Source: an uncultured bacterium (GTDB taxonomy: Bacteria; Babelota; Babeliae; Babelales; Babelaceae). From it: a stretch of 64,000 nt of DNA. A program made the translations under genes and the position numbers. The notes under the pieces are model-generated. The model saw nothing but the letters and a program-made list of their open reading frames with translations. It was not told the DNA's origin and ran no database searches. Shown piece by piece: positions 1 through 64,000 of the stretch. Where the stretch lies: positions 896,001-960,000 of the forward strand of contig CAVRKK010000002.1 in the NCBI GenBank assembly GCA_963722385.1, written 5' to 3'. Within the stretch, counting starts at the first letter, position 1, and each line of letters starts with the position of its first letter.

Positions 1-372
1 TCTTTCATAATTATCAAGAGAAAACCTTGTTCTCCCTCGCTCATATTGCGCATAGGCATTTGGGGTTGTTCCAAGACGATGAGCAGATTCACGTACCGTA
101 GATCCGCTTTTCTCTCGTTGGCGCTTTAAAGACAAAGCCAAAAGAGGGCTACTATCGGTTGCTGTTACGCCAATATTATTTTTTCTGTGTTCTTTAACGG
201 TAATATCAAAGTTTTTGTTTAAGTCAAAATAATGTCTCAAGAGATTCAAAATCGCATCTTTAATCATTTCTATTGTGTCTTCTCTTGAGGTTCCTTGTGT
301 CATAAGATCGAGGCTTGGTACTTCCACCAACCAGTCCTTTTTACTTTTCCAGACTCTTCCTTGTAATTCCAT
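1..372 (-). CDS. hicB: HicB-family antitoxin with C-terminal XRE-type HTH (3' end beyond window)
   Basis: Manual translation MELQGRVWKSKKDWLVEVPSLDLMTQGTSREDTIEMIKDAI...LSLKRQREKSGSTVRESAHRLGTTPNAYAQYERG. HicB-like 'VP.LD..TQG.S.E.A' motif plus HTH; directly downstream of a hicA-like gene. Confidence 0.8.
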   Translation of the reverse strand, partial: MELQGRVWKSKKDWLVEVPSLDLMTQGTSREDTIEMIKDAILNLLRHYFDLNKNFDITVKEHRKNNIGVTATDSSPLLALSLKRQREKSGSTVRESAHRLGTTPNAYAQYERGRTRFSLDNYER

Positions 373-376
373 GTTA

Positions 377-567
377 TTATCCTTCTTTCTTAGGAGGATT
401 ACTCCGTGCTTTTCTTAAAATCTTGCGTGCGAGACGTTCATTTATTTTGTTATGCCTTGGAACTTGCTCGATCATATTTCCATTGGTCCAAATATCATGA
501 TCTCCTCCATGGCGTCGAAACACCAGCCGCAGTTTACTAACGCTCTTTCAAGATCTCTTTTTTTCAT
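377..567 (-). pseudogene. hicA: HicA-family mRNA interferase toxin, frameshifted
   Basis: MKKRDLERALVNCGWC, then a 1-nt loss in a T run (~519), then FRRHGGDHDIWTNGNMIEQVPRHNKINERLARKILRKA. HicA G.H and VPRH motifs. Confidence 0.8.
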
Positions 568-1395
568 ATTCTCACTTCTAATCATGTATAAATCTATGTG
601 CAAAGTCAATAAAATATACATAAATTTATATACAAGATCAAGCAATTTGCTTGTAAAATATCGATCATCACGTTGTTTATCTCCTTAACGTACTTTATCC
701 TCCAAAGCAGTGCCGTGTACAATTATGAGGTGGCCACTACGCATCCCCCAGTAGAAAAAGTCTCTCGTTTTAATTTCGACACTCTCTTTTGCTCGATATT
801 GCGGAATGCCGAACAAGTGCCAAAATCATACCAAAAATGCCCCAAGTTAAACGAAAATATGGCGGCCAATGGATCGCAACAAGAAATTCATTCCAAGGCC
901 CAAATTTGTTCGTATTTCAAGAAGCAGTCTAATAGCAATTCACTCTGTAAAAAAGTAGCTTCAGCGCAAATATTTTCCTGATTGGCTGCTTGCTTTTTTG
1001 TCTTTGCTTGCTTCTGTATGTCGTTTATTTACACCAGAGGAGTCATTGAACGTTCGACTAGGTTGTGAGTGTCTTATTAAAAAGTCTTCTTATGACGCTT
1101 TTAAGCAACGATGAGCTCTTTGATCAATCATTATATTTGATTTCAGCAGCTTCATGTATGTTGATTTGAATATCATATTTGACTTTCGATTCCTCCATGT
1201 GCGCTGGATACCACTTGATCTTGTCAACACAAGCATTGGCAAAAATTGACTGCAAACCTATTTTTCAACTAAATCTTTAACGATATACTGATTGTCCTCG
1301 CTAGATTGATGAGATATAGTTATTGGTGTGATTGACAAATCGACTATTAGTATTACTATTAATAATAATAAAATCAACGCTTTAGCAGGTTTTTA

Positions 1396-2790
1396 ATGAA
1401 AAAATTACTAATAATTTTACTTGGAATAATAGCAAACAGCATTTTCGTAGGTTTAATAGGGATGGAAAAACAAAACGATTCTCCTCAAATACCTCAAAAT
1501 GTAGAAAATGCTAATAAGATGCTGTTAGATGCCGCAAAGCGAATCGACATAAAGCTTGTACAACAAGCTCTTCTTGCCGGAGCCGATGTGAATATGCTCG
1601 GTGATGGTAAATATACACCATTACACGAAGCTATTGCTTGTGATTTTTTGGCAATGCAGAGTGAGCGCTTGAACGTGGTAAGATTACTCATTGAGCACGG
1701 CGCCAACGTAGATGCTCAAAGTAAGTCATTAAGTACGCCATTACATGTAGCTGTTGTGCGGAGAAATGTTGACATAGTAAAACTGCTTATTGAGAAGGGA
1801 GCAAACATCGATGCTCAATCTGACGATGGAGACACCCCGCTTCATGATGCCGTTTGGCAGGGATGTTTCGACCTAGCAGAAGTGCTTATAAGTAATGGTG
1901 CTAATGTCAATCTTCGAAATATGTTCGGACGTACACCTCTCCACCACAGTCAAAGCCTTTTGGATATCGTGGTACTCCTTGCTGAACACGGAGCTAACAT
2001 CAATGCGGGAGATGAAAATCTAATTACGCCACTCTATGTCGCTGCTATTAACCGACACATAAACGTAGTGGAATGGCTAATTGGGCACGGCGGGAAGAGT
2101 ATCAGAAAAATAAGGAGTAATGTGCTCTGTCTAGGAGAAAACTATGGGCTTTCAGAGTATCTGATTAAAGAAATGCTTGCGCAAAGACCAAATAGAGAAA
2201 AATTTATTTTGGCTGATAGAAGGGTTGCAGAAGATGATTTAAATCGCGCATTGCCGCTTGCGGTAGCTCTTGGTCAAGATGAACTATTAGACACCATGTT
2301 ATCCTCTCAATTTAACGCTTATTTAAAACCAGAAGCTCTGGGGCGCGCGTTAACTGCAGCAGCAGCTACAGGGCAGCTTCTACTCTTTATGAGCCTTTAC
2401 GAAAGCATCAGGAAAAATTCTGGTGATGCACGGTTTGTTGCTGCATTAGAAGATGCCTTGTTCTGGGCGGCTCTAAATCGACATGAAGATGTGGTAAATT
2501 CCATTCTTGAGCATGCTTTCGCTCTTGGTCAAGCAGGCAATCTCAACGTACAGAGAGTTGGTCAACATGTTGCCTCTATTCTAAGAAGGCAAACTGATAT
2601 TCCTGAGCCTGAACGAGAAGTACTTACTCGTATTTTGCAAAGACTTGGTACGGCTCGTTGTATAACAACGACATGCCGCCAAGCAACTGCTCTTGATGTT
2701 CTTGCTCAGCTTATTCCTCAACTTCCCTCTGAACTTCTGGTGCTTTTAATGGGATTTTGCCTTACACCCTACCTCAAGAAACAAATTTAA
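1396..2790 (+). CDS. Ankyrin-repeat protein with signal peptide and C-terminal F-box-like motif
   Basis: Repeated TPLH...LLIEHGANVDA motifs; hydrophobic N-terminus; ends IPQLPSELLVLLMGF. Confidence 0.9.
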   Translation: MKKLLIILLGIIANSIFVGLIGMEKQNDSPQIPQNVENANKMLLDAAKRIDIKLVQQALLAGADVNMLGDGKYTPLHEAIACDFLAMQSERLNVVRLLIEHGANVDAQSKSLSTPLHVAVVRRNVDIVKLLIEKGANIDAQSDDGDTPLHDAVWQGCFDLAEVLISNGANVNLRNMFGRTPLHHSQSLLDIVVLLAEHGANINAGDENLITPLYVAAINRHINVVEWLIGHGGKSIRKIRSNVLCLGENYGLSEYLIKEMLAQRPNREKFILADRRVAEDDLNRALPLAVALGQDELLDTMLSSQFNAYLKPEALGRALTAAAATGQLLLFMSLYESIRKNSGDARFVAALEDALFWAALNRHEDVVNSILEHAFALGQAGNLNVQRVGQHVASILRRQTDIPEPEREVLTRILQRLGTARCITTTCRQATALDVLAQLIPQLPSELLVLLMGFCLTPYLKKQI

Positions 2791-3012
2791 AGCGGTTTAT
2801 AGCCAACCAGCAAGGATTTCAAAGCAGGCCCGGAAACAGAACTTCCGCAATGAGCTTAAAGATCTGATCCGGGAAACTCAGTAAAAGCTTACAAATTTCA
2901 CATATTTAACCACAACTGGCAGGCGATAGTGCGGCGATCTTAAAAGATTTTTTTCTATTATAATTGCGAAACATCAATTGTCAATTAAACAAACGATAGA
3001 GGGTAATTGTAA

Positions 3013-3915
3013 TTATATAGTGCACTTATTGAACGCTTTTCTGGCGCCATCATAAAAATAAACACCTAAGCCGCTTATAACGAGCACGAAGGCGACCACA
3101 ATATTTGACGAGATTTGTTCATTGAGTAAGAGTCGGCTATAAAAGGCGGCGAACAAAGGCGATAAAAAGCTGGCAAAAGACAAAAAAGTTGGGCTATGCT
3201 TTTTCAGCAACCATGCTTGCAAATTTGCGCATAAAAAGTTGCTGAGGAGAATATTTAAAGCGAGCAAACAGAAAAAAATGGTAAAATTACCTTTAATCCA
3301 GATAGGCTCGGCAACGATAGCAGCATTAAAGGCTAGGAAGCCGCCGAGAAACATGCTTAAGCCATTGGCGATAACGGGCGAGCACTTACGATGCTTGACG
3401 AGCTTTTGCATAACGAGCAAAGCGTAGCTCAATGAAGCTACCGCAATGAGCATGATAACCTCAGCAATCGAAAATTGAGGCATGATCGTCAATGCTGCGG
3501 AGATGCCTTGCGGCATAAAGAGCGGTATTAGCCCGGCAAATCCAATAAGGAGCCCGGTCATTTGAATAAGAGTTAGCCGCTCTCTTAACAGTAAATAGCC
3601 AAAAATTGCTGAAAAGAAGGGGGCAAGATTAAATATCAATGCGGCTTTTACCGTCGTTAAGTATTGTAATGCCCATGCGCGTGCAACATGCGGGATCATG
3701 ACACCAAATACCGTAAATTGCAAAATAAGAAACCAGTCCTGCGGCTCAATCCAACGTCGAAGTTCCTTCTTGCTATAGGCATAGCCAGAGAGGCAAATTC
3801 CCGCAACGAGCATTCGCGTCCCAACTAAAAAAATTGGCGAAGCATATGACAGCAAGAGCTTGGCCAGGGTAATAGTAAATCCAAGTACAGCGTACAGTAA
3901 AACAACAAGTATCAT
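3013..3915 (-). CDS. EamA/DMT family transporter
   Basis: 300 aa, about 10 hydrophobic segments, 'AALIFNLAPFFSAIFGYLLLRERL' DMT motif. Confidence 0.85.
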   Translation of the reverse strand: MILVVLLYAVLGFTITLAKLLLSYASPIFLVGTRMLVAGICLSGYAYSKKELRRWIEPQDWFLILQFTVFGVMIPHVARAWALQYLTTVKAALIFNLAPFFSAIFGYLLLRERLTLIQMTGLLIGFAGLIPLFMPQGISAALTIMPQFSIAEVIMLIAVASLSYALLVMQKLVKHRKCSPVIANGLSMFLGGFLAFNAAIVAEPIWIKGNFTIFFCLLALNILLSNFLCANLQAWLLKKHSPTFLSFASFLSPLFAAFYSRLLLNEQISSNIVVAFVLVISGLGVYFYDGARKAFNKCTI

Positions 3916-4030
3916 AATGTTAAAATAATAAATCCAGTAGGCAGATAATATCTATTAGTGTACTATATTTTTCAGTTTTATCAAAATTGGATTTCAGTTA
4001 AGAAATAAAAGATTGATTTACAGAAACAAC

Positions 4031-4171
4031 TTAACGGCAGCTCGTACAGGGGCTTTCGCTTGATTTTTCTGAACTATGATGAGTTGGATGCGATTTTTTA
4101 CTGCAGCCACAATCAGCACACCCGGATAAGCCTGTTAACGCTATCATTATCAAATAAAGTATTTTTTGCAT
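4031..4171 (-). CDS. Small Cys/His-rich lipoprotein (46 aa)
   Basis: MQKILYLIMIALTGLSGCADCGCSKKSHPTHHSSEKSSESPCTSCR*; lipobox LSG-C; AAGGGA RBS-like sequence upstream. Below the ORF-track cutoff. Confidence 0.65.
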   Translation of the reverse strand: MQKILYLIMIALTGLSGCADCGCSKKSHPTHHSSEKSSESPCTSCR

Positions 4172-4310
4172 TAAAGTTCCCTTTTGGCAAGCACATGACC
4201 AAGATTTTTTTCCCTATCTTAATGTAGAAAAACCCTGCATGGCTTGCAAGCTTTTTATGGGATCTGAACCCCAAAAAGAGCAACTCGCCCTACGTGTACA
4301 TGCTGATCAA

Positions 4311-6764
4311 TTAATGGTGCGCGTTATTTTTTTTCACCGATTTGCGTTGTACGCTGCCATTCTTAGCCTTCGCGGACTTGGCCGGCTTTGAGTTTTTTTC
4401 AGGGAGCGGTTCCTTGGGAAAGGGATCCTTGCTTAATGCGTAGCGAAGTACCTCGTCCATGGTGCTTACGTATTTACAGTCAATGCCGGGACCAATCTCT
4501 TTTTTAATTTCTTCGACGTCATCTTTATTTTCAGATGGCAAGAGAACGGTTGCAATGCCATGCTGCCTTGCGGCAAGGATCTTTTCTTTAAGCCCCCCTA
4601 CGCCAAGTACACGTCCTCGCAACGTTATTTCACCGGTCATAGCTACCGAAGGCAAGGTCGGATTTTTGGTGAGCGCCGAAACCAAGGCAACGCACATGGT
4701 GATACCCGCTGAAGGTCCATCTTTGGGTATCGCGCCTTCAGGAATATGAATGTGAATATCTGTTGATGCATAGAAATTATCTTTCAGCCCAAGCTCGCCT
4801 GCGCGTGACCGTATATAGCTCAAGGCGGCATGTGCCGATTCTTGCATGACCTCCCCAAGCTGACCGGTCAGTGTTAGCCCGCCTTTACCCGGCAAAATGG
4901 TCACTTCTATTTCAAGAATATCGCCACCAAACTCGGTCCAAGCAAGCCCCGTTGCAAGTCCTATACGCATTTCATGAGCTGCCGGAAGCGAAGCCTTTTT
5001 AAATTTGGGGGTACCCAGCCAGTCTTTGACGAGGTCGTCATCGATGGTTAATGTTTTAATGCTTGGATCTTTTAACAGGCTTTGAATTGCTTTGCGCATA
5101 AGCTTGGCAATCACTCGATCAAGTTGGCGGACGCCTGCCTCTTTTGTGTATGAGGTAATGATTTTTTGGAGAACTTCCGGTGATAGCTTAAATTGAGTTT
5201 TTTTCAAGCTATATTCTTTGAGGTTTTTGGGAATGAGAAATTGTTGGGCTATATCCATCTTTTCCGCTTCGGTATACCCTGACAAGACGATAACCTCCAT
5301 GCGGTCATACAGCGGATAAGGGATACCATCAACGTGGTTTGCCGTCGCAATAAACATAACTTTCGATAAATCATATTCTACTTCCAAGAAATGATCGACA
5401 AAGTGCTTGTTTTGCTCAGGGTCGAGCACCTCTAAAAGTGCGGCAGCTGGATCGCCATGAATATCGCTTGACATTTTGTCAATCTCATCGAGCAAAATAA
5501 CCGGATTGACCGTTTCAGCCTTGCGCATGACCTGAATAATTTTTCCAGGAAGCGCACCGATATAGGTCCGCCGGTGTCCCCTGATTTCTGCTTCATCACG
5601 AATACCACCTAAAGAAATACGCACAAAGTCGCGGCCTAAGCTTTCAGCAATAGAACGCCCAAGCGATGTTTTGCCAACACCAGGCGGCCCAACCAGGCAC
5701 AAGATCGGTGCGCGCTCCAGCTTTGACGAAAACTTCTTGGCCGCTAAAAATTCTATAATACGTTCCTTGATTTTTTTAAGGCCAGCATGATTTTTATCAA
5801 GGATACGCTCCGCGTCCTCGAGACTAATAGTATCCATGCTTGATTTATGCCATGGCAATGCGAGAATCCAGTCAATATAGTGCCTGCTAATGACAGCTTC
5901 AGAGGAAAGCGGCGGCATTTGCTCAAGCCGGCGAAGCTCCCGCTCAACTTTTTCTAAAGCTTCAGGAGAAAGCGCCATCCCTTTTATTTTTTGTTTAAGC
6001 TGGTTAATCTCATGTGTCTGGTCATCACGCCCGAGCTCTTTTTGAATCGCTTTCATTTGTTCGTTCAGGTAATATTCTCGCTGACCTTTTTCTACCTGGC
6101 TTTGCACATGTCCACGAATACGCTCTTCGGTCTCGAGTATTTCGATTTCTTTCTGCAAATACGCGCATAATTTGAGCAGACGATCTTTTAAATCGGCTGC
6201 CTCAAGCAGCGATTGCCGCTCATCAAATGATAGATTGACATGGACGGACAGCGTGTCAGCGATATAATCCATATCTTCGCCCGTCTTGGCTTCTCCCAAG
6301 AGGTCAGCGGGTGCCTTTGCATTGAGTTGGGTATATGTTGTATAGAGAGATTGAAGATGGCGCCATACGGCAAACAGTTCGGTAGAAGGCTGACTCCCAT
6401 GGGTCGGCACGTCACGGGCTTGCACGAGCATAAAATCAGCGCTCGGACCAGCTTGAACAACCTGGGCGCGGCTCAGCCCTTCGACGAGAATCTTTAATGC
6501 GCCCTTAGGCATGCGCATAATCTGTAAAATCGTTGCGCGAGTACCAAAACTAAAAACGTCGTCAAGAGTAGGCGTTTCGACTTCAGGGTGCTTCTGGGCA
6601 GTAATGAAGATCGACTTGTCGCCTTTAAGGGCAAATTCAACCGCGCTTATGGAAGAAGGCCTGCCTACGATGACCGGTATAATACTTCGAGGCAACAGGA
6701 CAACATTTTTCAGGGGCAAAAGCGGTAAAAATGTCGATTGGTCAAGATATTCGTTTTCGATCAT
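4311..6764 (-). CDS. lon: ATP-dependent protease La
   Basis: LON N-domain, Walker [22 protein letters not shown], catalytic KDGPSAG and GGLKEK motifs. Confidence 0.98.
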
Positions 6765-7030
6765 TAATAAGTTCCTATAGGTAGGAGTAGCCTCACGATT
6801 TGTTTTCTATTAAATTTTAGTGTACCATACTCAAGTTTATGAGTAAATGGTACTCCTTTCCCTCCTTTTGTAAAATAATTTTTCACAAATGCCTAATCTT
6901 GTGGTATGGTGATTATGGAGCTAACAAAAATAATACTAAATTAATGAGGTATACTTTTTAACTGAGCGGGCTCGAGGTGAGGGTATTTGGTGGGGCTAGT
7001 TGGTGGAATTAACTTCAAAAAGGAATCTGT

Positions 7031-8446
7031 ATGGCGATAATCCCCTTTTTACAAACGGTCCTACAAACGATTTGTAGGCCTATATTTGGCAGCTTTGAGC
7101 GAGAAGAGTTTAAAAAATTTCTGAGGATGGGACTTATTTTCGCGTTCATCCTTGGCTCTTATTGGACCTTGCGAGTACTAAAAGATTCTGTTTTGATAAA
7201 CCTTGTAGATAAGGCAGCGCAGCCATGGGCCAAGGGTTTGTCGCTTTTGTGCTTAGTTCCTATTCTTATGATTTATACGCGCTTATTTGATAAATATTCG
7301 CGTGAAAAAATGTTTTATCTGCTTGCTTCAGTATACACGGTAATAACCCTGCTTTTTGGCGTCCTGCTTCTTTTGCCCGGCGTTGGCCAAGCTGCTTCTG
7401 AAGTTATCGCTGCTCGGACCGGCCTTGCCTATTATGGTACTAAAATTATTGGTTATGCATGGTATGTTTTTGTAGAAAGCTATGGCTCGCTTGTCGTTGC
7501 ACTGTTTTGGGGATTGGCAACGGATATCACGATGCCCGACTCTGCCAAGCGCGGTTTCCCCTTAGTCGTAGCGATTGGGCAAATTGGTGGTATTTTGGGG
7601 CCGCTCCTTATTACCGGATTACCGCATCGACTTGGTTTGTCAACAAGTTCCCTTTCTATTTTTATAGCTGGCGGGGTTGTTTTTTCTATTATAGCGCTTC
7701 TTAAATATTTCTTCCGGGCAACGCCAAAAGATCTCTTGGTATCGTTTCATGGAAAAAACGAAGCTGTGGCCGAAGCGGAACAAGAGCCTGGCTTCCTGGA
7801 AGGACTGAAGCTTTTACTACAACATAAATATTTGCTCGGCATTTTTGCCGTTATTTCTTTTTACGAGATTATAGTTACGATCTTCGACTTCCATTTTAAA
7901 TATTTGGCCGGATCAGTCTATAGCGGTATAGCGCTGGATCGTTACTTTGGCTGGTATGGTTCGTCGGTTAACCTGGTTGCGCTTATATGCCTTTTACTGG
8001 GTGTCAGCAATATCACCCGGCTTCTCGGCGTTGGCGTAGCGCTCGCTTTAATGCCTATTATTGTAGGCGGCGCGCTTACAGGTTTTATTTCGGTGAATAG
8101 CTTGAATTTTCTCTTTTGGTTAATGGTCGGTTCTAAAGCTATTAACTATGCGTTAAATGGACCGGCTATGAAGCAATTATATATTCCGACAACCCCCGAC
8201 GTGCGCTTCAAGTCGCAGGCTTGGATAGAAACATTTGGCTCTCGTGGCTCAAAGGGGCTGGGATCTGTGTTTAATCTGACCCTCAAGCCGCTTACCAGGA
8301 CCCTTGGTGACATTGCAGGTCGTGCCCGGCACATTTGGTTAAGCGCATGGTTGGGCTTCACGCTGGTAGGTTTATGGTTTGTGATTGCGCTCTACCTAGG
8401 AAGAACCTATAAGCGTGCCATTGATCAGAAAAAGGTGGTTTGCTAG
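7031..8446 (+). CDS. NTT/TLC family nucleotide (ATP/ADP) transporter, paralog 1
   Basis: About 12 TMs; EFKKF, LRVLKDS, ALFWGLA, YIP..DVRFKSQAWIE..GSRGSK motifs. Confidence 0.9.
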   Translation: MAIIPFLQTVLQTICRPIFGSFEREEFKKFLRMGLIFAFILGSYWTLRVLKDSVLINLVDKAAQPWAKGLSLLCLVPILMIYTRLFDKYSREKMFYLLASVYTVITLLFGVLLLLPGVGQAASEVIAARTGLAYYGTKIIGYAWYVFVESYGSLVVALFWGLATDITMPDSAKRGFPLVVAIGQIGGILGPLLITGLPHRLGLSTSSLSIFIAGGVVFSIIALLKYFFRATPKDLLVSFHGKNEAVAEAEQEPGFLEGLKLLLQHKYLLGIFAVISFYEIIVTIFDFHFKYLAGSVYSGIALDRYFGWYGSSVNLVALICLLLGVSNITRLLGVGVALALMPIIVGGALTGFISVNSLNFLFWLMVGSKAINYALNGPAMKQLYIPTTPDVRFKSQAWIETFGSRGSKGLGSVFNLTLKPLTRTLGDIAGRARHIWLSAWLGFTLVGLWFVIALYLGRTYKRAIDQKKVVC

Positions 8447-8486
8447 ATGCCTGTCTGGCGCATCAAATATTACGCACATATTATGC

Positions 8487-8526
8487 ACAAGCCTTCTTTT
8501 GTCTTAGGATAGAAGAGGGCTTGTTT
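8487..8526 (+). terminator. Hairpin (putative intrinsic terminator or attenuator) between NTT1 and NTT2
   Basis: ACAAGCCTTCTT...AAGAGGGCTTGT imperfect inverted repeat followed by TT. Confidence 0.45.
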
Positions 8527-8542
8527 GCTCACGGTGGATGTC

Positions 8543-9925
8543 ATGAGCCTAATTGAACGATTTTTTGGTATTGAGCCTGCAGAGCGCTTAAAAGTAGCGC
8601 TGTTAACCTGTGCCTTTTTTCTTATTATCGGTTCTTATACGCTGGTACATCAGCTTAAGGATACGCTTTTTGTGCACATAGTAGGCAAAGAGTATATTCC
8701 AGTGGCCAAAATCTTATCACTTGTCCTTTTGGTTCTGCCGATCTTACTCTATGCCAAGCTTGTTGACAGTATGCGCAAGCATCATTTATTGTACGTATAT
8801 ACGATATTTTATGGTTTGCTCGGTTTGTATATTGCCTATTTCTTAGCGCACCCTACGATAGGACTGGCCAATACGGTTACGAGCAAATATCGGATCTTTG
8901 GCTGGTTGATTTATATTTTTATGGAAGGTTATTCGCCTTTTGTTGCAAGCTTGTTTTGGTCTTTCGTCAATTCGGTAACCCAACCAGAATCGTCAAAAAA
9001 CAGCTATCCTATTCTTATTGCCGGTTCTAAAATTGGTGGGATTGTGGCAGCTGGGTTTGCGATTTGGCTCTTAAGGCCTGATCCAATCACGCACACCTTA
9101 TGGTTTTCCGACATTGCTAACCACCAAATTCTTATGAGCATTGCGGCATGTTCATTGCTTTTAGTACCGGGTATTATTTATATCCTGGTTACCAAAGTGC
9201 CACACCGCTATTTGCATAGCTACGAATCGATACACCGTCCTGATCATGAGCTTCCACCAGAAGAGAAGCAAAATTGGCTTGCGCGTCTTTTTTCCGGTTT
9301 AACGTTGCTCTTTCGGTATCCTTATATCTTGGGCATTTTTGGTGTCGTGTTTTTTTGGGAGGTTCTTAACACGGTCTTTGCGTATGAGCGCTTAGGTGTG
9401 GGCAAAACTATTGCGGTCACTATTTCTGATTATACGCGATTTTTATTTGATGGTATTATTTTTGTTCATCTCATTGGCCTGGTGATCGTACTCTTTGGTA
9501 CGCGTATGGTGATCAATTGGCTTGGCGAGCGGCGCAGCCTTGTGCTCGTCCCGGTTTTGACAGGCATTTTATCGTTATATTATCTGACACAGCGGTCGGC
9601 CACGGCGATTTTGGTTGTTTTTGTATGTCTCAGAGCACTTAACTACGCGTTTGCACAAGCATTACGTGAGCGCTTGTATATTCCGACAACGCGTGACATG
9701 CGCTTTAAGTCTCGATCATGGATTGACGCTTTCGGGTCAAAGTTTGCGAAATCTTCAGGCTCGCTCTACAACCTTTTTATACAAACGGTTGCCCCGACGG
9801 CAGTTGGCAGCGCCAATGCAGCCTTTTTTGCCGTTATTATTGGTGCATGGATTGCAACGGCTTATTTGCTTGGCCGGCGCTTTGAGCGTGCCGTACAGCG
9901 AAATGAAGTAATCGGTTTGCAATAA
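8543..9925 (+). CDS. NTT/TLC family nucleotide transporter, paralog 2
   Basis: LKDTLF, SLFWSFVN, LYIPTTRDMRFKSRSWIDAFGSKFAK. ATG at 8543 chosen for its GGTGGA RBS. Confidence 0.85.
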   Translation: MSLIERFFGIEPAERLKVALLTCAFFLIIGSYTLVHQLKDTLFVHIVGKEYIPVAKILSLVLLVLPILLYAKLVDSMRKHHLLYVYTIFYGLLGLYIAYFLAHPTIGLANTVTSKYRIFGWLIYIFMEGYSPFVASLFWSFVNSVTQPESSKNSYPILIAGSKIGGIVAAGFAIWLLRPDPITHTLWFSDIANHQILMSIAACSLLLVPGIIYILVTKVPHRYLHSYESIHRPDHELPPEEKQNWLARLFSGLTLLFRYPYILGIFGVVFFWEVLNTVFAYERLGVGKTIAVTISDYTRFLFDGIIFVHLIGLVIVLFGTRMVINWLGERRSLVLVPVLTGILSLYYLTQRSATAILVVFVCLRALNYAFAQALRERLYIPTTRDMRFKSRSWIDAFGSKFAKSSGSLYNLFIQTVAPTAVGSANAAFFAVIIGAWIATAYLLGRRFERAVQRNEVIGLQ

Positions 9926-9930
9926 CAGTC

Positions 9931-11283
9931 ATGCTAAAAAAAATCGTCAAGCCGCTCAGTCAGGTTCCTTTTTTCGAAAAGGTCAAGATTGCCCTTCTGA
10001 CAGCCTCGTTTTTTTGTATCATAGCCTGTTACACGGTGTTGCGTGAGCTGCGCGATGTTATTTTTATCGATACGGTTGGGTGTTCGCATCTGCAGCACGT
10101 GCAAATTGCTTCGCTCTTTGCCTTAGTGCCGGCTCTTTTTTTATACGCGCTCTGCGTTGATCGCCTTAAAAAGCACCAACTCTTATACGTATATACGTTG
10201 TTATATGGCATAGGTGGCTTATTTATTGCATTTTATTTGGGGCGTCCCGCCGGATTTGTTGAGTGGGGAACGCGATCTTACGTGTTTGGCTGGTTGCAAT
10301 ATATTTTTATCGAAGGGTATGTTCCCTTTGTCATAAGCCCCTTCCTTGCGTTTGTCAGTTCGGTTATTACGCCTACTCGAGCGGCACAAAGCTATGCCGT
10401 GATTATAGGCGGATCCAAGCTAGGTGGTATGTTGACAGCGGCCCTTGCGTGGTGGTTTTTGCGCTTCTTATCGTGGCCTGGCGATACCACGTTGCGCTTC
10501 TTGCTCATACTTGCATCGCTCTTTATTTTTCTTGTACCAGTGCTGATTTTCTGGCTTAATAAAAGTGTTCCAGAAAGCTTTATGCGTGGGTATGAAGCAC
10601 ATTCTGTTCTTGATAAGAAAAATAAGCGGGATGGGGCTCCCTGGTATCAGGATTTGTTTTCTGGGCTGAGACATATGGCCAAATATCCCTATATTTTGGG
10701 TATTTTCGGTTTGGTATTCTCATGGGAAATAATCAGCGTGGTTCTCAGTTATCATCGGCTTGGCATGTGCGTCATGGTGCATAAAACTGTTGCCGGATTG
10801 AGTAGTGAGCTCTTTTTACAGATATTTTGGACGCATGTTCTGAGCTTTTTTATTACCTGTATTGGTGCGACATCGCTGTGTGCTGGAGCGGGCCAACGAT
10901 TAACCATGATGGCAGTTCCCATTCTTACCGGGTTCCTTGCGGTAGGATTTTTTACCAGTAAAGTATCGACTGTTATAATTGGCTGTTATATTCTCATGAG
11001 AGCACTTAATTATTCGTTAGCTCTTTCGGTGCGTGAAGTACTTTATATCCCAACAACGACGGAAATGCGCTTTAAATCAAAATCATGGATCGATGTCTTT
11101 GGCGCTAAATTTGCTCGAGGCTCCGGCTCGCTTTATGGCATTTTCGCCCAATCTTCGGGAGCCTGCACGGGTAGCTCGTACTTGTGCTTTTGTTTGACAA
11201 TTATTGGTTGCTGGATGATGACCGCGCATTTTTTGGGCAAGCGATTTGAAGCAGCTATTAAGCACCAGGAGGTTATTGGTTAA
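9931..11283 (+). CDS. NTT/TLC family nucleotide transporter, paralog 3
   Basis: LRELRDVIF, LYIPTTTEMRFKSKSWIDVFGAKFARG; paralogous to the two upstream genes. Confidence 0.85.
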   Translation: MLKKIVKPLSQVPFFEKVKIALLTASFFCIIACYTVLRELRDVIFIDTVGCSHLQHVQIASLFALVPALFLYALCVDRLKKHQLLYVYTLLYGIGGLFIAFYLGRPAGFVEWGTRSYVFGWLQYIFIEGYVPFVISPFLAFVSSVITPTRAAQSYAVIIGGSKLGGMLTAALAWWFLRFLSWPGDTTLRFLLILASLFIFLVPVLIFWLNKSVPESFMRGYEAHSVLDKKNKRDGAPWYQDLFSGLRHMAKYPYILGIFGLVFSWEIISVVLSYHRLGMCVMVHKTVAGLSSELFLQIFWTHVLSFFITCIGATSLCAGAGQRLTMMAVPILTGFLAVGFFTSKVSTVIIGCYILMRALNYSLALSVREVLYIPTTTEMRFKSKSWIDVFGAKFARGSGSLYGIFAQSSGACTGSSYLCFCLTIIGCWMMTAHFLGKRFEAAIKHQEVIG

Positions 11284-11398
11284 TGCAAAATTCTATGTTG
11301 CTTATTAATGTGAGATACGTCGCGCCCCTCGCCTATAGTTATGAGAATATGTGGCAAGAATTCTGCAGTAGCTTTGGGAAGAGGCGCTTAACAAACTT

Positions 11399-11950
11399 CT
11401 ATTGACTCGATGTTTCGCTTAACGCAAGAGCTTGTGTTATCACCATGGACTGATTATGCCATTGCCGAGCTAATTCATGCAAGGCATTTACTACTTTTTC
11501 ATTGCTTGTTTGCTTTGCGAGCGCTTTGAATTGTTTTGCTGCCAATGCTGCTTCCTCGGCTTTAATAGCAAACCAGTCTTTTAAGAATTTGCCATGACCT
11601 AGAGAAGTCGTTTGTTTTGCCATAGGCAAACTATAGAGCATTCCGCTGAGTTTAAGGGCATTGCGAGCGATCTCGTTTAAAGCTGGCGAGGTGTCTTTTT
11701 GGTCTTGTTCAATTTCTGCTGCCATGAGGCGCAACATTGCCGCCCTAATGTGCAACCACCACTCGCTCAGTTTGGTCGGGTCAGTGACCATCTTATTCTG
11801 AAACTCTCTTAATACATAAGCTAATTGTTCGGACTCTTCTAGAGTTTTCATGCGGTTAAGCGCATCTGCATGGACATTATTTGCAAGCGCTACGCTCGCT
11901 TGAAGAGCTAAGATGCTTGCTGCAATGTTGAGAAATAATTTTTTTCCCAT
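11399..11950 (-). CDS. Hypothetical exported alpha-helical protein
   Basis: Signal peptide ending ALA; AAGGAG RBS upstream; no recognised domain. Confidence 0.7.
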   Translation of the reverse strand: MGKKLFLNIAASILALQASVALANNVHADALNRMKTLEESEQLAYVLREFQNKMVTDPTKLSEWWLHIRAAMLRLMAAEIEQDQKDTSPALNEIARNALKLSGMLYSLPMAKQTTSLGHGKFLKDWFAIKAEEAALAAKQFKALAKQTSNEKVVNALHELARQWHNQSMVITQALALSETSSQ

Positions 11951-12639
11951 ACCAATCTCCTTGTTTTATAGTTAATTTCTGAATGGAATCACAAAAAATA
12001 AATACAAATAGATTATTTCATAATTTAATTATATAAAAGCCATATTACAGAAGTCAACAATCCTTGAGGAATCCCCTACGGCTATCGCAACTGAACTGGC
12101 ATGAAAACTATCTTTTTTATCAAAGGTGCGCTCCGTCGAATTAGAAAGCATCATGGGAACGCTATTTTCAATATGGCTCCTTAATAATTAAAAACATTCT
12201 TTATTATTTAATAGTAGAATTTTATAATGGGAAAAATCAAATGTTTGCGTAGAAAGCCCATTGTCTCTGAGTTTTTATTAAAGTACTGCGAGGCCAAATT
12301 ATGGCAACTAGAGTAGAAAATATTGACTTTGTCAATAATAAAATTTTAAAATAAATAAAACAAGCAGACAAGACAGTTAAATCTATAGGAGAGCGATGAA
12401 AATCAAAAACCAATCAATAGTACTTATTCTTTGCTTATTTTAACTTGGGGGACGAAAAGCCAAGATGCTGGGGAATATAGTAAATGGAAGCAGCTTAAGC
12501 AGGAGACATGGGAACAAGAAACCGAAAAGTTGTCGATTCCTGAGCAAGCATAGTAAGTTTTTTTAATAAGCCAACTGTACTTTAAGGCGTATTTATATTA
12601 ATATAATTATAATAGTAAAAATATGGACAAGGATAAATT

Positions 12640-14505
12640 ATGAAAATAATGAAGCGCTCTTTATTTGCTTTGCTCATTCTGTTGCTTGGAGGGCTAGCTC
12701 CTTATTTATCAGCGATGGAGCATGATAACGAAGAAGAGGAAGAAGAGGTAGTTCCTGAAGAAAAACATCAGGCTGGTCGAGGAAAGAAGCGTCCTGCTTC
12801 AATTGAGCAAGGGAGTGTGAAAGAGGAGCCAATAAAGAAACAGCAAAAGCGGATTGAAGCACAAGAAGCATTAATTCAAGCGCATCGAAAAATTAAAAAA
12901 GACGCTGAGCGCGCATTATTAGTAGCAATTGCTCGCTATAATCTTGCAGCAGTTAAAATAAATCTCGCTTTTGGCGCGAATGTAAATGCCGCTATACTTG
13001 ATCCTGAAAGCGGAATTACTGATCCTGCAACCGGAGTCGTTGACCCTTTCAAATACTCAGCGCTTTATATACTTTTGCTACCTAGAGATAATGTGACGCA
13101 GCAACAGTTTCCTATTAATGGGTTACTATCTCTTGCTCCGAATCAGCCTTTACCCGCTTCTTATATGCCAAATGTCTTTAAGGTGACCGATATCCTTAAG
13201 CTTCTTCTATCTCGAGGAGCAGATGTTAATCAATTATCAGGGAGAGTGAGAGTAACCCCCCTTGTTCAAACAATTCACGCTTTCCCTGATTTGGTACCTC
13301 TTTTGATTGAAAATGGTGCTGATGTTCTGCAACGAGAGCTTAAAGGGAGGCATTTGCCAATATATTATGCAGCCCGTACGGGAGAAACATTAACAGCCCG
13401 TACGGGAGAAACATTAGTAGACACTTTGCTAACATGGGGCGCTCGTATTAATGATCCAACAAATGCTAATCAAGGCCCTCTTGCGGTTTCGCTTAAGAAG
13501 AACACGATGTCGCTGACTTTATGGCTTGTGCAACATGGCGCTATTGTTGATCAAAACGGTGAGCTACAAACGATGCTTCTTAACCAATTTTCTTCGCCGA
13601 TTATTAAAGCGCTCTTAGCAGGTGATCACGAAGAAGTCCTCCGTATGTTGAGTGACCTTGATACAGCAGATCAGGAAGAATTAGCCTTTATGATGCCCAT
13701 AACTTTCAGCATCGCGAGTGGTCGGGGTTATAAACCTGTTGCTGAATATATTTTGCAGCATTTTAAGAGTGTGCTTAATCAAAAAGATCGTGCACAAGCT
13801 TTTTATGCTGCCGTAATTAATAATCATATTGATCTTGCCACGTCGATTTATCAGTCGCTCAATTCTGAAAGCACCGAGACTGTGCGCAAAGCTTTTATCA
13901 CCGCTGCGGCGCACGGCTATAATGAGATTCTTTCATTTATGCTTGCTCAACCCTATAACATGATTGACGATAGTACTTTAAGAGAGGCTTTTGTGCGTTG
14001 TGCCTATGCCGATAATCTTGAGGGTGCTCGAATGCTTTTTGATAGGCTGCCCCGAAGTCAGGAAGGTTATTACCAAATTGATCAGCCATGGAAAGAGGCT
14101 CTGGATCGGGCTCTTTGGCTAGCGGCATTACGTGGCCATGTCAAAATGGTAGCATTTTTACTTGAAAGAAATTTTAACCTCAACTTAAATCTTAATTTAC
14201 GTGCAGTCTATCATCGCGTCCGTCTTCTTTTAACAAATGAGTATATGGATAGCGACCGAAGAGAGATATATGAAAAGATTCGAGACCTTCTGAGAAGCAA
14301 TGGGCGTGCGCTTGTTATCCGTGAGCTTGTGCTTGCGCCACATGGCCAACTGCCAGAACCAGCAAGCCCTGAAAGAGAGCCCAGCCTGCCGGAGCTATCA
14401 GAACGGATGGGAGCGCTTGGAACACCCAGGTTTGTCCCCTCGATGGTAGGTATAATACCTGAAACTCGATATGAAATCGCACGCGCTATGACGTGGCTTC
14501 CCTAA
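12640..14505 (+). CDS. Ankyrin-repeat protein with signal peptide, acidic tract and NLS-like basic motif
   Basis: GANVNA, LLLSRGADVN, LLIENGADV repeats; signal peptide ending LSA-ME; EEEEEE then GRGKKRP...KKQQKR. Confidence 0.85.
   Translation: MKIMKRSLFALLILLLGGLAPYLSAMEHDNEEEEEEVVPEEKHQAGRGKKRPASIEQGSVKEEPIKKQQKRIEAQEALIQAHRKIKKDAERALLVAIARYNLAAVKINLAFGANVNAAILDPESGITDPATGVVDPFKYSALYILLLPRDNVTQQQFPINGLLSLAPNQPLPASYMPNVFKVTDILKLLLSRGADVNQLSGRVRVTPLVQTIHAFPDLVPLLIENGADVLQRELKGRHLPIYYAARTGETLTARTGETLVDTLLTWGARINDPTNANQGPLAVSLKKNTMSLTLWLVQHGAIVDQNGELQTMLLNQFSSPIIKALLAGDHEEVLRMLSDLDTADQEELAFMMPITFSIASGRGYKPVAEYILQHFKSVLNQKDRAQAFYAAVINNHIDLATSIYQSLNSESTETVRKAFITAAAHGYNEILSFMLAQPYNMIDDSTLREAFVRCAYADNLEGARMLFDRLPRSQEGYYQIDQPWKEALDRALWLAALRGHVKMVAFLLERNFNLNLNLNLRAVYHRVRLLLTNEYMDSDRREIYEKIRDLLRSNGRALVIRELVLAPHGQLPEPASPEREPSLPELSERMGALGTPRFVPSMVGIIPETRYEIARAMTWLP
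13370..13416 (+). repeat. In-frame 24-bp tandem duplication inside ankyrin gene
   Basis: CAGCCCGTACGGGAGAAACATTA at 13370 and 13394; protein ARTGETLT-ARTGETL. Confidence 0.9.
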
Positions 14506-14569
14506 GGCGAATAGCAGAAGCTAATTTATTAAAGCGCCTCCTCAAGGCTCTTAATCTTGCTAAAAAGCG

Positions 14570-14750
14570 CGGCTGAATGCCTAATCGCTCCGCCTTGTAG
14601 GTTAGCATATGTCTTATTTGCCCGTGATTCATTTGATGTATTTTTTGGTTTGCTTTACTTCCTAGATCAGTGTTTTGCCTTATATTACGTATATTGCCAA
14701 TATGCAATTACGATTCAAACGACATTACGCTGTTTAAGGTAAATTCTGAG
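14570..14750 (-). pseudogene. tnpB: Fragment of IS200/IS605-family TnpB (RuvC region)
   Basis: IGNIRNIRQNTDLGSKANQKIHQMNHGQIRHMLTYKAERLGI resembles the TnpB 'IGDL..IR...NQK.HQW....R..L.YKA...GI' segment; flanking frame disrupted. Confidence 0.6.
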
Positions 14751-14846
14751 ACTTTGGAAGCAGGCGTTTCTTGCCCATTGCCCTGCGATTCGAACCACCC
14801 CCTCGAGAGCAGCATAAGTGCCTCTATCAGGTGTTGGCTTATGGCA

Positions 14847-14874
14847 TTGCAATTTTGAGCTAATAACGTATACT
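14847..14874 (+). promoter_or_regulatory. Putative sigma70 promoter for rpsB
   Basis: TTGCAA-16 nt-TATACT, about 120 nt upstream of rpsB. Confidence 0.45.
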
Positions 14875-14995
14875 AAAAAAGTAAGTTTCTTGTCATGATG
14901 ACAGGCAAAACCTTGTTTTTTAGTCAGGGTGGTTACTGGTAGCTTGTAAAGCGGCCATACCTAAAAAACAAGTTGATTAACCCTTGGAGGATTAC

Positions 14996-15919
14996 ATGAT
15001 TGATTTGAAAAAACTCATCGAGGCGGGTGTTCATTTTGGCCACCAGACGTGGCGTTGGAACCCGAGAATGAAGCCCTATATTTGGGGTGAAAAAAACTCT
15101 ATTCATCTGATTGATGTTTCCAAAACAGCACGCCAGATGGAAAAAGCAGCACAATTTCTTGAGCAGGTGGCCAAAGAAGGCAAGCCCATTTTATGGGTAG
15201 GCACCAAAAAACCCGCCCAGCAAGCGATATTAGATGTTGCTCAAAAGTTGAAAAATCCCTATGTTACTCACCGATGGATTGGTGGAACACTTACCAATTT
15301 CCCTCAGGTCAAGAAGTCGGTTACCAAGCTTTTGCACTATGAAGATGTCCTTGCCAAGGCTAATGAGCATTTTTATACAAAGAAGGAGCTTGGCCTGCTT
15401 CACAAAATGGCCGAGCGTCACCGCAAAAATGTCGGTGGTATTACGAAGCTCGTGTGGCCGATTGGGGCTCTGTTTGTCGTTGATGTTAAAAAAGAGCATA
15501 CTGCCGTGAAAGAGGCTGCTGCTGCCGGCGTTCCTATCGTTGCTATTGTGGATACCAATAGTGACCCATCGCTCATTGATTACGTGATACCAGCCAATGA
15601 TGATATCGTCCGTTCAATCAGTACCATTTTGACGTATGTTTCGGATGCTGTTGATCGAGGCTATGCGCAGGCAGAAAAACACCCAGGCGAGATCAGCACG
15701 GAAAGCTATGCTGAGCGTCTTGCTCTTGATTTAGCTGGCGAAGAAGAAGAGGAAAAGGCAGCGCGACCACGCCGTGGGCGCAATGCTCGAGGCCGTCGTT
15801 CTTCTGGGGGTGGCCGTGGACCAGTTCGTCGTGCCCCTGGCGCGCGTGAGGCAGGAAGCCCTCCACAAGCGGCGGCACCAGCTGCAGAAGAAAGTGCTCC
15901 TGCAACGCCGGTTGAATAA
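14996..15919 (+). CDS. rpsB: 30S ribosomal protein S2 with long C-terminal extension
   Basis: LIEAGVHFGH..WNPRM, RWIGGTLTNF, DTNSDP..IPANDD; GGAGG RBS before ATG 14996. Confidence 0.97.
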   Translation: MIDLKKLIEAGVHFGHQTWRWNPRMKPYIWGEKNSIHLIDVSKTARQMEKAAQFLEQVAKEGKPILWVGTKKPAQQAILDVAQKLKNPYVTHRWIGGTLTNFPQVKKSVTKLLHYEDVLAKANEHFYTKKELGLLHKMAERHRKNVGGITKLVWPIGALFVVDVKKEHTAVKEAAAAGVPIVAIVDTNSDPSLIDYVIPANDDIVRSISTILTYVSDAVDRGYAQAEKHPGEISTESYAERLALDLAGEEEEEKAARPRRGRNARGRRSSGGGRGPVRRAPGAREAGSPPQAAAPAAEESAPATPVE

Positions 15920-15924
15920 ATTAC

Positions 15925-16016
15925 GGAGAGGTGTCTGAGTGGTCGAAAGAGCACGATTGGAAATCGTGTATGCCCGTAACAGGGCATCGAGGGTTCGAAT
16001 CCCTCTCTCTCCACCA
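15925..16016 (+). tRNA. tRNA-Ser(GGA)
   Basis: Cloverleaf; anticodon arm CACGA-TT-GGA-AA-TCGTG, long variable arm, GGTTCGAATCC, CCA end. Confidence 0.95.
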
Positions 16017-16028
16017 GGTCATAAACTT

Positions 16029-16112
16029 AGGAAGCCTGTAAAGGGCAGTTGTTTAATCTGTCAGGTTCGAGAGAAAGCAGCAGGAGCAACCAAGCCTTTG
16101 TACAGGCTTCCT
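16029..16112 (+). ncRNA. ffs: SRP RNA (small bacterial 4.5S type)
   Basis: Long hairpin AGGAAGCCTGTA...TACAGGCTTCCT with helix-8 motif TCAGG-TTC-GAGA-GAA-AGCAGC; tRNA-Ser/ffs/dnaX order. Confidence 0.88.
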
Positions 16113-16182
16113 TTTTGGTTAATTGCGACAGTTTTTCTGTTATACTGATAACGTAGAAGAAAAACGTAATTGGGATGGTTGT

Positions 16183-17859
16183 ATGGATAACGCAGCGCTT
16201 AACCTGGCACGCGCATGGCGCTCTAAGACCTTTGATGAGATCATTGGGCAAGACCTTGCTGTCAGGCTCGTTAAAAACAGCCTCTTTAAGCAGCAGCTAT
16301 TCCCTGTTTATTTGCTTGCTGGTCAGCGGGGCTGTGGCAAAACGACGCTGGGAAGAGTTTTTGCAGCGGCAATTAATTGCGCTTTGCGTGACTCTTTCTC
16401 ACAACGCCCCCATGAGGTTGCCTTGCCCTGCTTAGCATGCCCATCATGTACGGCGATGCGCAACGGTGCACATCCTGACTTTTACGAGATTGATGCAGCA
16501 TCGCATACAGGTGTTGATAATGTGCGCGGGCTCATTGAGGCTGCGTCGTTTTTACCTGTGCTCGGCGCTAAAAAAATATATCTTATTGATGAAGCACATA
16601 TGCTGAGCAAAGCAGCATTTAATGCATTTCTCAAGATTCTTGAAGAACCACCTGCTCGGGTTGTCTTTATGTTGGCAACCACTGACCCCCACAAAATCTT
16701 GGATACGGTGCGTTCGCGCTGTTTTCAGCTTTTTCTTAATCCCATTGAGGTTGCCATTTTGCAGCAACACTTGAGCGTTATTTGCCAAAAAGAAGGACTA
16801 CCCTATGAGGATGAAGCTTTGCTTGCCATAGCTCTTGAGGCAGAAGGGTCGGTGCGTGATGCGCTCAACCTTCTTGAACGGTTGCGGCTTGGTTACGACG
16901 TGATAACATCTCAAGCGGTACTTAGTATACAAGGCGATATTGGTTATGAGGCAATTTTCGACCTCTTTGAGGCGGCATTTACGGCGCCGCCTGCCGTGCT
17001 GCTCGCCAATCTTGAAAAAGCAAGCATTAAGCAGCATGCAGGGGCACATCTTTGGAAAAAGATGGCTGAAGCCTTACGCGCCTTGATCGGTGCTTGTGTT
17101 GGTACGTTGCCCGCCGCCTTTATGCTTTATCACAACCGAGTGAGCGCTCTTGCGCGCAAGCTTTCTCTGGAGCAGTTGGTGGGAGCACTTGAGCTTTGGT
17201 ACCACCTGGAACCATTGTTTCTTAAGACGCAGCTCGCTGATGTGTTTGTTGAGATGGCATTGCTTCAGGTTAATCAAAAATTTTTACGAGCAAAGACCAA
17301 TGCCCAGCCCGAAAGTCCGCCAATTATCGAAAGCAGGCAGGCTCAAACAGCCCAGCCGAAGGATCAAGCAATAGCACATACACTGGAAACAGCACCCTGG
17401 CAACAATTCATTGAGCGCTTAAAAAAAGAGGATGACCCTCTGGTCCTTTCCATCTTTCGGCAAGCCGCTTTTATTGGCTATCAGGTGCCGAGCGTTAAAG
17501 TTCGTTTTGGTCAAAATCTGGTGTTTTTTAAAGAACTTCTGGTACAAACGACGACTGTCTGGCAGCCACTCTTAGCAGCGATTTTTGGCAATGAAGCGCT
17601 GCTTGATCCTGAGTTTACGGATAGCGCGTCTATTCCTCCACAAAAAATAAACTCTGAGGTGCCGCGCCCTAGGCTCGGAGAACAACAAAAAGAAGCTCAT
17701 CAGGTAACGGATGTCACCGGTACATTATCTGCTCCCGCACAAAAAGCAGCGTCATCACGATTGATTGGACAGGACTTGAAAAATAGTGAGCGATGGAAAA
17801 AAGTGCATACGGTTTTACGTATCTTTCCAGGCATCGTAACGGAAGAAAGAGGATCGTGA
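16183..17859 (+). CDS. dnaX: DNA polymerase III subunit gamma/tau
   Basis: LARAWRSKTFDEIIGQ, GQRGCGKTT, EIDAAS, IDEAHMLS..AFNAFLKILEEPP, SRC. Confidence 0.96.
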   Translation: MDNAALNLARAWRSKTFDEIIGQDLAVRLVKNSLFKQQLFPVYLLAGQRGCGKTTLGRVFAAAINCALRDSFSQRPHEVALPCLACPSCTAMRNGAHPDFYEIDAASHTGVDNVRGLIEAASFLPVLGAKKIYLIDEAHMLSKAAFNAFLKILEEPPARVVFMLATTDPHKILDTVRSRCFQLFLNPIEVAILQQHLSVICQKEGLPYEDEALLAIALEAEGSVRDALNLLERLRLGYDVITSQAVLSIQGDIGYEAIFDLFEAAFTAPPAVLLANLEKASIKQHAGAHLWKKMAEALRALIGACVGTLPAAFMLYHNRVSALARKLSLEQLVGALELWYHLEPLFLKTQLADVFVEMALLQVNQKFLRAKTNAQPESPPIIESRQAQTAQPKDQAIAHTLETAPWQQFIERLKKEDDPLVLSIFRQAAFIGYQVPSVKVRFGQNLVFFKELLVQTTTVWQPLLAAIFGNEALLDPEFTDSASIPPQKINSEVPRPRLGEQQKEAHQVTDVTGTLSAPAQKAASSRLIGQDLKNSERWKKVHTVLRIFPGIVTEERGS

Positions 17860-17862
17860 CCC

Positions 17863-19182
17863 ATGGCTAAGCAAGCAACGGTTGCCATTGTTGGGCGCAT
17901 GAATGTTGGTAAATCGACACTTTTTAATAGGCTCTCAAGCGCGGTTAAAACGCTCACCCTTGATTACGCGGGAGTAACGCGTGACATCATAAAGGACCAT
18001 GTTGAGTGGCGGGGCAAAAGCTTTGAGCTGATTGATACGGGTGGTATAAGCTTGCGTAAAAGTACGGATGAAATTGTTGAGAAGGTCCGCCAGTACGTCA
18101 TAGATTTAATACAAGAAGCGACTATTATTTTATTTGTTATCGATGGAACGGTTGGAGTTACCCTCGAAGAACGCGAGATTGCAGGCTTACTCCATGAGGC
18201 GGCAAAAAACGTTATTGTTGTTGTCAACAAGGCTGATCGTGCTCAAGCACATGAATTCAGCCATGAGGCACATGCGCTCGGCTATAAAGATGTGGTGGCT
18301 ATTTCGGCATCGCATGGTACAGGGATTGATGAACTTCTTGAAACTATCGTCGAAAAGCTGCCAGAAATCACGAAACTGGAGCATGAAAAAGCAGCCTATC
18401 GTGTAATGTTGCTCGGCAGGCCAAATGTAGGCAAATCGTCACTTATGAATGCTTTGCTCAGCTATGAGCGCTCTATCGTCTCAGCTCAGCCGGGTACAAC
18501 GCGCGAGCCCGTTACTGAGTCAATTTCTTTTTATAAAGAGCATATAGCTCTTACGGATACTCCTGGCATACGACGTAAACGTGCTATCAATACAGAGCTC
18601 GAGACGATGATGATCAAGAGTGCTTTTGGAGAGCTTCGGGATACTGATATTGTTGTATTGCTTATTGACGCCACCCAGGGTGAAATTGTTGACCAGGACC
18701 TTAAACTTGCCTTTTATGCCTTCACGCAGCAATACAAATCGCTCATTATCCTGGTTAATAAATCTGATATTGTTACGCCTGACGAGCAAGCGGAGCTCGA
18801 AGACAGCCTGGAATCTTACCGCTATATCATGAAAAAAGTCCCACGGCTCAGTATTTCATGTAAAACGGGAAAAAACGTTGGTCGTGTATTGCCGCTCATT
18901 CACGAAGTGTGGCAGCGCGCTCATAAGGCATTAACACAAGCCGAGCTTACGGCGCTTTTTGTGAGCGCATTGAGTCGTAAGCCTTTGATGCGTGCGCAGC
19001 AAGCGTTGACACTTCATAAGGCATATCAGGTCAAGCAGGCACCTTTGACCGTGGTTCTTGAGGTTAACAAGCCACCATTATTTGGGCCATCGCAGATTGC
19101 ATTTTTTGAAAACATATTACGGCAGGCCTATAACTTGATAGGGGTTCCTATCCGCTTCGTTGTTCGCAAGCCGCAGGCATAG
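17863..19182 (+). CDS. der: Ribosome biogenesis GTPase Der/EngA
   Basis: Two G domains (GRMNVGKS, GRPNVGKS; DTGG, DTPG; NKAD, NKSD) and KH-like C-terminus. Confidence 0.96.
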   Translation: MAKQATVAIVGRMNVGKSTLFNRLSSAVKTLTLDYAGVTRDIIKDHVEWRGKSFELIDTGGISLRKSTDEIVEKVRQYVIDLIQEATIILFVIDGTVGVTLEEREIAGLLHEAAKNVIVVVNKADRAQAHEFSHEAHALGYKDVVAISASHGTGIDELLETIVEKLPEITKLEHEKAAYRVMLLGRPNVGKSSLMNALLSYERSIVSAQPGTTREPVTESISFYKEHIALTDTPGIRRKRAINTELETMMIKSAFGELRDTDIVVLLIDATQGEIVDQDLKLAFYAFTQQYKSLIILVNKSDIVTPDEQAELEDSLESYRYIMKKVPRLSISCKTGKNVGRVLPLIHEVWQRAHKALTQAELTALFVSALSRKPLMRAQQALTLHKAYQVKQAPLTVVLEVNKPPLFGPSQIAFFENILRQAYNLIGVPIRFVVRKPQA

Positions 19183-19260
19183 CAGCATGATGGCTTGTTT
19201 TTTGTTCTTGTTTGGGGGTATACTGCATAGGTGTCCCCATCGAAACTAAGGGAGCTGTGC

Positions 19261-19605
19261 ATGGATAATAAGGCAAAGGTGACGATAACATTTCGCCACA
19301 TGGATCACTCAAGTGCGCTTGAGGAACATACGCTCAATCAGCTAGCAAAACTTGATAAATTTATTGATCAAGAAAGAACTCCTATTTTTGTTGAGTGCGT
19401 GCTTGAAGCGCAACGCACCCATCATCACCACCGCGTAGAGCTACGAGTAAAGACCCCCCATTATACGCTTAACGCGCATAAAGAAGGGCCCGAGATTTAT
19501 CAAGTTGTTATAGAAGCTACTGATGCTATGTGTCATGAGCTGGGCAGAGCGAAACAGGAATTTGTCGAAAAGACTAAACAAGGGCGACCGCCACGACCGG
19601 GATAA
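19261..19605 (+). CDS. hpf: Ribosome hibernation promoting factor / RaiA family
   Basis: ITFRHMDHSSALEEH...LAKLDKF and later 'IY..I..A.D' pattern. Confidence 0.85.
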   Translation: MDNKAKVTITFRHMDHSSALEEHTLNQLAKLDKFIDQERTPIFVECVLEAQRTHHHHRVELRVKTPHYTLNAHKEGPEIYQVVIEATDAMCHELGRAKQEFVEKTKQGRPPRPG

Positions 19606-19609
19606 ACGG

Positions 19610-21031
19610 TTACGCCGCAAGAAGATGTATTTTTACTGCTTGGCCGATTGCAAATGTGCCAATGGCGATGAGCGCCACTGCCATAATGTACTGGTAATAC
19701 CGTAAACGGGTGCTATCGGAGGCACTGACAATCCTGGTATAGTAAATGCCGAGCATGAATACTATAGATCCGGCCAGCAAAAGCACCGCGTCAAAAGGCA
19801 TTAGCAAAGTTAGGTAATAACTAGCAAGCAGAAATGCCATAAGGCCGAACAAACGCTTCAGCTCGAGCTGCCAAGGACTTGCAATGGTATCGATACCGAG
19901 CTCAGTTGCGCGGCTCCGGGCGCGTATCATAAGCGCGATACCTATCCCGAGGCCAAAAAGCCCTCTCGTGAGTTCATGGTAAAATGCTGTACCTCTCTCG
20001 GGTGTTGCTATAATAAAAAGAAGGGCAAGGCCCGAAGCAGCATAAGGCACCGCTAGTATTCCCGCCGTTACGCCTGCAAACAGACAAGCAACAGATCGCT
20101 GAGCTATCTTAGCGAGCGCCTTGGTTGCTAAGTTAGTGAAGGGCAGTTGAAAGAGCCCTACCAACGAAAGCGCCGAAAAGCCAAGAATAATGACAAGAAA
20201 AATAGTAAACCAGAGATTGCCGAGGCCATATAATAAGCCTACAAGAGCTCTATCATAGACTATGGCAAGGCACAGGCAAAAGCCAACTATGCATATGGCA
20301 CGTTCAATGTGTGATGAGCGGCTTACATGAGCAACGCGTGCCAAGGGGACAAGCGGGTAGCCGTAAGGAGTGAAACCAAGCAGAAGCCCCAAAAGAAAAG
20401 CGATAATAAGAATTAAGCCAGTAGCGTAGGTTTTCGTATATGTAGCATACAGGCTGCTGATGGCTAAAAATTTTTTGTGCATAATTTCTAAGCAAGCCCT
20501 AAAATGTTGGTATGTTGATGGCTTGGCTGGGGCCTCCATAAGGGCATTTTTGGTTATAGGTAGTTGCTCTTGCCTGGGAAGGAAGGGAGCAAAGGAAGGC
20601 GGTGGCTTGACCGCTTGAGCTATGGGCTCTAAAGGCAGTGTTGTGTGGGGGCTAAGAGCAAAGATGACGTGCTCAGGCTTATTGTCTGGCAAACGCAGAT
20701 ATGAAAGGTGAAGATTGGTTCCTGATGGCAATTCAGGAGCTTGGCTTTGTAAAAAAACGGTAAAAATTTCTTTATTTTCAGCATGGGGTCGCTTATTACT
20801 TTGCCACGATGTTACGGTAACGCCGGGCTGATCAACCGAAAAGGTCACTGAATCCTCAACGGGTTCCTGGGTACCCTCAAGTGGTAAGGAAATAGTTGCT
20901 TTAAAATCGGTTGGCGAGACCTTTTCGAGATCTACCAATGCAGCATCGCACAAGATGCTCGGTAAAATGAGCGCAGCAAAAGCGAGTGAGTGGCGTGAAA
21001 AAAAAATTGTTTGCAATTTTCCCTGCATCAT
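19610..21031 (-). CDS. DsbD/CcdA-like membrane protein lacking catalytic cysteines
   Basis: Soluble N-domain then TM domain with AFLLGLLLGFTPYGYPLVP, AVPYAAS, LFGLGIG, W..ELKRLFG (DsbD-beta pattern); no thioredoxin domain. Confidence 0.7.
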   Translation of the reverse strand: MMQGKLQTIFFSRHSLAFAALILPSILCDAALVDLEKVSPTDFKATISLPLEGTQEPVEDSVTFSVDQPGVTVTSWQSNKRPHAENKEIFTVFLQSQAPELPSGTNLHLSYLRLPDNKPEHVIFALSPHTTLPLEPIAQAVKPPPSFAPFLPRQEQLPITKNALMEAPAKPSTYQHFRACLEIMHKKFLAISSLYATYTKTYATGLILIIAFLLGLLLGFTPYGYPLVPLARVAHVSRSSHIERAICIVGFCLCLAIVYDRALVGLLYGLGNLWFTIFLVIILGFSALSLVGLFQLPFTNLATKALAKIAQRSVACLFAGVTAGILAVPYAASGLALLFIIATPERGTAFYHELTRGLFGLGIGIALMIRARSRATELGIDTIASPWQLELKRLFGLMAFLLASYYLTLLMPFDAVLLLAGSIVFMLGIYYTRIVSASDSTRLRYYQYIMAVALIAIGTFAIGQAVKIHLLAA

Positions 21032-21074
21032 TTACAATAAAAATAGAGCATCTTCTTGCTCGTATTTGTTTAAA

Positions 21075-21150
21075 GGGGTTGTAGCTCAGTTGGTAGAGCG
21101 CATGGATGGCATTCATGAGGTCACCGGTTCGATCCCGGTCAACTCCACCA
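21075..21150 (+). tRNA. tRNA-Ala(GGC)
   Basis: GGGGTTG acceptor with G3-U70 pair, anticodon GGC, GGTTCGATCCC, CCA. Confidence 0.93.
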
Positions 21151-21364
21151 TCTTATTGCCCATTTTCTCTAAAAAACAGCATTAGTATAGATCTTTTGGT
21201 CAGAAGTTGCAATTGCGGCATATTTGTACATTAAGCTGGCAAGATGATTGCGTAGCTTTCAAGAATCTGATTTTTACTAAAATATTAACTAAATTACTAT
21301 AGACATTTCATAGTTAATCTATTATGATAAATATTTGTTTTTTTATTAAAGGAGCGGTATTAAC

Positions 21365-21838
21365 ATGTTTAATAAATTTATCTTGAGAGCACTTTTAGTG
21401 AGCTTAGCGGCCATTAATGTTGCAGCAGCTGAGAAAAAGGAGTTGGTTATTGCTGAAAAGCCTGAAAGTCTGGCGGTGACAGATTTCGGCTCTGAACCAC
21501 TTCCGTCTCGGCAAGCCGTTGATAAACTTGTGCATTTTGCTGATGCTGAGGTCCAGGAAATGATATCTGTGTCGAAGGAAACGGGGTGGAAGCCCACAGA
21601 AACAGCTGATTCGATTGTTATCAGTAAGGCGACCTTCGATGCTCTCATAAAAGAATTCAAAGAGACGTCCTATTTTGGTTTACCCGGTTTAGCAAGCAGG
21701 GTAATTGAATATCAAGGCGAAGAATTCGTTCTAATGCCTAAGGACGCAATGCTAACTTTTGGCTTAGCGTTAACTGTTGGTAGCCTTATCCCAGTGCTTA
21801 TTTTTATCGGATACTTAGGCTATGCGACGCATAAATGA
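21365..21838 (+). CDS. Hypothetical protein with signal peptide and C-terminal TM helix
   Basis: AAGGAG RBS; N-terminal signal peptide; hydrophobic C-terminus. Confidence 0.7.
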   Translation: MFNKFILRALLVSLAAINVAAAEKKELVIAEKPESLAVTDFGSEPLPSRQAVDKLVHFADAEVQEMISVSKETGWKPTETADSIVISKATFDALIKEFKETSYFGLPGLASRVIEYQGEEFVLMPKDAMLTFGLALTVGSLIPVLIFIGYLGYATHK

Positions 21839-21926
21839 CTTCACTGGAAAGGAAGATTGCAGGCCAGGTTAGAGGAAGAGCAGGTGGTTATTAGCCTCTG
21901 GTTGCCAACAAGCAGGGCTGGAGGGA

Positions 21927-22790
21927 CTACCGGCCGGTTATGGTGATATCGCCTTTGGTTACGTCGATGGTGATTGGTGGCCCTGAGGAGCCAAGTGTTC
22001 CCCGCGCTTCGCGTCGCATCCGCCCCCACGATTCTTTGGTGAGCACGGTGGTTCGAGCGGCCAGGGTGATAGGTATGGTGCACGTTAAGGTGCCTCTGAA
22101 AGTGCGCGCATTGAGGTCTGCATTGATTTTCTTAGGCAAAGCAAGCTTTATGTCCCCTTTTTCGATTGTTTCTATAAAGAGCGATCCCTTAGGGTCGAGC
22201 TTCTTTTGCGTAATAAAAATGGTGCCTCTTCCGGTCTTGGCCGTCAGGCTTTGTGCTGCTTCATGAATAGTTATCGTACCTCGCGATGTAGCGACATCAA
22301 GAGGGCAGTTGGTACCCTCTTCGACGGTGACCGGCCCGAGCTGACTTGTAACCATAATGCGTCCGATATCTTTAGGAACTGCAATAGTATAATCGACGGT
22401 AACAGAGCTTGATGGATCAGTTGTCATGGTCTTAACCGTAATTGTTGAGCGGCAGCTTTTTTCATCGTCCTCGATCAAGGGAACTACTGCTTTTTTATCG
22501 GGGACATCTGATACCACGAGCTCCGTCGAGGGCAGCTCTTCAGCAATGCCACGCTTTACCGCGGTGACCGTAAGCATGCCACGACTTGGACTCGGCTTAA
22601 TCGTGACCGAGCCATTCAAGGCGTGAACTGCCAAACAGGCTCCCGGTAAAAGCTTAGTATTTTTGGTTACTGTTTCTTCTTCTTTAAAAAAAGGAAGCGG
22701 CTTTTTCCACCAGGTCGCCTCAAGGCACCAGGAGCTTGCCAGCAATATAACCAATGTTCTTTTTTTGCCAATACGAGGAATCTGTATCAT
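21927..22790 (-). CDS. DUF4097-like beta-strand-repeat (putative adhesin) protein
   Basis: Repeated 'T..G.I.I' units (TSRGTITI, TGRGTIFI, TFRGTLT, VTKGDITI) and VDYTIAVP. Confidence 0.7.
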   Translation of the reverse strand: MIQIPRIGKKRTLVILLASSWCLEATWWKKPLPFFKEEETVTKNTKLLPGACLAVHALNGSVTIKPSPSRGMLTVTAVKRGIAEELPSTELVVSDVPDKKAVVPLIEDDEKSCRSTITVKTMTTDPSSSVTVDYTIAVPKDIGRIMVTSQLGPVTVEEGTNCPLDVATSRGTITIHEAAQSLTAKTGRGTIFITQKKLDPKGSLFIETIEKGDIKLALPKKINADLNARTFRGTLTCTIPITLAARTTVLTKESWGRMRREARGTLGSSGPPITIDVTKGDITITGR

Positions 22791-22997
22791 ATTTCACTAT
22801 CCCCTGCGGCCTCGGCCGTCATAAAAGCCAAAGATCTCGATCTTTCTATTACCTACCATATTACAGAATAAAAATAAATGGTATATTAAATAAATGAAAG
22901 ATCAGATTTATTGGGCGTCGGCTTGACGCAATAAACTGTACTTGTCATAAAATTCAAGACGATTTAGTTCAAGCAACTTTTAATTACGGACGATCAA

Positions 22998-24077
22998 ATG
23001 AAACAGCTATTTTTAAGTATATGGTTAAGCGTGGCGGTGGCATGCTGTGCCGCTTCTGCTCCCCTAACAGAATCCTTAGGGCATTATGCCCTCCCTAATG
23101 GGACACTCGTTGATCAGGTCATGAGAAATTGTTCTATAACGCATGATGTAGAAGTGGTAGAAGGCTCTTTTAACCGGAGCTGGTATACGCCATCTTTGCT
23201 TGAAAAAACGATTTTTGCGTGCGACTTATGTGGTAGCCTGGCGCATTTTTTTGTACCCATGTTAAAGAATTATGCCGGCGGCACGTTTATGCTTGAGGTT
23301 AAAGGTGAAGCTGCTCATCAGTCTCATCTCGAGCGCTTATTGCACCTTGCTTCCCTCTATCATGAGATGGGCCACATCGCGCACCAAAACGGTAGGCTCG
23401 ACGAAAAGGTTAATGGGCGCTTATTTTTTAATAGAGAAGTGCAAGAGCATCAAGAAAAATTGCGTCATATACAAAAATTTGTTAAATCGCTGGGCTTTGG
23501 TCATGTATTTAAGCATGTTGCCGGAAGCGCTTTAGAAGATCAAGTATACACGGCACTTCTTAATCGCTCTGACTTTAAAGCCGACCTTGAGAGGATTGAT
23601 GAATTTCGAAGAGTCGGTAGCAATTTTCTTATGAACGTGAGCTCTCAGCTGGCGCTTGCGCAGATACTTTTACCTGACCTTAACGCTGTATTATGGGATG
23701 AGCCTGACTGTCAGATGTGCCGCAACAAAATGATTTATAAGCGCGGCAAAGAAAAAAGAGCTGACTTATTTGCTATCGATAAATTATGGCACAATGATCG
23801 CCTTGATGTTATTATAGCTAACATCTATCTGCATGGGTATTTAGGGTATAAAGCAGCTCGAAGCGATATTCACCCATCAGGCGCGGAGCGAGCCCTTTTT
23901 ATGATAGGATTTTTAGTGGCTCACGGTGTTGATGTTCTTGCGTATATGCATCAGTTTGAGCAGAGCTATCTTGATGAAATTAAAGAAAAAGGTGCGATCT
24001 ACCTTTTCAAGCAAGTCGTAAGTGAGCTCGTAAATGAGCACAGCGAACATGAAAATGTGGGTTCGTCGTTACTCTAA
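22998..24077 (+). CDS. Exported zinc metallopeptidase, M48-like
   Basis: Signal peptide; HEMGH, EKRAD and HPSGAER motifs. Confidence 0.7.
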   Translation: MKQLFLSIWLSVAVACCAASAPLTESLGHYALPNGTLVDQVMRNCSITHDVEVVEGSFNRSWYTPSLLEKTIFACDLCGSLAHFFVPMLKNYAGGTFMLEVKGEAAHQSHLERLLHLASLYHEMGHIAHQNGRLDEKVNGRLFFNREVQEHQEKLRHIQKFVKSLGFGHVFKHVAGSALEDQVYTALLNRSDFKADLERIDEFRRVGSNFLMNVSSQLALAQILLPDLNAVLWDEPDCQMCRNKMIYKRGKEKRADLFAIDKLWHNDRLDVIIANIYLHGYLGYKAARSDIHPSGAERALFMIGFLVAHGVDVLAYMHQFEQSYLDEIKEKGAIYLFKQVVSELVNEHSEHENVGSSLL

Positions 24078-24095
24078 AATTGGTGGAAGGCAGGT

Positions 24096-25484
24096 ATGAT
24101 CGTTATTGAGAAGCTATTTTCTCAACCAGAGCTTAACCGCGTGCGGCAAGCTCTGCAAGCGATTGAAGTTGCTGGTGGTAAAGCGTATCTTGTCGGTGGC
24201 GCTGTTCGTGATCTGCTTCTTGATAGAGTTGCCAAGGATAGCGATATAGAAGTTCACTATCTTTCGCTCGAAGAGCTAGAGAAAGTGCTGCAAGCATATG
24301 GCGTTGTAAATCAGGTGGGCAAATTTTTTGGCGTGCTTAAGTGGGAGCATAGCGCGATTGATTGGTCAATCCCGCGGCGTGATTTTGCGGGCAGAAGACC
24401 TGATGTTGAGCTTAACCCCGCAATGGGTATTAAGCAAGCGCTCAGGCGCCGCGACCTTACGATTAATGCTATGGCTCTTGATTTGGCAACGGGGGACCTG
24501 ATTGATCCTTTTAATGGGCAAAGTGACCTGAGTAACCGTGTTGCACGCAGCCCTGACATCAAATTTTTTGCCGAAGATCCGTTGCGGTTCTATCGTGTTA
24601 TGCAATTTATTGCGCGCTTTGAGCTTGTCCCTGATGCTGAGCTTAATGAGCTATGCCGTACCATGGAGATTGCATCTGTTTCTGTAGAGCGCATTGAAGC
24701 TGAGTTCGACAAGCTGTTCTTGCTCGCTCGTTCCCCTTCCCGTGGGATTCGCTGGGTGGCTGTGCTTGGTCGGCTTTCTGAGGTCTTGCCTGAGTTGGCG
24801 GCTACGGTGGGTATTTTGCAGCGATATGACTGGCATCCCGAGGGGGATGTATTTGAGCATACGATGCAAGCGATTGATGCAGCAGCCCAGCTTGAGTATG
24901 ACAGTCAGTACGATAAGCTTTTAATTGTATCTGCTGCGCTTTGCCATGACCTGGGTAAAGCTATTTCAACGTTTATACGTGATGGCCGTATTAGGAGTAC
25001 CGGGCACGATATTGAGGGTGTACCTCTTGCTAAAAGTCTTATGTCCCGGCTTACGCATCATAAAAAGCGTAGAGCGTCCGTCGCCAAGCTCGTATGGCAT
25101 CACATGGCGCCTGGGCTTTTTGTGCGGAACAACGCTTCTGATGCGGCTTATCGGCGCTTAGCTGTCAAGCTGGCTCCTGATGTAAATTGCTATTTATTAT
25201 CATTGCTGGCGGAGGCTGACATGCGTGGCCGAAATCCGGTGCGGGGCAGCCCGTTGCCGGGTCCGATTCCTGCCGTCGTTCAATTTCGCGAGCATGCTGA
25301 GCGAGTTGGTGTTCTCTATGGGCCAGTACCGTTTTTGCTTGTTGGGGCTGATCTTTTAGATGTTCTAAGCCCGGGGCCGGAGCTCGGAAAGGTGCTCAAG
25401 CGCGCCTATGATCTGCAAATTAATGAAAATATTACGGATAAGAGCTTGCTTAAAAAGCGAGCATTAGCCGTGCTCAAGCGCTAA
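24096..25484 (+). CDS. cca: CCA-adding tRNA nucleotidyltransferase with HD domain
   Basis: YLVGGAVRDLLL..DSD, RRDLTINA, EDPLR, HPEGDVFEHT, LCHDLGK. Confidence 0.92.
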   Translation: MIVIEKLFSQPELNRVRQALQAIEVAGGKAYLVGGAVRDLLLDRVAKDSDIEVHYLSLEELEKVLQAYGVVNQVGKFFGVLKWEHSAIDWSIPRRDFAGRRPDVELNPAMGIKQALRRRDLTINAMALDLATGDLIDPFNGQSDLSNRVARSPDIKFFAEDPLRFYRVMQFIARFELVPDAELNELCRTMEIASVSVERIEAEFDKLFLLARSPSRGIRWVAVLGRLSEVLPELAATVGILQRYDWHPEGDVFEHTMQAIDAAAQLEYDSQYDKLLIVSAALCHDLGKAISTFIRDGRIRSTGHDIEGVPLAKSLMSRLTHHKKRRASVAKLVWHHMAPGLFVRNNASDAAYRRLAVKLAPDVNCYLLSLLAEADMRGRNPVRGSPLPGPIPAVVQFREHAERVGVLYGPVPFLLVGADLLDVLSPGPELGKVLKRAYDLQINENITDKSLLKKRALAVLKR

Positions 25485-25496
25485 GAATCGAATCGC

Positions 25497-25919
25497 TGCT
25501 TGGCCAGCGGAGCTTAGGCGAAGCCGGGCGCGGCTGGCCAAGCACATTGAATCACCTTAAATTGAATTGAAAAATTGAATTGAACTGAATCGCCTGCGCG
25601 GCTGGCGGCTAAGGGACATCGTCCCTTAGCAATCCCGATGCAATAGTAGAGATGAGTAACGCATGCGTGTGAGTAGTTATCGTACGCCGAAGCGTACGAT
25701 AACTTACGCTATTATCATGTACGCTGCGCTCCATGATAAAAAATTAATATCGCTTTCTATTTTCCGTCAGGAAAATTGCGTTTGCCGTAATCATGCGCTC
25801 CGCATGGTTACGGCGTCACAGAAGTAAACAATAAGCATGTGGGGGAATAAAACGAATCGACAGGTGCAGGAGCACGCTCCTGCTGCCCGCCGCATAGGCG
25901 CGCCCGCTGCGCAGGCGAT
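25497..25919. repeat. Multi-hairpin non-coding element (MITE/REP-like or structured RNA)
   Basis: IR 25497-25508/25533-25544; AATTG-type short repeats 25559-25590; 19-nt outer IR 25589-25607/25901-25919 enclosing six hairpins. Confidence 0.75.
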
Positions 25920-25994
25920 ATTTATTCCAGCCAATTGTCAAATAATAAGTTGGCTGCTATGATTAAGCATATAACGTCAATACGAGCAATAGAC

Positions 25995-27026
25995 ATGCTA
26001 GACCTGCAAACAGCGATAGAAAATTTCGCGCACAACTTCTTTCAGGCCGTAGAGGCAACGCATAACGAAAGCGAGCTTGAGTCAGTACGCCTCACATACC
26101 TGAGCCGTCACGGCCAGCTGGCAGGGCTTATGGCTATGCTTAAAGATCTTTCGCCCGACCAAAAACGCCTCTGGGGCCCACGATTGAACGAGCTCAAAGA
26201 AAAAGCACATGCTGCTTTTGAACACAAAGAGAAGCTTTTCGAACAACAACAAACAAACCGCGCACTGGCGCAAAAGCAGCACTTTGATGTGACCATCGCC
26301 AAGCCCCAGTTGCAGGGCAGCCTACACCCCTACACCGCTGTCATTGAAAGCATTGAGGACATTTGTATGTCCATGGGCTTTGCTATCGTGGATGGTCCCG
26401 AAGTCGAAACACCATTCTACAATTTTGAAGCGCTTAATATTCCCGTTGACCATCCGGCCCGGGACACCCATGACACGTTCTGGCTCAATCTTCCAGGGTA
26501 CCTTTTGCGTACGCATACCTCATCAGTACAGGTGCATACCATGAAAAATAACAAGCCTCCGTTGGCGCTGTGCGCACCGGGGCGCGTTTACCGCCATGAA
26601 GCAACTGATGCTACCCATGATTTTGTTTTTAGCCAATTTGAAGTGCTCGTCATCGATAAGAATCTCGCCCTCACTCACCTGCTTGGCACCTTAAAAGTTT
26701 TTATGCAGGCGCTCTTTAAAAATCGTGACATCGATATCCGCGTCAGGCCAAGCTACTTCCCTTTTGTCGAGCCAGGCCTTGACGTCGGCGTCACCTGCCC
26801 GTTTTGTAAAACAGGCTGCTCTATTTGCAAATATAAGAGATGGATAGAGCTTGCTGGCGCCGGCATGGTACATCCCCACGTGCTTACAGCTTGCGGTATC
26901 GACCCACGCCAATGGAGCGGCTTCGCCTGGGGTATGGGAATTGAGCGTCTCGCCATGCTGATCTATCAGATCTATGATATCCGTCTCTTTAAAAGTGAGA
27001 AAGTAGAATTTCTTAAACAATTTTAA
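25995..27026 (+). CDS. pheS: Phenylalanine--tRNA ligase alpha subunit
   Basis: NFEALNIP.DHPARD.HDTF, LRTHTS, FPFVEP, GFAWGMGIERLAM. Confidence 0.97.
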   Translation: MLDLQTAIENFAHNFFQAVEATHNESELESVRLTYLSRHGQLAGLMAMLKDLSPDQKRLWGPRLNELKEKAHAAFEHKEKLFEQQQTNRALAQKQHFDVTIAKPQLQGSLHPYTAVIESIEDICMSMGFAIVDGPEVETPFYNFEALNIPVDHPARDTHDTFWLNLPGYLLRTHTSSVQVHTMKNNKPPLALCAPGRVYRHEATDATHDFVFSQFEVLVIDKNLALTHLLGTLKVFMQALFKNRDIDIRVRPSYFPFVEPGLDVGVTCPFCKTGCSICKYKRWIELAGAGMVHPHVLTACGIDPRQWSGFAWGMGIERLAMLIYQIYDIRLFKSEKVEFLKQF

Positions 27027-27105
27027 TTAATCATGAGATTAATCAGATCGATCAATGCAGCATTAATCGGATAGAAGTCAACAAAGACAGCAGGCCGGCT
27101 AAAAA

Positions 27106-27134
27106 TTGACGCCCTTTCGTTTTGTTAGTATATT
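27106..27134 (+). promoter_or_regulatory. Putative sigma70 promoter for ankyrin gene
   Basis: TTGACG-17 nt-TATATT. Confidence 0.5.
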
Positions 27135-27166
27135 CTGTTAATAACTATAATAATCGGAACAAAAAA

Positions 27167-29449
27167 ATGAAAATTTATAATATTTTTTTGGTGATTGCTT
27201 TTTTATCATTCATGGGTAACCTCGATGCTATGGAGAATCCCGGTGAATCGCAAGAAGAAATTTCTAGCAAGCAGCAAGAATTAGACCGAGCGCTGATTAA
27301 TGCAATTTACGCCAATGATGTCAATAAAGCAAAAAAAGCTCTCGAACAAGGGGCCAACCCGTGTGCTTGTGGGACGTCTGGGGAAATTCCTGCAATCATT
27401 TTAGCTGCCATTATGCCGAACGCTTTAGAGCTCATACAGCTTTTGGTAGAGCACGGGGCTGACATTAACGTCCAGTGTCCAACAGCCTGGTTTAGCGGGA
27501 GTGCGCCTATCGCGCAAGGGACACCGGCTCTTTTTGTCTTTATTGATCATAATTTGGCAAAAAATTACGAAATTACCGAGGCAGAGCTTGTTCAGTTTAT
27601 GCTTCTTGGTGCCGAGCGGTGTCTGCCACAGGGGATTTCCAGCATGCATTATCCGCTAGCTCTTAGCACTTTACTTTTTGTATATGGTTTTATACGTGCA
27701 CTCAAATTTAACTTCGTTACCCAAGAATATGTGACCAATTTTGCAATAAATATTTCTGGCATTCAAGCAATATTAGCAAAAAATGAAAAGGACAAGCTTA
27801 CCTCTCAAGACATTCAGGTACTTCGCGATTCTTTCCCGATTGCTATAGCAATGGACAATGGTATGTTTGAATTGAGCCCCCTCTTAAGTGGCCTCCTTAG
27901 ATGGTTTTCTGACTCCCTTAATCTGCTCGACGGTTTTGTCCATGCTGCGCTGATAGGCAGCAATAAAGCTTTGGAAGCAATTTATGAGGCTGATAAAGGT
28001 TTGCTATGGCCCGCAACGTTTGAAAAAGCGCTTTCTTATGCCCTTGCTCAACTTAACTATGAGAGTATATTTCAGATATTGGATATCGCGTCTGTAAATA
28101 AAATAACTATTAATTTAACTGGTTTCGAGCTTGCGGTTGTTCATCGCTTAAGTATCAAAACCATCAATAAGAAAGACCAAAGAGAATTAGAATATTTACT
28201 TTGTTGTATACGTGCTTTAGGTCTTAGTGCCGACATAGTAGTGCTTAATGAGTCGCTTATCAACGCTATTCAAGCAGATGACGTAGAGGCAGCCAAAAGT
28301 GCGCTTGCCAATGGAGCTCATGCAGATGCTCTTAATGATGGAATGCCGGCCATTATCTTAGCCGCTACCAAAAAGCATGCTTGGGACTTCATCAAGCTTT
28401 TGGTTGCTTGCGGTGCTGATATTAACACACCAAATCCGCGAGACTTCTATAGGGTAGACGAGGAGGTTGAGGAGATTGTTGTCGATGCAACACCATTTTT
28501 TATTTTCATGGCGTATCACCCTGGCATTATTACTCATGAGATGCTGACTGAATTTATGATGCTGGGAGTCCAGATTAAGCGTTATGAGTTTGTTGAAGCT
28601 TTTCGGTATGTTACAGCCGATTTAAATTCAATCTTTGAGTTGCTCTTTAAGTATGGCTTAAGGATTCCTGAGAAACCACGGCCATGTGTTTGTTATTTAC
28701 AAGGTCAACCATTACTTGATTATATACTTCTACCAGCATTTAAAGAATACATGTTTCCGCATTTAGCTGAATACGAAGAAGAATTGACGGCACAGTATCA
28801 GGAATTACAGGAAAAAGCCCTGTCTCAACTTGACCAATTACAGAAAAAAGCAGAAAGCAATGAGCTTACCATCAGTGATACCCAGTTGATTCAGCAAGCA
28901 TTTCTTTTTGCTATTGCGCAACATAATGATACCATATTACACATGATTCTCGAGCATTTTCTCCTCCATGTTGATTTTGTGAAAGGCTTTGACCACGCTG
29001 CCCTCATGGGCAATACGAATGCTTTGCAAGCAATTTTTAATGCCGCTTCCAATTTACCTCCAGAAACTAATTTATTATTGCCGGTAGATAGGTTATATAC
29101 AGCACTTGCCAACGCGTTAGCCCAGCGACATGTAGATGCTGTCCGTTGGATTTTGCACCTTGCCTTTCAGCGCAATATTGCTCTCGACCTTGATCGGTTC
29201 CAGCAAACACTTGTCAAAAGACTGGCGCTGCCAAGGCTTGCTAAGCGAGAACAAAAGAAGCTTAAAGATCTCGTTCAAGCTATGAACAATGCGCAAGCAG
29301 GGCGTATATTGAGTCCCTATGCACAGGGTCTTTGTTTCAGTGTTAACCAGATTACCTCACAAATCCAGCGGCTGCCACCTGAACTCTTCTCAGCGGTCAT
29401 AGCAATGCTCCTCGGCCCGCTGTATGAATCACGACATAAAAGCATATAG
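27167..29449 (+). CDS. Ankyrin-repeat protein, internally duplicated, with signal peptide and C-terminal F-box-like motif
   Basis: Two homologous halves (ALINAIYANDVNKAKKALEQGA / SLINAIQADDVEAAKSALANGA; LLVEHGADIN / LLVACGADIN); ends IQRLPPELFSAVIAML. Confidence 0.85.
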   Translation: MKIYNIFLVIAFLSFMGNLDAMENPGESQEEISSKQQELDRALINAIYANDVNKAKKALEQGANPCACGTSGEIPAIILAAIMPNALELIQLLVEHGADINVQCPTAWFSGSAPIAQGTPALFVFIDHNLAKNYEITEAELVQFMLLGAERCLPQGISSMHYPLALSTLLFVYGFIRALKFNFVTQEYVTNFAINISGIQAILAKNEKDKLTSQDIQVLRDSFPIAIAMDNGMFELSPLLSGLLRWFSDSLNLLDGFVHAALIGSNKALEAIYEADKGLLWPATFEKALSYALAQLNYESIFQILDIASVNKITINLTGFELAVVHRLSIKTINKKDQRELEYLLCCIRALGLSADIVVLNESLINAIQADDVEAAKSALANGAHADALNDGMPAIILAATKKHAWDFIKLLVACGADINTPNPRDFYRVDEEVEEIVVDATPFFIFMAYHPGIITHEMLTEFMMLGVQIKRYEFVEAFRYVTADLNSIFELLFKYGLRIPEKPRPCVCYLQGQPLLDYILLPAFKEYMFPHLAEYEEELTAQYQELQEKALSQLDQLQKKAESNELTISDTQLIQQAFLFAIAQHNDTILHMILEHFLLHVDFVKGFDHAALMGNTNALQAIFNAASNLPPETNLLLPVDRLYTALANALAQRHVDAVRWILHLAFQRNIALDLDRFQQTLVKRLALPRLAKREQKKLKDLVQAMNNAQAGRILSPYAQGLCFSVNQITSQIQRLPPELFSAVIAMLLGPLYESRHKSI

Positions 29450-29890
29450 TTTTGGGAGAAGGCATACTTTGCCAAGAACCGTGCTGCTCTTCAGATAAAC
29501 CAATGTTTGCAATAGCATCCTTTTTGAATTCAAAAGAAGTTCGTATAGATTCTGGTTGGGTAGTGCACCCCCGGCATAGAGGGTACAAGAGCAATACGGC
29601 AAGACGACTATCCTTCAAGTAGCAATGCATAGAAAAAAATTGCAATTCGCTACTATCTTACTATTGGTTATCCTTGGGATGACACCAGCAATTGCCAATG
29701 GGGCAAGAAGCCATGGTTCTTTAACTGGAGTTCTATAATTTCTTATAAGTTTGACAGGACGACAACATACTAATATTATCCAAAAATGCCCCCTTTTTTC
29801 TTTGTCAGTCCTTAAAAAAAGGGGGCATTTTTCTTGACCTCCTATGTATAAGTGCGGTAAACTCACTTATACATATGGAGATGTTGGAGA

Positions 29891-31258
29891 ATGATTATGC
29901 AAAGAACAGCTATGCAGTTTCTCAAAGATTGGCTTCTAGATTCAAGACGAAAGCCCCTTATTATAAGAGGAGCACGTCAAGTTGGTAAAACATGGCTGGT
30001 ACGTCAATTGGCTCATGAAAATGGACTGCAACTTATTGAGCTCAATTTTGAAAAGCTTTCCCGCATAGAATCTATTTTTGAATCTAATGATCCGCGAGAT
30101 ATCTTGTTGAGGATAAGCTCTTTTTTAGATATTGAAGCAATTAATCCTCATAAAAGCCTCCTTTTTTTTGATGAAATCCAAACCTTCCCTGCGGTTCTTG
30201 CAAAGTTGCGTTGGTTTGCAGAGGATATGCCTGAACTCCCCGTCATATCAGCAGGATCTCTCTTAGAATTTGTTTTAGAAAAAACAGAATTCAGTATGCC
30301 TGTTGGGCGGATCAGTTATATGTATCTTGAGCCATTATCTTTTGAAGAGTTTTTGCTTGCACACAAGAGTACCGGACTTCTTGAGTTCATAAAATCTTAT
30401 AACTGGGGCACTCCTGTTCCGCGAGCCATTCATGAAAAGATAATGGGCCTGTTTAAAGAATATATTATTGTTGGCGGAATGCCCGTTGCAGTTTTGAGCT
30501 GGACTGAAAAACGGAGTTTACAAGCTGTTCAATTCATTCACAGTGATCTTATTACAAGTTATAGAGACGATTTTGCGCGTTATGGAACGCGCATTGATAA
30601 AAATATCCTCGATGATGTTATGCAAGAAGTCCCTAAAAAACTTGGTCAAAAATTTATGTATAGCAAAGTTAATCCTAGTGCATCAGGAACGACTATAAAA
30701 AAGGCACTCGATTTGCTTTGTATGGCACGAATATGCGCAAAAGTTGAGGGAACTGATGCTAATGGTGTTCCTTTAGGTGCTGAGGTGCAGGACCGCCAGC
30801 TCAAGGTAATTTTTTTAGATGTTGGCTTATGTTCATCGGCACTCCGATTGTCACTCGATCACATTATATCAATTAACGAAATATATCTTATTAATTCCGG
30901 TGGTATTGCCGAGCAAGTTGCTGGACAGTTATTACGAACTATTGAACCATTTTACAGAGATCCTGCTTTATATTATTGGCACCGAGAATCCGGCTCTAGC
31001 GCTGAAATAGACTATGTTATACAGCACCATAACGCGGTAGTACCCCTCGAAATAAAGGCAGGAACAACCGGAAAATTGAGATCATTGCATGTGTTTATGG
31101 GTCTAAAAAAACTTTCTCTTGCTGTAAGAGTAAATTCTGATGTTCCACAGAAATCGCTGGTCAAAACTCATGATCTTTTAGGAAAACCTGTTGAATATGA
31201 TCTTTTATCATTACCCTTCTATCTGCTGGGTGAACTACATCGGCTCTTAGCACCGTAA
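29891..31258 (+). CDS. AAA_14 + DUF4143 ATPase with C-terminal PD-(D/E)xK-like segment
   Basis: KPLIIRGARQVGKT, FFDEIQ, GGMP, YYWHR...AEIDY...PLEIK. Confidence 0.9.
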   Translation: MIMQRTAMQFLKDWLLDSRRKPLIIRGARQVGKTWLVRQLAHENGLQLIELNFEKLSRIESIFESNDPRDILLRISSFLDIEAINPHKSLLFFDEIQTFPAVLAKLRWFAEDMPELPVISAGSLLEFVLEKTEFSMPVGRISYMYLEPLSFEEFLLAHKSTGLLEFIKSYNWGTPVPRAIHEKIMGLFKEYIIVGGMPVAVLSWTEKRSLQAVQFIHSDLITSYRDDFARYGTRIDKNILDDVMQEVPKKLGQKFMYSKVNPSASGTTIKKALDLLCMARICAKVEGTDANGVPLGAEVQDRQLKVIFLDVGLCSSALRLSLDHIISINEIYLINSGGIAEQVAGQLLRTIEPFYRDPALYYWHRESGSSAEIDYVIQHHNAVVPLEIKAGTTGKLRSLHVFMGLKKLSLAVRVNSDVPQKSLVKTHDLLGKPVEYDLLSLPFYLLGELHRLLAP

Positions 31259-31608
31259 TGCATAAGGAATAAAATTAATAGATATTATTTCATTATTTTT
31301 TTTGCTATAGTCTCTTTTATTGGCTCTGGTCTAGCAAAGCATCTGGTACGCAAAATGCCTTTGGTGTTGTCGCTTTGTAGCTTACCTTTTTTCTCAAGTT
31401 CACGTGAAAATCCTAATTTTCAATGTTGTACACAGGGACCTTAGTTCGTACTCAATCTATTGGCAAGTTTTTTATAAGTTTTCAGAAACGCCCTTACTTA
31501 AAAAATTTCTTCTATATCATAAAACGGTATGGGCAGTTTTCGACAAAGCTTCGGCTATGTGTGACAAACCGTTGCTCTATGTTTCCTTATGGTCATAAAT
31601 ATATATCC

Positions 31609-32855
31609 CAGGGCCGGCTCACTTAAAAATTAAAAAACTAAGATATAATGGTTCTCAAAAAACCTGGAGAACCAAGATGGAAGACAGAAATATTAGTTTT
31701 TTGGATTATACAGGTGAATTAGAAGATCCAAGAATTGAAAGAGGAAAACTGCATTCAATGGGCAGATATTCTTTTTTTAACTCTGGTAGGGGTTATAAGT
31801 GGGTGCGAGGGCTGGAAAGATATCGAATACTATGGAAAAGCTCGATTAGACGTACTTAAAAAGTATCTACCATTTGAAAATTGGGTACCAAGCGATGATA
31901 CGTTAAGGAGATTTTTTAGAGCACTTGATCCTAATGAGTTTTCTAAAATATTTGTAAAATGGGTAAGCGATTTAGTAGCATCAGTAAGGGATAACAGAGA
32001 CACTGATGATGCAAGAACAGTAGCCATAGATGGGAAAGTGACAAAAAGAAGCTTTGATCAGGGTGAAACAGAAGATAAAGAGCCTCTTTATCTAGTCAAT
32101 GCATTTGCAACAGATGTTAGAATGGTCATTTGTCAAAAAAAGGTAGATGGAAAATCGAATGAAATAACGGCTATACCGCAGCTGTTGGACTTAATTGATA
32201 TCTGCGGTGCGATAGTGACGATTGATGCAATAGGGACCCAGAAAAAAATTGCTCAAAAGATTATTGACAAAAAAGGGGATTATTTGCTTAATGTAAAGGG
32301 CAATCAAGGTGATCTTCTTGAAGAAATAAAAACTTTCTTTGAAATAGAAAGCGAATCAAAGTATATCAATATTAAGCATGATACATTTTCAGAAACAGAA
32401 AAAGGGCATGGTCGAATTGAGATCAGGACTTGTACAACAACCGATCAAATAGGCTGGCTTTCTAAAAAAAATGATTGGGTCTCAATAAAGAGCATTGCCT
32501 GTATACAATCAGAGCGATTGATTGGTAAGAATAAGACTATAGAAAAACGTTACTACATAACAAGTATTCCTGCATCAGCAGAAAGAATATTGCGCGCCGC
32601 AAGAAGTCACTGGTTAATAGAGAATTCGATGCATTGGGTACTCGATGTTTGCTTTAATGATGATCAATCGAGAATTCGAAAAGGTAATGCTCCTCAAAAT
32701 GTAGCGACCATCAAAAGTTTGGCGCTTAACTTGCTCAAACGAGCCCAGCCATTGGTTGATAAGTACATCAGTATCAAATGTCTTCGAAAGCTGTCTTGCT
32801 GGCAACCTAGCACTTTGGAATTAATTGTCAATCAAATTTAGATGAGCCGGCCCTG
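31609..32855 (+). mobile_element. ISAs1-family insertion sequence
   Basis: Terminal IRs CAGGGCCGGCTCACTTAAA / TTTAGATGAGCCGGCCCTG flank the transposase; no target duplication visible. Confidence 0.9.
31677..32841 (+). pseudogene. ISAs1 DDE transposase, frameshifted near the N-terminus
   Basis: LEDPRIERGKLHSM, then an extra G (~31760), then ADILFLTL; PSDDT, AIDGK, KSNEITAIP, TIDA, HGRIE.R, HW.IEN.MHW.LD. Confidence 0.88.
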
Positions 32856-32967
32856 GCGTTTATCATGAGTATCTTGCAACGGGATAGCTTATTTGCTAGA
32901 ATATTGCTCAATTAATGGTGGAAAATCCACCACGAACTGAAGGAATTTCAATCAGCAGGTTAATATT

Positions 32968-34193
32968 GTGCTATTCAAGAGGAACATTCAAGGAAAATTT
33001 GAAGAAGCTCTTTCATCAAGTCCAGCGATACTTTTGACGGGAGCGCGACAAACGGGAAAAACTTTTCTTGTTGAAGAGTATGCAAGTCAAGGCTACCAGT
33101 ACCTGACTTTTGATGATTTAACAACCTTATCCGCTGCTCGCAGGGACCCCCAAAAGGATTTATAGAAAACCTTTCGAAGCCTATTATTATTGATGAGGTT
33201 CAGCGTGTTCCTGATATTTTTTTACCAATCAAGCGAGATATTGATAGGCATCGCCAACCTGGACGCTATATATTAACGGGATCCGCCAACCCTCTGTTGA
33301 TAAATCATGTTAGCGAGTCGTTAGCGGACCGCCTTGAGACTTTAATCCTTTATCCTCTTTCACAAGGTGAGTTGCATACTAGGAAAGAAGACTTTATACA
33401 ATTTGCCTTTAGCGATAAGCCTTTGCCAATAGGTCAAATGTTTACCAGGCAAGAGCTTTATAGTGCTATAGTAAAGGGGGGATATTCCGTTGTTCAAGAA
33501 TTGCCAGAATCGCGTAGAATAGCTTGGTTTGGCAATTATATTAATGATATTCTCTTGAAAGATGTGCAAACTTTGGCTCGCATTGAGGGACTCACAGAAC
33601 TTCCAAACCTCTTAAAGCTCGTCGCTTTAAGGGCAGGGCATATAATTAATAGAGCAGACTTAGCACGTCTTATGGGCTTGTCTGCCTCATCCTTGCAACG
33701 CTATTTAACGCTTATGGAAGCATTATACCTAATCCAATTTTGCCCAGCTTGGCGGCCGAACAAAGAGAAAAGGCTTATTAAATCGCCAAGAGCCTATCTT
33801 ATAGATACTAGTGTTTTAACCTATCTACAAGGCATAACAGCCGAAAGAATGCTTGAGGAACCATTATTTACGGGTCATATATTAGAAAACTTTGTTTGGC
33901 AGGAGCTTGCAAAACAAGCAACTTGGAGCCAACTCGCTGTTAGTCTTTTCCACTTTAGAACCACTCATGGGCCAGAAGTTGATATAGTAATTGAGGACGT
34001 AATGGGGAGAATTGTTGGCATCGAAATAAAAAATAGTAATACGGTCCGCGAAGAGGACTTTAAAGGCCTTGCTTATTTAGAATCGCTTGCCGGCAAAAAA
34101 TTTATACGAGGCATCGTAATGAATAATGGAGCTCAATATATCCCCTTTGGACAAAAAATGTGCGCTTTGCCTTTTTCATGCTTGTGGCAATAG
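32968..34193 (+). pseudogene. AAA_14 + DUF4143 ATPase, frameshifted at ~33150
   Basis: LTGARQTGKT in frame 1; after CCCCCAAAAG the -1 frame continues GFIENLSKPIIIDEVQR...LTGSAN into ORF 33297-34193 (EVDIVIE, IEIK). Confidence 0.85.
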
Positions 34194-34445
34194 AAAAAGG
34201 GGGCTAGCCTGCCGAGCCTTATTTTGCTGAAAAAGAGAGGCCCGCCTTTGGCTATTCGGCTGACGTGCATTTAGGCTTGGTAGATTGCAAGAAGCCTAAC
34301 AAAAATGACGTGCTGAAAATTTACCCTTAAAAATGCGTCGTTTTAAGCGCAGTCCCTTAAAAAACTAACAAAATTTAAGCTTAACCTCGCCTGGACAAAC
34401 CGATGCTTGCTGATGTATACTTGCGCAGGTTTTAAGCGAGAGAAC

Positions 34446-35759
34446 ATGGCAGACATCGTAATAATTGGCGCAGGGCTTACTGGGTTATCCACGGCTTATC
34501 ATCTCGAACAAGCGGGCTTTTTTGATTACAAAATATTTGAAAAAGAAGCAACTCCCGGTGGACTCTGCCGGTCAGTAGAGCAAGATGGCTTTACTTTTGA
34601 TTATACGGGCCACTTGCTGCATACAAGCGATAACTATTTTCGCACGCTTTTAGAGAATATTGTCGGCCTCGATACGATGAATACCATTAAGCGTCGGTCA
34701 TTTATTTATTCTCAGGGCTGCTATACGCGCTATCCTTACCAAATTAACCTCTATGGCTTGCCACCGGAAACAATTGCTGAGTGTATCGAGGGCTTTCTTA
34801 AGCGCCCATCCGCTCGCTTGCGCCCGCAAAATTTTTACCAATGGGTGATGCAGTCATTTGGTAAAGGGTTTGGTAAATTTTTTTTCTTCCCTTATCAACG
34901 CAAAATTTTTGACTATGATGTGCGAAAGCTTTCATCCTCATGGACGCATCGGTTTGTGCCACAAACCTCACTAAAGGACATGATCCAAGGAGCTGTGCGT
35001 GACGTTGAAGATAAAGAGATCGGCTACAATGCCAATTTCTTTTACCCGAAAGCTGGTGGTATCTACCAGTGGGTAGGAGCGCTTTGCCAGACGCTTGCCC
35101 AACCAGTTTATACCAATCATGGCGTTCAAGAAGTAAATCTTAAAGAGAAGACAGTAATTTTTACTAATGGTGCCAGCGAGCCATTTAAGCACCTTGTGAC
35201 GACGATGCCGCTTGATACTTTTTTAAGCTCGCTTTCAGAACCTGCAAGCTCAAGATTAAGCAGCGCTGCGTCGTCTTTGCTTTGTAACGCCGTGGTAAAT
35301 TTTAACATAGGCGTTAATCGGCCACTTAATGCTAACCATGAGCTGAAACATTGGGTATACTACCCTGAAAAGAACTATCCCTTTTACCGCATAGGCTTTC
35401 CCGCTAATTTATCTGCCGCCATGGCGCCACGAGGCTGTGGCTCGCTCTATGGCGAATTTTCTTACCTGGGTAAATCAAAGCGTCATATAAACCAGCTTTT
35501 ACAGCAATCACGGCAACTTACCAAAAAGCTCTTTGCTTTTGATGATCGTGATATTCTTACCGAAAAAGTTATCAACATAGATCATGCTTATGTTATTTAT
35601 AATAAGTGGCGGGACACTCATTTGCCGAGTCTGATTGCCGCTTTAGAAAAAAGAGCCGTCTATTCGATCGGTCGTTACGGTGCTTGGAAATACTCAAGCA
35701 TGCAGGACGCGGTGCTTGATGGCAAAGCATGTGCAGCTCAGCTTCTTAAGCAGGTGTAA
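34446..35759 (+). CDS. FAD-dependent oxidoreductase (protoporphyrinogen oxidase / UDP-galactopyranose mutase-like)
   Basis: IIGAGLTGL, GGLCRS..DGFTFDYTGH, GRYGAWKY; adjacent to a sugar epimerase. Confidence 0.8.
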   Translation: MADIVIIGAGLTGLSTAYHLEQAGFFDYKIFEKEATPGGLCRSVEQDGFTFDYTGHLLHTSDNYFRTLLENIVGLDTMNTIKRRSFIYSQGCYTRYPYQINLYGLPPETIAECIEGFLKRPSARLRPQNFYQWVMQSFGKGFGKFFFFPYQRKIFDYDVRKLSSSWTHRFVPQTSLKDMIQGAVRDVEDKEIGYNANFFYPKAGGIYQWVGALCQTLAQPVYTNHGVQEVNLKEKTVIFTNGASEPFKHLVTTMPLDTFLSSLSEPASSRLSSAASSLLCNAVVNFNIGVNRPLNANHELKHWVYYPEKNYPFYRIGFPANLSAAMAPRGCGSLYGEFSYLGKSKRHINQLLQQSRQLTKKLFAFDDRDILTEKVINIDHAYVIYNKWRDTHLPSLIAALEKRAVYSIGRYGAWKYSSMQDAVLDGKACAAQLLKQV

Positions 35760-35760
35760 T

Positions 35761-36729
35761 GTGAATGAGCTGTTAGCAGTAAGTAATCAAGACCTGATAC
35801 ACGACCAAACGGCACGGTTAGCCCGCCTCTACGCCAACCAGAAAATACTTATAACGGGTGGCGCTGGCTTTATCGGCTCGCACCTAAGCGAGCGACTTCT
35901 TGGGCTTGGTGCACAGGTTACCGTTCTCGATAATATGAGTTCGGGCAGGCGATCAAATTTGGCTTCGATACAGGGCAAAATCGAGATTATCGAAGATTCC
36001 GTAACCGACCTCGTAACATGCCTCCAAGCAGCTTATGACAAAGCGTATATTTTTCATTTGGCAGCGATGGTCTCGGTGTCTGAATCAATGCAGAAGCCTT
36101 ATGATTGCTACACTATTAATCTCACGGGCACCGCTAATATTCTTGAAGCTGCCCGTCGGCAGTCGCAGCCCACGGTCTTTATCGCTTCGTCATCTGCCAT
36201 TTATGGTGACCAGCAAAGGGCTTGTTGCGAAGATGCCGTGGGCGACCCTCGCTCGCCCTATGGGTTTTCAAAGCTTATGGGGGAGCTTCTCTGTAAGCAG
36301 TATGCCCAGAATTACGGAATGAAAACGGTGATAGCACGCTATTTTAACGTGCATGGGCCACGGCAAAGCGCCCAAAGTGCCTATGCTGGTGTGGTAGCGC
36401 GATTTAACTATCATATGGCCCTTGGCCAGCCTATTACCATTTTTGGCGACGGACGCCAAAGGCGGGACTTTGTTGATGTCGCTACCGTGGTTGATAGCTC
36501 ACTTCTTTTGGCAGCTCTTCCCGCAGCGCACATAGCAGGCCAATGCGTTAATGTTGCCAGCGGCACAAGCATAACTATCCTTGAGCTCTTTGATCAGGTG
36601 AGACATGCGTATCCCGCTTATCAGCTCCAACCCGCTTTTGAGCCCGCCCGGGCTGGTGATATTGCGCTATCGCAAGCTGACTGTAGTAAATATAACTACT
36701 TGATCAAGCTCGCCCAAACAATTCTCTAG
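35761..36729 (+). CDS. NAD-dependent nucleotide-sugar epimerase/dehydratase
   Basis: TGGAGFIGSH, HLAA, SSSAIYG, YGFSK, RYFNVHGP, GDGRQRRDF. Confidence 0.9.
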   Translation: MNELLAVSNQDLIHDQTARLARLYANQKILITGGAGFIGSHLSERLLGLGAQVTVLDNMSSGRRSNLASIQGKIEIIEDSVTDLVTCLQAAYDKAYIFHLAAMVSVSESMQKPYDCYTINLTGTANILEAARRQSQPTVFIASSSAIYGDQQRACCEDAVGDPRSPYGFSKLMGELLCKQYAQNYGMKTVIARYFNVHGPRQSAQSAYAGVVARFNYHMALGQPITIFGDGRQRRDFVDVATVVDSSLLLAALPAAHIAGQCVNVASGTSITILELFDQVRHAYPAYQLQPAFEPARAGDIALSQADCSKYNYLIKLAQTIL

Positions 36730-36798
36730 AGCCATTTTTTGTGCTATACTTGAGTTCTATGGACTCATTTTTTTTAAATTTATGCACTCAAGAGCACT

Positions 36799-37908
36799 AT
36801 GGCAAAGAAAGACTACTACGAAGTATTGGGCGTTGCGCGTAATGCAATGCAAGAAGATATTAAAGCAGCTTATCGCAAGCTTGCACTCAAGTATCACCCT
36901 GATCGCAATCCTAATAACAAGGAAGCGGAGGAAAAGTTTAAAGAGGCTACTGAGGCTTATGAAGTCTTATCTGATGCCAAAAAACGTTCACAATATGATC
37001 AATATGGCACGGTGGCTGAAGGTGGCGAGACTACTGTCAATATGGAAGATATCTTTGAGAACTTAAGTGGCTTTTTTGGTGATCTTTTTAGTGCAGGCCA
37101 GCGTAAGCGAAAAAAAGCGGGGCCGGTGCCAAAGCGTGGTCATGATTTATCAAAAGATGTTACCATTACTCTTGAGGAAGCGTTTAAGGGAACAAAGAAA
37201 GATATAACTTACTACCATTTTATTTCTTGTTCCGGTTGTCAAGGAAGGGGTATGCCTGAAGGCGCGTCGCCCGTTGTGTGTCCCAATTGCCAGGGGACAG
37301 GGCATACGATTCTTCGTGATGGCTTTTTTGCGTATCAGCAAACGTGTCCTATGTGCGAGGGCCAAGGGTACACAATTCCCAATCCGTGCTCGACCTGTAA
37401 AGGGCAATCACGCATACAGCAATACGAGACGCTTTCGGTCGCCATACCAAAGGGCATCTACGATGATGCGGACCTGCGGTTGTCTGGGAAAGGTGACGCA
37501 GGCGTATTTGGCGGGCCTGCAGGGGATTTGTATCTGAAAATTCATATTGCTCTCCATCCCCATTTCAAGCGCGTGGGCGACGACCTCGAATGTACGATGA
37601 CCTTCACCTATCCACAGTTAGTGCTTGGCGCCCAGATGGAAATAAAAAATATCGATGGCGCAACGGAAAATTTTAAAGTGCCTGCTGGGTGTCCTGTTGG
37701 CGAGCGCATTGTTATTGCAGGAAAAGGCTTTGCTAAGCTGCGAGGTAAAGGAAATGGCAACCTCGTGGTAATTACCACCTGCGATATTCCAAAAAAGATC
37801 TCGGCAGAAGCAGAAAAAACCCTAAGAGAGTATGCTGATATCATTGGGACCAAAACGTCAGGTAGCAAAAATACGATTGCAGGGTTCTTTAAAAAATTTT
37901 TAGGCTAG
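36799..37908 (+). CDS. dnaJ: Chaperone DnaJ
   Basis: [11 protein letters not shown], four CxxCxGxG-type zinc repeats. Confidence 0.97.
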
Positions 37909-37914
37909 ACTAAT

Positions 37915-37953
37915 TGCGAAGGGGCGAGCTTAACAAAAATTCGCCCCTTCGCA
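37915..37953. terminator. Hairpin between convergent genes (putative bidirectional terminator)
   Basis: TGCGAAGGGGCGA...TCGCCCCTTCGCA perfect 13-bp IR. Confidence 0.65.
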
Positions 37954-37957
37954 CAAT

Positions 37958-38533
37958 TTACGACTGATGTCGTTGTGCTTCCGCAATAAGCTCTTTCTCC
38001 GAAGGAACGTTTCCCTCATGCCACTTTTTGAGTTCATGGTCCAATAAGCGGCAGAGATCGAGGTTGTCAGCCAATTCGAGCATGCTTCTCACTGATTGTG
38101 CTTTTCCATGCGTGTTGCTGAACGTAGCGCCTGGGTAACCCCCTTTATCGATGAGTAGTTTGATTAAAGCTTGATCTTGCTCAGAAAGTTTCTTTGTATC
38201 TAATTGTCCTGCATTGGCAAGTACACAAGCGATGCCGATGTAGGAAGTAAATGCTTTTTCGGTGTCAGGAAATTTGACCTCAAGCGTACGGTTGGGATTA
38301 AAATCGGTCGCGATAAGCTGTGCGAGATTGCCATCGATAATTAAAAATAAAGCTTTATCGCGAGGGTGCTGTTGCTTAAGTGCTTCAGCCATTCGTTGGC
38401 GACAGCTACGGTCTTCGCGACAATTTTTTTGTTTCTTACGAGTAACGTTGTTTGGCTGATGTTTCTTGGCATGCAAGAAAGTAGAGATGGTAGTTAATGA
38501 TAATAAACTTAATATAAGCGTTAGTTTTGACAT
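37958..38533 (-). CDS. Hypothetical exported protein, possibly degenerate ankyrin-like
   Basis: Signal peptide ending LHA, basic region, IKLLIDKGG segment. Confidence 0.65.
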   Translation of the reverse strand: MSKLTLILSLLSLTTISTFLHAKKHQPNNVTRKKQKNCREDRSCRQRMAEALKQQHPRDKALFLIIDGNLAQLIATDFNPNRTLEVKFPDTEKAFTSYIGIACVLANAGQLDTKKLSEQDQALIKLLIDKGGYPGATFSNTHGKAQSVRSMLELADNLDLCRLLDHELKKWHEGNVPSEKELIAEAQRHQS

Positions 38534-38635
38534 AATCGATTCCTTTCAAATCTGAGCCATATACACAACTCTTAATCCAGCCTAGAGCTCTACCGTGATC
38601 TTGTCAAATGGACGCTTGCTTATATTAAAATCAAC

Positions 38636-38740
38636 CGCAGCATATGTTTTTCTAACTTGGCGGGCGCCCTCTGATCAGAAGCGGCATGCGGATTTCGCTA
38701 TTTTTCCTTCTAAAAGGTATGCATCAATGAACCTTTTCAT
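38636..38740 (-). pseudogene. N-terminal remnant of a third AAA_14/DUF4143 ATPase
   Basis: GGAGG RBS then MKRFIDAYLLE/(W)KNSEIRMPLLIRG/ARQVRKTYA with two frameshifts; matches the start of the 29891 protein. Confidence 0.7.
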
Positions 38741-38795
38741 TTTGCCTCCGGTAATTGCTTGAAAATCAAGGCAATTTATTGATGATTTTGTCCTA

Positions 38796-41267
38796 TTAAA
38801 AATCAACGGCGGAGGTAAAGTGTACCTCGCTAGAGCTTTCGCGAGACCGCTTATTATGGTCGAGCTTGAAGCCTACGGCAATGCTTATAGGGGTTGGTGA
38901 GCGTAATTTGACACCAAAGCCAACAGTTTGTCGGAAATTAAATTGATTATTGCGGAGAAGTCCCTCTCTAATACCGTCAATCTGCTTCGCATCGGGCGTA
39001 TCCCAGCCAGCACCGCCATCATAAAACACTAAGCCAACCATATTGAAGTCTTTTGTGATAGGGAATATGAGCTCCGCGTTCATCCAGAATGCTTTTTTGC
39101 CGCCAAGCGAGTCACCAAATAACGTAGGCCCAATTTGACCAAAAAGGAAGCCACGTACGGTCGACGGGCCGCCAATATGGTACAGTTCACGATAAGGAAT
39201 TGTATGCGAGCCAAGCTCCTGCACAAAACCGGCATGTCCATGTAAATGTAAAATTAAGTCATATTCGTTAATAATTGGCGTATACCAGTGGGCATCGGCA
39301 TCCCATTTTATATAACCGAATCCATGAGCTTGATGGGGTATACCAATTTTAAGCGTTGAGTTCCACAAATATCCCCTGCTTGGTGTTACCGGATTATTGC
39401 GATAATCCTGTACAAGCTGACCAGTGGCCCAAATAACGCTTCCTGATTGGAAAACACGGTCAACCAATCGTTGGAACCCTTGCTTGAAGTCTTCGTTATT
39501 TCTGTCTTCAAGCGGAACGCGACCTCTGACGTTCTCTTTGAAATGAATGTTTTCTATGCCAACATCAAAAAGGCAATCAAGGCCGCCCATCGCTTTGGTA
39601 AAGAAGCCAATGCTGCCTGAACCGCCGGTGAGCTGTTCTCGCGGCGAGTGTTCGACGTGCCGGAAATCTGAATATGTCGACGTTCGATGAAAAAGATCAA
39701 ATCCTGCACGGAGCGGCCGATCAAAAAGCCATGGGTTGACAACATTGAGTGCTATCTGACGATCTTGTCTTGAAAAATATGCCGTTGCCGTTGCTTTGAT
39801 ACCGGTTCCCAAGAAGTTGATATCGCTGACGCCAAAACCAACCTGAACTGAGCGTGCAGGTGACTGATAGTCAGCGCCATCGCCACCCCATTTAAGATCA
39901 GCAAAAAATTGGCCCGTTTTTGTCTCATTGACGACAAGATCCAAGTCTGCCTTAGTATCACTGATCCGCTTAATTTTCCAGTTGACGCCGAGTCGCGGAT
40001 CAAAATAGCCAAGGCGCTCAACATTGCTGCGTGAGTCATCCATGGCACGGGTGGTGAGCAGCTCGCCTTCGTTAAACGTAATTTCGCGCCGGATTACGCG
40101 TTCGTGTGTTTTGCGGTTTCCTATGATACGGATACGGTTCGAGGTAACAGGCGAGCCAAGTTCGGTGGTAAAAAAGAGCTCTACCGTTTTTCTGCTCTCG
40201 TCAACCTCAAGGTTAAAGATAATATCGGCAAAGACATAGCCAAATTCACCCCAAATGAGCCGCAAGCGCTCAACCGCTTGCCGCACCTTTTCGCTTGAAT
40301 AAAGGTCGCCAACCCGAATAGGGATGCGTGCTATTATCTCTTCTTCGGTTAAAAATTCATTGCCCGGTGCATTGAGGGCACTGATCGTATATTGCTCCCC
40401 CTCGGTGATATAAAAGGTAACAATAAAATGCTTCGGACTTTCAGGGTCTCGCTCCACGTGCACATTATCAACGTGGGCATGCAAGAAACCCTGACTCTTG
40501 TAATAGTGCTCGATAATGTACCTGTCTTGCTGGAGCATATCCTTTTGATACGTGCCCGACTTATCAAGAAAGCCGAAGAGCCATTCCTGGCGCGTAAAGA
40601 TTATCTTTCTTAATTTTTTACTTGGTATATTCTGATTGCCCTTAAAAATAATGCGTTTTATAAACGAGCGAGGCCCTTCGTTGACGGTAATTTTGATACG
40701 AACTCTCCCGGGCGCTACCGGGACGAGCTTGGCAGTCACTGCAACATCATGATAATCTTTGGCGATATAAAGCTCTTTAATGGCTTGCGAAAGTCGCGAT
40801 AGATCATCAACATCAATGCTGCGAATATCCGTAAGATTAAGCTTCTTTTCAATCTCATCTTGCTTAAAATTATCATTGCCCTCAATGATGATATCTTCTA
40901 CTATGTTTTTTTCTTCAAGTTGAATATAAAGGTCTACCATCGTCGGCGAGAGTTCTTCAACTATGATACGTATCGTAGGCTGAAAGAAGCCCATGCTGTA
41001 GATAGACCGTATGGCGTCTGAAGATGCCTCGTGCTTAAAAAGGTGGCCGACGCGGTAGGGAAGGCGGGCCTTAATAGCCTCGGTTGGTACCGTTTTGTTG
41101 CCCTCGATAATGATTTGGTGAATTTTTGGTGCTGTAGAAGTGACGGCCTCCTGGGAGCCCTCATCGTCCATATTCTGTGCGCCAACAAAGAAAGGCAGGC
41201 AAGTGATGCTTACGATCATGATAATAAGCCGCACAAGCCAAACCCGCAGCGCTTGAGTACCTGGCAT
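38796..41267 (-). CDS. bamA: Outer membrane protein assembly factor BamA
   Basis: POTRA repeats (IIIEGN, IIFKGN, IRIIGN), barrel with GGPSTVRGF, C-terminal F; GAGGA RBS before ATG 41267. Confidence 0.93.
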   Translation of the reverse strand: MPGTQALRVWLVRLIIMIVSITCLPFFVGAQNMDDEGSQEAVTSTAPKIHQIIIEGNKTVPTEAIKARLPYRVGHLFKHEASSDAIRSIYSMGFFQPTIRIIVEELSPTMVDLYIQLEEKNIVEDIIIEGNDNFKQDEIEKKLNLTDIRSIDVDDLSRLSQAIKELYIAKDYHDVAVTAKLVPVAPGRVRIKITVNEGPRSFIKRIIFKGNQNIPSKKLRKIIFTRQEWLFGFLDKSGTYQKDMLQQDRYIIEHYYKSQGFLHAHVDNVHVERDPESPKHFIVTFYITEGEQYTISALNAPGNEFLTEEEIIARIPIRVGDLYSSEKVRQAVERLRLIWGEFGYVFADIIFNLEVDESRKTVELFFTTELGSPVTSNRIRIIGNRKTHERVIRREITFNEGELLTTRAMDDSRSNVERLGYFDPRLGVNWKIKRISDTKADLDLVVNETKTGQFFADLKWGGDGADYQSPARSVQVGFGVSDINFLGTGIKATATAYFSRQDRQIALNVVNPWLFDRPLRAGFDLFHRTSTYSDFRHVEHSPREQLTGGSGSIGFFTKAMGGLDCLFDVGIENIHFKENVRGRVPLEDRNNEDFKQGFQRLVDRVFQSGSVIWATGQLVQDYRNNPVTPSRGYLWNSTLKIGIPHQAHGFGYIKWDADAHWYTPIINEYDLILHLHGHAGFVQELGSHTIPYRELYHIGGPSTVRGFLFGQIGPTLFGDSLGGKKAFWMNAELIFPITKDFNMVGLVFYDGGAGWDTPDAKQIDGIREGLLRNNQFNFRQTVGFGVKLRSPTPISIAVGFKLDHNKRSRESSSEVHFTSAVDF

Positions 41268-41380
41268 GGTTTGTTCCTCGCAAGATCGTTGCATACTTTA
41301 TTATTCTTATCAAGTTATTGTTATCAAGACTCTATTATGATACTCTTTTTGATAAAATTGGCTAGAAAGTACTAAAAAAA

Positions 41381-42733
41381 ATGAGCATGAATCCTGATTC
41401 CCTCCTTCTGAACAACACGCTTTCAGACCAAAAAGAGCTCTTTGTGCCGCTTCATGATAAGCAGGTGAACATGTATGTGTGTGGTATCACGCCCTATGAT
41501 TATGCTCATATGGGGCATGGGCGATGCTACGTAACGTTTGACGTGTTATATCGTTTGTTGCGGTTTTTTGGTTACGAGGTCACGTATTGTCGCAACTTTA
41601 CGGATATTGACGATAAGCTGCTGGCGCGTTCGTTGGAAGAATATGGTGATCCGACGCGGTATCAGGAAATTGCAGATTTTTATATAGCTGCTTACCATCA
41701 GGATATGCAGCGCCTAGGTTGTTTGCCCCCTATCTACGAACCACGCGTTACGCAGCATATCAAGCCGATCATAGAGTTCGTCGAAGAGCTGATAGCGACA
41801 AACCATGCGTATGTGGCCGACCGCGACGTATATTATAGTATCGAAAGCTTCCCCGCTTACGGGAAACTATCAAAAAGAAATATAGATGACCTGTTGGCTG
41901 GCGCCCGTGTTTCTATTAACGAAAAAAAGCGCAATCCGCTTGACTTTGCTTTATGGAAAAGCGACGAGACCGTTTTTTGGCAATCTCCCTGGGGCAAAGG
42001 CAGGCCTGGCTGGCACATTGAATGTTCCACGCTGGCTCGGCTTTACCTGGGTAACGAGATTGATATTCATGGGGGCGGGATGGACCTTATATTCCCGCAT
42101 CACGAAAATGAAATTGCCCAATCTGAGGCATTAACCCATGCGACCTTTGCCCGGTATTGGGTCCATAATGCCTTTGTGCGTATCGACCATGAGAAAATGT
42201 CTAAGTCGCTCAAAAATTACGTCACGTTGCATGACTTAACTGATCAGCATGATCCCATGATGATACGCTATTTAATTTTGCAGCATCAGTACCGCAACCC
42301 GCTCGATTTTTCGTTGGATGAGCTACCCGGTGTTCTCAAGAGCTACCAGAGGTTATGCAAGATATTTGGTGACCAGGAGCTACCAGAAAGGTACCGGCCT
42401 GCATTTGGCGAGCTGATGCCGGCTGCTCAACGCATGATGCAATTTTTAGGCGACGACTTAAATACGCCCGGTATGCTCGGTGTTGTTTTTGAGCATGCTA
42501 AATATATTCAGGGAAATAGTGAGCTCAAAAAGCAGGTTGGGTTCATTATGAAAAATATACTGGGGCTTGCATTTGCTCCGGTAGTCGAGGAAGTGATCGA
42601 AGTTACCCCTCAAATTCAAGAAATGATCGCTGAGCGCGAGCGAGCGCGTGCCCGCAAAGATTGGGCGACAGCCGACGCATTGAGAGACAAGCTGCGGGAG
42701 CTCGGGTTTGATGTTCGCGATCATAAGCTATGA
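41381..42733 (+). CDS. cysS: Cysteine--tRNA ligase
   Basis: MYVCGITPYD..HMGH, GRPGWHIECS, FPHHENE, KMSKS. Confidence 0.98.
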   Translation: MSMNPDSLLLNNTLSDQKELFVPLHDKQVNMYVCGITPYDYAHMGHGRCYVTFDVLYRLLRFFGYEVTYCRNFTDIDDKLLARSLEEYGDPTRYQEIADFYIAAYHQDMQRLGCLPPIYEPRVTQHIKPIIEFVEELIATNHAYVADRDVYYSIESFPAYGKLSKRNIDDLLAGARVSINEKKRNPLDFALWKSDETVFWQSPWGKGRPGWHIECSTLARLYLGNEIDIHGGGMDLIFPHHENEIAQSEALTHATFARYWVHNAFVRIDHEKMSKSLKNYVTLHDLTDQHDPMMIRYLILQHQYRNPLDFSLDELPGVLKSYQRLCKIFGDQELPERYRPAFGELMPAAQRMMQFLGDDLNTPGMLGVVFEHAKYIQGNSELKKQVGFIMKNILGLAFAPVVEEVIEVTPQIQEMIAERERARARKDWATADALRDKLRELGFDVRDHKL

Positions 42734-43002
42734 TGGGTTATTGGACAACCTGTGACAACGATATTTTATCACTCCGCAATGCTTAGATAAAATTAAAGAT
42801 TTTGGTTAATAGTACCCTCGCCATACAGCAGGTAGCCCATTGAGAAAAATATGCGATTCTTCACGAAGATCGACTATTATGAAAGGCCGACGCAAGCGAT
42901 ACCCAAGCTTCTATAGCTATGTCACATAGCTCCACTTCGCAGCATCAACCTGAATTTTGCGGACAGGCGATGACCCTGAATAAAGTCGATAAAAAGCGTC
43001 TA

Positions 43003-43989
43003 TTACAGCTTTTCTCGAAGCTTGCGCCGTTCTTCTGACTGCAAAAAGTACCGCAAGGCTTCTTTCCCCAGTTGTGCCTTGATCTTTTCAAGGGAAGGCT
43101 GAGATTTTGCTAAGTATTTTTCTCCTTCCTCAGCAAGTTTGGCATCATGAGGTGCATGGAAGAGGCTATAGAAAGCATGGGTACCCGCCTGAAAGATATG
43201 TGCGCTCTTTTCATCACTGACATTATATTTGCCATGCTTACCATGAGTCAACTGAAGCAAAAAAAGCTTTTCCGGGTTATGGCCACCCAATAAAAGCTCA
43301 TAATACAATGCCCATGAACTATAGATTGAAACAAATTCATCATCCAGTGCATGCACCAAAAGAATTGGTAATTCTTTATTAATCATTTTTACTGCATCAA
43401 TAGCATGCATGCCATCCGTCTTATGACCAGTGTACCAAAAGCGTCCTACGAGTTCATATGCAGCATGAGTCACGGCATGCCAGTTAATAAAATAACGAGC
43501 TAATAAATGATCCAGAACATTAAGCGCGGTGTCTGTTGTTGCTATAGCCACCAAAGCATGCAACCGTGGCAGCTTGCCTTGGGCTGCTGCATTAAGCGCC
43601 GTAATCGCCCCCCGCGAATCGCCAATAATTACGACGCCAGCATTAGGCGCGGCAAACTCATCTAATACTGTTTTATATTCGCTCACTAGTGCCTGAATAT
43701 CCTCTTCTTGGCCAATATTAACCTTATCGCGTTTTATTTCACCTTTTTTAGCGCCAACATCCGGAAAATCAAAAGTGTAGTAAGGACAATCCATCAGATA
43801 CCAATCTTTGCCAGCATACCAGGCAGCATTACTTCCCCGGCCACCTAGCCCATGGGCAAAAAGAAAGCTTGTAGGCCGTGTATCAATTGAAGCCTTCAAG
43901 ATAGGCTCTTTGCATACACGAACAGCGCCGATCGGGCTAAATATATTTAACCATGCAAGCATCAAAATAAACATAAATAATGTAGGCAT
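43003..43989 (-). CDS. Exported alpha/beta hydrolase
   Basis: HGLGG, nucleophile elbow GDSRG, later Asp and His candidates; signal peptide. Confidence 0.8.
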   Translation of the reverse strand: MPTLFMFILMLAWLNIFSPIGAVRVCKEPILKASIDTRPTSFLFAHGLGGRGSNAAWYAGKDWYLMDCPYYTFDFPDVGAKKGEIKRDKVNIGQEEDIQALVSEYKTVLDEFAAPNAGVVIIGDSRGAITALNAAAQGKLPRLHALVAIATTDTALNVLDHLLARYFINWHAVTHAAYELVGRFWYTGHKTDGMHAIDAVKMINKELPILLVHALDDEFVSIYSSWALYYELLLGGHNPEKLFLLQLTHGKHGKYNVSDEKSAHIFQAGTHAFYSLFHAPHDAKLAEEGEKYLAKSQPSLEKIKAQLGKEALRYFLQSEERRKLREKL

Positions 43990-44100
43990 AAAAATTCCTT
44001 AATAGATGGTAAATCAATATTTAATTGTAGTAATTTTCATAAAATCGGCAAGGTTTTGTCGCTATAATCATCGACACGCTATATATCTCCACCTTTACTT

Positions 44101-44790
44101 GGAACTTGTTTGAAAATCATAGTTTAAATTGATCCAATAAGCATTTTCATATTTTTGAAGTTAAGAAACCGTGATGTTATCAAAGTAAAAACAAAGAAAT
44201 GATTTTGGTATAAGTTTGATAACTTCTTGGTAGAAATAGTTTTAAGTTGTTTAAAAGCATTGATCCAAGCAAATGCATGCTCTACAAAGCGCCTTTTGGA
44301 ATCGCGAGAAACGATATATGGAGCTGTAAAGCCATGATTTCTAACAGGAATCTCAGCTCGACCGCCCATTCTTGAGATAAAAAGTCGATTTTTTAGAGAA
44401 TCAAAACCCTTGTCAGCATGTCCAGAAAAGCCTTTAGGAAGAGCAAATCTACAATCTGTTTGAGCCAATAATTCAGGCAAAAAATTCGTATCATTTGCAG
44501 TTCCTTTAGCTAAAATTAAAGCTAGCGGAATTGCTTTGCTATCCGAAGTAATCAAACGATTAATGCAATTTTTGTTCTTATGGCAATGGTTTTTTGATTT
44601 TATATCGATGCTTGATACCGTCAGAACCAGAGATTCAAATATAACTTTGCCAAGATTGTGTCGTCTTTTTCCATGTTTTTGCACGCCGTGGCCCTTTACA
44701 AAATATTTTGGAGAACCTTTGCAGGTAGCTATACCGTATAGAAAAAAGGTTCCTCAGCTGAGCAAGTTTGTAAAATATGGTTGCCAATAA
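44101..44790 (-). mobile_element. 5'-truncated IS5-family element with DDE transposase remnant (44124-44684)
   Basis: HADKGFDS and RRFVEHAFAWI motifs; IR-like GGAACTTGTTTGAAAATC at 44101; upstream frame has a stop and no matching second IR was seen. Confidence 0.7.
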
Positions 44791-44872
44791 AGATCTCGTT
44801 TATTAGTTAGTGTTTACAAAGTTTATACATTGTGATATCCTTTTTATTATTGCTATTAAAAAGAGTTATTAT

Positions 44873-45112
44873 ATGACAAAGAAGCTTATTAAGCATGGAA
44901 ACAGCCTGGCTCTCGTAATTGAAAAGCCAATTTTAAAAATGTTGGGGATTGATGAGGGAACAAGTATAGAGCTTTCTATTAAAGAAAACTCCCTTATCAT
45001 AAGAGCTGCTCATCCTAAAAAGGCTAAGACACGAGAGGAAGAAATTGAGGAGATAGCTCAAAAGATCATGAAAAAATATGATCAGGTGTTTAAAGAGCTT
45101 GCCAAAAAATAA
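44873..45112 (+). CDS. AbrB/MazE-type antitoxin
   Basis: MTKKLIKHGNSLALVIEKPIL...; stop overlaps the doc start. Confidence 0.88.
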   Translation: MTKKLIKHGNSLALVIEKPILKMLGIDEGTSIELSIKENSLIIRAAHPKKAKTREEEIEEIAQKIMKKYDQVFKELAKK

Positions 45113-45519
45113 TGGTTATAGACTTCATAAGTATACAAGATGTATCTCGTATACATGATAACGTTATTGCTCAATACGGTGGCTTAGCGGGTATAAGAGA
45201 TTATAATCTTTTAGCATCTGCTGTTGCTCAACCTCAAATGTTTATATTTGGTAGCTATATACATGTTGGTATATTTGATATGGCTGCAGCCTATTTCTTC
45301 CATATCATTAAAAATCACCCATTTTTGGATGGGAATAAGCGAACAGGTGTATTAGCAACACTAACGTTTCTTGAGAAAAACGGCATCATCATAGAAACAG
45401 ATTTCGATAGCTTAGTGAATCTAGCCTTAGAGACAGCCAGTGCAGATATAAGCAAAGAACATATTGCTCAATTTCTGAAACAAAGCGCAATCAATACCCA
45501 ACATAGTTATAAAGGATAA
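45112..45519 (+). CDS. doc: Doc (death-on-curing) family toxin
   Basis: GIRDYNLLASA and HPFLDGNKRTG Doc motif. Confidence 0.9.
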   Translation: MVIDFISIQDVSRIHDNVIAQYGGLAGIRDYNLLASAVAQPQMFIFGSYIHVGIFDMAAAYFFHIIKNHPFLDGNKRTGVLATLTFLEKNGIIIETDFDSLVNLALETASADISKEHIAQFLKQSAINTQHSYKG

Positions 45520-45572
45520 ACGCTAGAACCTTTGTTGGTAGCTACACTGTATAGAAAAAAGGTTCCTCTTTT

Positions 45573-45899
45573 CTATTTTTTGCCCAAGTACTCTTCAATC
45601 CGCGCTTTTAAGTCTTCCTTGGGTAGGTAGCCCACTTGACGACCAACAACCTCATTATTTTTTATAAAGAGGAAGGTTGGTACGGAGGTTACATTGTAAC
45701 TGATGGCGAGATCGCGTGACTCATCGACATTGAGCTCTGCAAAGGTATAGGTATCGCCAAGCTCCTCCGCTAACTGTTCAAAATGCGGTTTAATGAGCAT
45801 GCATGGGCCACACCAGGTCGCGAAAATATCGATGACAACAGGCTTTTTTGCTTGTTCAATAACCTCTTTGGCATTTTGCTTGGTTAGCGTGACGATCAT
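45573..45899 (-). CDS. trxA: Thioredoxin
   Basis: WCGPC and VPTF motifs. Confidence 0.95.
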   Translation of the reverse strand: MIVTLTKQNAKEVIEQAKKPVVIDIFATWCGPCMLIKPHFEQLAEELGDTYTFAELNVDESRDLAISYNVTSVPTFLFIKNNEVVGRQVGYLPKEDLKARIEEYLGKK

Positions 45900-46059
45900 A
45901 ACGTTCCTTATGGTAAAAAATATGTTTTGTACACTCTAGTTTAAATTTTTGGCGGTATGTTTGGCAAGAGCGGACGTAATTGGGTAAAACTCTTGCTACT
46001 TTTCGGTATATATTTTTACACTCATAGCAGCTGAGTAATGAGCTTAAAGGGGACCTACC

Positions 46060-46752
46060 ATGTACCAGGAACATTCTTCAAGCCAGGATATCGTAAAAAA
46101 CTTATTTTATCGTGTTTATGGCTGGATGACGGCCGGGTTGTTGGTAACGGCGGGTACCGCTTTAGCCCTTGCTCGTCAACCAGCGTGGATCGATGCTCTT
46201 GTAACACGGCCATTTCTGGGTTTTTTGTTATTAATTATTCAGCTTGTTGTCGTAGTTGTTTTTGCAAGTATGCTTGCCAAGCTACCTTATACGGTTGCAT
46301 TAGGGCTGTTTATTTTTTACGCGATATTGAGCGGTGCGACGCTCTCCATTATTTTTAGCGTCTATACACGAGCATCGATTGCTCAAGCATTGCTTATAAG
46401 TGCTGGCATGTTTGGTTCGATTTCTCTCTGGGCTCGCGTTACCCACGCTGATCTCTCAAAAATGGGGTCGATTTTATACATGGCCTTGTGGGGAATGATA
46501 CTAGCCCTGGTGGTCAATATTTTTTGGCAGAACTCGCTTTTTAATTTCATGATATCAGCAGCCGGAGTGGTGCTGTTTTCAGCGCTTGTTGCTTACGATA
46601 CGTCGATGATTAAGCGCTACGCTACTGATATGACACATGCTCGTTCTAAAGAGTATGCTAAAGTTGGGCTTTTTGGAGCTTTTCAGCTTTATCTCGATTT
46701 TATCAACTTGTTCCTCAACCTGCTCAATATTACTGGTAGGCGCAGGCAGTAA
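46060..46752 (+). CDS. Bax inhibitor-1/YccA family membrane protein
   Basis: VYGWM..GL, AYDT..IK, LYLDFINLF motifs; 7 TMs. Confidence 0.92.
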   Translation: MYQEHSSSQDIVKNLFYRVYGWMTAGLLVTAGTALALARQPAWIDALVTRPFLGFLLLIIQLVVVVVFASMLAKLPYTVALGLFIFYAILSGATLSIIFSVYTRASIAQALLISAGMFGSISLWARVTHADLSKMGSILYMALWGMILALVVNIFWQNSLFNFMISAAGVVLFSALVAYDTSMIKRYATDMTHARSKEYAKVGLFGAFQLYLDFINLFLNLLNITGRRRQ

Positions 46753-46767
46753 TTTAAGGGGTGCACG

Positions 46768-48390
46768 ATGAAGCGCATGACGTGGTATATTGGGCTTATA
46801 GCGATTAATATTGTTGGTTGTGTTGTCGGGGCTCGCCCCATGGATGATAAGTGGCAAGCTGCTGAACAGTTTGTTGAGGAAGCGGCAAACTTTTTTGCAC
46901 GAAACTCCGCACACACTGCCTGTACCGACTTTACTCATAACCCACAGTGGCGGTTTCCAAGCTCGAGGCTTGTTGTTATCGATGAAAAAGGGCTTATTTG
47001 GTTTTTAATGGATAAGCCTGTCCATCTATGGACGCCATTGGCCGATCTAAAAACCGAACGGAATGTGCCTTTGACACATGATATGCGTTTACAAGGCCAA
47101 AAAGGAGGCTGGGTTGCTTTTATTTGGGATCAAGCGTTGGTTAGAGCATACGTAAAAAATGTTCATAAAGCTGATCAGCTTTTTACGATTGGTCTGCTTG
47201 TTTTTAGTGAAAATCCGCGTGATCAGATTCAAGAGCAAGTATTGGCAGCTTACTCTTATCTTCGTGATCACGGCATTAAGCGAACTGCCGAGGAAATTAA
47301 CAACCCTAATGGACGATTTTTGCATGGTTCTCTCTCTGTGGCATTATATGATCAAGATGGCATCTGTTTGGCAGATTCTTTTGATTGGACGCATATTAAC
47401 CAAAGAAGCACGAATTGGCTTGATGACAGTGGTCAATCGGTTTTTTCTCAATTTGTAGCTGCGGCACAGCATTCGCCGAGCGGGAACGGTTGGGTAAAAT
47501 ATACGTTTCAGGGGATGATTGAGCATGCTTTTGTTAAATATGTACCGCACCGAAATCCTAAAAAGTTTTATATCCTCGCATCAGGGTATTACCCAGCAGT
47601 CGATGAGAAATTTGTGGTCAATTTTGCGCAACAGGCGAGCGACTATATCAAGCAATATGGTATACATAAGGCACTTGCCGACTTTGCAGAACAGAGAACG
47701 ACTTTTTATAAAGCCCGATTAGCGCTTGTTATTTACGACGAAAAGGGCATAGTAAAGGCACAAACGAGATTTCCTTCGCTCATAGGGGTTAATGCTTATA
47801 ATTTACGTGATCAAGCAGGTTATCCTATTACGCAATTGATTTTAAAAAAGGGACTTGAAGAGGGGCACGGGTCGGTTTTCCAATATGTTGCCAATGCCGC
47901 TGAGCCTGTTTACTGCCAAAAATTGGTTGTGCCCGAAGGGGTTTTTGTTATCACGGTGCAAGGCTTTACGCCACTGCACAAGATGACCCTTGCGGCAGGT
48001 ATTGCTGAATGGCTAAGCTACCGGTTAGCAAATCAGCCAGCAAGAATTATCATGAACGCACTAAATCAAGGTGATGTGGTAGGGAATATAGGATTTAGGG
48101 CTTCAGGCGCTCGCCGAGTTTATACTGATTTTGTTATCGAAATTTACGATGGTCAAGGTTTCTGTCTCTCAGCAGGTTCCAATTATTACCTAATATGGCA
48201 AGCTATTGATCGCGGTATGAAACTAAGTGTTGAGAAAATGAAAAGGGCTGGTGCGAGCTCAGGGTCTTTTCATGATGTTCACCAGGGCATAGGTCGTGAC
48301 TATTATTTAAAGGAATGTGTTAAAAGTGCACGAGAAAAGTATTATATTTTTGTTGGCTACCATACGCTCCGCAAGGGAGCCGAGGAATGA
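46768..48390 (+). CDS. Exported protein with four tandem single-Cache-like domains (paralog 1)
   Basis: Signal peptide; four ~125-aa units (A..Y....G...A..F / V.YD..G.CLA / GWV.Y / SGYY). Confidence 0.8.
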   Translation: MKRMTWYIGLIAINIVGCVVGARPMDDKWQAAEQFVEEAANFFARNSAHTACTDFTHNPQWRFPSSRLVVIDEKGLIWFLMDKPVHLWTPLADLKTERNVPLTHDMRLQGQKGGWVAFIWDQALVRAYVKNVHKADQLFTIGLLVFSENPRDQIQEQVLAAYSYLRDHGIKRTAEEINNPNGRFLHGSLSVALYDQDGICLADSFDWTHINQRSTNWLDDSGQSVFSQFVAAAQHSPSGNGWVKYTFQGMIEHAFVKYVPHRNPKKFYILASGYYPAVDEKFVVNFAQQASDYIKQYGIHKALADFAEQRTTFYKARLALVIYDEKGIVKAQTRFPSLIGVNAYNLRDQAGYPITQLILKKGLEEGHGSVFQYVANAAEPVYCQKLVVPEGVFVITVQGFTPLHKMTLAAGIAEWLSYRLANQPARIIMNALNQGDVVGNIGFRASGARRVYTDFVIEIYDGQGFCLSAGSNYYLIWQAIDRGMKLSVEKMKRAGASSGSFHDVHQGIGRDYYLKECVKSAREKYYIFVGYHTLRKGAEE

Positions 48391-48394
48391 TACG

Positions 48395-49969
48395 GTGCGC
48401 AAAAAAATTATAGGCTCCATGCTCATCGTACTACTGAATGTATCTCTATCGACAATGGGGGCTGTGCCCCGCGTGGTCGATTTAAAAATAAAAGCAGAAA
48501 AGCTGCTTGCTCAAGCGATTTCTTTTATTAGAAAAGAGGGTGCTGATAAAGCGTGTGCCGCATTTGCCTCTCAAGAGCAGTGGCGGTATGGTCCGATAAC
48601 TCTTCTTGTTTTAGATGCTAACGGAAGAATACTCCTTGACGAGCATCAGACGATTTTAACGTGGCGGCCTTATTCCCGCAAACAAGGTTATGTGAGCTCT
48701 GTGGTAAGCTCGCTGCTTTTCGCCGCAATAAAAGGGGGCTGGGTTGCTCATCGTTTGTTTAATAGTATGCGCCATATCTATGTCAAGTCAGTGACCGTAG
48801 AGGGCAAAACGTACATAATGGGTGCAAGCTTTTTCGATGAGTCACCTGAGCTTATTGCGATAGCGATGGCCAGAAAAATAGAACGGTTATGGCGAAGTGT
48901 CGGTTTTAATAAAGCGATTGAGCTTGTCAATAACCCTTTTGGTCCAGCATCTGTTGGCCAAGTGTACGGTATAGTTTTTGGTACGGCAGGTGTATGTTGG
49001 GCCTTCAGCAATAACAACGTGTTAGTAGGGCAAAACCTATTTGGAGCGCGTACGGTGAGCGCACAAAGTGCCTATAATTTTAAATATATTTTAAACCTTC
49101 TTAAAGCTGAACCACAAAAGAAAATATGGGTTGACGTAAAAGAGAATGAATTGCTCCATCGTTTCTATTGCCAGCTTTTTACTGATGACAAAACAAATAA
49201 AGACTATGTTCTTATAACAGGGTATTATCCAGATATAAATGACCAAACAATCATCAATATAGGCGAACAAGTTGCTACTGATCTTACCGCGGGCGGGCTC
49301 GAAAGAATTAAAACCCTTTCTCGGCAGAAAGACCTCAGGCTTACGCCAGCAAATCTCACTCTTACGGTCACTGATCGGCAAGGTGTGATGCTCTATCATA
49401 GCGCACCAAACCAAGGTACGTGGTTTACGGGCCGAAATATTCTTGATTATGTTGATGATCGAAAGCGGCCCTATAGCCGTATGCTGATGCAAAAGCTACA
49501 GAAAGCTCCGAGTGCATGGATTACCCGTTTTAATAAGCGTACAATTGAGCGTGTGTATGGTCGTAAAATACCTATGCCGAATGGGGACGTATACATATTC
49601 ATCGATGGTTACTTCCCTTCGACCGACGAAGAAGTAACCCGTATTTTGGTTGATGACGCCTATGACTATTTAGCCGAAAATCCTTCTATACAAGCATTTA
49701 ATGCTTTTATGAGTAGAGACTGTTTCTTTATGCAAGGAGAAAAGCAGATATTTGTTTATGACAAAACGGGAGCATGCTGGGTAAAGGGAACAAATTCCGC
49801 TTTTATATGGAGCCAGGATAAACTTATACCAGCACTTGCTGAAGGCTGGGCAGAAGATAAGCGGTCGTCCAATATTAAGAGAATGTATATTCGAAAGTTA
49901 ACAAAGCAGAATACTTCTCAGCAGAAAGAAGAATTTATTATAGGATCGAGCTATTATTTGGTTAAATAG
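48395..49969 (+). CDS. Exported protein with four tandem single-Cache-like domains (paralog 2)
   Basis: GTG start with GAGGA RBS; signal peptide; AEKLLAQAISFIRKEGADKACAAF and related repeats ending G.Y/F. Confidence 0.8.
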   Translation: MRKKIIGSMLIVLLNVSLSTMGAVPRVVDLKIKAEKLLAQAISFIRKEGADKACAAFASQEQWRYGPITLLVLDANGRILLDEHQTILTWRPYSRKQGYVSSVVSSLLFAAIKGGWVAHRLFNSMRHIYVKSVTVEGKTYIMGASFFDESPELIAIAMARKIERLWRSVGFNKAIELVNNPFGPASVGQVYGIVFGTAGVCWAFSNNNVLVGQNLFGARTVSAQSAYNFKYILNLLKAEPQKKIWVDVKENELLHRFYCQLFTDDKTNKDYVLITGYYPDINDQTIINIGEQVATDLTAGGLERIKTLSRQKDLRLTPANLTLTVTDRQGVMLYHSAPNQGTWFTGRNILDYVDDRKRPYSRMLMQKLQKAPSAWITRFNKRTIERVYGRKIPMPNGDVYIFIDGYFPSTDEEVTRILVDDAYDYLAENPSIQAFNAFMSRDCFFMQGEKQIFVYDKTGACWVKGTNSAFIWSQDKLIPALAEGWAEDKRSSNIKRMYIRKLTKQNTSQQKEEFIIGSSYYLVK

Positions 49970-49977
49970 GTGGCTAT

Positions 49978-51597
49978 ATGTGGTGTGGTTGGTTTTTTGT
50001 TGCCGCGATCTTACTTGCTCATTCATTCTGTTTGGGCCAAGAAAAAGTAAATATAAAAGAAAAAGAGCGTGCGCTCTATAAGCTCTTGCGGCGCGGTGCT
50101 GCCTATTTTAAGCGACACCCTGTTGGCCAATCATGTCACACTTTTACGTATGATCCTCGCTGGCGGAACGGGGAACTTTTTCTTTTTTTACTTGATAGCG
50201 AAGCGGTGTGTTATGCGTTTGGTGATGAGCGATCGAGGGTCTGGACAAGTTTTGCTCATTACCGAGACCTTCTGGGGACACCGTTGGTGAACAAGTTTTT
50301 TCAAAAAGGGAAAAGCACAAAAATTTCAGTTATGATGAATAATGCCTCAATGCACTGCCGTATTAAAAAAATAAATAAAGAAGGGAAGACGTTTATATTA
50401 GGATGTGGATTTTATCCCGAGGCAAGTGAACAGATCGTAGAAAATCTTGTAGCCCAAGCCATTGAGGTGCTTGAAGAGATTGGTACTCAGAATGGTTTTA
50501 GCGAAATCAGTAACCCATTTGGGCACTTGGTGCATGGCGATAGTTGTGTGTTCGTTATTGGCGAAGATGGCATGGTTTACGCGCAGAGTGATAACATAGC
50601 GCAAATGGGAAAAAATATTTTTAATCCACCTTTGGATCCCCCGGGCTCGCTAGCTTATCAGGATAAAGCGGCATATAGGCATGTTTTGGTAAGCTTTTTA
50701 AGAAGCAATGAACAAAGAGCTTGGCTGCCACCTATTATGGTTAATAATACAACTAAGCGCATTTTTGTTGCCAAGTATCGGGATCCCAAAACGCGCAAGC
50801 GGTTTATTGTCGGTTCATTTTATTATCCTGAGCTGAATGATGAAGCTATTTATGAATTAGTGCAAAAAGCTATTACGTACCTTAAAGCCCAAGGGCGGCG
50901 TGCTGCCTTTGAGACATTTAATACGCCAGAAGGTCCTCTGGCACTAGGTAGTGGTAGAATTATAGTTTTAAATTTTGACGGTGCTTGTTTAGTTGATGCA
51001 ACACCAGCGAATTTAGCTGGTTCTTATTTGATAGATCGCGCTGATGTGCAAGGGCATTACCCCTATCGTAGGATCCTTGAGGGTATACAGCGTTATGGGC
51101 GCAGCTGGATTAGCCAGTATCTTAAAAATGCTTATCAGCTCATGTATGCTGAGAAAGTTGATCTTCCTGACGGCTCACTGATCATTGCTGCTGGTTATTG
51201 GCCTGACTCTAAAGCGCTGACCGTGAGGTCGATGGTCGACCGTGCCGCTAATTTTTTGGAGCGGAATGGCGAAAGTGCTGCCTTAAGAAAGTTTACCACG
51301 CATGATTCAGATTTTGTGCGTGGCGATGTCAATATTATGGCGCTTGATCCCACAGGAATTATTTTAAGTGATGGGCCTTTTCGCAAATATCGGATCTGGT
51401 CCGATGTTGCTTTGCGTGATCGATTTGGTAGGCATGTTATTAATAAAATTCTTGAAACAGCCGCGCAGGGAGGAGGATGGGTAGGCTATCGCAAATTTAA
51501 TGCTGACTACCGTGCATATACTCGCCAGATTGATATACCAGGAAGCACTAATACCAAAGATAATAGCATGGTGCTTGTCGCAGGGTATTATCTTTAA
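49978..51597 (+). CDS. Exported protein with four tandem single-Cache-like domains (paralog 3)
   Basis: Four units ending GCGFYPE, GSFYYPE, AAGYWPD, VAGYYL; LVQKAITYLKAQGRRAAF; AQGGGWVGY. Confidence 0.82.
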   Translation: MWCGWFFVAAILLAHSFCLGQEKVNIKEKERALYKLLRRGAAYFKRHPVGQSCHTFTYDPRWRNGELFLFLLDSEAVCYAFGDERSRVWTSFAHYRDLLGTPLVNKFFQKGKSTKISVMMNNASMHCRIKKINKEGKTFILGCGFYPEASEQIVENLVAQAIEVLEEIGTQNGFSEISNPFGHLVHGDSCVFVIGEDGMVYAQSDNIAQMGKNIFNPPLDPPGSLAYQDKAAYRHVLVSFLRSNEQRAWLPPIMVNNTTKRIFVAKYRDPKTRKRFIVGSFYYPELNDEAIYELVQKAITYLKAQGRRAAFETFNTPEGPLALGSGRIIVLNFDGACLVDATPANLAGSYLIDRADVQGHYPYRRILEGIQRYGRSWISQYLKNAYQLMYAEKVDLPDGSLIIAAGYWPDSKALTVRSMVDRAANFLERNGESAALRKFTTHDSDFVRGDVNIMALDPTGIILSDGPFRKYRIWSDVALRDRFGRHVINKILETAAQGGGWVGYRKFNADYRAYTRQIDIPGSTNTKDNSMVLVAGYYL

Positions 51598-52502
51598 GTT
51601 TCTGCCCCACGCTTAGTTTTTTTGGCCAGCTCATCATAATAAAAGACGAGAAGCCCTAAGAAGATAACGCTTGCGGCTACTGCAAAGTGGATCGTCAATT
51701 TTTCATGTAAGAAAAGCCATGCATATATACCAGCAAAGATAGGGACCGAAAACCCTGCCAGCGATATAAAGGTAGCGTTATGATGCTTAAGCAGATTGGC
51801 ATACATCGTATATGCTATGACATTACCGACAATAATCGTATAAGCCAACAAGAGCAAAAAGATTGGCCATGAATCGATGGTAATATTCTTGATGGGGTCG
51901 ATCCAAAGAGCTGTTGCTGTGGCAATTAGACCGCTTTCAAGCATGACGAGACCGTTTAACTGGGCAGGTGCGTAACGATTTTTTTTGAGCTGAGCTTGCA
52001 CCATGAGCCACCCCCAGCGGCTAAAGGCAACAGCGGCAAGGGCAGCTAACTGAGGAAGCAGGGCAAAGTGGAAGCAAGCATGTATTGCTTCTGGTGAAAG
52101 GTCAATCGCAAGCAGGACGCCGAGGCAGCCTAAGACTATGCCGAGGATTTTATTGATGCTGAGTTTTTCGCCAAATAAAATATAGGCATAAAGAGCCGTG
52201 ACGAAAGGGTCTATACTGCCAAGCAGTGTAGCATGTGCTGTTTTTAAATGGGCAAGTGCATATGCTTTCAGAACAGAAGGAATAAAAGTGGTAAATAGGG
52301 CGATGCCGCTTATTAAGAACCAGTCTTGTTTGAGCTGAAATAAATTTTTGCGGTATTTCTTCCAGGTCAGGATGCAGAGAATAAGCCCCGCGCTGACCAT
52401 ACGTAAAGCGACTAGGGTTGTAGGGGGAAGCGTTTGAAGGAGCAGCTTATTGACGAAGATGCCGCTTGCAAAAAGAGCAAACGTGAAAAAAATGATAAAC
52501 AC
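51594..52502 (-). CDS. EamA/DMT family transporter
   Basis: About 10 TMs; PFVTALYAYILFGEKL; resembles 3013-3915. Confidence 0.85.
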   Translation of the reverse strand: MFIIFFTFALFASGIFVNKLLLQTLPPTTLVALRMVSAGLILCILTWKKYRKNLFQLKQDWFLISGIALFTTFIPSVLKAYALAHLKTAHATLLGSIDPFVTALYAYILFGEKLSINKILGIVLGCLGVLLAIDLSPEAIHACFHFALLPQLAALAAVAFSRWGWLMVQAQLKKNRYAPAQLNGLVMLESGLIATATALWIDPIKNITIDSWPIFLLLLAYTIIVGNVIAYTMYANLLKHHNATFISLAGFSVPIFAGIYAWLFLHEKLTIHFAVAASVIFLGLLVFYYDELAKKTKRGAET

Positions 52503-52538
52503 GGTGATTGCCAGGTTATGGGGCTGCTGCTGACTTTT

Positions 52539-52630
52539 TGGAGGAGAGAGTGGGATTCGAACCCACGATCCCGATCACTCGAGATAACGGTTTTCAAGAC
52601 CGCCGCCTTCGACCACTCAGCCATCTCTCC
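52539..52630 (-). tRNA. tRNA-Ser(TGA)
   Basis: GGAGAGATGGCTGAGTGG..., anticodon arm GCGGT-CT-TGA-AA-ACCGT, long variable arm, CCA. Confidence 0.95.
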
Positions 52631-52694
52631 CTGAATAGTGATAGTATATCGTATTGGTTTTTATGAGGCAAGCCGTGTCGACCGAGCTTATAGG

Positions 52695-52771
52695 TGGTGC
52701 GCCCAGGAGGAGTCGAACCCCCAACCTTCAGATCCGTAGTCTGACGCTCTGTCCAATTGAGCTATGGGCGC
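52695..52771 (-). tRNA. tRNA-Arg(ACG)
   Basis: GCGCCCATAGCTCAATTGG..., TCAGA-CT-ACG-GA-TCTGA, CCA. Confidence 0.95.
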
Positions 52772-52787
52772 GTTTTTTTTATGGCCT

Positions 52788-52855
52788 GCCATACGACGTG
52801 TCTTGCGAAGCTCGCAGAGCGCGAAGCAAGAAGCTCTGAAGGAGCGAAGTATGGC
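52788..52855. repeat. REP-like palindromic element overlapping the tRNA-Ser 3' end
   Basis: GCCATAC...GTATGGC stem with nested CGAAGCT..AGCG(C)GAAG cores; related copy at 57573-57600. Confidence 0.65.
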
Positions 52856-52944
52856 GGAGAGAGAGGGATTCGAACCCTCGTGCCCCATTTTAGTAGGACT
52901 CTTGCTTAGCAGGCAAGCGCTTTAGACCACTCAGCCATCTCTCC
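52852..52944 (-). tRNA. tRNA-Ser(GCT)
   Basis: CTTGC-CT-GCT-AA-GCAAG anticodon arm, long variable arm, CCA. Confidence 0.95.
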
Positions 52945-53069
52945 AAAGCAGTCTCATATAGTTTAGCCCATAAATATATCTTAATCAAGCCGACCCCTGA
53001 TTTTATTGGCGAGTTGCTTTCGTTGATGCGCAGGGTAAACTGGCAGTGTTAGGATAATAGGGAGAATAT

Positions 53070-53351
53070 ATGTTAACGCTTGAACTTAAGGTTGTTCCGC
53101 AATCAGGTAAGCAGAAGTGGGCGCTCGATAAAACCGGGCGATTAAAATGCTATCTCAAAAGCCCTGCCCAAGACGGCAAAGCAAACAAGGAGCTCTTGGC
53201 CCTCTTGGGCGATGTTGCGGGCGTTGCTGCCCAAGATATTGTTATCGTAAAGGGATTTACAACTCGGCAGAAAGTCGTTAAGATTCCAGTCAAGCTGAGT
53301 TACGAAGAGTTTATTCGGCGGCTAGGACTTGATCAGCAATTGCCTCTTTAG
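53070..53351 (+). CDS. DUF167/YggU family protein
   Basis: LKVVPQS, LKSPAQDGKANKEL, IVKGFTTRQK. Confidence 0.88.
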   Translation: MLTLELKVVPQSGKQKWALDKTGRLKCYLKSPAQDGKANKELLALLGDVAGVAAQDIVIVKGFTTRQKVVKIPVKLSYEEFIRRLGLDQQLPL

Positions 53352-53373
53352 CAGGTTGATGATGCCTTATTTT
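53247..53373 (+). repeat. Left copy of ~125-bp imperfect direct repeat (attL-like)
   Basis: GTAAAGGGATTTACAACTCGGCAGAAAGTCGTTAAGATTC...GACTTGATCAGCAATTGCCT...GATGCCTTATTTT recurs at 59103-59227. Confidence 0.9.
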
Positions 53374-53570
53374 GTGCTGGAGTCAAGGAAAGAATTGCGG
53401 TACTTAGTTAACAAGTTTAGGAATAAACAGGTCATATTTAGCAGTAGCCGCATTGTCATGAACCAAAGCAAGCTAAAATCCTGGAAGTCTTTTAGCTTAT
53501 GCGAATAGCTTCTGCAAAATATCAAGGACTCTGCTTGAGATTCTGTAACACTCTCCTAATTGAAAGATAG

Positions 53571-54193
53571 GTAAACCACTAGTTTAACTCGTGCGACTAT
53601 CAAGGCTTGGCCCTCGGATTAAGTGTAAAAAAACAGTTGTCGTATAAAATAATATCGGGCTGACGGCTCGATAGGAAGATATAATGACAACTGTTTATCA
53701 AAGTTTAGGCCATTCGAAGTGGAAGTGCAACTATCATGTGGTGTTTATACCGAAGTATCGGAAAAAGGGACTGTACGGCAAAATACGTGAATATTTGAAG
53801 CGACATTTCATGAGCTGGCGCAGCAAAAGGGATGTGAGATAGCAGGAGGGCATATAGTGCAAGATCATGTACATATGATAATCAGATACCGCCAAAATAT
53901 GCGGTATCTGAGATTGTTGGCTATCTGAAAGGAAAAAGCGCGATTGCGGTTGCTCGACAATTTGGCGGTCGCAAGAGGAATTTTAATGGAGAGCAGTTTT
54001 GGACAAGAGGGTATGCTGTTTCAACGGTGGGCTTTGAGCTTGATGATATAAAAGCTTATGTTAAAAATCAGATACAGCTTGATAGTCACAGTTCTGATGA
54101 ATCTGGTGAATTTTAAGTAACGTTAGCGAAACTGGCAGTCCTTGGGACTGCTCCACAGCCCTCAAGCCCCTCGCTTCGCGAGGGCGTTATGAC
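53571..54193 (+). mobile_element. tnpA: IS200-type element; tnpA pseudogene 53684-54116 with two frameshifts
   Basis: HSKWKCNYHVVFIPKYRKK, DHVHM (HUH), YLKGKSA, FWTRGY; subterminal hairpin GCCCCTCGCTTCGCGAGGGC then TTATGAC. Confidence 0.85.
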
Positions 54194-54540
54194 TTCCATA
54201 ACAAAGAGTTTGATAAGCTTACTGCAGATAAGAAAATAGTCACTAAAATGATGGACAATCTCTACCTTGATAAGATCAAAGGGAGAATTACTAAGAGGCG
54301 ACTACGACAGATTTTACCCAGACGGTGAGAGATCAGGCCATTGATGTTGCCATTCGGCTCGAGCAACTGCAAGAGGCTGAAGATAACTACTACCTTACTG
54401 CAAAATTGCCTTCTAGGACTAGCTAAACTTTGAATTATTTACGAGTTCAGAAGTGGAAGAAAAACGGCAAGTTATGAAACTTGTACTATAGTCGAGTTTG
54501 AAAAGGTGCTCTACGACGTGCAACCGCCATTCAATTTTTT
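54194..54540 (+). pseudogene. C-terminal remnant of a large serine recombinase
   Basis: Across several frameshifts: FHNKEFDKLTADKKIVTKMMDNLYLDKIKGRIT..DYDRFY..RDQ..RLEQLQEAEDNYY..ELFTSSEVEEKRQVMKLVL..YDVQPPF; LYLD..G.I and EKR..L patterns typical of LSR coiled-coil C-termini. Confidence 0.7.
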
Positions 54541-54601
54541 ACTAGGATGCAAACTAGGATAGGTGTTGACATCCTAGTAGCATCCGTGTTAACATCCTAG
54601 T
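54541..54601 (+). promoter_or_regulatory. Promoter-overlapping ACTAGGAT/ATCCTAGT box cluster
   Basis: Four boxes around TTGACA (54566); a related cluster lies at 56000-56048. Confidence 0.55.
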
Positions 54602-54627
54602 AGATCGTATCAATATTGGGGGACCTT

Positions 54628-56004
54628 GTGATTGAAAAGCTTCTTGCAAGGAATGAAGGTAAAACGCTGGAATTTAAAGAAAATGCAGGGTCTTTGCCCG
54701 GTATTATAAAGACCGTTATCGCTTTTGCAAATACAGCTGGTGGCACTATTGTTGTGGGAGTAGAAGATAAAGTTAAAAAGGTGGTTGGTGTAAACAATGT
54801 TCTTAACGAAGAGGAGCGCTTGATCAATGCAATTTCAGCTTCTATAGCTCCTTTTTTCATTCCCAATATAGATATTCAGACTTATCGCAAAAAAGAGCTT
54901 GTACTGATTCACGTACCTTATGCTTTAGGCCCTTATTATTTGAAATCTGCAGGCATTGAAAAAGGAACCTATGTCCGATTTGGCTCAACTAACCGTGTGG
55001 CTGATGAAGAAATGGTTGCCACGTTGCGATCTCTCGCAAAGAATGTGTCCTTTGATGAGGCTGCTTATATGTATGGAAAGCCTAATCTCTTGGATTGGCC
55101 TACTGTTAATAAGTTGTTCAAACGGGTACATAAATCGGTAACAGAGAACAAAGCTGAAAGCCTGGGGTTGCTTGCCAATTGCTCGGGAAAAAGGTATCCA
55201 TCATTTGGTGGAATTCTACTCTTTGCTGTTGATCGCTTAGAGATCTTTCCTGATTCCGTAATACGCTGTGCTCGATTTGCAGGAGATAATCGTGGTGGAA
55301 AAATTTTAGATCATATAGATATAAGTTCTCACTTGCCCTATGCAGTTGACGATGTACTTCATTTTATTGAGAAAAACACAATGAAACGAGCTGAAATTGG
55401 CAGAATAGTCAGGACGGATATCCCTGAATATCCACCAGAAGCGCTGCGAGAAGCAGTTATTAATGCTCTTATTCATGCTGATTATGCCATGAAGGGTTCG
55501 TCAATAATGATTGCAATTTTTGATTATTATATAGAAATAACTAATCCTGGCAGTTTACCTCCAGGATTAACGATGGAAAGCGCGCTATCAGGGTCTTCAC
55601 GCGTACGTAATAGGGTTATTGCGCGGGTATTTCGCGAACTGAAACTGATTGAGCAATGGGGGTCTGGGCTAAGAAAGATAATAGAGTCTTGTGTTGCTAG
55701 AGGCTTAAAAGAGCCCAAGTTTGAAGAGCTTGGTAATCAATTTAGAGTTACGCTTTACGCGACTATAGCTCATAAAGTCAAATTGGAGGAATGGCAAAAA
55801 GAGTTTATAGCTTATCTTAAAGAAAAAGTGGAAATTAGTACTAAAGAAGCAGCAGAATTTTGGGGCATTGCTACACGTAACGCTCGTCTTAAGTTAAAAG
55901 AACTTGTTGAGAAAGGGATAATCAAAAAAATTGGAACCGGGCCTAAAGATCCTCGCGGTAGATATATTCTGACTCAGAATTTTAATAACTTGGATGAGAA
56001 CTAG
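54628..56004 (+). CDS. AlbA_2 (Schlafen-like) + HATPase_c_4/RecG-C + winged-HTH protein
   Basis: EGKTLEFKE, AFANTAGG.I.VGV.D, YPPEALREAVINALIHADY, IEQWGSG, C-terminal HTH. Confidence 0.88.
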   Translation: MIEKLLARNEGKTLEFKENAGSLPGIIKTVIAFANTAGGTIVVGVEDKVKKVVGVNNVLNEEERLINAISASIAPFFIPNIDIQTYRKKELVLIHVPYALGPYYLKSAGIEKGTYVRFGSTNRVADEEMVATLRSLAKNVSFDEAAYMYGKPNLLDWPTVNKLFKRVHKSVTENKAESLGLLANCSGKRYPSFGGILLFAVDRLEIFPDSVIRCARFAGDNRGGKILDHIDISSHLPYAVDDVLHFIEKNTMKRAEIGRIVRTDIPEYPPEALREAVINALIHADYAMKGSSIMIAIFDYYIEITNPGSLPPGLTMESALSGSSRVRNRVIARVFRELKLIEQWGSGLRKIIESCVARGLKEPKFEELGNQFRVTLYATIAHKVKLEEWQKEFIAYLKEKVEISTKEAAEFWGIATRNARLKLKELVEKGIIKKIGTGPKDPRGRYILTQNFNNLDEN

Positions 56005-56204
56005 GATGCATGATTATATCCGAGTATCACCCGTGTTAATATCCTAGTTGGTATAGATGGAATATAGGTATATATGTTCTTTAGATTGGTTAGAAACAGC
56101 AAGACTTGGAAAGGATGACCAACTATTGCAATATGAATCACGAATTGATTATGCTATTATTAATAATGTTAATTGAGTAATTATCCATTTTAAGGTGAAG
56201 GTTG

Positions 56205-56412
56205 ATGAAAGAGAGTATTAATCTATCTTTTAATCGCTTTAAGCGGAATAAGTATACCCTTTCTCTCGAGAGCTCAAGGGTGCCCTCAATCACACTATAA
56301 CGCTGCAGCAAAAATATGTTGCTTCACTGAGTATAATCCAACAACCAAACAATGTTGCCCTCTAAAATATCTTTCATATAATGGTAGCGGGTGTGTCTTC
56401 TCGTTAAGGTAA
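56205..56412 (+). pseudogene. Small secreted Cys-rich peptide gene with +1 frameshift after the start
   Basis: Removing one A after ATG gives MKRVLIYLLIALSGISIPFLSRA-QGCPQSHYNAAAKICCFTEYNPTTKQCCPLKYLSYNGSGCVFSLR*. Confidence 0.6.
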
Positions 56413-56464
56413 TCATACTATTAATAATTAATAATTGAATCAACGATGATGTCAGCTCTTTGAG

Positions 56465-56507
56465 AATCTTTCTGTACCTAAGCGGCGCGTTTAGGTACAG
56501 AAAGATT
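56465..56507. terminator. Strong hairpin downstream of the Cys-rich peptide gene
   Basis: AATCTTTCTGTACCTAA...TTAGGTACAGAAAGATT 17-bp IR. Confidence 0.6.
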
Positions 56508-57059
56508 AAGTTTGGCGCTAGCCTACATAACTGCCAATATTTATTATAGAACCTTTGTTGCGCAGTTAGAGGAACTTGTGACGGTGCAACAAATATAGCT
56601 CCGATCCTTTAAGTGTTTTGCTTCTGCATAATCGTAGGCTAGTGCCTCAGCATCACTTAACCTATCTTTTGAACAGATATAGTCTGTATCGAATAGAAAG
56701 GTAAGCTCTATCTTAAAATATAGAAACAGTTGACCGTGTATTGTTTAACCTCCTATAATATATTATATAAAGTTTGTCATTAAAAATAGGAATAGCAGAA
56801 GCGATATAGCTTTTTCATATATTTTAGTTACCTGCTTTTACTAATCTTATTACCAAGTACCTGCAGCACATCGATGGTGCCGTTCTAGTTTACATCTAAA
56901 TGATTTAGACACTTCAAAGGCCTTTGATTTTTACTCAAAGGCCCAAGTCCTGCTCCTTAAGATACTCTTTTGCCATTCTAGCAGTCAGAGTTGGGTCTAT
57001 ATGACCTACCCCCTCCTATTAGGGAGCTTCGATTCCATTAAAAAAATGTAAAAGGGAAG

Positions 57060-57352
57060 CTATTACATTATCGAGTTTTGAACAATTATTTGTCGTAGTA
57101 CCAGTCGAGCTGTTTGTGCTGCAGTCTTGCGTAAACACTGTTATGCCGACTCCGTTATTAGTAACAAGATAGGACGCTGTGGGTGAGAATGTTAACGAAG
57201 AAGCAGCTGCGCTGTAGAGTATAGGATGTCCCTTCGCTCAATGATCCTCCGGTTCCTACAGTAAATACTGTTATTTCTTCAGAAAAATTAGCCGTAGCTA
57301 AACAATTACCCGATGGCGAAGCGATACCGAGTGAATTCAGCACATCTTTCAT
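57060..57352 (-). pseudogene. Fragment of beta-propeller (lactonase-like) protein
   Basis: SPSGNCLATANF..ITVFTV and a second shifted blade-like YLVTNN..GITVFT; no intact ORF. Confidence 0.4.
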
Positions 57353-57572
57353 TGATCTTTTTAGAATATTACGTGTAATTTGTCAATATACCAGGCTAAG
57401 AATCTTGCCATCAAAAAGTTATTTCGTTAAAAAGCTCAAAAGAAAAGGAGAGCAGCTGTCCTTCCCTTAAATTCAAGATAGAAGCCTACTGCTGGATTGC
57501 TAAAAATATCTTTGAGTATCCTAATTAGGATATCTTTGTATTGAATAATATCGATAGTCATTTAAAATGCTT

Positions 57573-57600
57573 GCCATACGAAGCTTTAGCGAAGTATGGC
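57573..57600. repeat. REP-like palindrome
   Basis: GCCATACGAAGCTTTAGCGAAGTATGGC; same family as 52788-52855. Confidence 0.65.
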
Positions 57601-57854
57601 GGTACTTAGTTCAGGAAGAAAGAAGTTGCCCCCTTGTCCCAATATATCATGAATTTCTTTGTTAGGCAGCCTAAAATTGGGGTATGAGCATTAACTATTG
57701 CTATGGCTGTATGCTTGTTAAGCTAGAGCTTCTTAGAAGAATTATACTAATAAATATATAAGTTAATCGATATTTTATTCATTCGAAGTATAAAATCCTA
57801 GATTATTTATATTGTTATAGGTATAATTTTTGTAAACATGACGGAGTTTTTGTT

Positions 57855-58316
57855 ATGAAAAAAGGATCTAGTTCTGAAAAGCTTTTACTTGAGTATATTT
57901 CAGAGGCAGCGAAAGAAGTACAAACAATTGCGCGAGGACTGACGATAGGAAAATACGTTAAGTTTATTCGGCGGCAATTAAGAATGTCTCAGCAAGTTCT
58001 TGCAAAACGTGCTCAAGTTCCGCAGCCGACGATTTCTCGGCTCGAACAAGGCCGGAGTGAACCAACCTTATCAACATTGTCTAAGATATTTGATGCTCTT
58101 TTTTGTGAATTGGTTATTGCTCCTGTATTAAAAGAACCTATCGATATTATTCTACAAAAGCAGGCACATAAAGTTGCTCAAAAGCACATTGCTTATTTGA
58201 AGGGGACGATGAATCTTGAGCAACAAGAGCCAGATAATCAATTAGTAGCAGAGCTTGTTAAGCGTAAGCAGGAAGAATTACTGCATACCAATAGCAAACA
58301 ACTATGGGAAGAATGA
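57855..58316 (+). CDS. XRE-family HTH protein (mobile mystery protein A-like)
   Basis: IRRQLRMSQQVLAKRA.V.QPTISRLEQG..TLSTL, C-terminal GTMNLEQQ..LW; stop overlaps the Fic gene start. Confidence 0.85.
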   Translation: MKKGSSSEKLLLEYISEAAKEVQTIARGLTIGKYVKFIRRQLRMSQQVLAKRAQVPQPTISRLEQGRSEPTLSTLSKIFDALFCELVIAPVLKEPIDIILQKQAHKVAQKHIAYLKGTMNLEQQEPDNQLVAELVKRKQEELLHTNSKQLWEE

Positions 58317-59016
58317 ACATGATATTTTTTAGCTTTCCAGAAGATGCAACACCTATCAATGACTATAGCGGATTAAAGCTCACCTGGGTAAAAGATATAC
58401 CTGACTTGAATAGAGCTGAAGCTGAAAATATTATTCAAGCCAGGATCAATACCTGCATAAAAAGGTAATGATGCCTGAGCGGTGGTTTCATATAAGCTTC
58501 TTGAAAAAGGTGCATCAAGAAATGTTTGGTGATGTATGGGACTGGGCAGGAGAGTTTAGGAAAACTGTTACGTCAGTTGGAATAGAGCCAGCTTTAATTC
58601 ATCATCAATTAGGCGAATTATGCATCGAAGTAAATGCATGGTCTAAAAATCCTGTTGAGCTCACTTTTGTGGAAAAAGCTGTTCGGATTCACCACCGATT
58701 AGTATTCATTCATCCTTTTGAGAATGGGAACGGCCGCTTCTCGCGCTTAATCGCCGATCGCTATTTAGCAGCTTACCATTGCTCATACCCAAGCTGGCCC
58801 CATATTTTACAAGATAATGGTGAAGCACGATTATTATATATTCAAAGTTTGAAAGCAGCAGATAGAGGTGATTTGCTGCTGAAGTTGGTCTATCTCTATG
58901 GTGCAAGAAACCCTTCTGCTCATGATTTAGCAAAGAATCCTTTCTATAGAAGACATTTTTTAGAAGAGCAAACGTTAGCGATTATTAAAGCTTTAACTCG
59001 ATTTATACAGAGCTAG
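58313..59016 (+). pseudogene. Fic-domain protein (mobile mystery protein B-like), frameshifted at ~58441
   Basis: N-part DATPINDYSGL...LNRAEAENIIQA; 1-nt loss; then MFGDVWDWAGEFR and HPFENGNGRFSR. Confidence 0.82.
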
Positions 59017-59102
59017 AATAGTCAAAATGATGTAAGAACTGCAATCTCTATAACGCTTATTTCAAGATTGCAATAAAATTAATTAATAAATTTTAGAAAG
59101 CT

Positions 59103-59227
59103 GTAAAGGATTTACAACCCGGCAGAAAGTCGTTAAGATTCGTGATAAGCTCCGTGTGGAGAGTTCATTCGGCGGCTAAGACTTGATCAGCAATTGCCTT
59201 TGTAGCAGGTAGACGATGCCTTATTTT
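59103..59227 (+). repeat. Right copy of ~125-bp direct repeat (attR-like); displaced DUF167 3' end plus pilC start
   Basis: Aligns with 53247-53373, with substitutions and two 1-nt deletions. Confidence 0.9.
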
Positions 59228-60403
59228 TTATGGCGAGGAATCGATTTAACGGGAACCATTCGGAGGGGCAAGCAATTTGCTCGTTCAAAACAGGTGCTCG
59301 AAAAGAGCTTGCTTAATAACGAAATAGCGCTACTCGCCTCTCGATTGTCTCGGCGCAGGGCGCGGAAACTATCAAATAAGCTTTGTGTTTCTTTGTGCGA
59401 CCAGATAGCAACACTTCTCGAAGCAGGATTACGTCTTGCCGAAGCGCTTGACCTTGCAAGCAAAACGATGTCGTGCAAGCTGGCCAGCACCATCTTAGCT
59501 GATTGCGGCCAAGCTGTTCGCGAAGGTATTCCCTTGCATAAGGTTCTTGAATGTCACGTGCCATGGATCGACAGCTTAATGATCTCATTAGTGGTGGCTG
59601 GAGAAGAGTCAGGCGCGCTCGCACGGACTTTTAGAATTTTAAGTGTTCATTATGAAGCACAGGAAGAGCTCGCGAGAAAATGCAAATCAGCACTTATTAT
59701 GCCGGCCATCACGTTTGCTGTTTTTGTCGTAATTGCGGTAGCTCTCTTTGTGCTTGTTATACCACGATTCGAGGCTCTCTTTATAATGCTTAATAAACCG
59801 TTGCCGGGGGTTACGCGCGGTATATTTGCGATAAGCTCCTGGCTACGATCTCGTAAAGCAGTAGGTAGTGGTGGCTTGGTTGTGGTCGCTTTAGTGCTGG
59901 CCTGGCATGCCTGGCGCTGGTATGTTCCCCTTCGAACGCGAGAAAATTTGGTGCTATCTTTGCCATGGGTGGGCAAGCTGGTGTGCTTGTATGGTATGAC
60001 TTTTTTCTTGCAGACGCTCAGTGTCTTGCTTGATGGAGGTGTACATTTGGTCACAGCGCTGGCGCTTGCCCGGCGAGCTCTAAAAAGTGATATGCTGGTT
60101 TCTATGCTTAGTCAGGTGGAGCAGGATGTTGAAAAGGGAGAGCCGTTGAGTAGTGCGTTGTCTCGTCATGGCCGCCTTAATGCGCCTGATTTGGTATCGC
60201 TTTTTACCCTGGGGGAAGCAACCGGAGCCCTCGCGCTCATGGTCCGTAAAGGAGCTGAGCTCTATCATAAAAAGATCTACCATGCACTACAGGTACTCGC
60301 CACGTTGGTGAGCCCGGTGGTATTATTGCTGCTTGGGTTTATTATCGGGTTACTGGTATTTGCCGTCTACGCTCCCCTTTTATCGCTTTCGCGCATCATA
60401 TAA
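59216..60403 (+). CDS. pilC: Type IV pilus / T2SS inner-membrane platform protein PilC/GspF
   Basis: QIATLLEAGL.L.EAL, AGEESGAL, three TMs, LGEATGAL. Confidence 0.9.
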   Translation: MPYFLWRGIDLTGTIRRGKQFARSKQVLEKSLLNNEIALLASRLSRRRARKLSNKLCVSLCDQIATLLEAGLRLAEALDLASKTMSCKLASTILADCGQAVREGIPLHKVLECHVPWIDSLMISLVVAGEESGALARTFRILSVHYEAQEELARKCKSALIMPAITFAVFVVIAVALFVLVIPRFEALFIMLNKPLPGVTRGIFAISSWLRSRKAVGSGGLVVVALVLAWHAWRWYVPLRTRENLVLSLPWVGKLVCLYGMTFFLQTLSVLLDGGVHLVTALALARRALKSDMLVSMLSQVEQDVEKGEPLSSALSRHGRLNAPDLVSLFTLGEATGALALMVRKGAELYHKKIYHALQVLATLVSPVVLLLLGFIIGLLVFAVYAPLLSLSRII

Positions 60404-60558
60404 GCAACAAACTTAAAGTTAATCTTTGGCAGCATGAGGGAGTACGGCATACCACATTATGGAGAGATTGTTAAGCAGAAGCACGTTGAGCTGTTGGTGG
60501 CCGTTGACCGTTTGGCTATTTATGGTAATCTTTAAATATGATTATTAAAAAATTATGT

Positions 60559-60644
60559 GCCGGGGTGGCGGAATGGCAGACGCACGAGACTCAAAATCTC
60601 GCGATGGCAACATCATGTCGGTTCGAGTCCGACCCTCGGTACCA
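60559..60644 (+). tRNA. tRNA-Leu(CAA)
   Basis: CGAGA-CT-CAA-AA-TCTCG, variable arm, GGTTCGAGTCC, CCA. Confidence 0.95.
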
Positions 60645-60658
60645 GAGATGGAATGACA

Positions 60659-60997
60659 ATGGCTGAATGTATATTTTGTCAAATTATTGCTGGCAAGCTT
60701 CCCGCCGCTGTCATTCTTGAAAATGACCAGGTAATTGTTATAAAGGATATCGCGCCCAAGGCGCCTATTCATTATCTTATTATTCCGAAGAAGCATGTGC
60801 CTGATATCGAATCTCTTGCGCCCGTTGATTATGATCTTGGTGCTCTTATATTTTCAACTGCGCAAAAGTTAGCACAGCAACAGCCGGAATTGCAAGATTT
60901 TAATATGCTCATTAATAATGGTCGCAAGGCCGGCCAGATTATTTTTCACTTGCACGCGCACTTTCTGGTGGGTGCGCAGATTGGGAAGCACTTTTAG
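60659..60997 (+). CDS. HIT-family nucleotide-binding protein
   Basis: CIFCQI, DIAPKAPIH.LIIPKKH, HLHAH triad. Confidence 0.93.
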   Translation: MAECIFCQIIAGKLPAAVILENDQVIVIKDIAPKAPIHYLIIPKKHVPDIESLAPVDYDLGALIFSTAQKLAQQQPELQDFNMLINNGRKAGQIIFHLHAHFLVGAQIGKHF

Positions 60998-61001
60998 TTA
61001 C

Positions 61002-61088
61002 GCCGGGGTGGCGAAATTGGTAGACGCGCAGGCTTCAGGAGCCTGTGGTGGCAACACTGTGCCGGTTCGAGTCCGGCCTCCGGCACCA
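61002..61088 (+). tRNA. tRNA-Leu(CAG)
   Basis: CAGGC-TT-CAG-GA-GCCTG, variable arm, CCA. Confidence 0.95.
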
Positions 61089-61095
61089 GGTTAGT

Positions 61096-62619
61096 ATGAA
61101 ATCAATATTTCTTGCTTCGGTTGTCGCAGCAATTACCGCAGCAAGCATTATGAGTTACGTAGCGCTTGCTACTCCCCTGGGCCCCTGGATCGAGCCTGTG
61201 CTTGTTCTATCCCTTTTGGCAATTATGCGGCTGGCCAGACAGCGCCATAATACCGATCTGCTGGTAGCTGTTTCAGCGTCAGGTGGCGTAGCGGGTATTG
61301 CGGCTGTTGCCTGTTCTTTTTCTTACCCAACACTCTTTTTTCTTGAGCCGGCACTGTTTGGTCAGTGGTTAGCAGCCCCCTTCTGTTTTATGGGCGGGTT
61401 GGCATCTCTCATTATCACCACGGGAGGGATTGCGTTTGTGCTTGTTGAGCTCTGTCAGGAGCAATTTCTTGGCCGTGAGGACTTGCCGTTTCCGTTGGTT
61501 AAGCTGGTGAGCAAACTGGTGAGTGTTCATGATAATGCCCCCCCTCGGTCGACACAGTTTTGTAAAGGCGTCGTGGGTTGCCTTATGGTTACGGGTGCTC
61601 AAAAACTTATGGTGAGTTCCTCCTTGAGCAGCGATAGCAGTCTGCTTGTAGCGCTCGGTTATGGCATTGGGCACACTATAGCGTTACCGTTAGCCGTTGG
61701 ATGCTTAATGAAGCTGACGTTACTTGATGGCTTAAAAAATTTATTTACACAAGTAAGCGCTCGTCAGCTCGTATTTGCTTGGTGTGCGGGTATGGTTGGC
61801 TATGGGGCATTGGAAAGTGTCATTCATATGGTGCGCTCATTAAGCTTTTACCGCTTACGCTCTGTTCGCTTAACGGAGTTTGTAAAGGCGCCGCAGGGCT
61901 TTGTGTGGAGCGGTGCCTTTGGGATCCCTGTCGTTTTGGTAAGCTCTGGCTTGGTGTTGCGCTTTTTTACGTTTTCGTGGCCGTCGATTATCTTTTTGTG
62001 GATAGCGACAATTATTGGTGCGCATCAGCTTCTGCTGATTGGTGCAAAAATAGGCCTGGCACCCTTAGGTCGCTACGCCTTACTGATTACCCTCGGTGGA
62101 TTAGCGTTCTTTCGATTTACCTCGGTTCACCTATCCATTGCAGCGACATTTGTTGAGCTTTGTGGTGGTATTGCGGTGGACCTCATGTTTGGCCGTAAAT
62201 TGGCTAACCTAACGGAAAGCGAGCGAGTTCCTGTTCGCCTTTGCCAAGCGATTGGGCTTATTATAGGTGCGCTCACGGTGAGCTTCATGATGTGGTTACT
62301 GAGCACGCAGGTGGGCATCGGACAACCTCCCCTTATTGCGCAGCGAGCCGCTACTCGTGCCTTGCTTGTTAAGGTGCATGATTTTCATTTGGCGAGCATA
62401 GTGTTGGGTGCTTGTTGTGCTTATATTCTTGCTCGCCTTAAAATTAACCCTGTGTTAGTTATGAGCGGCCTGTTCATGCCCCTTAACTATGTTGCTCCCT
62501 TGATCGGCGGAAGCTTAATAGGAAAGCTTAGCAAAGACAGTGAGTACTATTATCCCGCATGGGCCGGTGTTTTTGCGACAGCATCATTAATGACGCTTTT
62601 GGGCCTTTTTTGGCATTAA
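61096..62619 (+). CDS. OPT/YSL-like oligopeptide transporter
   Basis: Many TMs; LPFP, DLMFG.KL..Q.IG, PLIAQRA motifs. Confidence 0.7.
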   Translation: MKSIFLASVVAAITAASIMSYVALATPLGPWIEPVLVLSLLAIMRLARQRHNTDLLVAVSASGGVAGIAAVACSFSYPTLFFLEPALFGQWLAAPFCFMGGLASLIITTGGIAFVLVELCQEQFLGREDLPFPLVKLVSKLVSVHDNAPPRSTQFCKGVVGCLMVTGAQKLMVSSSLSSDSSLLVALGYGIGHTIALPLAVGCLMKLTLLDGLKNLFTQVSARQLVFAWCAGMVGYGALESVIHMVRSLSFYRLRSVRLTEFVKAPQGFVWSGAFGIPVVLVSSGLVLRFFTFSWPSIIFLWIATIIGAHQLLLIGAKIGLAPLGRYALLITLGGLAFFRFTSVHLSIAATFVELCGGIAVDLMFGRKLANLTESERVPVRLCQAIGLIIGALTVSFMMWLLSTQVGIGQPPLIAQRAATRALLVKVHDFHLASIVLGACCAYILARLKINPVLVMSGLFMPLNYVAPLIGGSLIGKLSKDSEYYYPAWAGVFATASLMTLLGLFWH

Positions 62620-62640
62620 GAAGCTAGCGTTTTTTTAATA

Positions 62641-62895
62641 ACTACTTGGCAATACGCTCTCCTTTATGCCGTAGAAGCAAATCATGAAAAAACCGTTAAG
62701 GCTCTTTTAGAGCACCCACAAATTAACGTCAATAGAGAGAATAATTTTGGGCGAACGTCTTTGATGATTGCAATACAACTGCATCATGACGCTATAATTC
62801 TAACGCTCATGCAGCATGGCGCTCAAGTGGATCAGCGAGTTATTAACATCATGCGACATTATGGTATTGCGCCTCAGTTAAAACTTTTTTCGTAA
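62641..62895 (+). pseudogene. Startless ankyrin-repeat fragment
   Basis: ALLYAVEANHEKTVKALLEHPQINVNRENNFGRTSLMIA..HDAIILTLMQHGA; no RBS or start codon. Confidence 0.7.
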
Positions 62896-62897
62896 GC

Positions 62898-64000
62898 TTA
62901 TTTTGAATAACGAATGTCGATGCTGCTTGCCATATCACCATAGAGTCTTGCCAGCAATACTGCATACGGCGATTGAGTAATATGCGTACTGTTTTCTCGC
63001 GAGCTACATGGCAAGGGATCTTTTTTGTCTCGTAACGTGCTTTGAATTGTTTGGTAGGCCGCTCTTTCTTCCAGGGTCTCGTTATGGTCATGAGCGAGGG
63101 CGGTGGCTCTTTTATAAGCTGCTTCTCTATCAAGGGTAAGCCCGTAGGTTGAGGCGATTTCTAAAATGAGTTTTATGATTGATAGGTGGCCTTTAACGGT
63201 TGCTAGTAATAATGCCTTGTTTAAAAGAGCGACCCATGTATCTTTTTGAATTAGGGTGGGCAAAAAATGTTCTGAGATGGTCTTAATAACGTCTACTTGA
63301 TTATTTAAAGCCGCTCTAATAAAGCCTTTCATGAAAATTTCGCCAGTTAAGTTGATGCTTATGCTTTTTTGTAAAGCATGATTGACAAAGTTAAGATTTC
63401 CTTGGGCGCAAGCGATCAAAATGAGCTCGCAAAGGTTGCCATGTGCTGAAATGACTTCTTTCCAGGAGTTTTCTACGTCTAGTCGGCGTAGACTTGTTCC
63501 TTCGAGGTCTTCGGGGAGGATTAACAAGGTAATTTTGCTTTTAAGATGATTGAGCATGCTATTAGGAAACTCAAGCGCATCATCATTTTTTAAAACGACC
63601 CAACTTATACTATCATCTTCAATTTTATTGCTTTCTTGATCTGATGGAGTACCATATTGTAAAAACAAGCGCAAGAGAGCTGGTTCCTGGTGATTTATAA
63701 TGCATCGAAAGATAGCGTTCGGTATGGTTGCCCCGTGCTCAAGAAGCAGTGTCATTACCTCATCAATAGTTGCGGCATTAGCGTATCGGTTTTGTTGCTC
63801 ACGTAAAGAAAATCTTGCATAAAGAACTTTAAGCAAGAGACTTTCACCTGCACGTTTTGTATTTGGGTTAGCGCCGTCGTTAAGAGCTTGGCGAACTTTA
63901 GTAAGAATAACCGACCAGGAAGGTTGGTTATCTAATGCACAACAAAGCATAATATTCGCAAGGTCAGCTTTTTTCCATAGCTCAAGAGCGTCTTTGTTAT
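62898..64000 (-). CDS. Ankyrin-repeat-like protein (5' end beyond window)
   Basis: ALNDGANPN, LLLEHGA, ALLLATVKGHLSII; frame open to the window edge; C-terminal part resembles the other Ank proteins here. Confidence 0.75.
   Translation of the reverse strand, partial: NKDALELWKKADLANIMLCCALDNQPSWSVILTKVRQALNDGANPNTKRAGESLLLKVLYARFSLREQQNRYANAATIDEVMTLLLEHGATIPNAIFRCIINHQEPALLRLFLQYGTPSDQESNKIEDDSISWVVLKNDDALEFPNSMLNHLKSKITLLILPEDLEGTSLRRLDVENSWKEVISAHGNLCELILIACAQGNLNFVNHALQKSISINLTGEIFMKGFIRAALNNQVDVIKTISEHFLPTLIQKDTWVALLNKALLLATVKGHLSIIKLILEIASTYGLTLDREAAYKRATALAHDHNETLEERAAYQTIQSTLRDKKDPLPCSSRENSTHITQSPYAVLLARLYGDMASSIDIRYSK

Follow-up and report, generated by a model that had tools for sequence, protein, structure and literature searches.

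In the window, a stretch of 64,000 nucleotides from the genome of a member of the Ca. Babeliaceae family (Dependentiae; genome G000, 93% complete), three genes for proteins built from Cache domains follow each other on the same strand (Table 1). As described in the earlier note, they are tightly spaced, with gaps of 4 and 8 nt, and face a convergent EamA gene. The stops of EamA and paralogue 3 overlap by 4 nt. Paralogue 1 begins 15 nt after a Bax1-I gene, which is likely the first gene of the triplet's transcript. For paralogue 2, the GTG start was favoured over the start given by the ORF finder (48317), which would overlap gene 1, because the orthologue in genome G008 (523 aa) aligns from there. 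The three proteins are mutually 22-24% identical over 474-510 aligned residues and are basic (pI 8.5-9.3). An Rfam scan of the window returned tRNAs and the SRP RNA only, none of them inside the triplet. Promoter-like sites were at chance level (20 versus 15.8 ± 4.3 expected), and none of the terminator-like sites (12 versus 7.3 ± 1.8 expected) was accepted as functional.

Table 1. Genes of the Cache triplet and its immediate surroundings (positions in the window).
Feature	Position	Strand	Description
thioredoxin gene (trxA)	45573..45899	-	divergent; within conserved bamA-cysS-trxA-(unknown)-ybhL-Cache4 block
YbhL-type TMBIM (Bax1-I) membrane protein gene	46060..46752	+	conserved but dispensable neighbour
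paralogue 1	46768..48390	+	540 aa; signal-peptide-like N-terminus and four sCache_2-fold domains
paralogue 2	48395..49969	+	524 aa, GTG start; signal-peptide-like N-terminus and four Cache domains, domain 4 shortened
paralogue 3	49978..51597	+	539 aa; signal-peptide-like N-terminus and four sCache_2-fold domains
EamA transporter gene	51594..52502	-	convergent; excluded from the system, neighbour not conserved

Each protein contains four Cache domains. The Pfam sCache_2 model (PF17200) scores 44.6 bits in gene 1 (cut-off 25; E 1.9e-11), gives weak matches below the cut-off in gene 3 (20.7 bits) and matches 32 of 34 family members at E 0.001; gene 2 has no Pfam match. With position-matched domain HMMs built from 60 non-triplet homologues, all 12 domains of the window were recovered, the weakest being domain 4 of gene 1 (E 1.7e-7). 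In paralogue 3 the domains span about residues 24-146, 147-284, 285-409 and 410-539. The fold was modelled with AlphaFold2 for genes 1 and 3, gene 2 being assigned by HMM only. Both models show four Cache folds (pLDDT 88.9 and 89.3, respectively; pTM 0.85 in each) with the hallmark long N-terminal helix, second helix and PAS-like five-stranded sheet. The best match of the gene 3 model is 4K08 (Z 17.3, rmsd 2.0, 120 aligned), PscD (5G4Y) gives Z 16.9, and the gene 1 model reaches Z 16.2 against 4K08; the predicted fold of the repeats is that of Cache domains, as the earlier note had proposed. Gene 3 alone as a query against solved structures returned no match, and a profile query recovered five. 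No solved or viral protein gives a whole-chain TM-score above 0.20. Every repeat brings two helices of its own, unlike dCache, in which one long helix goes with two PAS-like subdomains; dCache structures superpose on one module at low rmsd, or on about 190 residues at an rmsd of 8-9.

The sole strong hydrophobic peak in the window paralogues is N-terminal. Such an N-terminal stretch is present in 179 of 189 family members, and none of the 189 shows a 19-residue Kyte-Doolittle peak above 1.8 in the interior of the chain. Flanking TM helices, a cytoplasmic output domain, a VWA domain or a membrane anchor were found neither in the window proteins nor in the family members checked, so that Pfam and hydropathy bear out the earlier statement that a second TM helix and an output domain are missing. 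Paralogue 1 has a possible lipobox, absent from both its orthologues; a conserved lipoprotein anchor was rejected, a lipobox occurring in just 6 of the 189 members. To judge from the sequences, these features support a stand-alone exported four-Cache architecture without an output domain, and the proteins are likely Sec-exported and soluble. Their location would be the periplasm.

Cache domains are regarded as input modules of membrane receptors and, to our knowledge, few output-free Cache families have been described (SMP_2, sCache_heme). In the available text of the sources, SMP_2 (PMC4822843) and stand-alone sCache_heme (bioRxiv 10.64898/2026.02.01.703092) are precedents for output-free, neofunctionalised Cache proteins. 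They are other Cache families, not four-domain arrays, and have no Pfam match among 34 four-Cache members. No description of the four-Cache stand-alone architecture was found in the literature searched, and the word 'Cache' is absent from the main text of PMC4776705, PMC4378268 and PMC6561590, the supplements of which may list the gene. The sCache_2 sensors Adeh_3718 (4K08), PscD (5G4Y), VP0183 (4EXO/2QHK) and TlpB (3UB6) have the fold (Z 14-17) and the sequence profile in common with the four-Cache proteins, and a Y-H-Y-K tetrad in common with the non-triplet members but not with the window trio. These sensors are single domains between two chemoreceptor TM helices, whereas the four-Cache proteins are tandem, lack TM and output parts and carry a Trp-centred surface on domains 1 and 4 (D1 and D4). 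Stand-alone single-Cache proteins, which are secreted and measure about 150-190 aa, occur in Burkholderiales, Geomonas, Silvanigrella and Methanomicrobia and consist of a signal peptide and sCache_2 only. Their tetrad is intact, and databases label them 'cytochrome c', 'histidine kinase' or 'cache domain-containing protein'. They differ from the four-Cache family in having one domain and a Gly in place of the loop Trp. Their neighbours vary (glnE in 38 of 80 loci, TonB receptors, MCPs), and no functional study of them was found in the literature searched. In the calcium-channel alpha2-delta and CACHD1 proteins, one extracellular chain comprises four Cache modules, arranged as dCache_1 pairs together with a VWA domain and a membrane anchor, and the chain has a channel as obligate partner. 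They are among the Foldseek hits, but at a whole-chain TM-score of 0.13-0.18; the four-Cache family has neither VWA nor anchor, and ybhL and the Cache gene have been lost independently.

Of 119 genomes in four families of the Babeliales, which are known parasites of protists, 115 contain the four-Cache gene; it was found in none of the 131 genomes of the other 17 families. Pfam sCache_2 gave one weak match each in two of those 131 genomes, and no diverged Cache copy was seen behind ybhL in 20 loci of the Cache-less families. With gene 3 as the pattern, a scan of named genomes gave 22 stretches, none of which was confirmed. As a rule there is one copy of the four-Cache gene, located at a conserved trxA-ybhL locus, and the triplet is a local expansion. 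All three paralogues are intact in G000, G001 and G008, with orthologue identities of 26-58% per domain. Tandem duplication recurs in G015, G203, G019, G137, G084 and G153, and the family has long branches. A natural 1179-aa protein is a fusion of two four-domain units. Trees of CysS and YbhL are too poorly resolved to tell if the four families form a single clade. The nearest short relatives are proteins of about 150 aa with a signal peptide and a single sCache_2 domain, mostly 42-53% identical over one domain; profile scores pair domains 2 and 3 (265) and domains 1 and 4 (241), the single-domain family is nearest to domains 2 and 3, and two- and three-domain-sized Cache clusters also exist. 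The four-Cache protein may go back to a stand-alone gene for a secreted single-Cache protein that underwent quadruplication. A role as peptidoglycan substitute was considered and rejected: G000 has mraY, as do 36 of 39 and 72 of 75 genomes; three genomes without an mraY match retain the Cache gene.

In the available text of PMC5062169, PscD binds carboxylates through Y90, H103, Y143 and K156. In sCache_2 binders of C2/C3 carboxylates, this Tyr-His-Tyr-Lys tetrad is accompanied by sandwiching aromatics. The pocket positions were placed by aligning sequences with 4K08, not by superposition. Among 27 stand-alone single-Cache proteins, the four residues are found in 27, 26, 24 and 27, respectively. 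In 146 four-domain rows, domain 2 has the full tetrad in 96 and at least three residues in 125; at least three are present in domain 1 in 56 rows, in domain 3 in none and in domain 4 in one. In a single-copy four-Cache protein, domain 2, and often domain 1 too, is likely to bind a short carboxylic acid, which may be acetate, pyruvate, lactate or similar. The window differs, since all 12 domains have at most one of the four residues (domains 1 to 4: 0, 1, 0, 0 in paralogue 1; 0, 1, 1, 1 in paralogue 2; 0, 1, 0, 1 in paralogue 3). A domain with at least three tetrad residues occurs in 41 of 44 proteins without tandem copies. Only one of the 14 triplet-clade proteins has such a domain, and none of the three window proteins does. 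The multivalent ligand-binding array proposed in the earlier note fits the single-copy relatives, with one, sometimes two, intact pockets of four, but not the window trio. Pocket positions mostly vary between orthologues of one paralogue, as in domain 2 of gene 2 (YIFFVEH in the window, YIHFFER in G001, YVHYFSK in G008), which looks like relaxation rather than new specificity. Tetrad loss need not equal loss of binding, since TlpB is an sCache_2 protein that binds a non-carboxylate through a different pocket (PMC5062169, available text).

Complex prediction, run for a homodimer of the G012 orthologue and not for the window proteins or hetero-pairs, gave a head-to-tail dimer with a score of 0.46, versus 0.00 for the best of three controls. 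Of 30 solved homodimers, 20 attain this level, as does 1 of 23 single chains. One of the three G012 runs scored 0.02; contact agreement between runs was low (at least 1%), and the partner pLDDT was at least 77. In the predicted interface, D1 (57-65, 80-98) lies on D4' of the partner (431-438, 455-473), around W96 and W471. The D1 and D4 Trp are present in 167 and 171 of 174 rows, whereas the same loop position is Gly in domains 2 and 3 and in the stand-alone single-Cache proteins. Both Trp are kept in all three window proteins (Trp88 and Trp477 in paralogue 1, Trp89 and Trp474 in paralogue 3). The 24 predicted contacts covary (mean z 0.59, p 0.003; 0.07 for other interface pairs) in an alignment nearly identical to that fed to the complex model; free DCA was dominated by noise. 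The predicted homodimer lends support to the earlier idea of an oligomer and points to D1-D4' head-to-tail pairing of four-Cache proteins. The window paralogues might pair with themselves or with one another.

Several other functions were weighed. A detached sensor that signals in trans via a histidine kinase, chemoreceptor or cyclase, as the earlier note had entertained, is very improbable. According to the available text of bioRxiv 10.64898/2026.02.01.703092, over 90% of Cache domains are joined to outputs of this kind, and NCBIfam finds the sensor parts of MctS in 23 and of CtpM in 15 of 34 members. However, the search for outputs in G000 covered response regulator or receiver, MCP, HAMP, GGDEF, cyclase and HATPase models, and none but the last had a match. 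Across the four Cache-bearing families, just 8 of the 119 genomes have a receiver domain. The two HATPase hits in G000 lie in 815- and 616-aa frames, which would be gyrase and MutL/HtpG by their length only. Signalling in trans is unlikely because no kinase or MCP output was found with these models, and a core gene kept in a lineage without classical outputs must work in another way. Nor is a partnership with either neighbour supported. EamA is a neighbour in only 2 of 19 relatives' loci. The upstream gene had been called BI-1/YccA; it does belong to the Bax1-I family, but is YbhL-type rather than YccA proper, being 39.8% identical to E. coli ybhL and scoring 25.6 bits against NF007765 (YccA, FtsH modulator), below the 353-bit threshold. 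YbhL carries an acetate-permease label, which is absent from the literature checked. The four-Cache protein could be an auxiliary subunit or substrate feeder of YbhL/TMBIM, as alpha2-delta is for calcium channels, considering that 26 of 37 relative genomes (hand-picked loci) have ybhL immediately before the Cache gene in the same orientation, and that the membrane protein has YetJ as its nearest relative of known structure. This is improbable, as 13 of 39 same-family genomes, including four single-contig ones, lack Bax1-I and all carry the Cache gene, and Bax1-I is present in families without that gene (10/10, 16/16 and 13/14). Moreover, in genus g12 the domain-2 tetrad is intact in 10 of 10 rows and Bax1-I matches in 2 of 10 genomes, the triplet clade shows the reverse, with ybhL kept and the tetrad lost, and the overall fold is unlike alpha2-delta.

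Alternatively, the triplet could be a diversified array with pockets re-tuned to other host metabolites, serving as a multivalent periplasmic scavenger or buffer. Its intact paralogues in three genomes and the recurrent duplications would agree with this, as would the report that single substitutions change sCache_2 specificity (PMC12415202, available text). The pocket positions mostly unconserved among orthologues speak against it, as does the lack of a linked transporter: no conserved transporter except YbhL is found at the Cache locus, and TRAP DctM and SDF, the only families searched, had no match in G000. Such re-tuning is unlikely. Type II secretion could also carry the proteins into the host protist or to the cell surface, where they would be a metabolite sponge, adhesin or coat and the triplet a host-driven diversification; this is rather unlikely as well. 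Two secretin matches in G000, the long branches, the repeated duplication and the basic pI are consistent with it, and type II secretion is predicted for B. massiliensis (PMC4378268, available text). However, the gene is near-universal, mostly single-copy and fixed among housekeeping genes, unlike the scattered ankyrin repertoire; a eukaryote-like domain is absent, and the whole chain resembles no solved or viral protein.

Taken together, we favour a self-associating exported carboxylate-binding array, the triplicated copies of which are pocket-degenerate assembly subunits, with a probability of about 0.45. The ancestral single-copy protein would be an exported soluble array of four sCache_2-fold domains, in which the Trp-centred surfaces of domains 1 and 4 would mediate head-to-tail pairing, and would hold or read host carboxylates without a membrane receptor. 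Ligand binding beside the domain-1 pairing loop could shift assembly, and the three window copies, without the tetrad residues, would act as assembly subunits rather than acid binders. More speculative, and doubtful, is a receptor-free host-entry cue, in which carboxylate binding at domains 1-2 would open or close a Trp-latched envelope assembly and the triplicated copies would be ligand-blind subunits of a hetero-oligomeric scaffold of former sensor domains. The gene is a lineage marker often mislabelled in databases; among the best 120 of 192 hits, relatives are often called 'cytochrome c' or 'histidine kinase'. Within the family, intact-pocket single copies, pocket-dead paralogues that share the predicted interface and a natural eight-domain fusion together make a clean set for testing. 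An intracellular lineage with reduced genomes keeps the four-Cache protein as a near-universal core gene of four families.

The three genes of the triplet are tightly spaced ORFs on the forward strand. The Bax1-I gene ends 15 nt before the triplet and the stop of the convergent EamA gene overlaps its end by 4 nt, which confirms the arrangement behind a BI-1-type gene described in the earlier note.

Four-Cache genes of the triplet
Gene	Position	Strand	Feature
paralogue 1	46768-48390	+	ORF, 540 aa
paralogue 2	48395-49969	+	ORF, 524 aa
paralogue 3	49978-51597	+	ORF, 539 aa

The paralogues share 22-24% pairwise identity across most of their length, and Pfam gave a clear sCache_2 match in gene 1 only. 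HMMs specific to each domain position were built from 60 homologues that do not belong to the triplet clade (proteins of the type found in G000, the genome containing the window, and its relatives G001 and G008). They detected the window's 12 domains without exception, and the top-scoring model was always that of the matching position (weakest E 1.7e-7). AlphaFold2 modelled genes 1 and 3 as four repeats, each made of helix, helix and PAS sheet (pLDDT 89, pTM 0.85). Together these results bear out the claim of four Cache domains per protein. The top structural match of genes 3 and 1 was the sCache_2 structure 4K08 (Z 17.3 and 16.2), followed by the sCache_2 matches 5G4Y, 4EXO and TlpB; no whole-chain counterpart was found among solved or viral structures (TM ≤ 0.20). 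An N-terminal hydrophobic stretch is present in 179 of 189 family members and an internal TM-like segment in none, in agreement with the lack of a second TM noted before. By fold, the four-Cache protein falls in the Cache superfamily, and it would work like an sCache_2 ligand-binding module; it is neither a Cache receptor nor a dCache or alpha2-delta protein.

Genome G000 (1.6 Mb, 93% complete) carries ankyrin proteins and tandem ATP/ADP translocases; in the window, three tandem TLC translocase genes lie at 7031-11283, of which the third has a much weaker score (38.5 bits). One homologue of the same family bears the name Ca. Babeliaceae, and the other named sequences, among the best 120 of 192 database matches, are Ca. 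Dependentiae. When a profile was run against the phylum's 250 other genomes, of which many are incomplete and related ones are not independent, the gene was found in 39/39, 72/75, 3/4 and 1/1 genomes of four families and in 0/131 genomes of the remaining 17. The pattern of Pfam sCache_2 was nearly identical (38, 72, 3 and 1 genomes; 2/131 elsewhere). Most genomes have one copy, within the block bamA-cysS-trxA-(unknown gene)-ybhL-Cache4, while the triplet was found in G000, G001 and G008, where every paralogue clusters with its own orthologues; a core gene has therefore expanded locally into an operon of three. G015, G203, G019, G137, G084 and G153 also carry duplications. In the last, an ordinary four-domain gene is directly followed by one for a 1179-aa fusion of two four-domain units, with eight Cache domains in total (L070:7085-10624). 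G004 has an extra N-terminally truncated copy of about three domains, without signal peptide and outside the usual locus (L033:6328-7731).

The closest short relatives, of about 150-190 aa, consist of a signal peptide and one sCache_2 domain; named sources are Burkholderiales, Geomonas, Silvanigrella and Methanomicrobia. The Atlas also contains clusters of 160-427 aa that consist of Cache alone. In profile comparisons domain 2 pairs with domain 3 (score 265) and domain 1 with domain 4 (241), and the single-domain proteins are nearest to domains 2 and 3 (241-245 versus 168-189). From these relationships we infer that the four-domain gene probably arose when a gene that already stood alone was quadrupled, rather than by truncation of a receptor. 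Neighbours of the single-domain genes differ across 80 loci (glnE 38, TonB receptor 22, MCP 10) and indicated no partner. The stand-alone single-domain family of Oxalobacteraceae and others (L108-L187) has kept the carboxylate tetrad, is often found behind glnE and seems not to have been characterised.

In PscD, propionate is described as bound via Y90, H103, Y143 and K156, between W92 and W145 (PMC5062169), and three residues of this tetrad are termed critical for carboxylate binding (PMC12415202). Assigned by alignment, the tetrad residues were present as Y27/H26/Y24/K27 among the 27 short matches that were aligned, out of 88. Among 146 four-domain rows, enriched for the query's kin and with four triplet-type rows removed, domain 2 has the full tetrad in 96 rows and three or more of its residues in 125; three or more occur in domain 1 in 56 rows, in domain 3 in none and in domain 4 in one. 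Some domain with at least three is found in 41/44 proteins without tandem copies, in 12/15 from other multi-copy genomes and in 1/14 of the triplet clade; the window's three proteins have at most one of the four. Therefore the ancestral protein likely bound carboxylates at one or two sites, and the window copies likely do not bind them.

Domains 1 and 4 bear a Trp (167/174 and 171/174 rows) where domains 2 and 3 and the single-domain proteins have Gly, and both are kept in the three window proteins. For two copies of the single-copy-type G012 orthologue (residues 36-535, 150-row alignment), homodimer prediction scored 0.46 versus 0.00 for the best control, a level attained by 20/30 solved homodimers and 1/23 single chains. 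Individual runs gave 0.02, 0.51 and 0.46, with between-run contact agreement of at least 1% and partner pLDDT of at least 77. The predicted interface places domain 1 of one copy on domain 4 of the other, centred on the two Trp. Covariation at these contacts (mean z 0.59, p 0.003) and the model are not independent of each other. The prediction supports, but does not show, a head-to-tail dimer, and the oligomer envisaged earlier gains ground through the G012 orthologue. Ligand control of assembly is conceivable, because the domain-1 Trp loop lies eight residues after the pocket His.

The upstream gene is YbhL-type (39.8% identity to E. coli ybhL, weak YetJ match) and scored far under the YccA cut-off. 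An acetate-permease label for YbhL found no confirmation in the papers checked. Read by eye, ybhL lies immediately upstream of the Cache gene in 26/37 relative genomes fetched, as a YbhL partnership would predict, but 13/39 genomes of the same family lack Bax1-I, and families without the Cache gene commonly have it. Moreover, the domain-2 tetrad is intact in 10/10 rows of genus g12, with a Bax1-I match in 2/10 genomes, and the triplet clade is the reverse, with Bax1-I kept and the tetrad lost. Shared promoter and ancestral order explain the adjacency better than a partnership, and a YbhL partner is quite improbable. Of the transporter partners proposed earlier, the YccA candidate is YbhL-type and EamA lies near the Cache gene in 2/19 relatives. 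G000 gave no DctM or SDF transporter match and has one SBP_bac_3 locus, away from the triplet. A sensor of host cues acting in trans is very improbable: the earlier note saw no two-component or chemotaxis gene in the window, and a search of G000 for the classical outputs Response_reg, MCPsignal, GGDEF, Guanylate_cyc and HAMP gave no match. Its two HATPase_c matches, in 815- and 616-aa frames, were taken for gyrase and MutL/HtpG by length alone. Receiver domains occur in 8/119 genomes of the four Cache-bearing families and in 32/33 and 11/12 genomes of two Cache-less ones (f11 and f6), while further Cache-less families likewise have none. In f11 and f6 the receiver domain sits in a 420-480-aa frame; most other families have almost no receiver protein.

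The multivalent ligand-binding array of the earlier note fits the single-copy relatives, with one or sometimes two likely sites, and does not fit the window copies, given their tetrad. That these copies form an array re-tuned to another ligand is unlikely; their pocket positions vary between orthologues of the same paralogue. Proteins directed to the host or to the surface are a rather unlikely alternative.

Several other features were observed. In many Babeliales, trxA and ybhL are separated by the gene of an unknown 170-280-aa protein family, which may face either way (L022:9107-9808 plus 25 further loci); this family is absent from the window, has no Pfam or NCBIfam match and falls in unnamed Atlas clusters (<0.9). 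An RPE65/carotenoid-oxygenase-family gene recurs near the locus in several Babeliales (L076, L079, L080, L084, L091, L093, L100). In the window, a transposase remnant and a MazE-like/Fic-Doc toxin-antitoxin pair separate cysS from trxA (44124-45519), and a second HTH/Fic pair lies at 57855-59016. The starts of ORFs 60557-60997 (HIT) and 61045-62619 are probably called too early, because tRNA matches (60559-60641 and 61002-61085) overlap their 5' ends.

According to Upadhyay et al., every Cache family except SMP_2 has outputs (PMC4822843), and a 2026 preprint reporting sCache_heme calls stand-alone Cache 'highly unusual' (bioRxiv 10.64898/2026.02.01.703092). The literature search found no study of an output-free four-Cache architecture; 'Cache' does not occur in the main text of the Dependentiae genome papers checked, whose supplements may still hold it, and databases label members 'cache domain-containing protein'. 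The receptor-free four-Cache protein, a core component in four Babeliales families, is real, well defined and apparently undescribed. The best mechanism as a whole, to which we give a probability of roughly 0.45, is that this protein would combine a likely carboxylate site with a predicted Trp-latched dimer, its gene in the window being triplicated into pocket-degenerate copies.

Follow-up and report, generated by a model that had tools for sequence, protein, structure and literature searches.

In the genome of one soil bacterium, two diverged copies of the junction between a DUF167 gene and pilC enclose 5.7 kb of decayed, patchwork-like mobile DNA, and the evidence leans towards decayed tandem units of a tRNA-Asp-type serine recombinase (LSR) having been joined to this junction by recombination that was not site-specific. 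Given that this recombinase group sits at the ends of tRNA genes, the island likely arrived by accidental recombination, and DUF167 is not marked as an insertion site. The sequence-only reading of the window (the whole analysed stretch, 64,000 nt long) had instead described a serine-recombinase element integrated in DUF167 and restoring that gene with a carried replacement 3' end.

The features of the locus are as follows:

52852..52944, - strand: host tRNA-Ser(GCT); its CCA end bears a TGGCGG core, as in the tRNA-Asp target of the LSR
53070..53351, + strand: DUF167/YggU, intact, 93 aa (PF02594, E 6e-18; TIGR00251)
53247..53373, + strand: left repeat copy, with the DUF167 3' end, a 10-nt spacer and the first four pilC codons (53362-53373)
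53374..53394, + strand: 21-nt spacer; candidate origins are a decayed tRNA-flank hairpin or decayed pilC codons
53395..53445, + strand: att arm (distal, P') belonging to an LSR element of the tRNA-Asp type, encoding the free-form LSR tail
53684..54116, + strand: IS200 tnpA with two frameshifts (PF01797, NF033573, three-frame reading); its right-end hairpin abuts the LSR remnant
54191..54544, + strand: LSR C-terminal remnant, frameshifted, with the first 354 residues and the terminal core codons lost
54533..54601, + strand: repeat unit upstream of the AlbA gene, with a second copy at 55978-56048
54616..56004, + strand: AlbA_2 / HATPase_c_4 / HTH gene, intact, 462 aa
56205..56412, + strand: Cys-rich (galaxin-like) remnant
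57130..57334, - strand: scrap of a lactonase-type beta-propeller repeat gene
57443..57564, - strand: AbiEii toxin gene, 5' scrap matching the genome's intact copy at 84%
57567..57611, + strand: tRNA-flank hairpin and second, shortened att arm (core at 57597)
57855..58316, + strand: mobile mystery protein A (HTH), with a 103-nt inverted repeat ahead of it (57733-57835)
58313..59016, + strand: Fic-type mobile mystery protein B, with a frameshift near 58460
59103..59227, + strand: right repeat copy, with a decayed DUF167 3' end, the spacer and the true pilC start
59216..60403, + strand: pilC/T2SSF, intact, 395 aa (PF00482, HofC/GspF models)

Two diverged copies of the DUF167-pilC junction

The duplication of the DUF167 3' end and the pilC start, recognised by the sequence-only reading, is borne out by alignment: positions 53247-53373 and 59103-59227 are 85.8% identical over 127 nt (E 2e-33), and the genome holds no third copy. 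As had been described, the left copy completes an intact DUF167 and breaks off in an abortive pilC start, four codons long, and the right copy, in which the DUF167 frame is broken, leads into the real and intact pilC. Compared with the left copy, the right one has 14 substitutions over 105 DUF167 positions, as well as two gaps of 1 nt; seven of the 14 are third-position changes, a pattern compatible with either copy being foreign. Both copies start at a short palindrome or inverted repeat, better formed in the right copy, and a palindrome of this kind is present at 2% of random sites. They also share a sigma-70-like site that fits at 9 of 12 positions and is alike at 31 of 32 nt. This is no evidence for a conserved pilC promoter, since a scan found 32 such sites against 17.9 expected and since sigma-70-like sites are not in excess among the relatives (score of 5.98 versus a synonymous-codon expectation of 6.17, with 104 of 109 scored). 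The separation of pilC from the DUF167 transcript, noted earlier, is real as regards distance (5.9 kb) and may have altered pilC expression, as had been suggested. The genome also has two T2SSE ATPases and a ComEC-like gene.

In three runs of one study, short-read contigs span both repeat copies free of gaps, separate contigs covering each copy together with its own flanks and showing no differing letters; contigs of the same runs also pass unbroken through the IS200-LSR joint and the Fic frameshift. Although this is a single metagenome-type genome whose read support is limited to one study, which may be its source, the copies differ by 14% and are crossed separately, and an assembly artefact is scarcely credible. 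Neither an excision joint nor an empty-site joint was present in contigs of four runs of one study, where rare forms are dropped.

DUF167 and pilC adjoin in 109 of 141 relatives, which agrees with the earlier view of a usually unbroken pair into which mobile DNA carrying an LSR remnant was inserted. Among these 141 genomes, no pilC is split and no second DUF167 end longer than 27 nt was found. Four relatives with a DUF167-pilC gap of more than 700 nt have plain genes inside it and no repeats. No LSR was found beside DUF167 in relatives, where intact ones had been expected (0/141 downstream, 0/40 upstream). Moreover, the site was occupied in none of 14 metagenome loci compared, all of them at most 49% identical, and the search for a close relative whose site is empty or holds something else was negative, the nearest DUF167 being 49% identical.

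Remains of tRNA-end recombinase units

The LSR-like remnant that had been proposed beside the IS200 element is homologous to residues 355-476 of an intact LSR of the same genome (Resolvase, Recombinase and Zn ribbon), but its extent is about 350 nt, directly after the frameshifted tnpA, and not 53380-54560. The catalytic N-terminal domain is missing, no additional LSR sequence was found left of IS200 or at the right junction, and the LSR at this locus is dead. The remnant matches an intact homologue at 79% over 34 aa. Its three nearest relatives (83, 78 and 75%) all have a TGGCGG core; two of them end in tRNA-Asp and the third in the genome's own tRNA-Asp island.

A tRNA CCA end terminates 27 of the best 30 intact LSR homologues, the tRNA types being Glu (12), Asp (8), Arg (4) and Gln (3), whereas two of the 30 end at the core in non-tRNA DNA; both of the two full-length named matches end at a tRNA 3' end. 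The clade crosses over at a TGGCxx core within the last codons of the LSR itself and sits at tRNA CCA ends, from which the order of an integrated unit follows: hairpin, core, att arm, cargo, LSR, core, tRNA. An LSR homologue is present in 109 of 261 genomes of the group, and a scan of genome contigs for the LSR gave three loci. Neither DUF167 nor PilC was found in 86 other LSR or arm loci.

The order of hairpin, core, arm, cargo and LSR is present twice in the island, broken by IS200 and by deletions, with a right end that lacks a tRNA. Since its LSR end is deleted, this island copy does not end at a tRNA through LSR and core, and no tRNA was found inside the island. Its ends are no longer an LSR pair, and in their present state they would not allow LSR-driven excision.

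The first arm begins 21 nt beyond the left repeat copy, that is, outside the repeat, and its core is of the tRNA-Asp type, changed by one base. Outside the search motif, it matches 14 arms at 19 of 33 nt, which is equalled at 83 of 1,268,453 positions. The 15-nt arm motif alone is not enriched (28 matches versus 32 for the reversed control), and we therefore base the identification not on motif frequency but on the extension of 18 of 26 foreign matches into an LSR tail and on the arm-to-tRNA geometry, found in 13 of 17 regions compared with the core fitting the tRNA type. One compared region has the LSR tail joined directly to the arm. In relatives, hairpins of this kind commonly flank tRNA ends, and another hairpin-plus-arm that lacks a tRNA lies at C2:1083820, indicating that displaced arms occur in this genome.

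Four island pieces are 80-88% identical to the genome's own tRNA-Asp island, in which the repeat unit found here upstream of AlbA comes after an att-arm tail. Of the cargo that the sequence-only reading had listed, the AlbA/Schlafen-like gene proved to be the intact AlbA_2/HATPase_c_4/HTH gene. Cys-rich sequence is indeed present, but as a shortened paralogue of a 202-aa gene with its ATG out of frame; mobile mystery A and B are both there, A intact and B frameshifted after about 49 codons. That list did not include the att arms at 53395 and 57597, the beta-propeller scrap and the AbiEii scrap. No terminator-like site was found within the island, nor any trace there of another recombinase, the one tyrosine recombinase of the genome being located elsewhere.

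Routes to the present arrangement

That the LSR clade uses DUF167 as its attB is very improbable. The repeat and the LSR remnant do occur together, but the clade targets tRNA ends with an att core that lies inside the LSR gene, the arm falls outside the repeat, and the DUF167 site has no core: it matches the genome's own tRNA-Asp end at 7 of 30 nt, against 19 of 30 for tRNA-Ser(GCT) and 9 of 30 for the pilC site. Under the non-site-specific joining that we favour, the left copy is likely native and the right copy likely supplies the 5' end of pilC, which suits the geometry better than a carried 3' replacement. In one join, the start of the host pilC would have been fused to sequence immediately ahead of the first arm; through another join or a deletion, DUF167 of a second allele would then have come to follow the end of mobile mystery B from its codon 60 onwards. 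Recombination with a related, island-bearing allele, either unequal or illegitimate and aided by homology, is a likely route, and loss of the island today would depend on homologous recombination between the two repeats, which are 86% identical. A plausible original landing site is the nearby tRNA-Ser(GCT), which has the same core; this tRNA stands upstream of DUF167 in 39 of 40 relatives, but no LSR or arm occurs at the tRNA-Ser/Arg cluster in 40 relatives. Other observations also count against such a joining. The nearest DUF167 is too distant an allele to order the events or identify the native copy, the 21-nt spacer matches hairpin flanks weakly (p 0.07 versus 17 flanks, 0.24 versus the local hairpin), and it contains a TGG one base off the position of pilC Trp6. 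Moreover, the start of the arm 21 nt from the island edge would have to be a coincidence, and the repeat begins at one of the infrequent palindromes.

This spacing invites another explanation, which we weigh as unlikely though not negligible: a tRNA-Asp-type LSR may have gone off target at a look-alike core, the TGGCG of pilC Trp6-Arg7, cutting pilC and switching the pilus off, with later illegitimate recombination repairing the gene. The DUF167 3' end and pilC start of an intact allele would then have replaced the LSR end, grafting a second DUF167-pilC junction behind the island and restoring pilC. The arm indeed begins 21 nt after pilC codon 4, the true pilC carries TGGCGA at codons 6-7, TGGCG is found in the pilC starts of 17 of 95 relatives, and the two homologues ending in non-tRNA DNA are consistent with such events; T2SSF genes are also among the LSR targets in the accessible supplement of PMC10083194 (9/1069, not significant). 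However, the resemblance of the pilC site to the tRNA-Asp end is slight (9 of 30 nt), 18 extra bases are left unexplained, the match of the spacer to the genome's own pilC is at chance level (p 0.5), and pilC is never split in the relatives. A direct pilC-arm junction likewise failed to appear in 261 genomes, where two one-mismatch matches, neither of them near DUF167 or pilC, equalled the two control matches. It is rather doubtful, finally, that a recombinase since lost used the palindrome in DUF167 codons 59-62 as its site and brought in the left copy as a new 3' end, with the tRNA-type LSR units nested inside later. The inverted repeat at the start of both copies would suit it, as would the third-position changes, expected if both copies once coded, and a carried-fragment design is known for other targets (PMC4383910, PMC4482086, as far as their accessible text goes). 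Yet the third-position excess fits selection on one copy as well, no other recombinase has left a trace in the island, and none of the relatives shows a comparable second DUF167 end.

Known systems and meaning for the group

In the accessible text of PMC3146451, the Dehalococcoides ssrA islands have a serine recombinase, DsiB, and an att site at a structural RNA 3' end. The tRNA-end LSR layout closely resembles this design: in both, the LSR 3' end overlaps an att site that lies where a structural RNA gene has its 3' end, and DsiB islands likewise occur in tandem and leave recombinase-less units behind. The targets differ, in that this clade uses a 6-nt core at the CCA end of tRNA-Asp/Glu/Arg/Gln and DsiB a 20-bp repeat at the tmRNA T-loop; unlike DsiB islands, the window copy is dead and away from any tRNA, and the dsiA/parB/mom module belongs to the DsiB islands. 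The accessible parts of PMC4383910 (tDNA islands) and PMC4482086 (dusA-associated islands) describe islands whose carried fragment rebuilds the target gene. As at this locus, a host gene end occurs twice around foreign DNA, one copy working and one displaced, and dusA islands supply a new 5' end, as the right copy does here for pilC. Those islands, however, use tyrosine integrases and recur at their targets in many genomes, whereas here no site recombinase and no second genome was found. From what is accessible of the two reports, AbaR elements insert in the competence gene comM (PMC11441513), and LSR targets are enriched for competence genes (PMC10083194). The present insertion similarly lies at a type IV pilus/T2SS platform gene, but pilC is intact, the event was seen once and the recombinase has no specificity for this site. 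The tRNA-targeting type III ICEs of Elizabethkingia were rejected as a precedent, their recombinases being tyrosine recombinases according to the accessible text (10.1101/402107). No literature linking yggU, an integrase and an attachment site was found, eight supplements of PMC10083194 gave no match to DUF167 or yggU, and a literature match for DUF167 and prophages was set aside as it concerns DUF1672.

A DUF167 attB, if true, would add an integration locus beside a pilus gene; our tests do not support it. If the LSR did go off target, such enzymes would be able to hit pilus genes, and if pilC was attacked and repaired, it would now stand under island promoters, and the locus would be a fossil of an attack on the DNA-uptake machinery of an intracellular Babeliales-type bacterium and of its repair. 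The group carries many LSRs at tRNA CCA ends, with the att core in their own last codons, which contrasts with a 2015 statement, in the accessible text of PMC4383910, that serine integrases were not known to target tRNA genes. Moreover, the locus is a warning example that a long, diverged repeat and an integrase scrap need not belong together.

The duplicated junction and the island within it

The two copies of the DUF167-pilC junction, 53247-53373 (left) and 59103-59227 (right), align with 85.8% identity over 127 nt, and a whole-genome comparison (1.6 Mb, 2 contigs, C1 and C2, the window being C2:896001-960000) revealed no third copy. The left copy completes an intact DUF167 and then runs on for four pilC codons. 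Across its 105 DUF167 positions, the right copy shows two 1-nt gaps and 14 substitutions, 7 of which fall at third positions; Tyr, Glu and Gly positions are altered relative to their state in relatives. It continues into an intact PilC/T2SSF. The alignment thus bears out the duplication described in the sequence-only reading, and the genes it had placed between the copies, namely a large serine recombinase (LSR)-like C-terminal remnant, an IS200, an AlbA gene, a Cys-rich gene and mobile mystery A/B, were all found. Its observation is confirmed, its interpretation partly supported.

Genes and gene scraps between the two copies
IS200 tnpA, frameshifted
54191-54544, LSR scrap, residues 355-476 of the intact 486-aa LSR of the same genome
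AlbA_2-HATPase_c_4-HTH gene, intact
Cys-rich scrap, without an in-frame start
Beta-propeller scrap
AbiEii scrap
Mobile mystery A
Mobile mystery B (Fic), frameshifted

The window is best represented in soil metagenome runs of a single study. In four runs of this study, gap-free short-read contigs span the left copy (53033-53480 and 53115-53455), the right copy (58997-59229), the IS200-LSR joint (53997-54506) and the Fic frameshift, and none of the short-read contigs contains an excision or island-skipping joint.

The island is ordered as distal att arm, IS200, LSR end, AlbA gene, scraps, hairpin, second arm and mystery A/B. Four of its pieces are 80-88% identical to the genome's own tRNA-Asp island; it is made up of tRNA-Asp-type units in tandem, some of their parts deleted. 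Related 60-70 nt units with internal inverted repeats lie on both sides of AlbA_2-HATPase_c_4-HTH genes, in the window (54533-54601 and 55978-56048) and at one paralogue (C2 coordinates of the observation, C2:73758-73886 and C2:1253011-1254402); the units may be operators or cassette ends. A 103-nt AT-rich inverted repeat (57733-57835), directly 5' of mystery A, is a possible operator for the HTH of that protein.

The recombinase clade and its tRNA targets

Homologues of the intact LSR of this genome occur in 109 of 261 genomes, and two of its three named relatives are Candidatus Babeliales genomes, which makes the host a probable member of that order. In 27 of the 30 best-scoring loci (the 30 include the own copy), the last LSR codons pass, by way of a Trp codon, into an opposite-strand tRNA at its CCA end (Glu 12, Asp 8, Arg 4, Gln 3), so that the att site lies inside the LSR gene; of the other three, one is cut short and two finish at the core, the 6-nt TGGCxx crossover sequence, in non-tRNA DNA. 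These two (L048, 2927-3388; L049, near 1498; one before mutS) are possible off-target landings. An LSR clade widespread in the phylum occupies the CCA ends of Glu, Asp, Arg and Gln tRNAs and carries, within its last codons, a core that matches the tRNA type (L039-L068 and L232-L248; in this genome C2:657829-659355 and C1:304011-305532). Integration replaces the clade's conserved ~30-residue tail by a few residues read off the tRNA. Both LSR islands of this genome (C2:53065-54181 and C2:656001-656744) hold a similar ORF, a putative replication-initiation gene.

The nearest relatives of the remnant in the window (83, 78 and 75%) have the TGGCGG core. The window's att arms (P', like attB and attP a standard attachment-site term), at 53395 and 57597, have a 15-nt motif in common, which led to the other half of the att site. 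By itself the motif is not enriched (28 matches vs 32 in the control); 18 of 26 foreign matches are continued by a single conserved reading that corresponds to the tail of the free-form enzyme, and in one case the match is joined straight to an LSR C-terminus. An arm or LSR is directed at a downstream tRNA in 13 of 17 longer regions, where the core fits the tRNA: TGGCGG for Asp (10), TGGCGT for Glu (2) and TGGCTG for Gln (1). Outside the motif, 19 of 33 nt of the left arm agree with 14 such arms, a level reached at 83 of 1,268,453 contig positions.

Hairpins like that before 57597 commonly flank tRNA ends in relatives. Short, beginning and ending with TGG and pairing with the tRNA's last bases, they occur at the 3' ends of many tRNAs and ahead of most distal att arms (e.g., 52785-52851 and 57567-57596 in the window; tRNA flanks in L002-L030). 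In 27 junctions of an intact LSR with its tRNA, none was seen. They may be small mobile repeats. Another hairpin-plus-arm without a tRNA is found at C2:1083820, within a second displaced unit (C2:1083340-1087877). This unit holds a beta-propeller gene, a DDE transposase, an AbiE pair, a hairpin and an att arm in the order of window 57130-57611; no tRNA or Rfam RNA was found beside it.

DUF167 had been proposed as the attB of this clade, which it is not: the 30 best loci end at tRNA CCA ends in all but three cases, neither DUF167 nor PilC was present in 86 other LSR or arm loci, and over its first 30 nt the DUF167 repeat is identical to the tRNA-Asp end at 7 positions.

DsiB of Dehalococcoides has an att site overlapped by the gene 3' end and forms tandem islands at ssrA (PMC3146451). 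Islander, in 2015, stated that tRNA genes were not known as serine-integrase targets (PMC4383910). Carried replacement ends are known (PMC4383910; PMC4482086). Among LSR targets, competence genes are enriched, with T2SSF genes included (9/1069, not significant; PMC10083194); neither DUF167 nor yggU occurs in 8 supplements of that study. We found no paper on tRNA-targeting serine integrases in this order, and the supplements of Mageeney 2020 may bear on it.

The DUF167-pilC site in relatives and the arrival of the island

A search of 261 genomes of the phylum found DUF167 in 244. Downstream DNA was fetched from 141 of the 243 others and from 14 metagenome loci, giving 163 scored loci (29 genomes with 1.5 kb, 8 of them again at greater length, and 112 more with up to 10-14 kb); doubly fetched genomes were merged, and one, adjacent in its short locus and at 627 nt in its long one, was entered as 627 nt. 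Among the 141 relatives, pilC lies ≤150 nt past DUF167 in 109, which supply the predicted empty site, at 150-700 nt in 3, at >700 nt with plain genes between in 4, and outside the fetched stretch in 25. Neither an LSR match nor a second DUF167 copy >27 nt was detected in these relatives or the 14 metagenome loci. These counts indicate that DUF167 and pilC are normally contiguous and that the insertion was seen once.

No single LSR reaction yields the right end of the island, since it contains neither LSR sequence nor core, and mystery B is followed by ~85 nt and then by DUF167 codon 60. On balance, we favour two non-site-specific joins, in which the left copy would be native and the right copy would have been kept as the 5' end of pilC. 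Homology-aided illegitimate recombination is a general concept; such an event, or unequal recombination, with a related island-bearing allele could be one route, the redundant part being lost afterwards. We consider it unlikely that the LSR integrated off-target at the TGGCG of pilC Trp6-Arg7, followed by repair: the arm position and the two non-tRNA landings among the best-scoring 30 would agree with this, but the pilC site matches the tRNA-Asp end at only 9 of 30 positions, 18 bases are left unexplained, the spacer before the arm is not nearer to pilC than chance and no such junction was found in 261 genomes. Slightly more doubtful still is the action of a recombinase since lost at the palindrome from which the repeat starts, with LSR units nested afterwards. 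A palindrome of this kind is present at 2% of random sites; neither a trace of the recombinase nor a second genome was found.

A tRNA-Ser(GCT), 126-218 nt 5' of DUF167, shares the core and agrees with the tRNA-Asp end at 19 of 30 nt; it also stands upstream of DUF167 in 39 of 40 relatives. A route through this tRNA has no example, because none of the 40 carries an LSR or arm there. Upstream of DUF167, the gap from tRNA-Arg(ACG) to the next tRNA-Ser varies from <200 nt to ~10 kb among relatives (L262-L272) that have no LSR of this clade there, which marks it as a variable site.

Possible consequences for pilC

The pilC gene is intact and has one distant paralogue in the genome, which also encodes two T2SSE ATPases and a ComEC-like gene. 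Its proposed separation from DUF167 stands as a distance, now 5.9 kb; the change in pilus or T2SS expression suggested along with it would be a possible effect. The promoter-like site of both copies is conserved in relatives not above codon expectation. Three tandem, alike-looking ORFs of 540-550 aa with putative signal peptides and repeated modules lie at 46768-51597. Given that the island genes ahead of pilC are oriented the same way and that no terminator-like site was scored between them and pilC, read-through into pilC from mystery A/B is possible. The island itself, seen in a single genome, is a relic of a known island type, dead and displaced.
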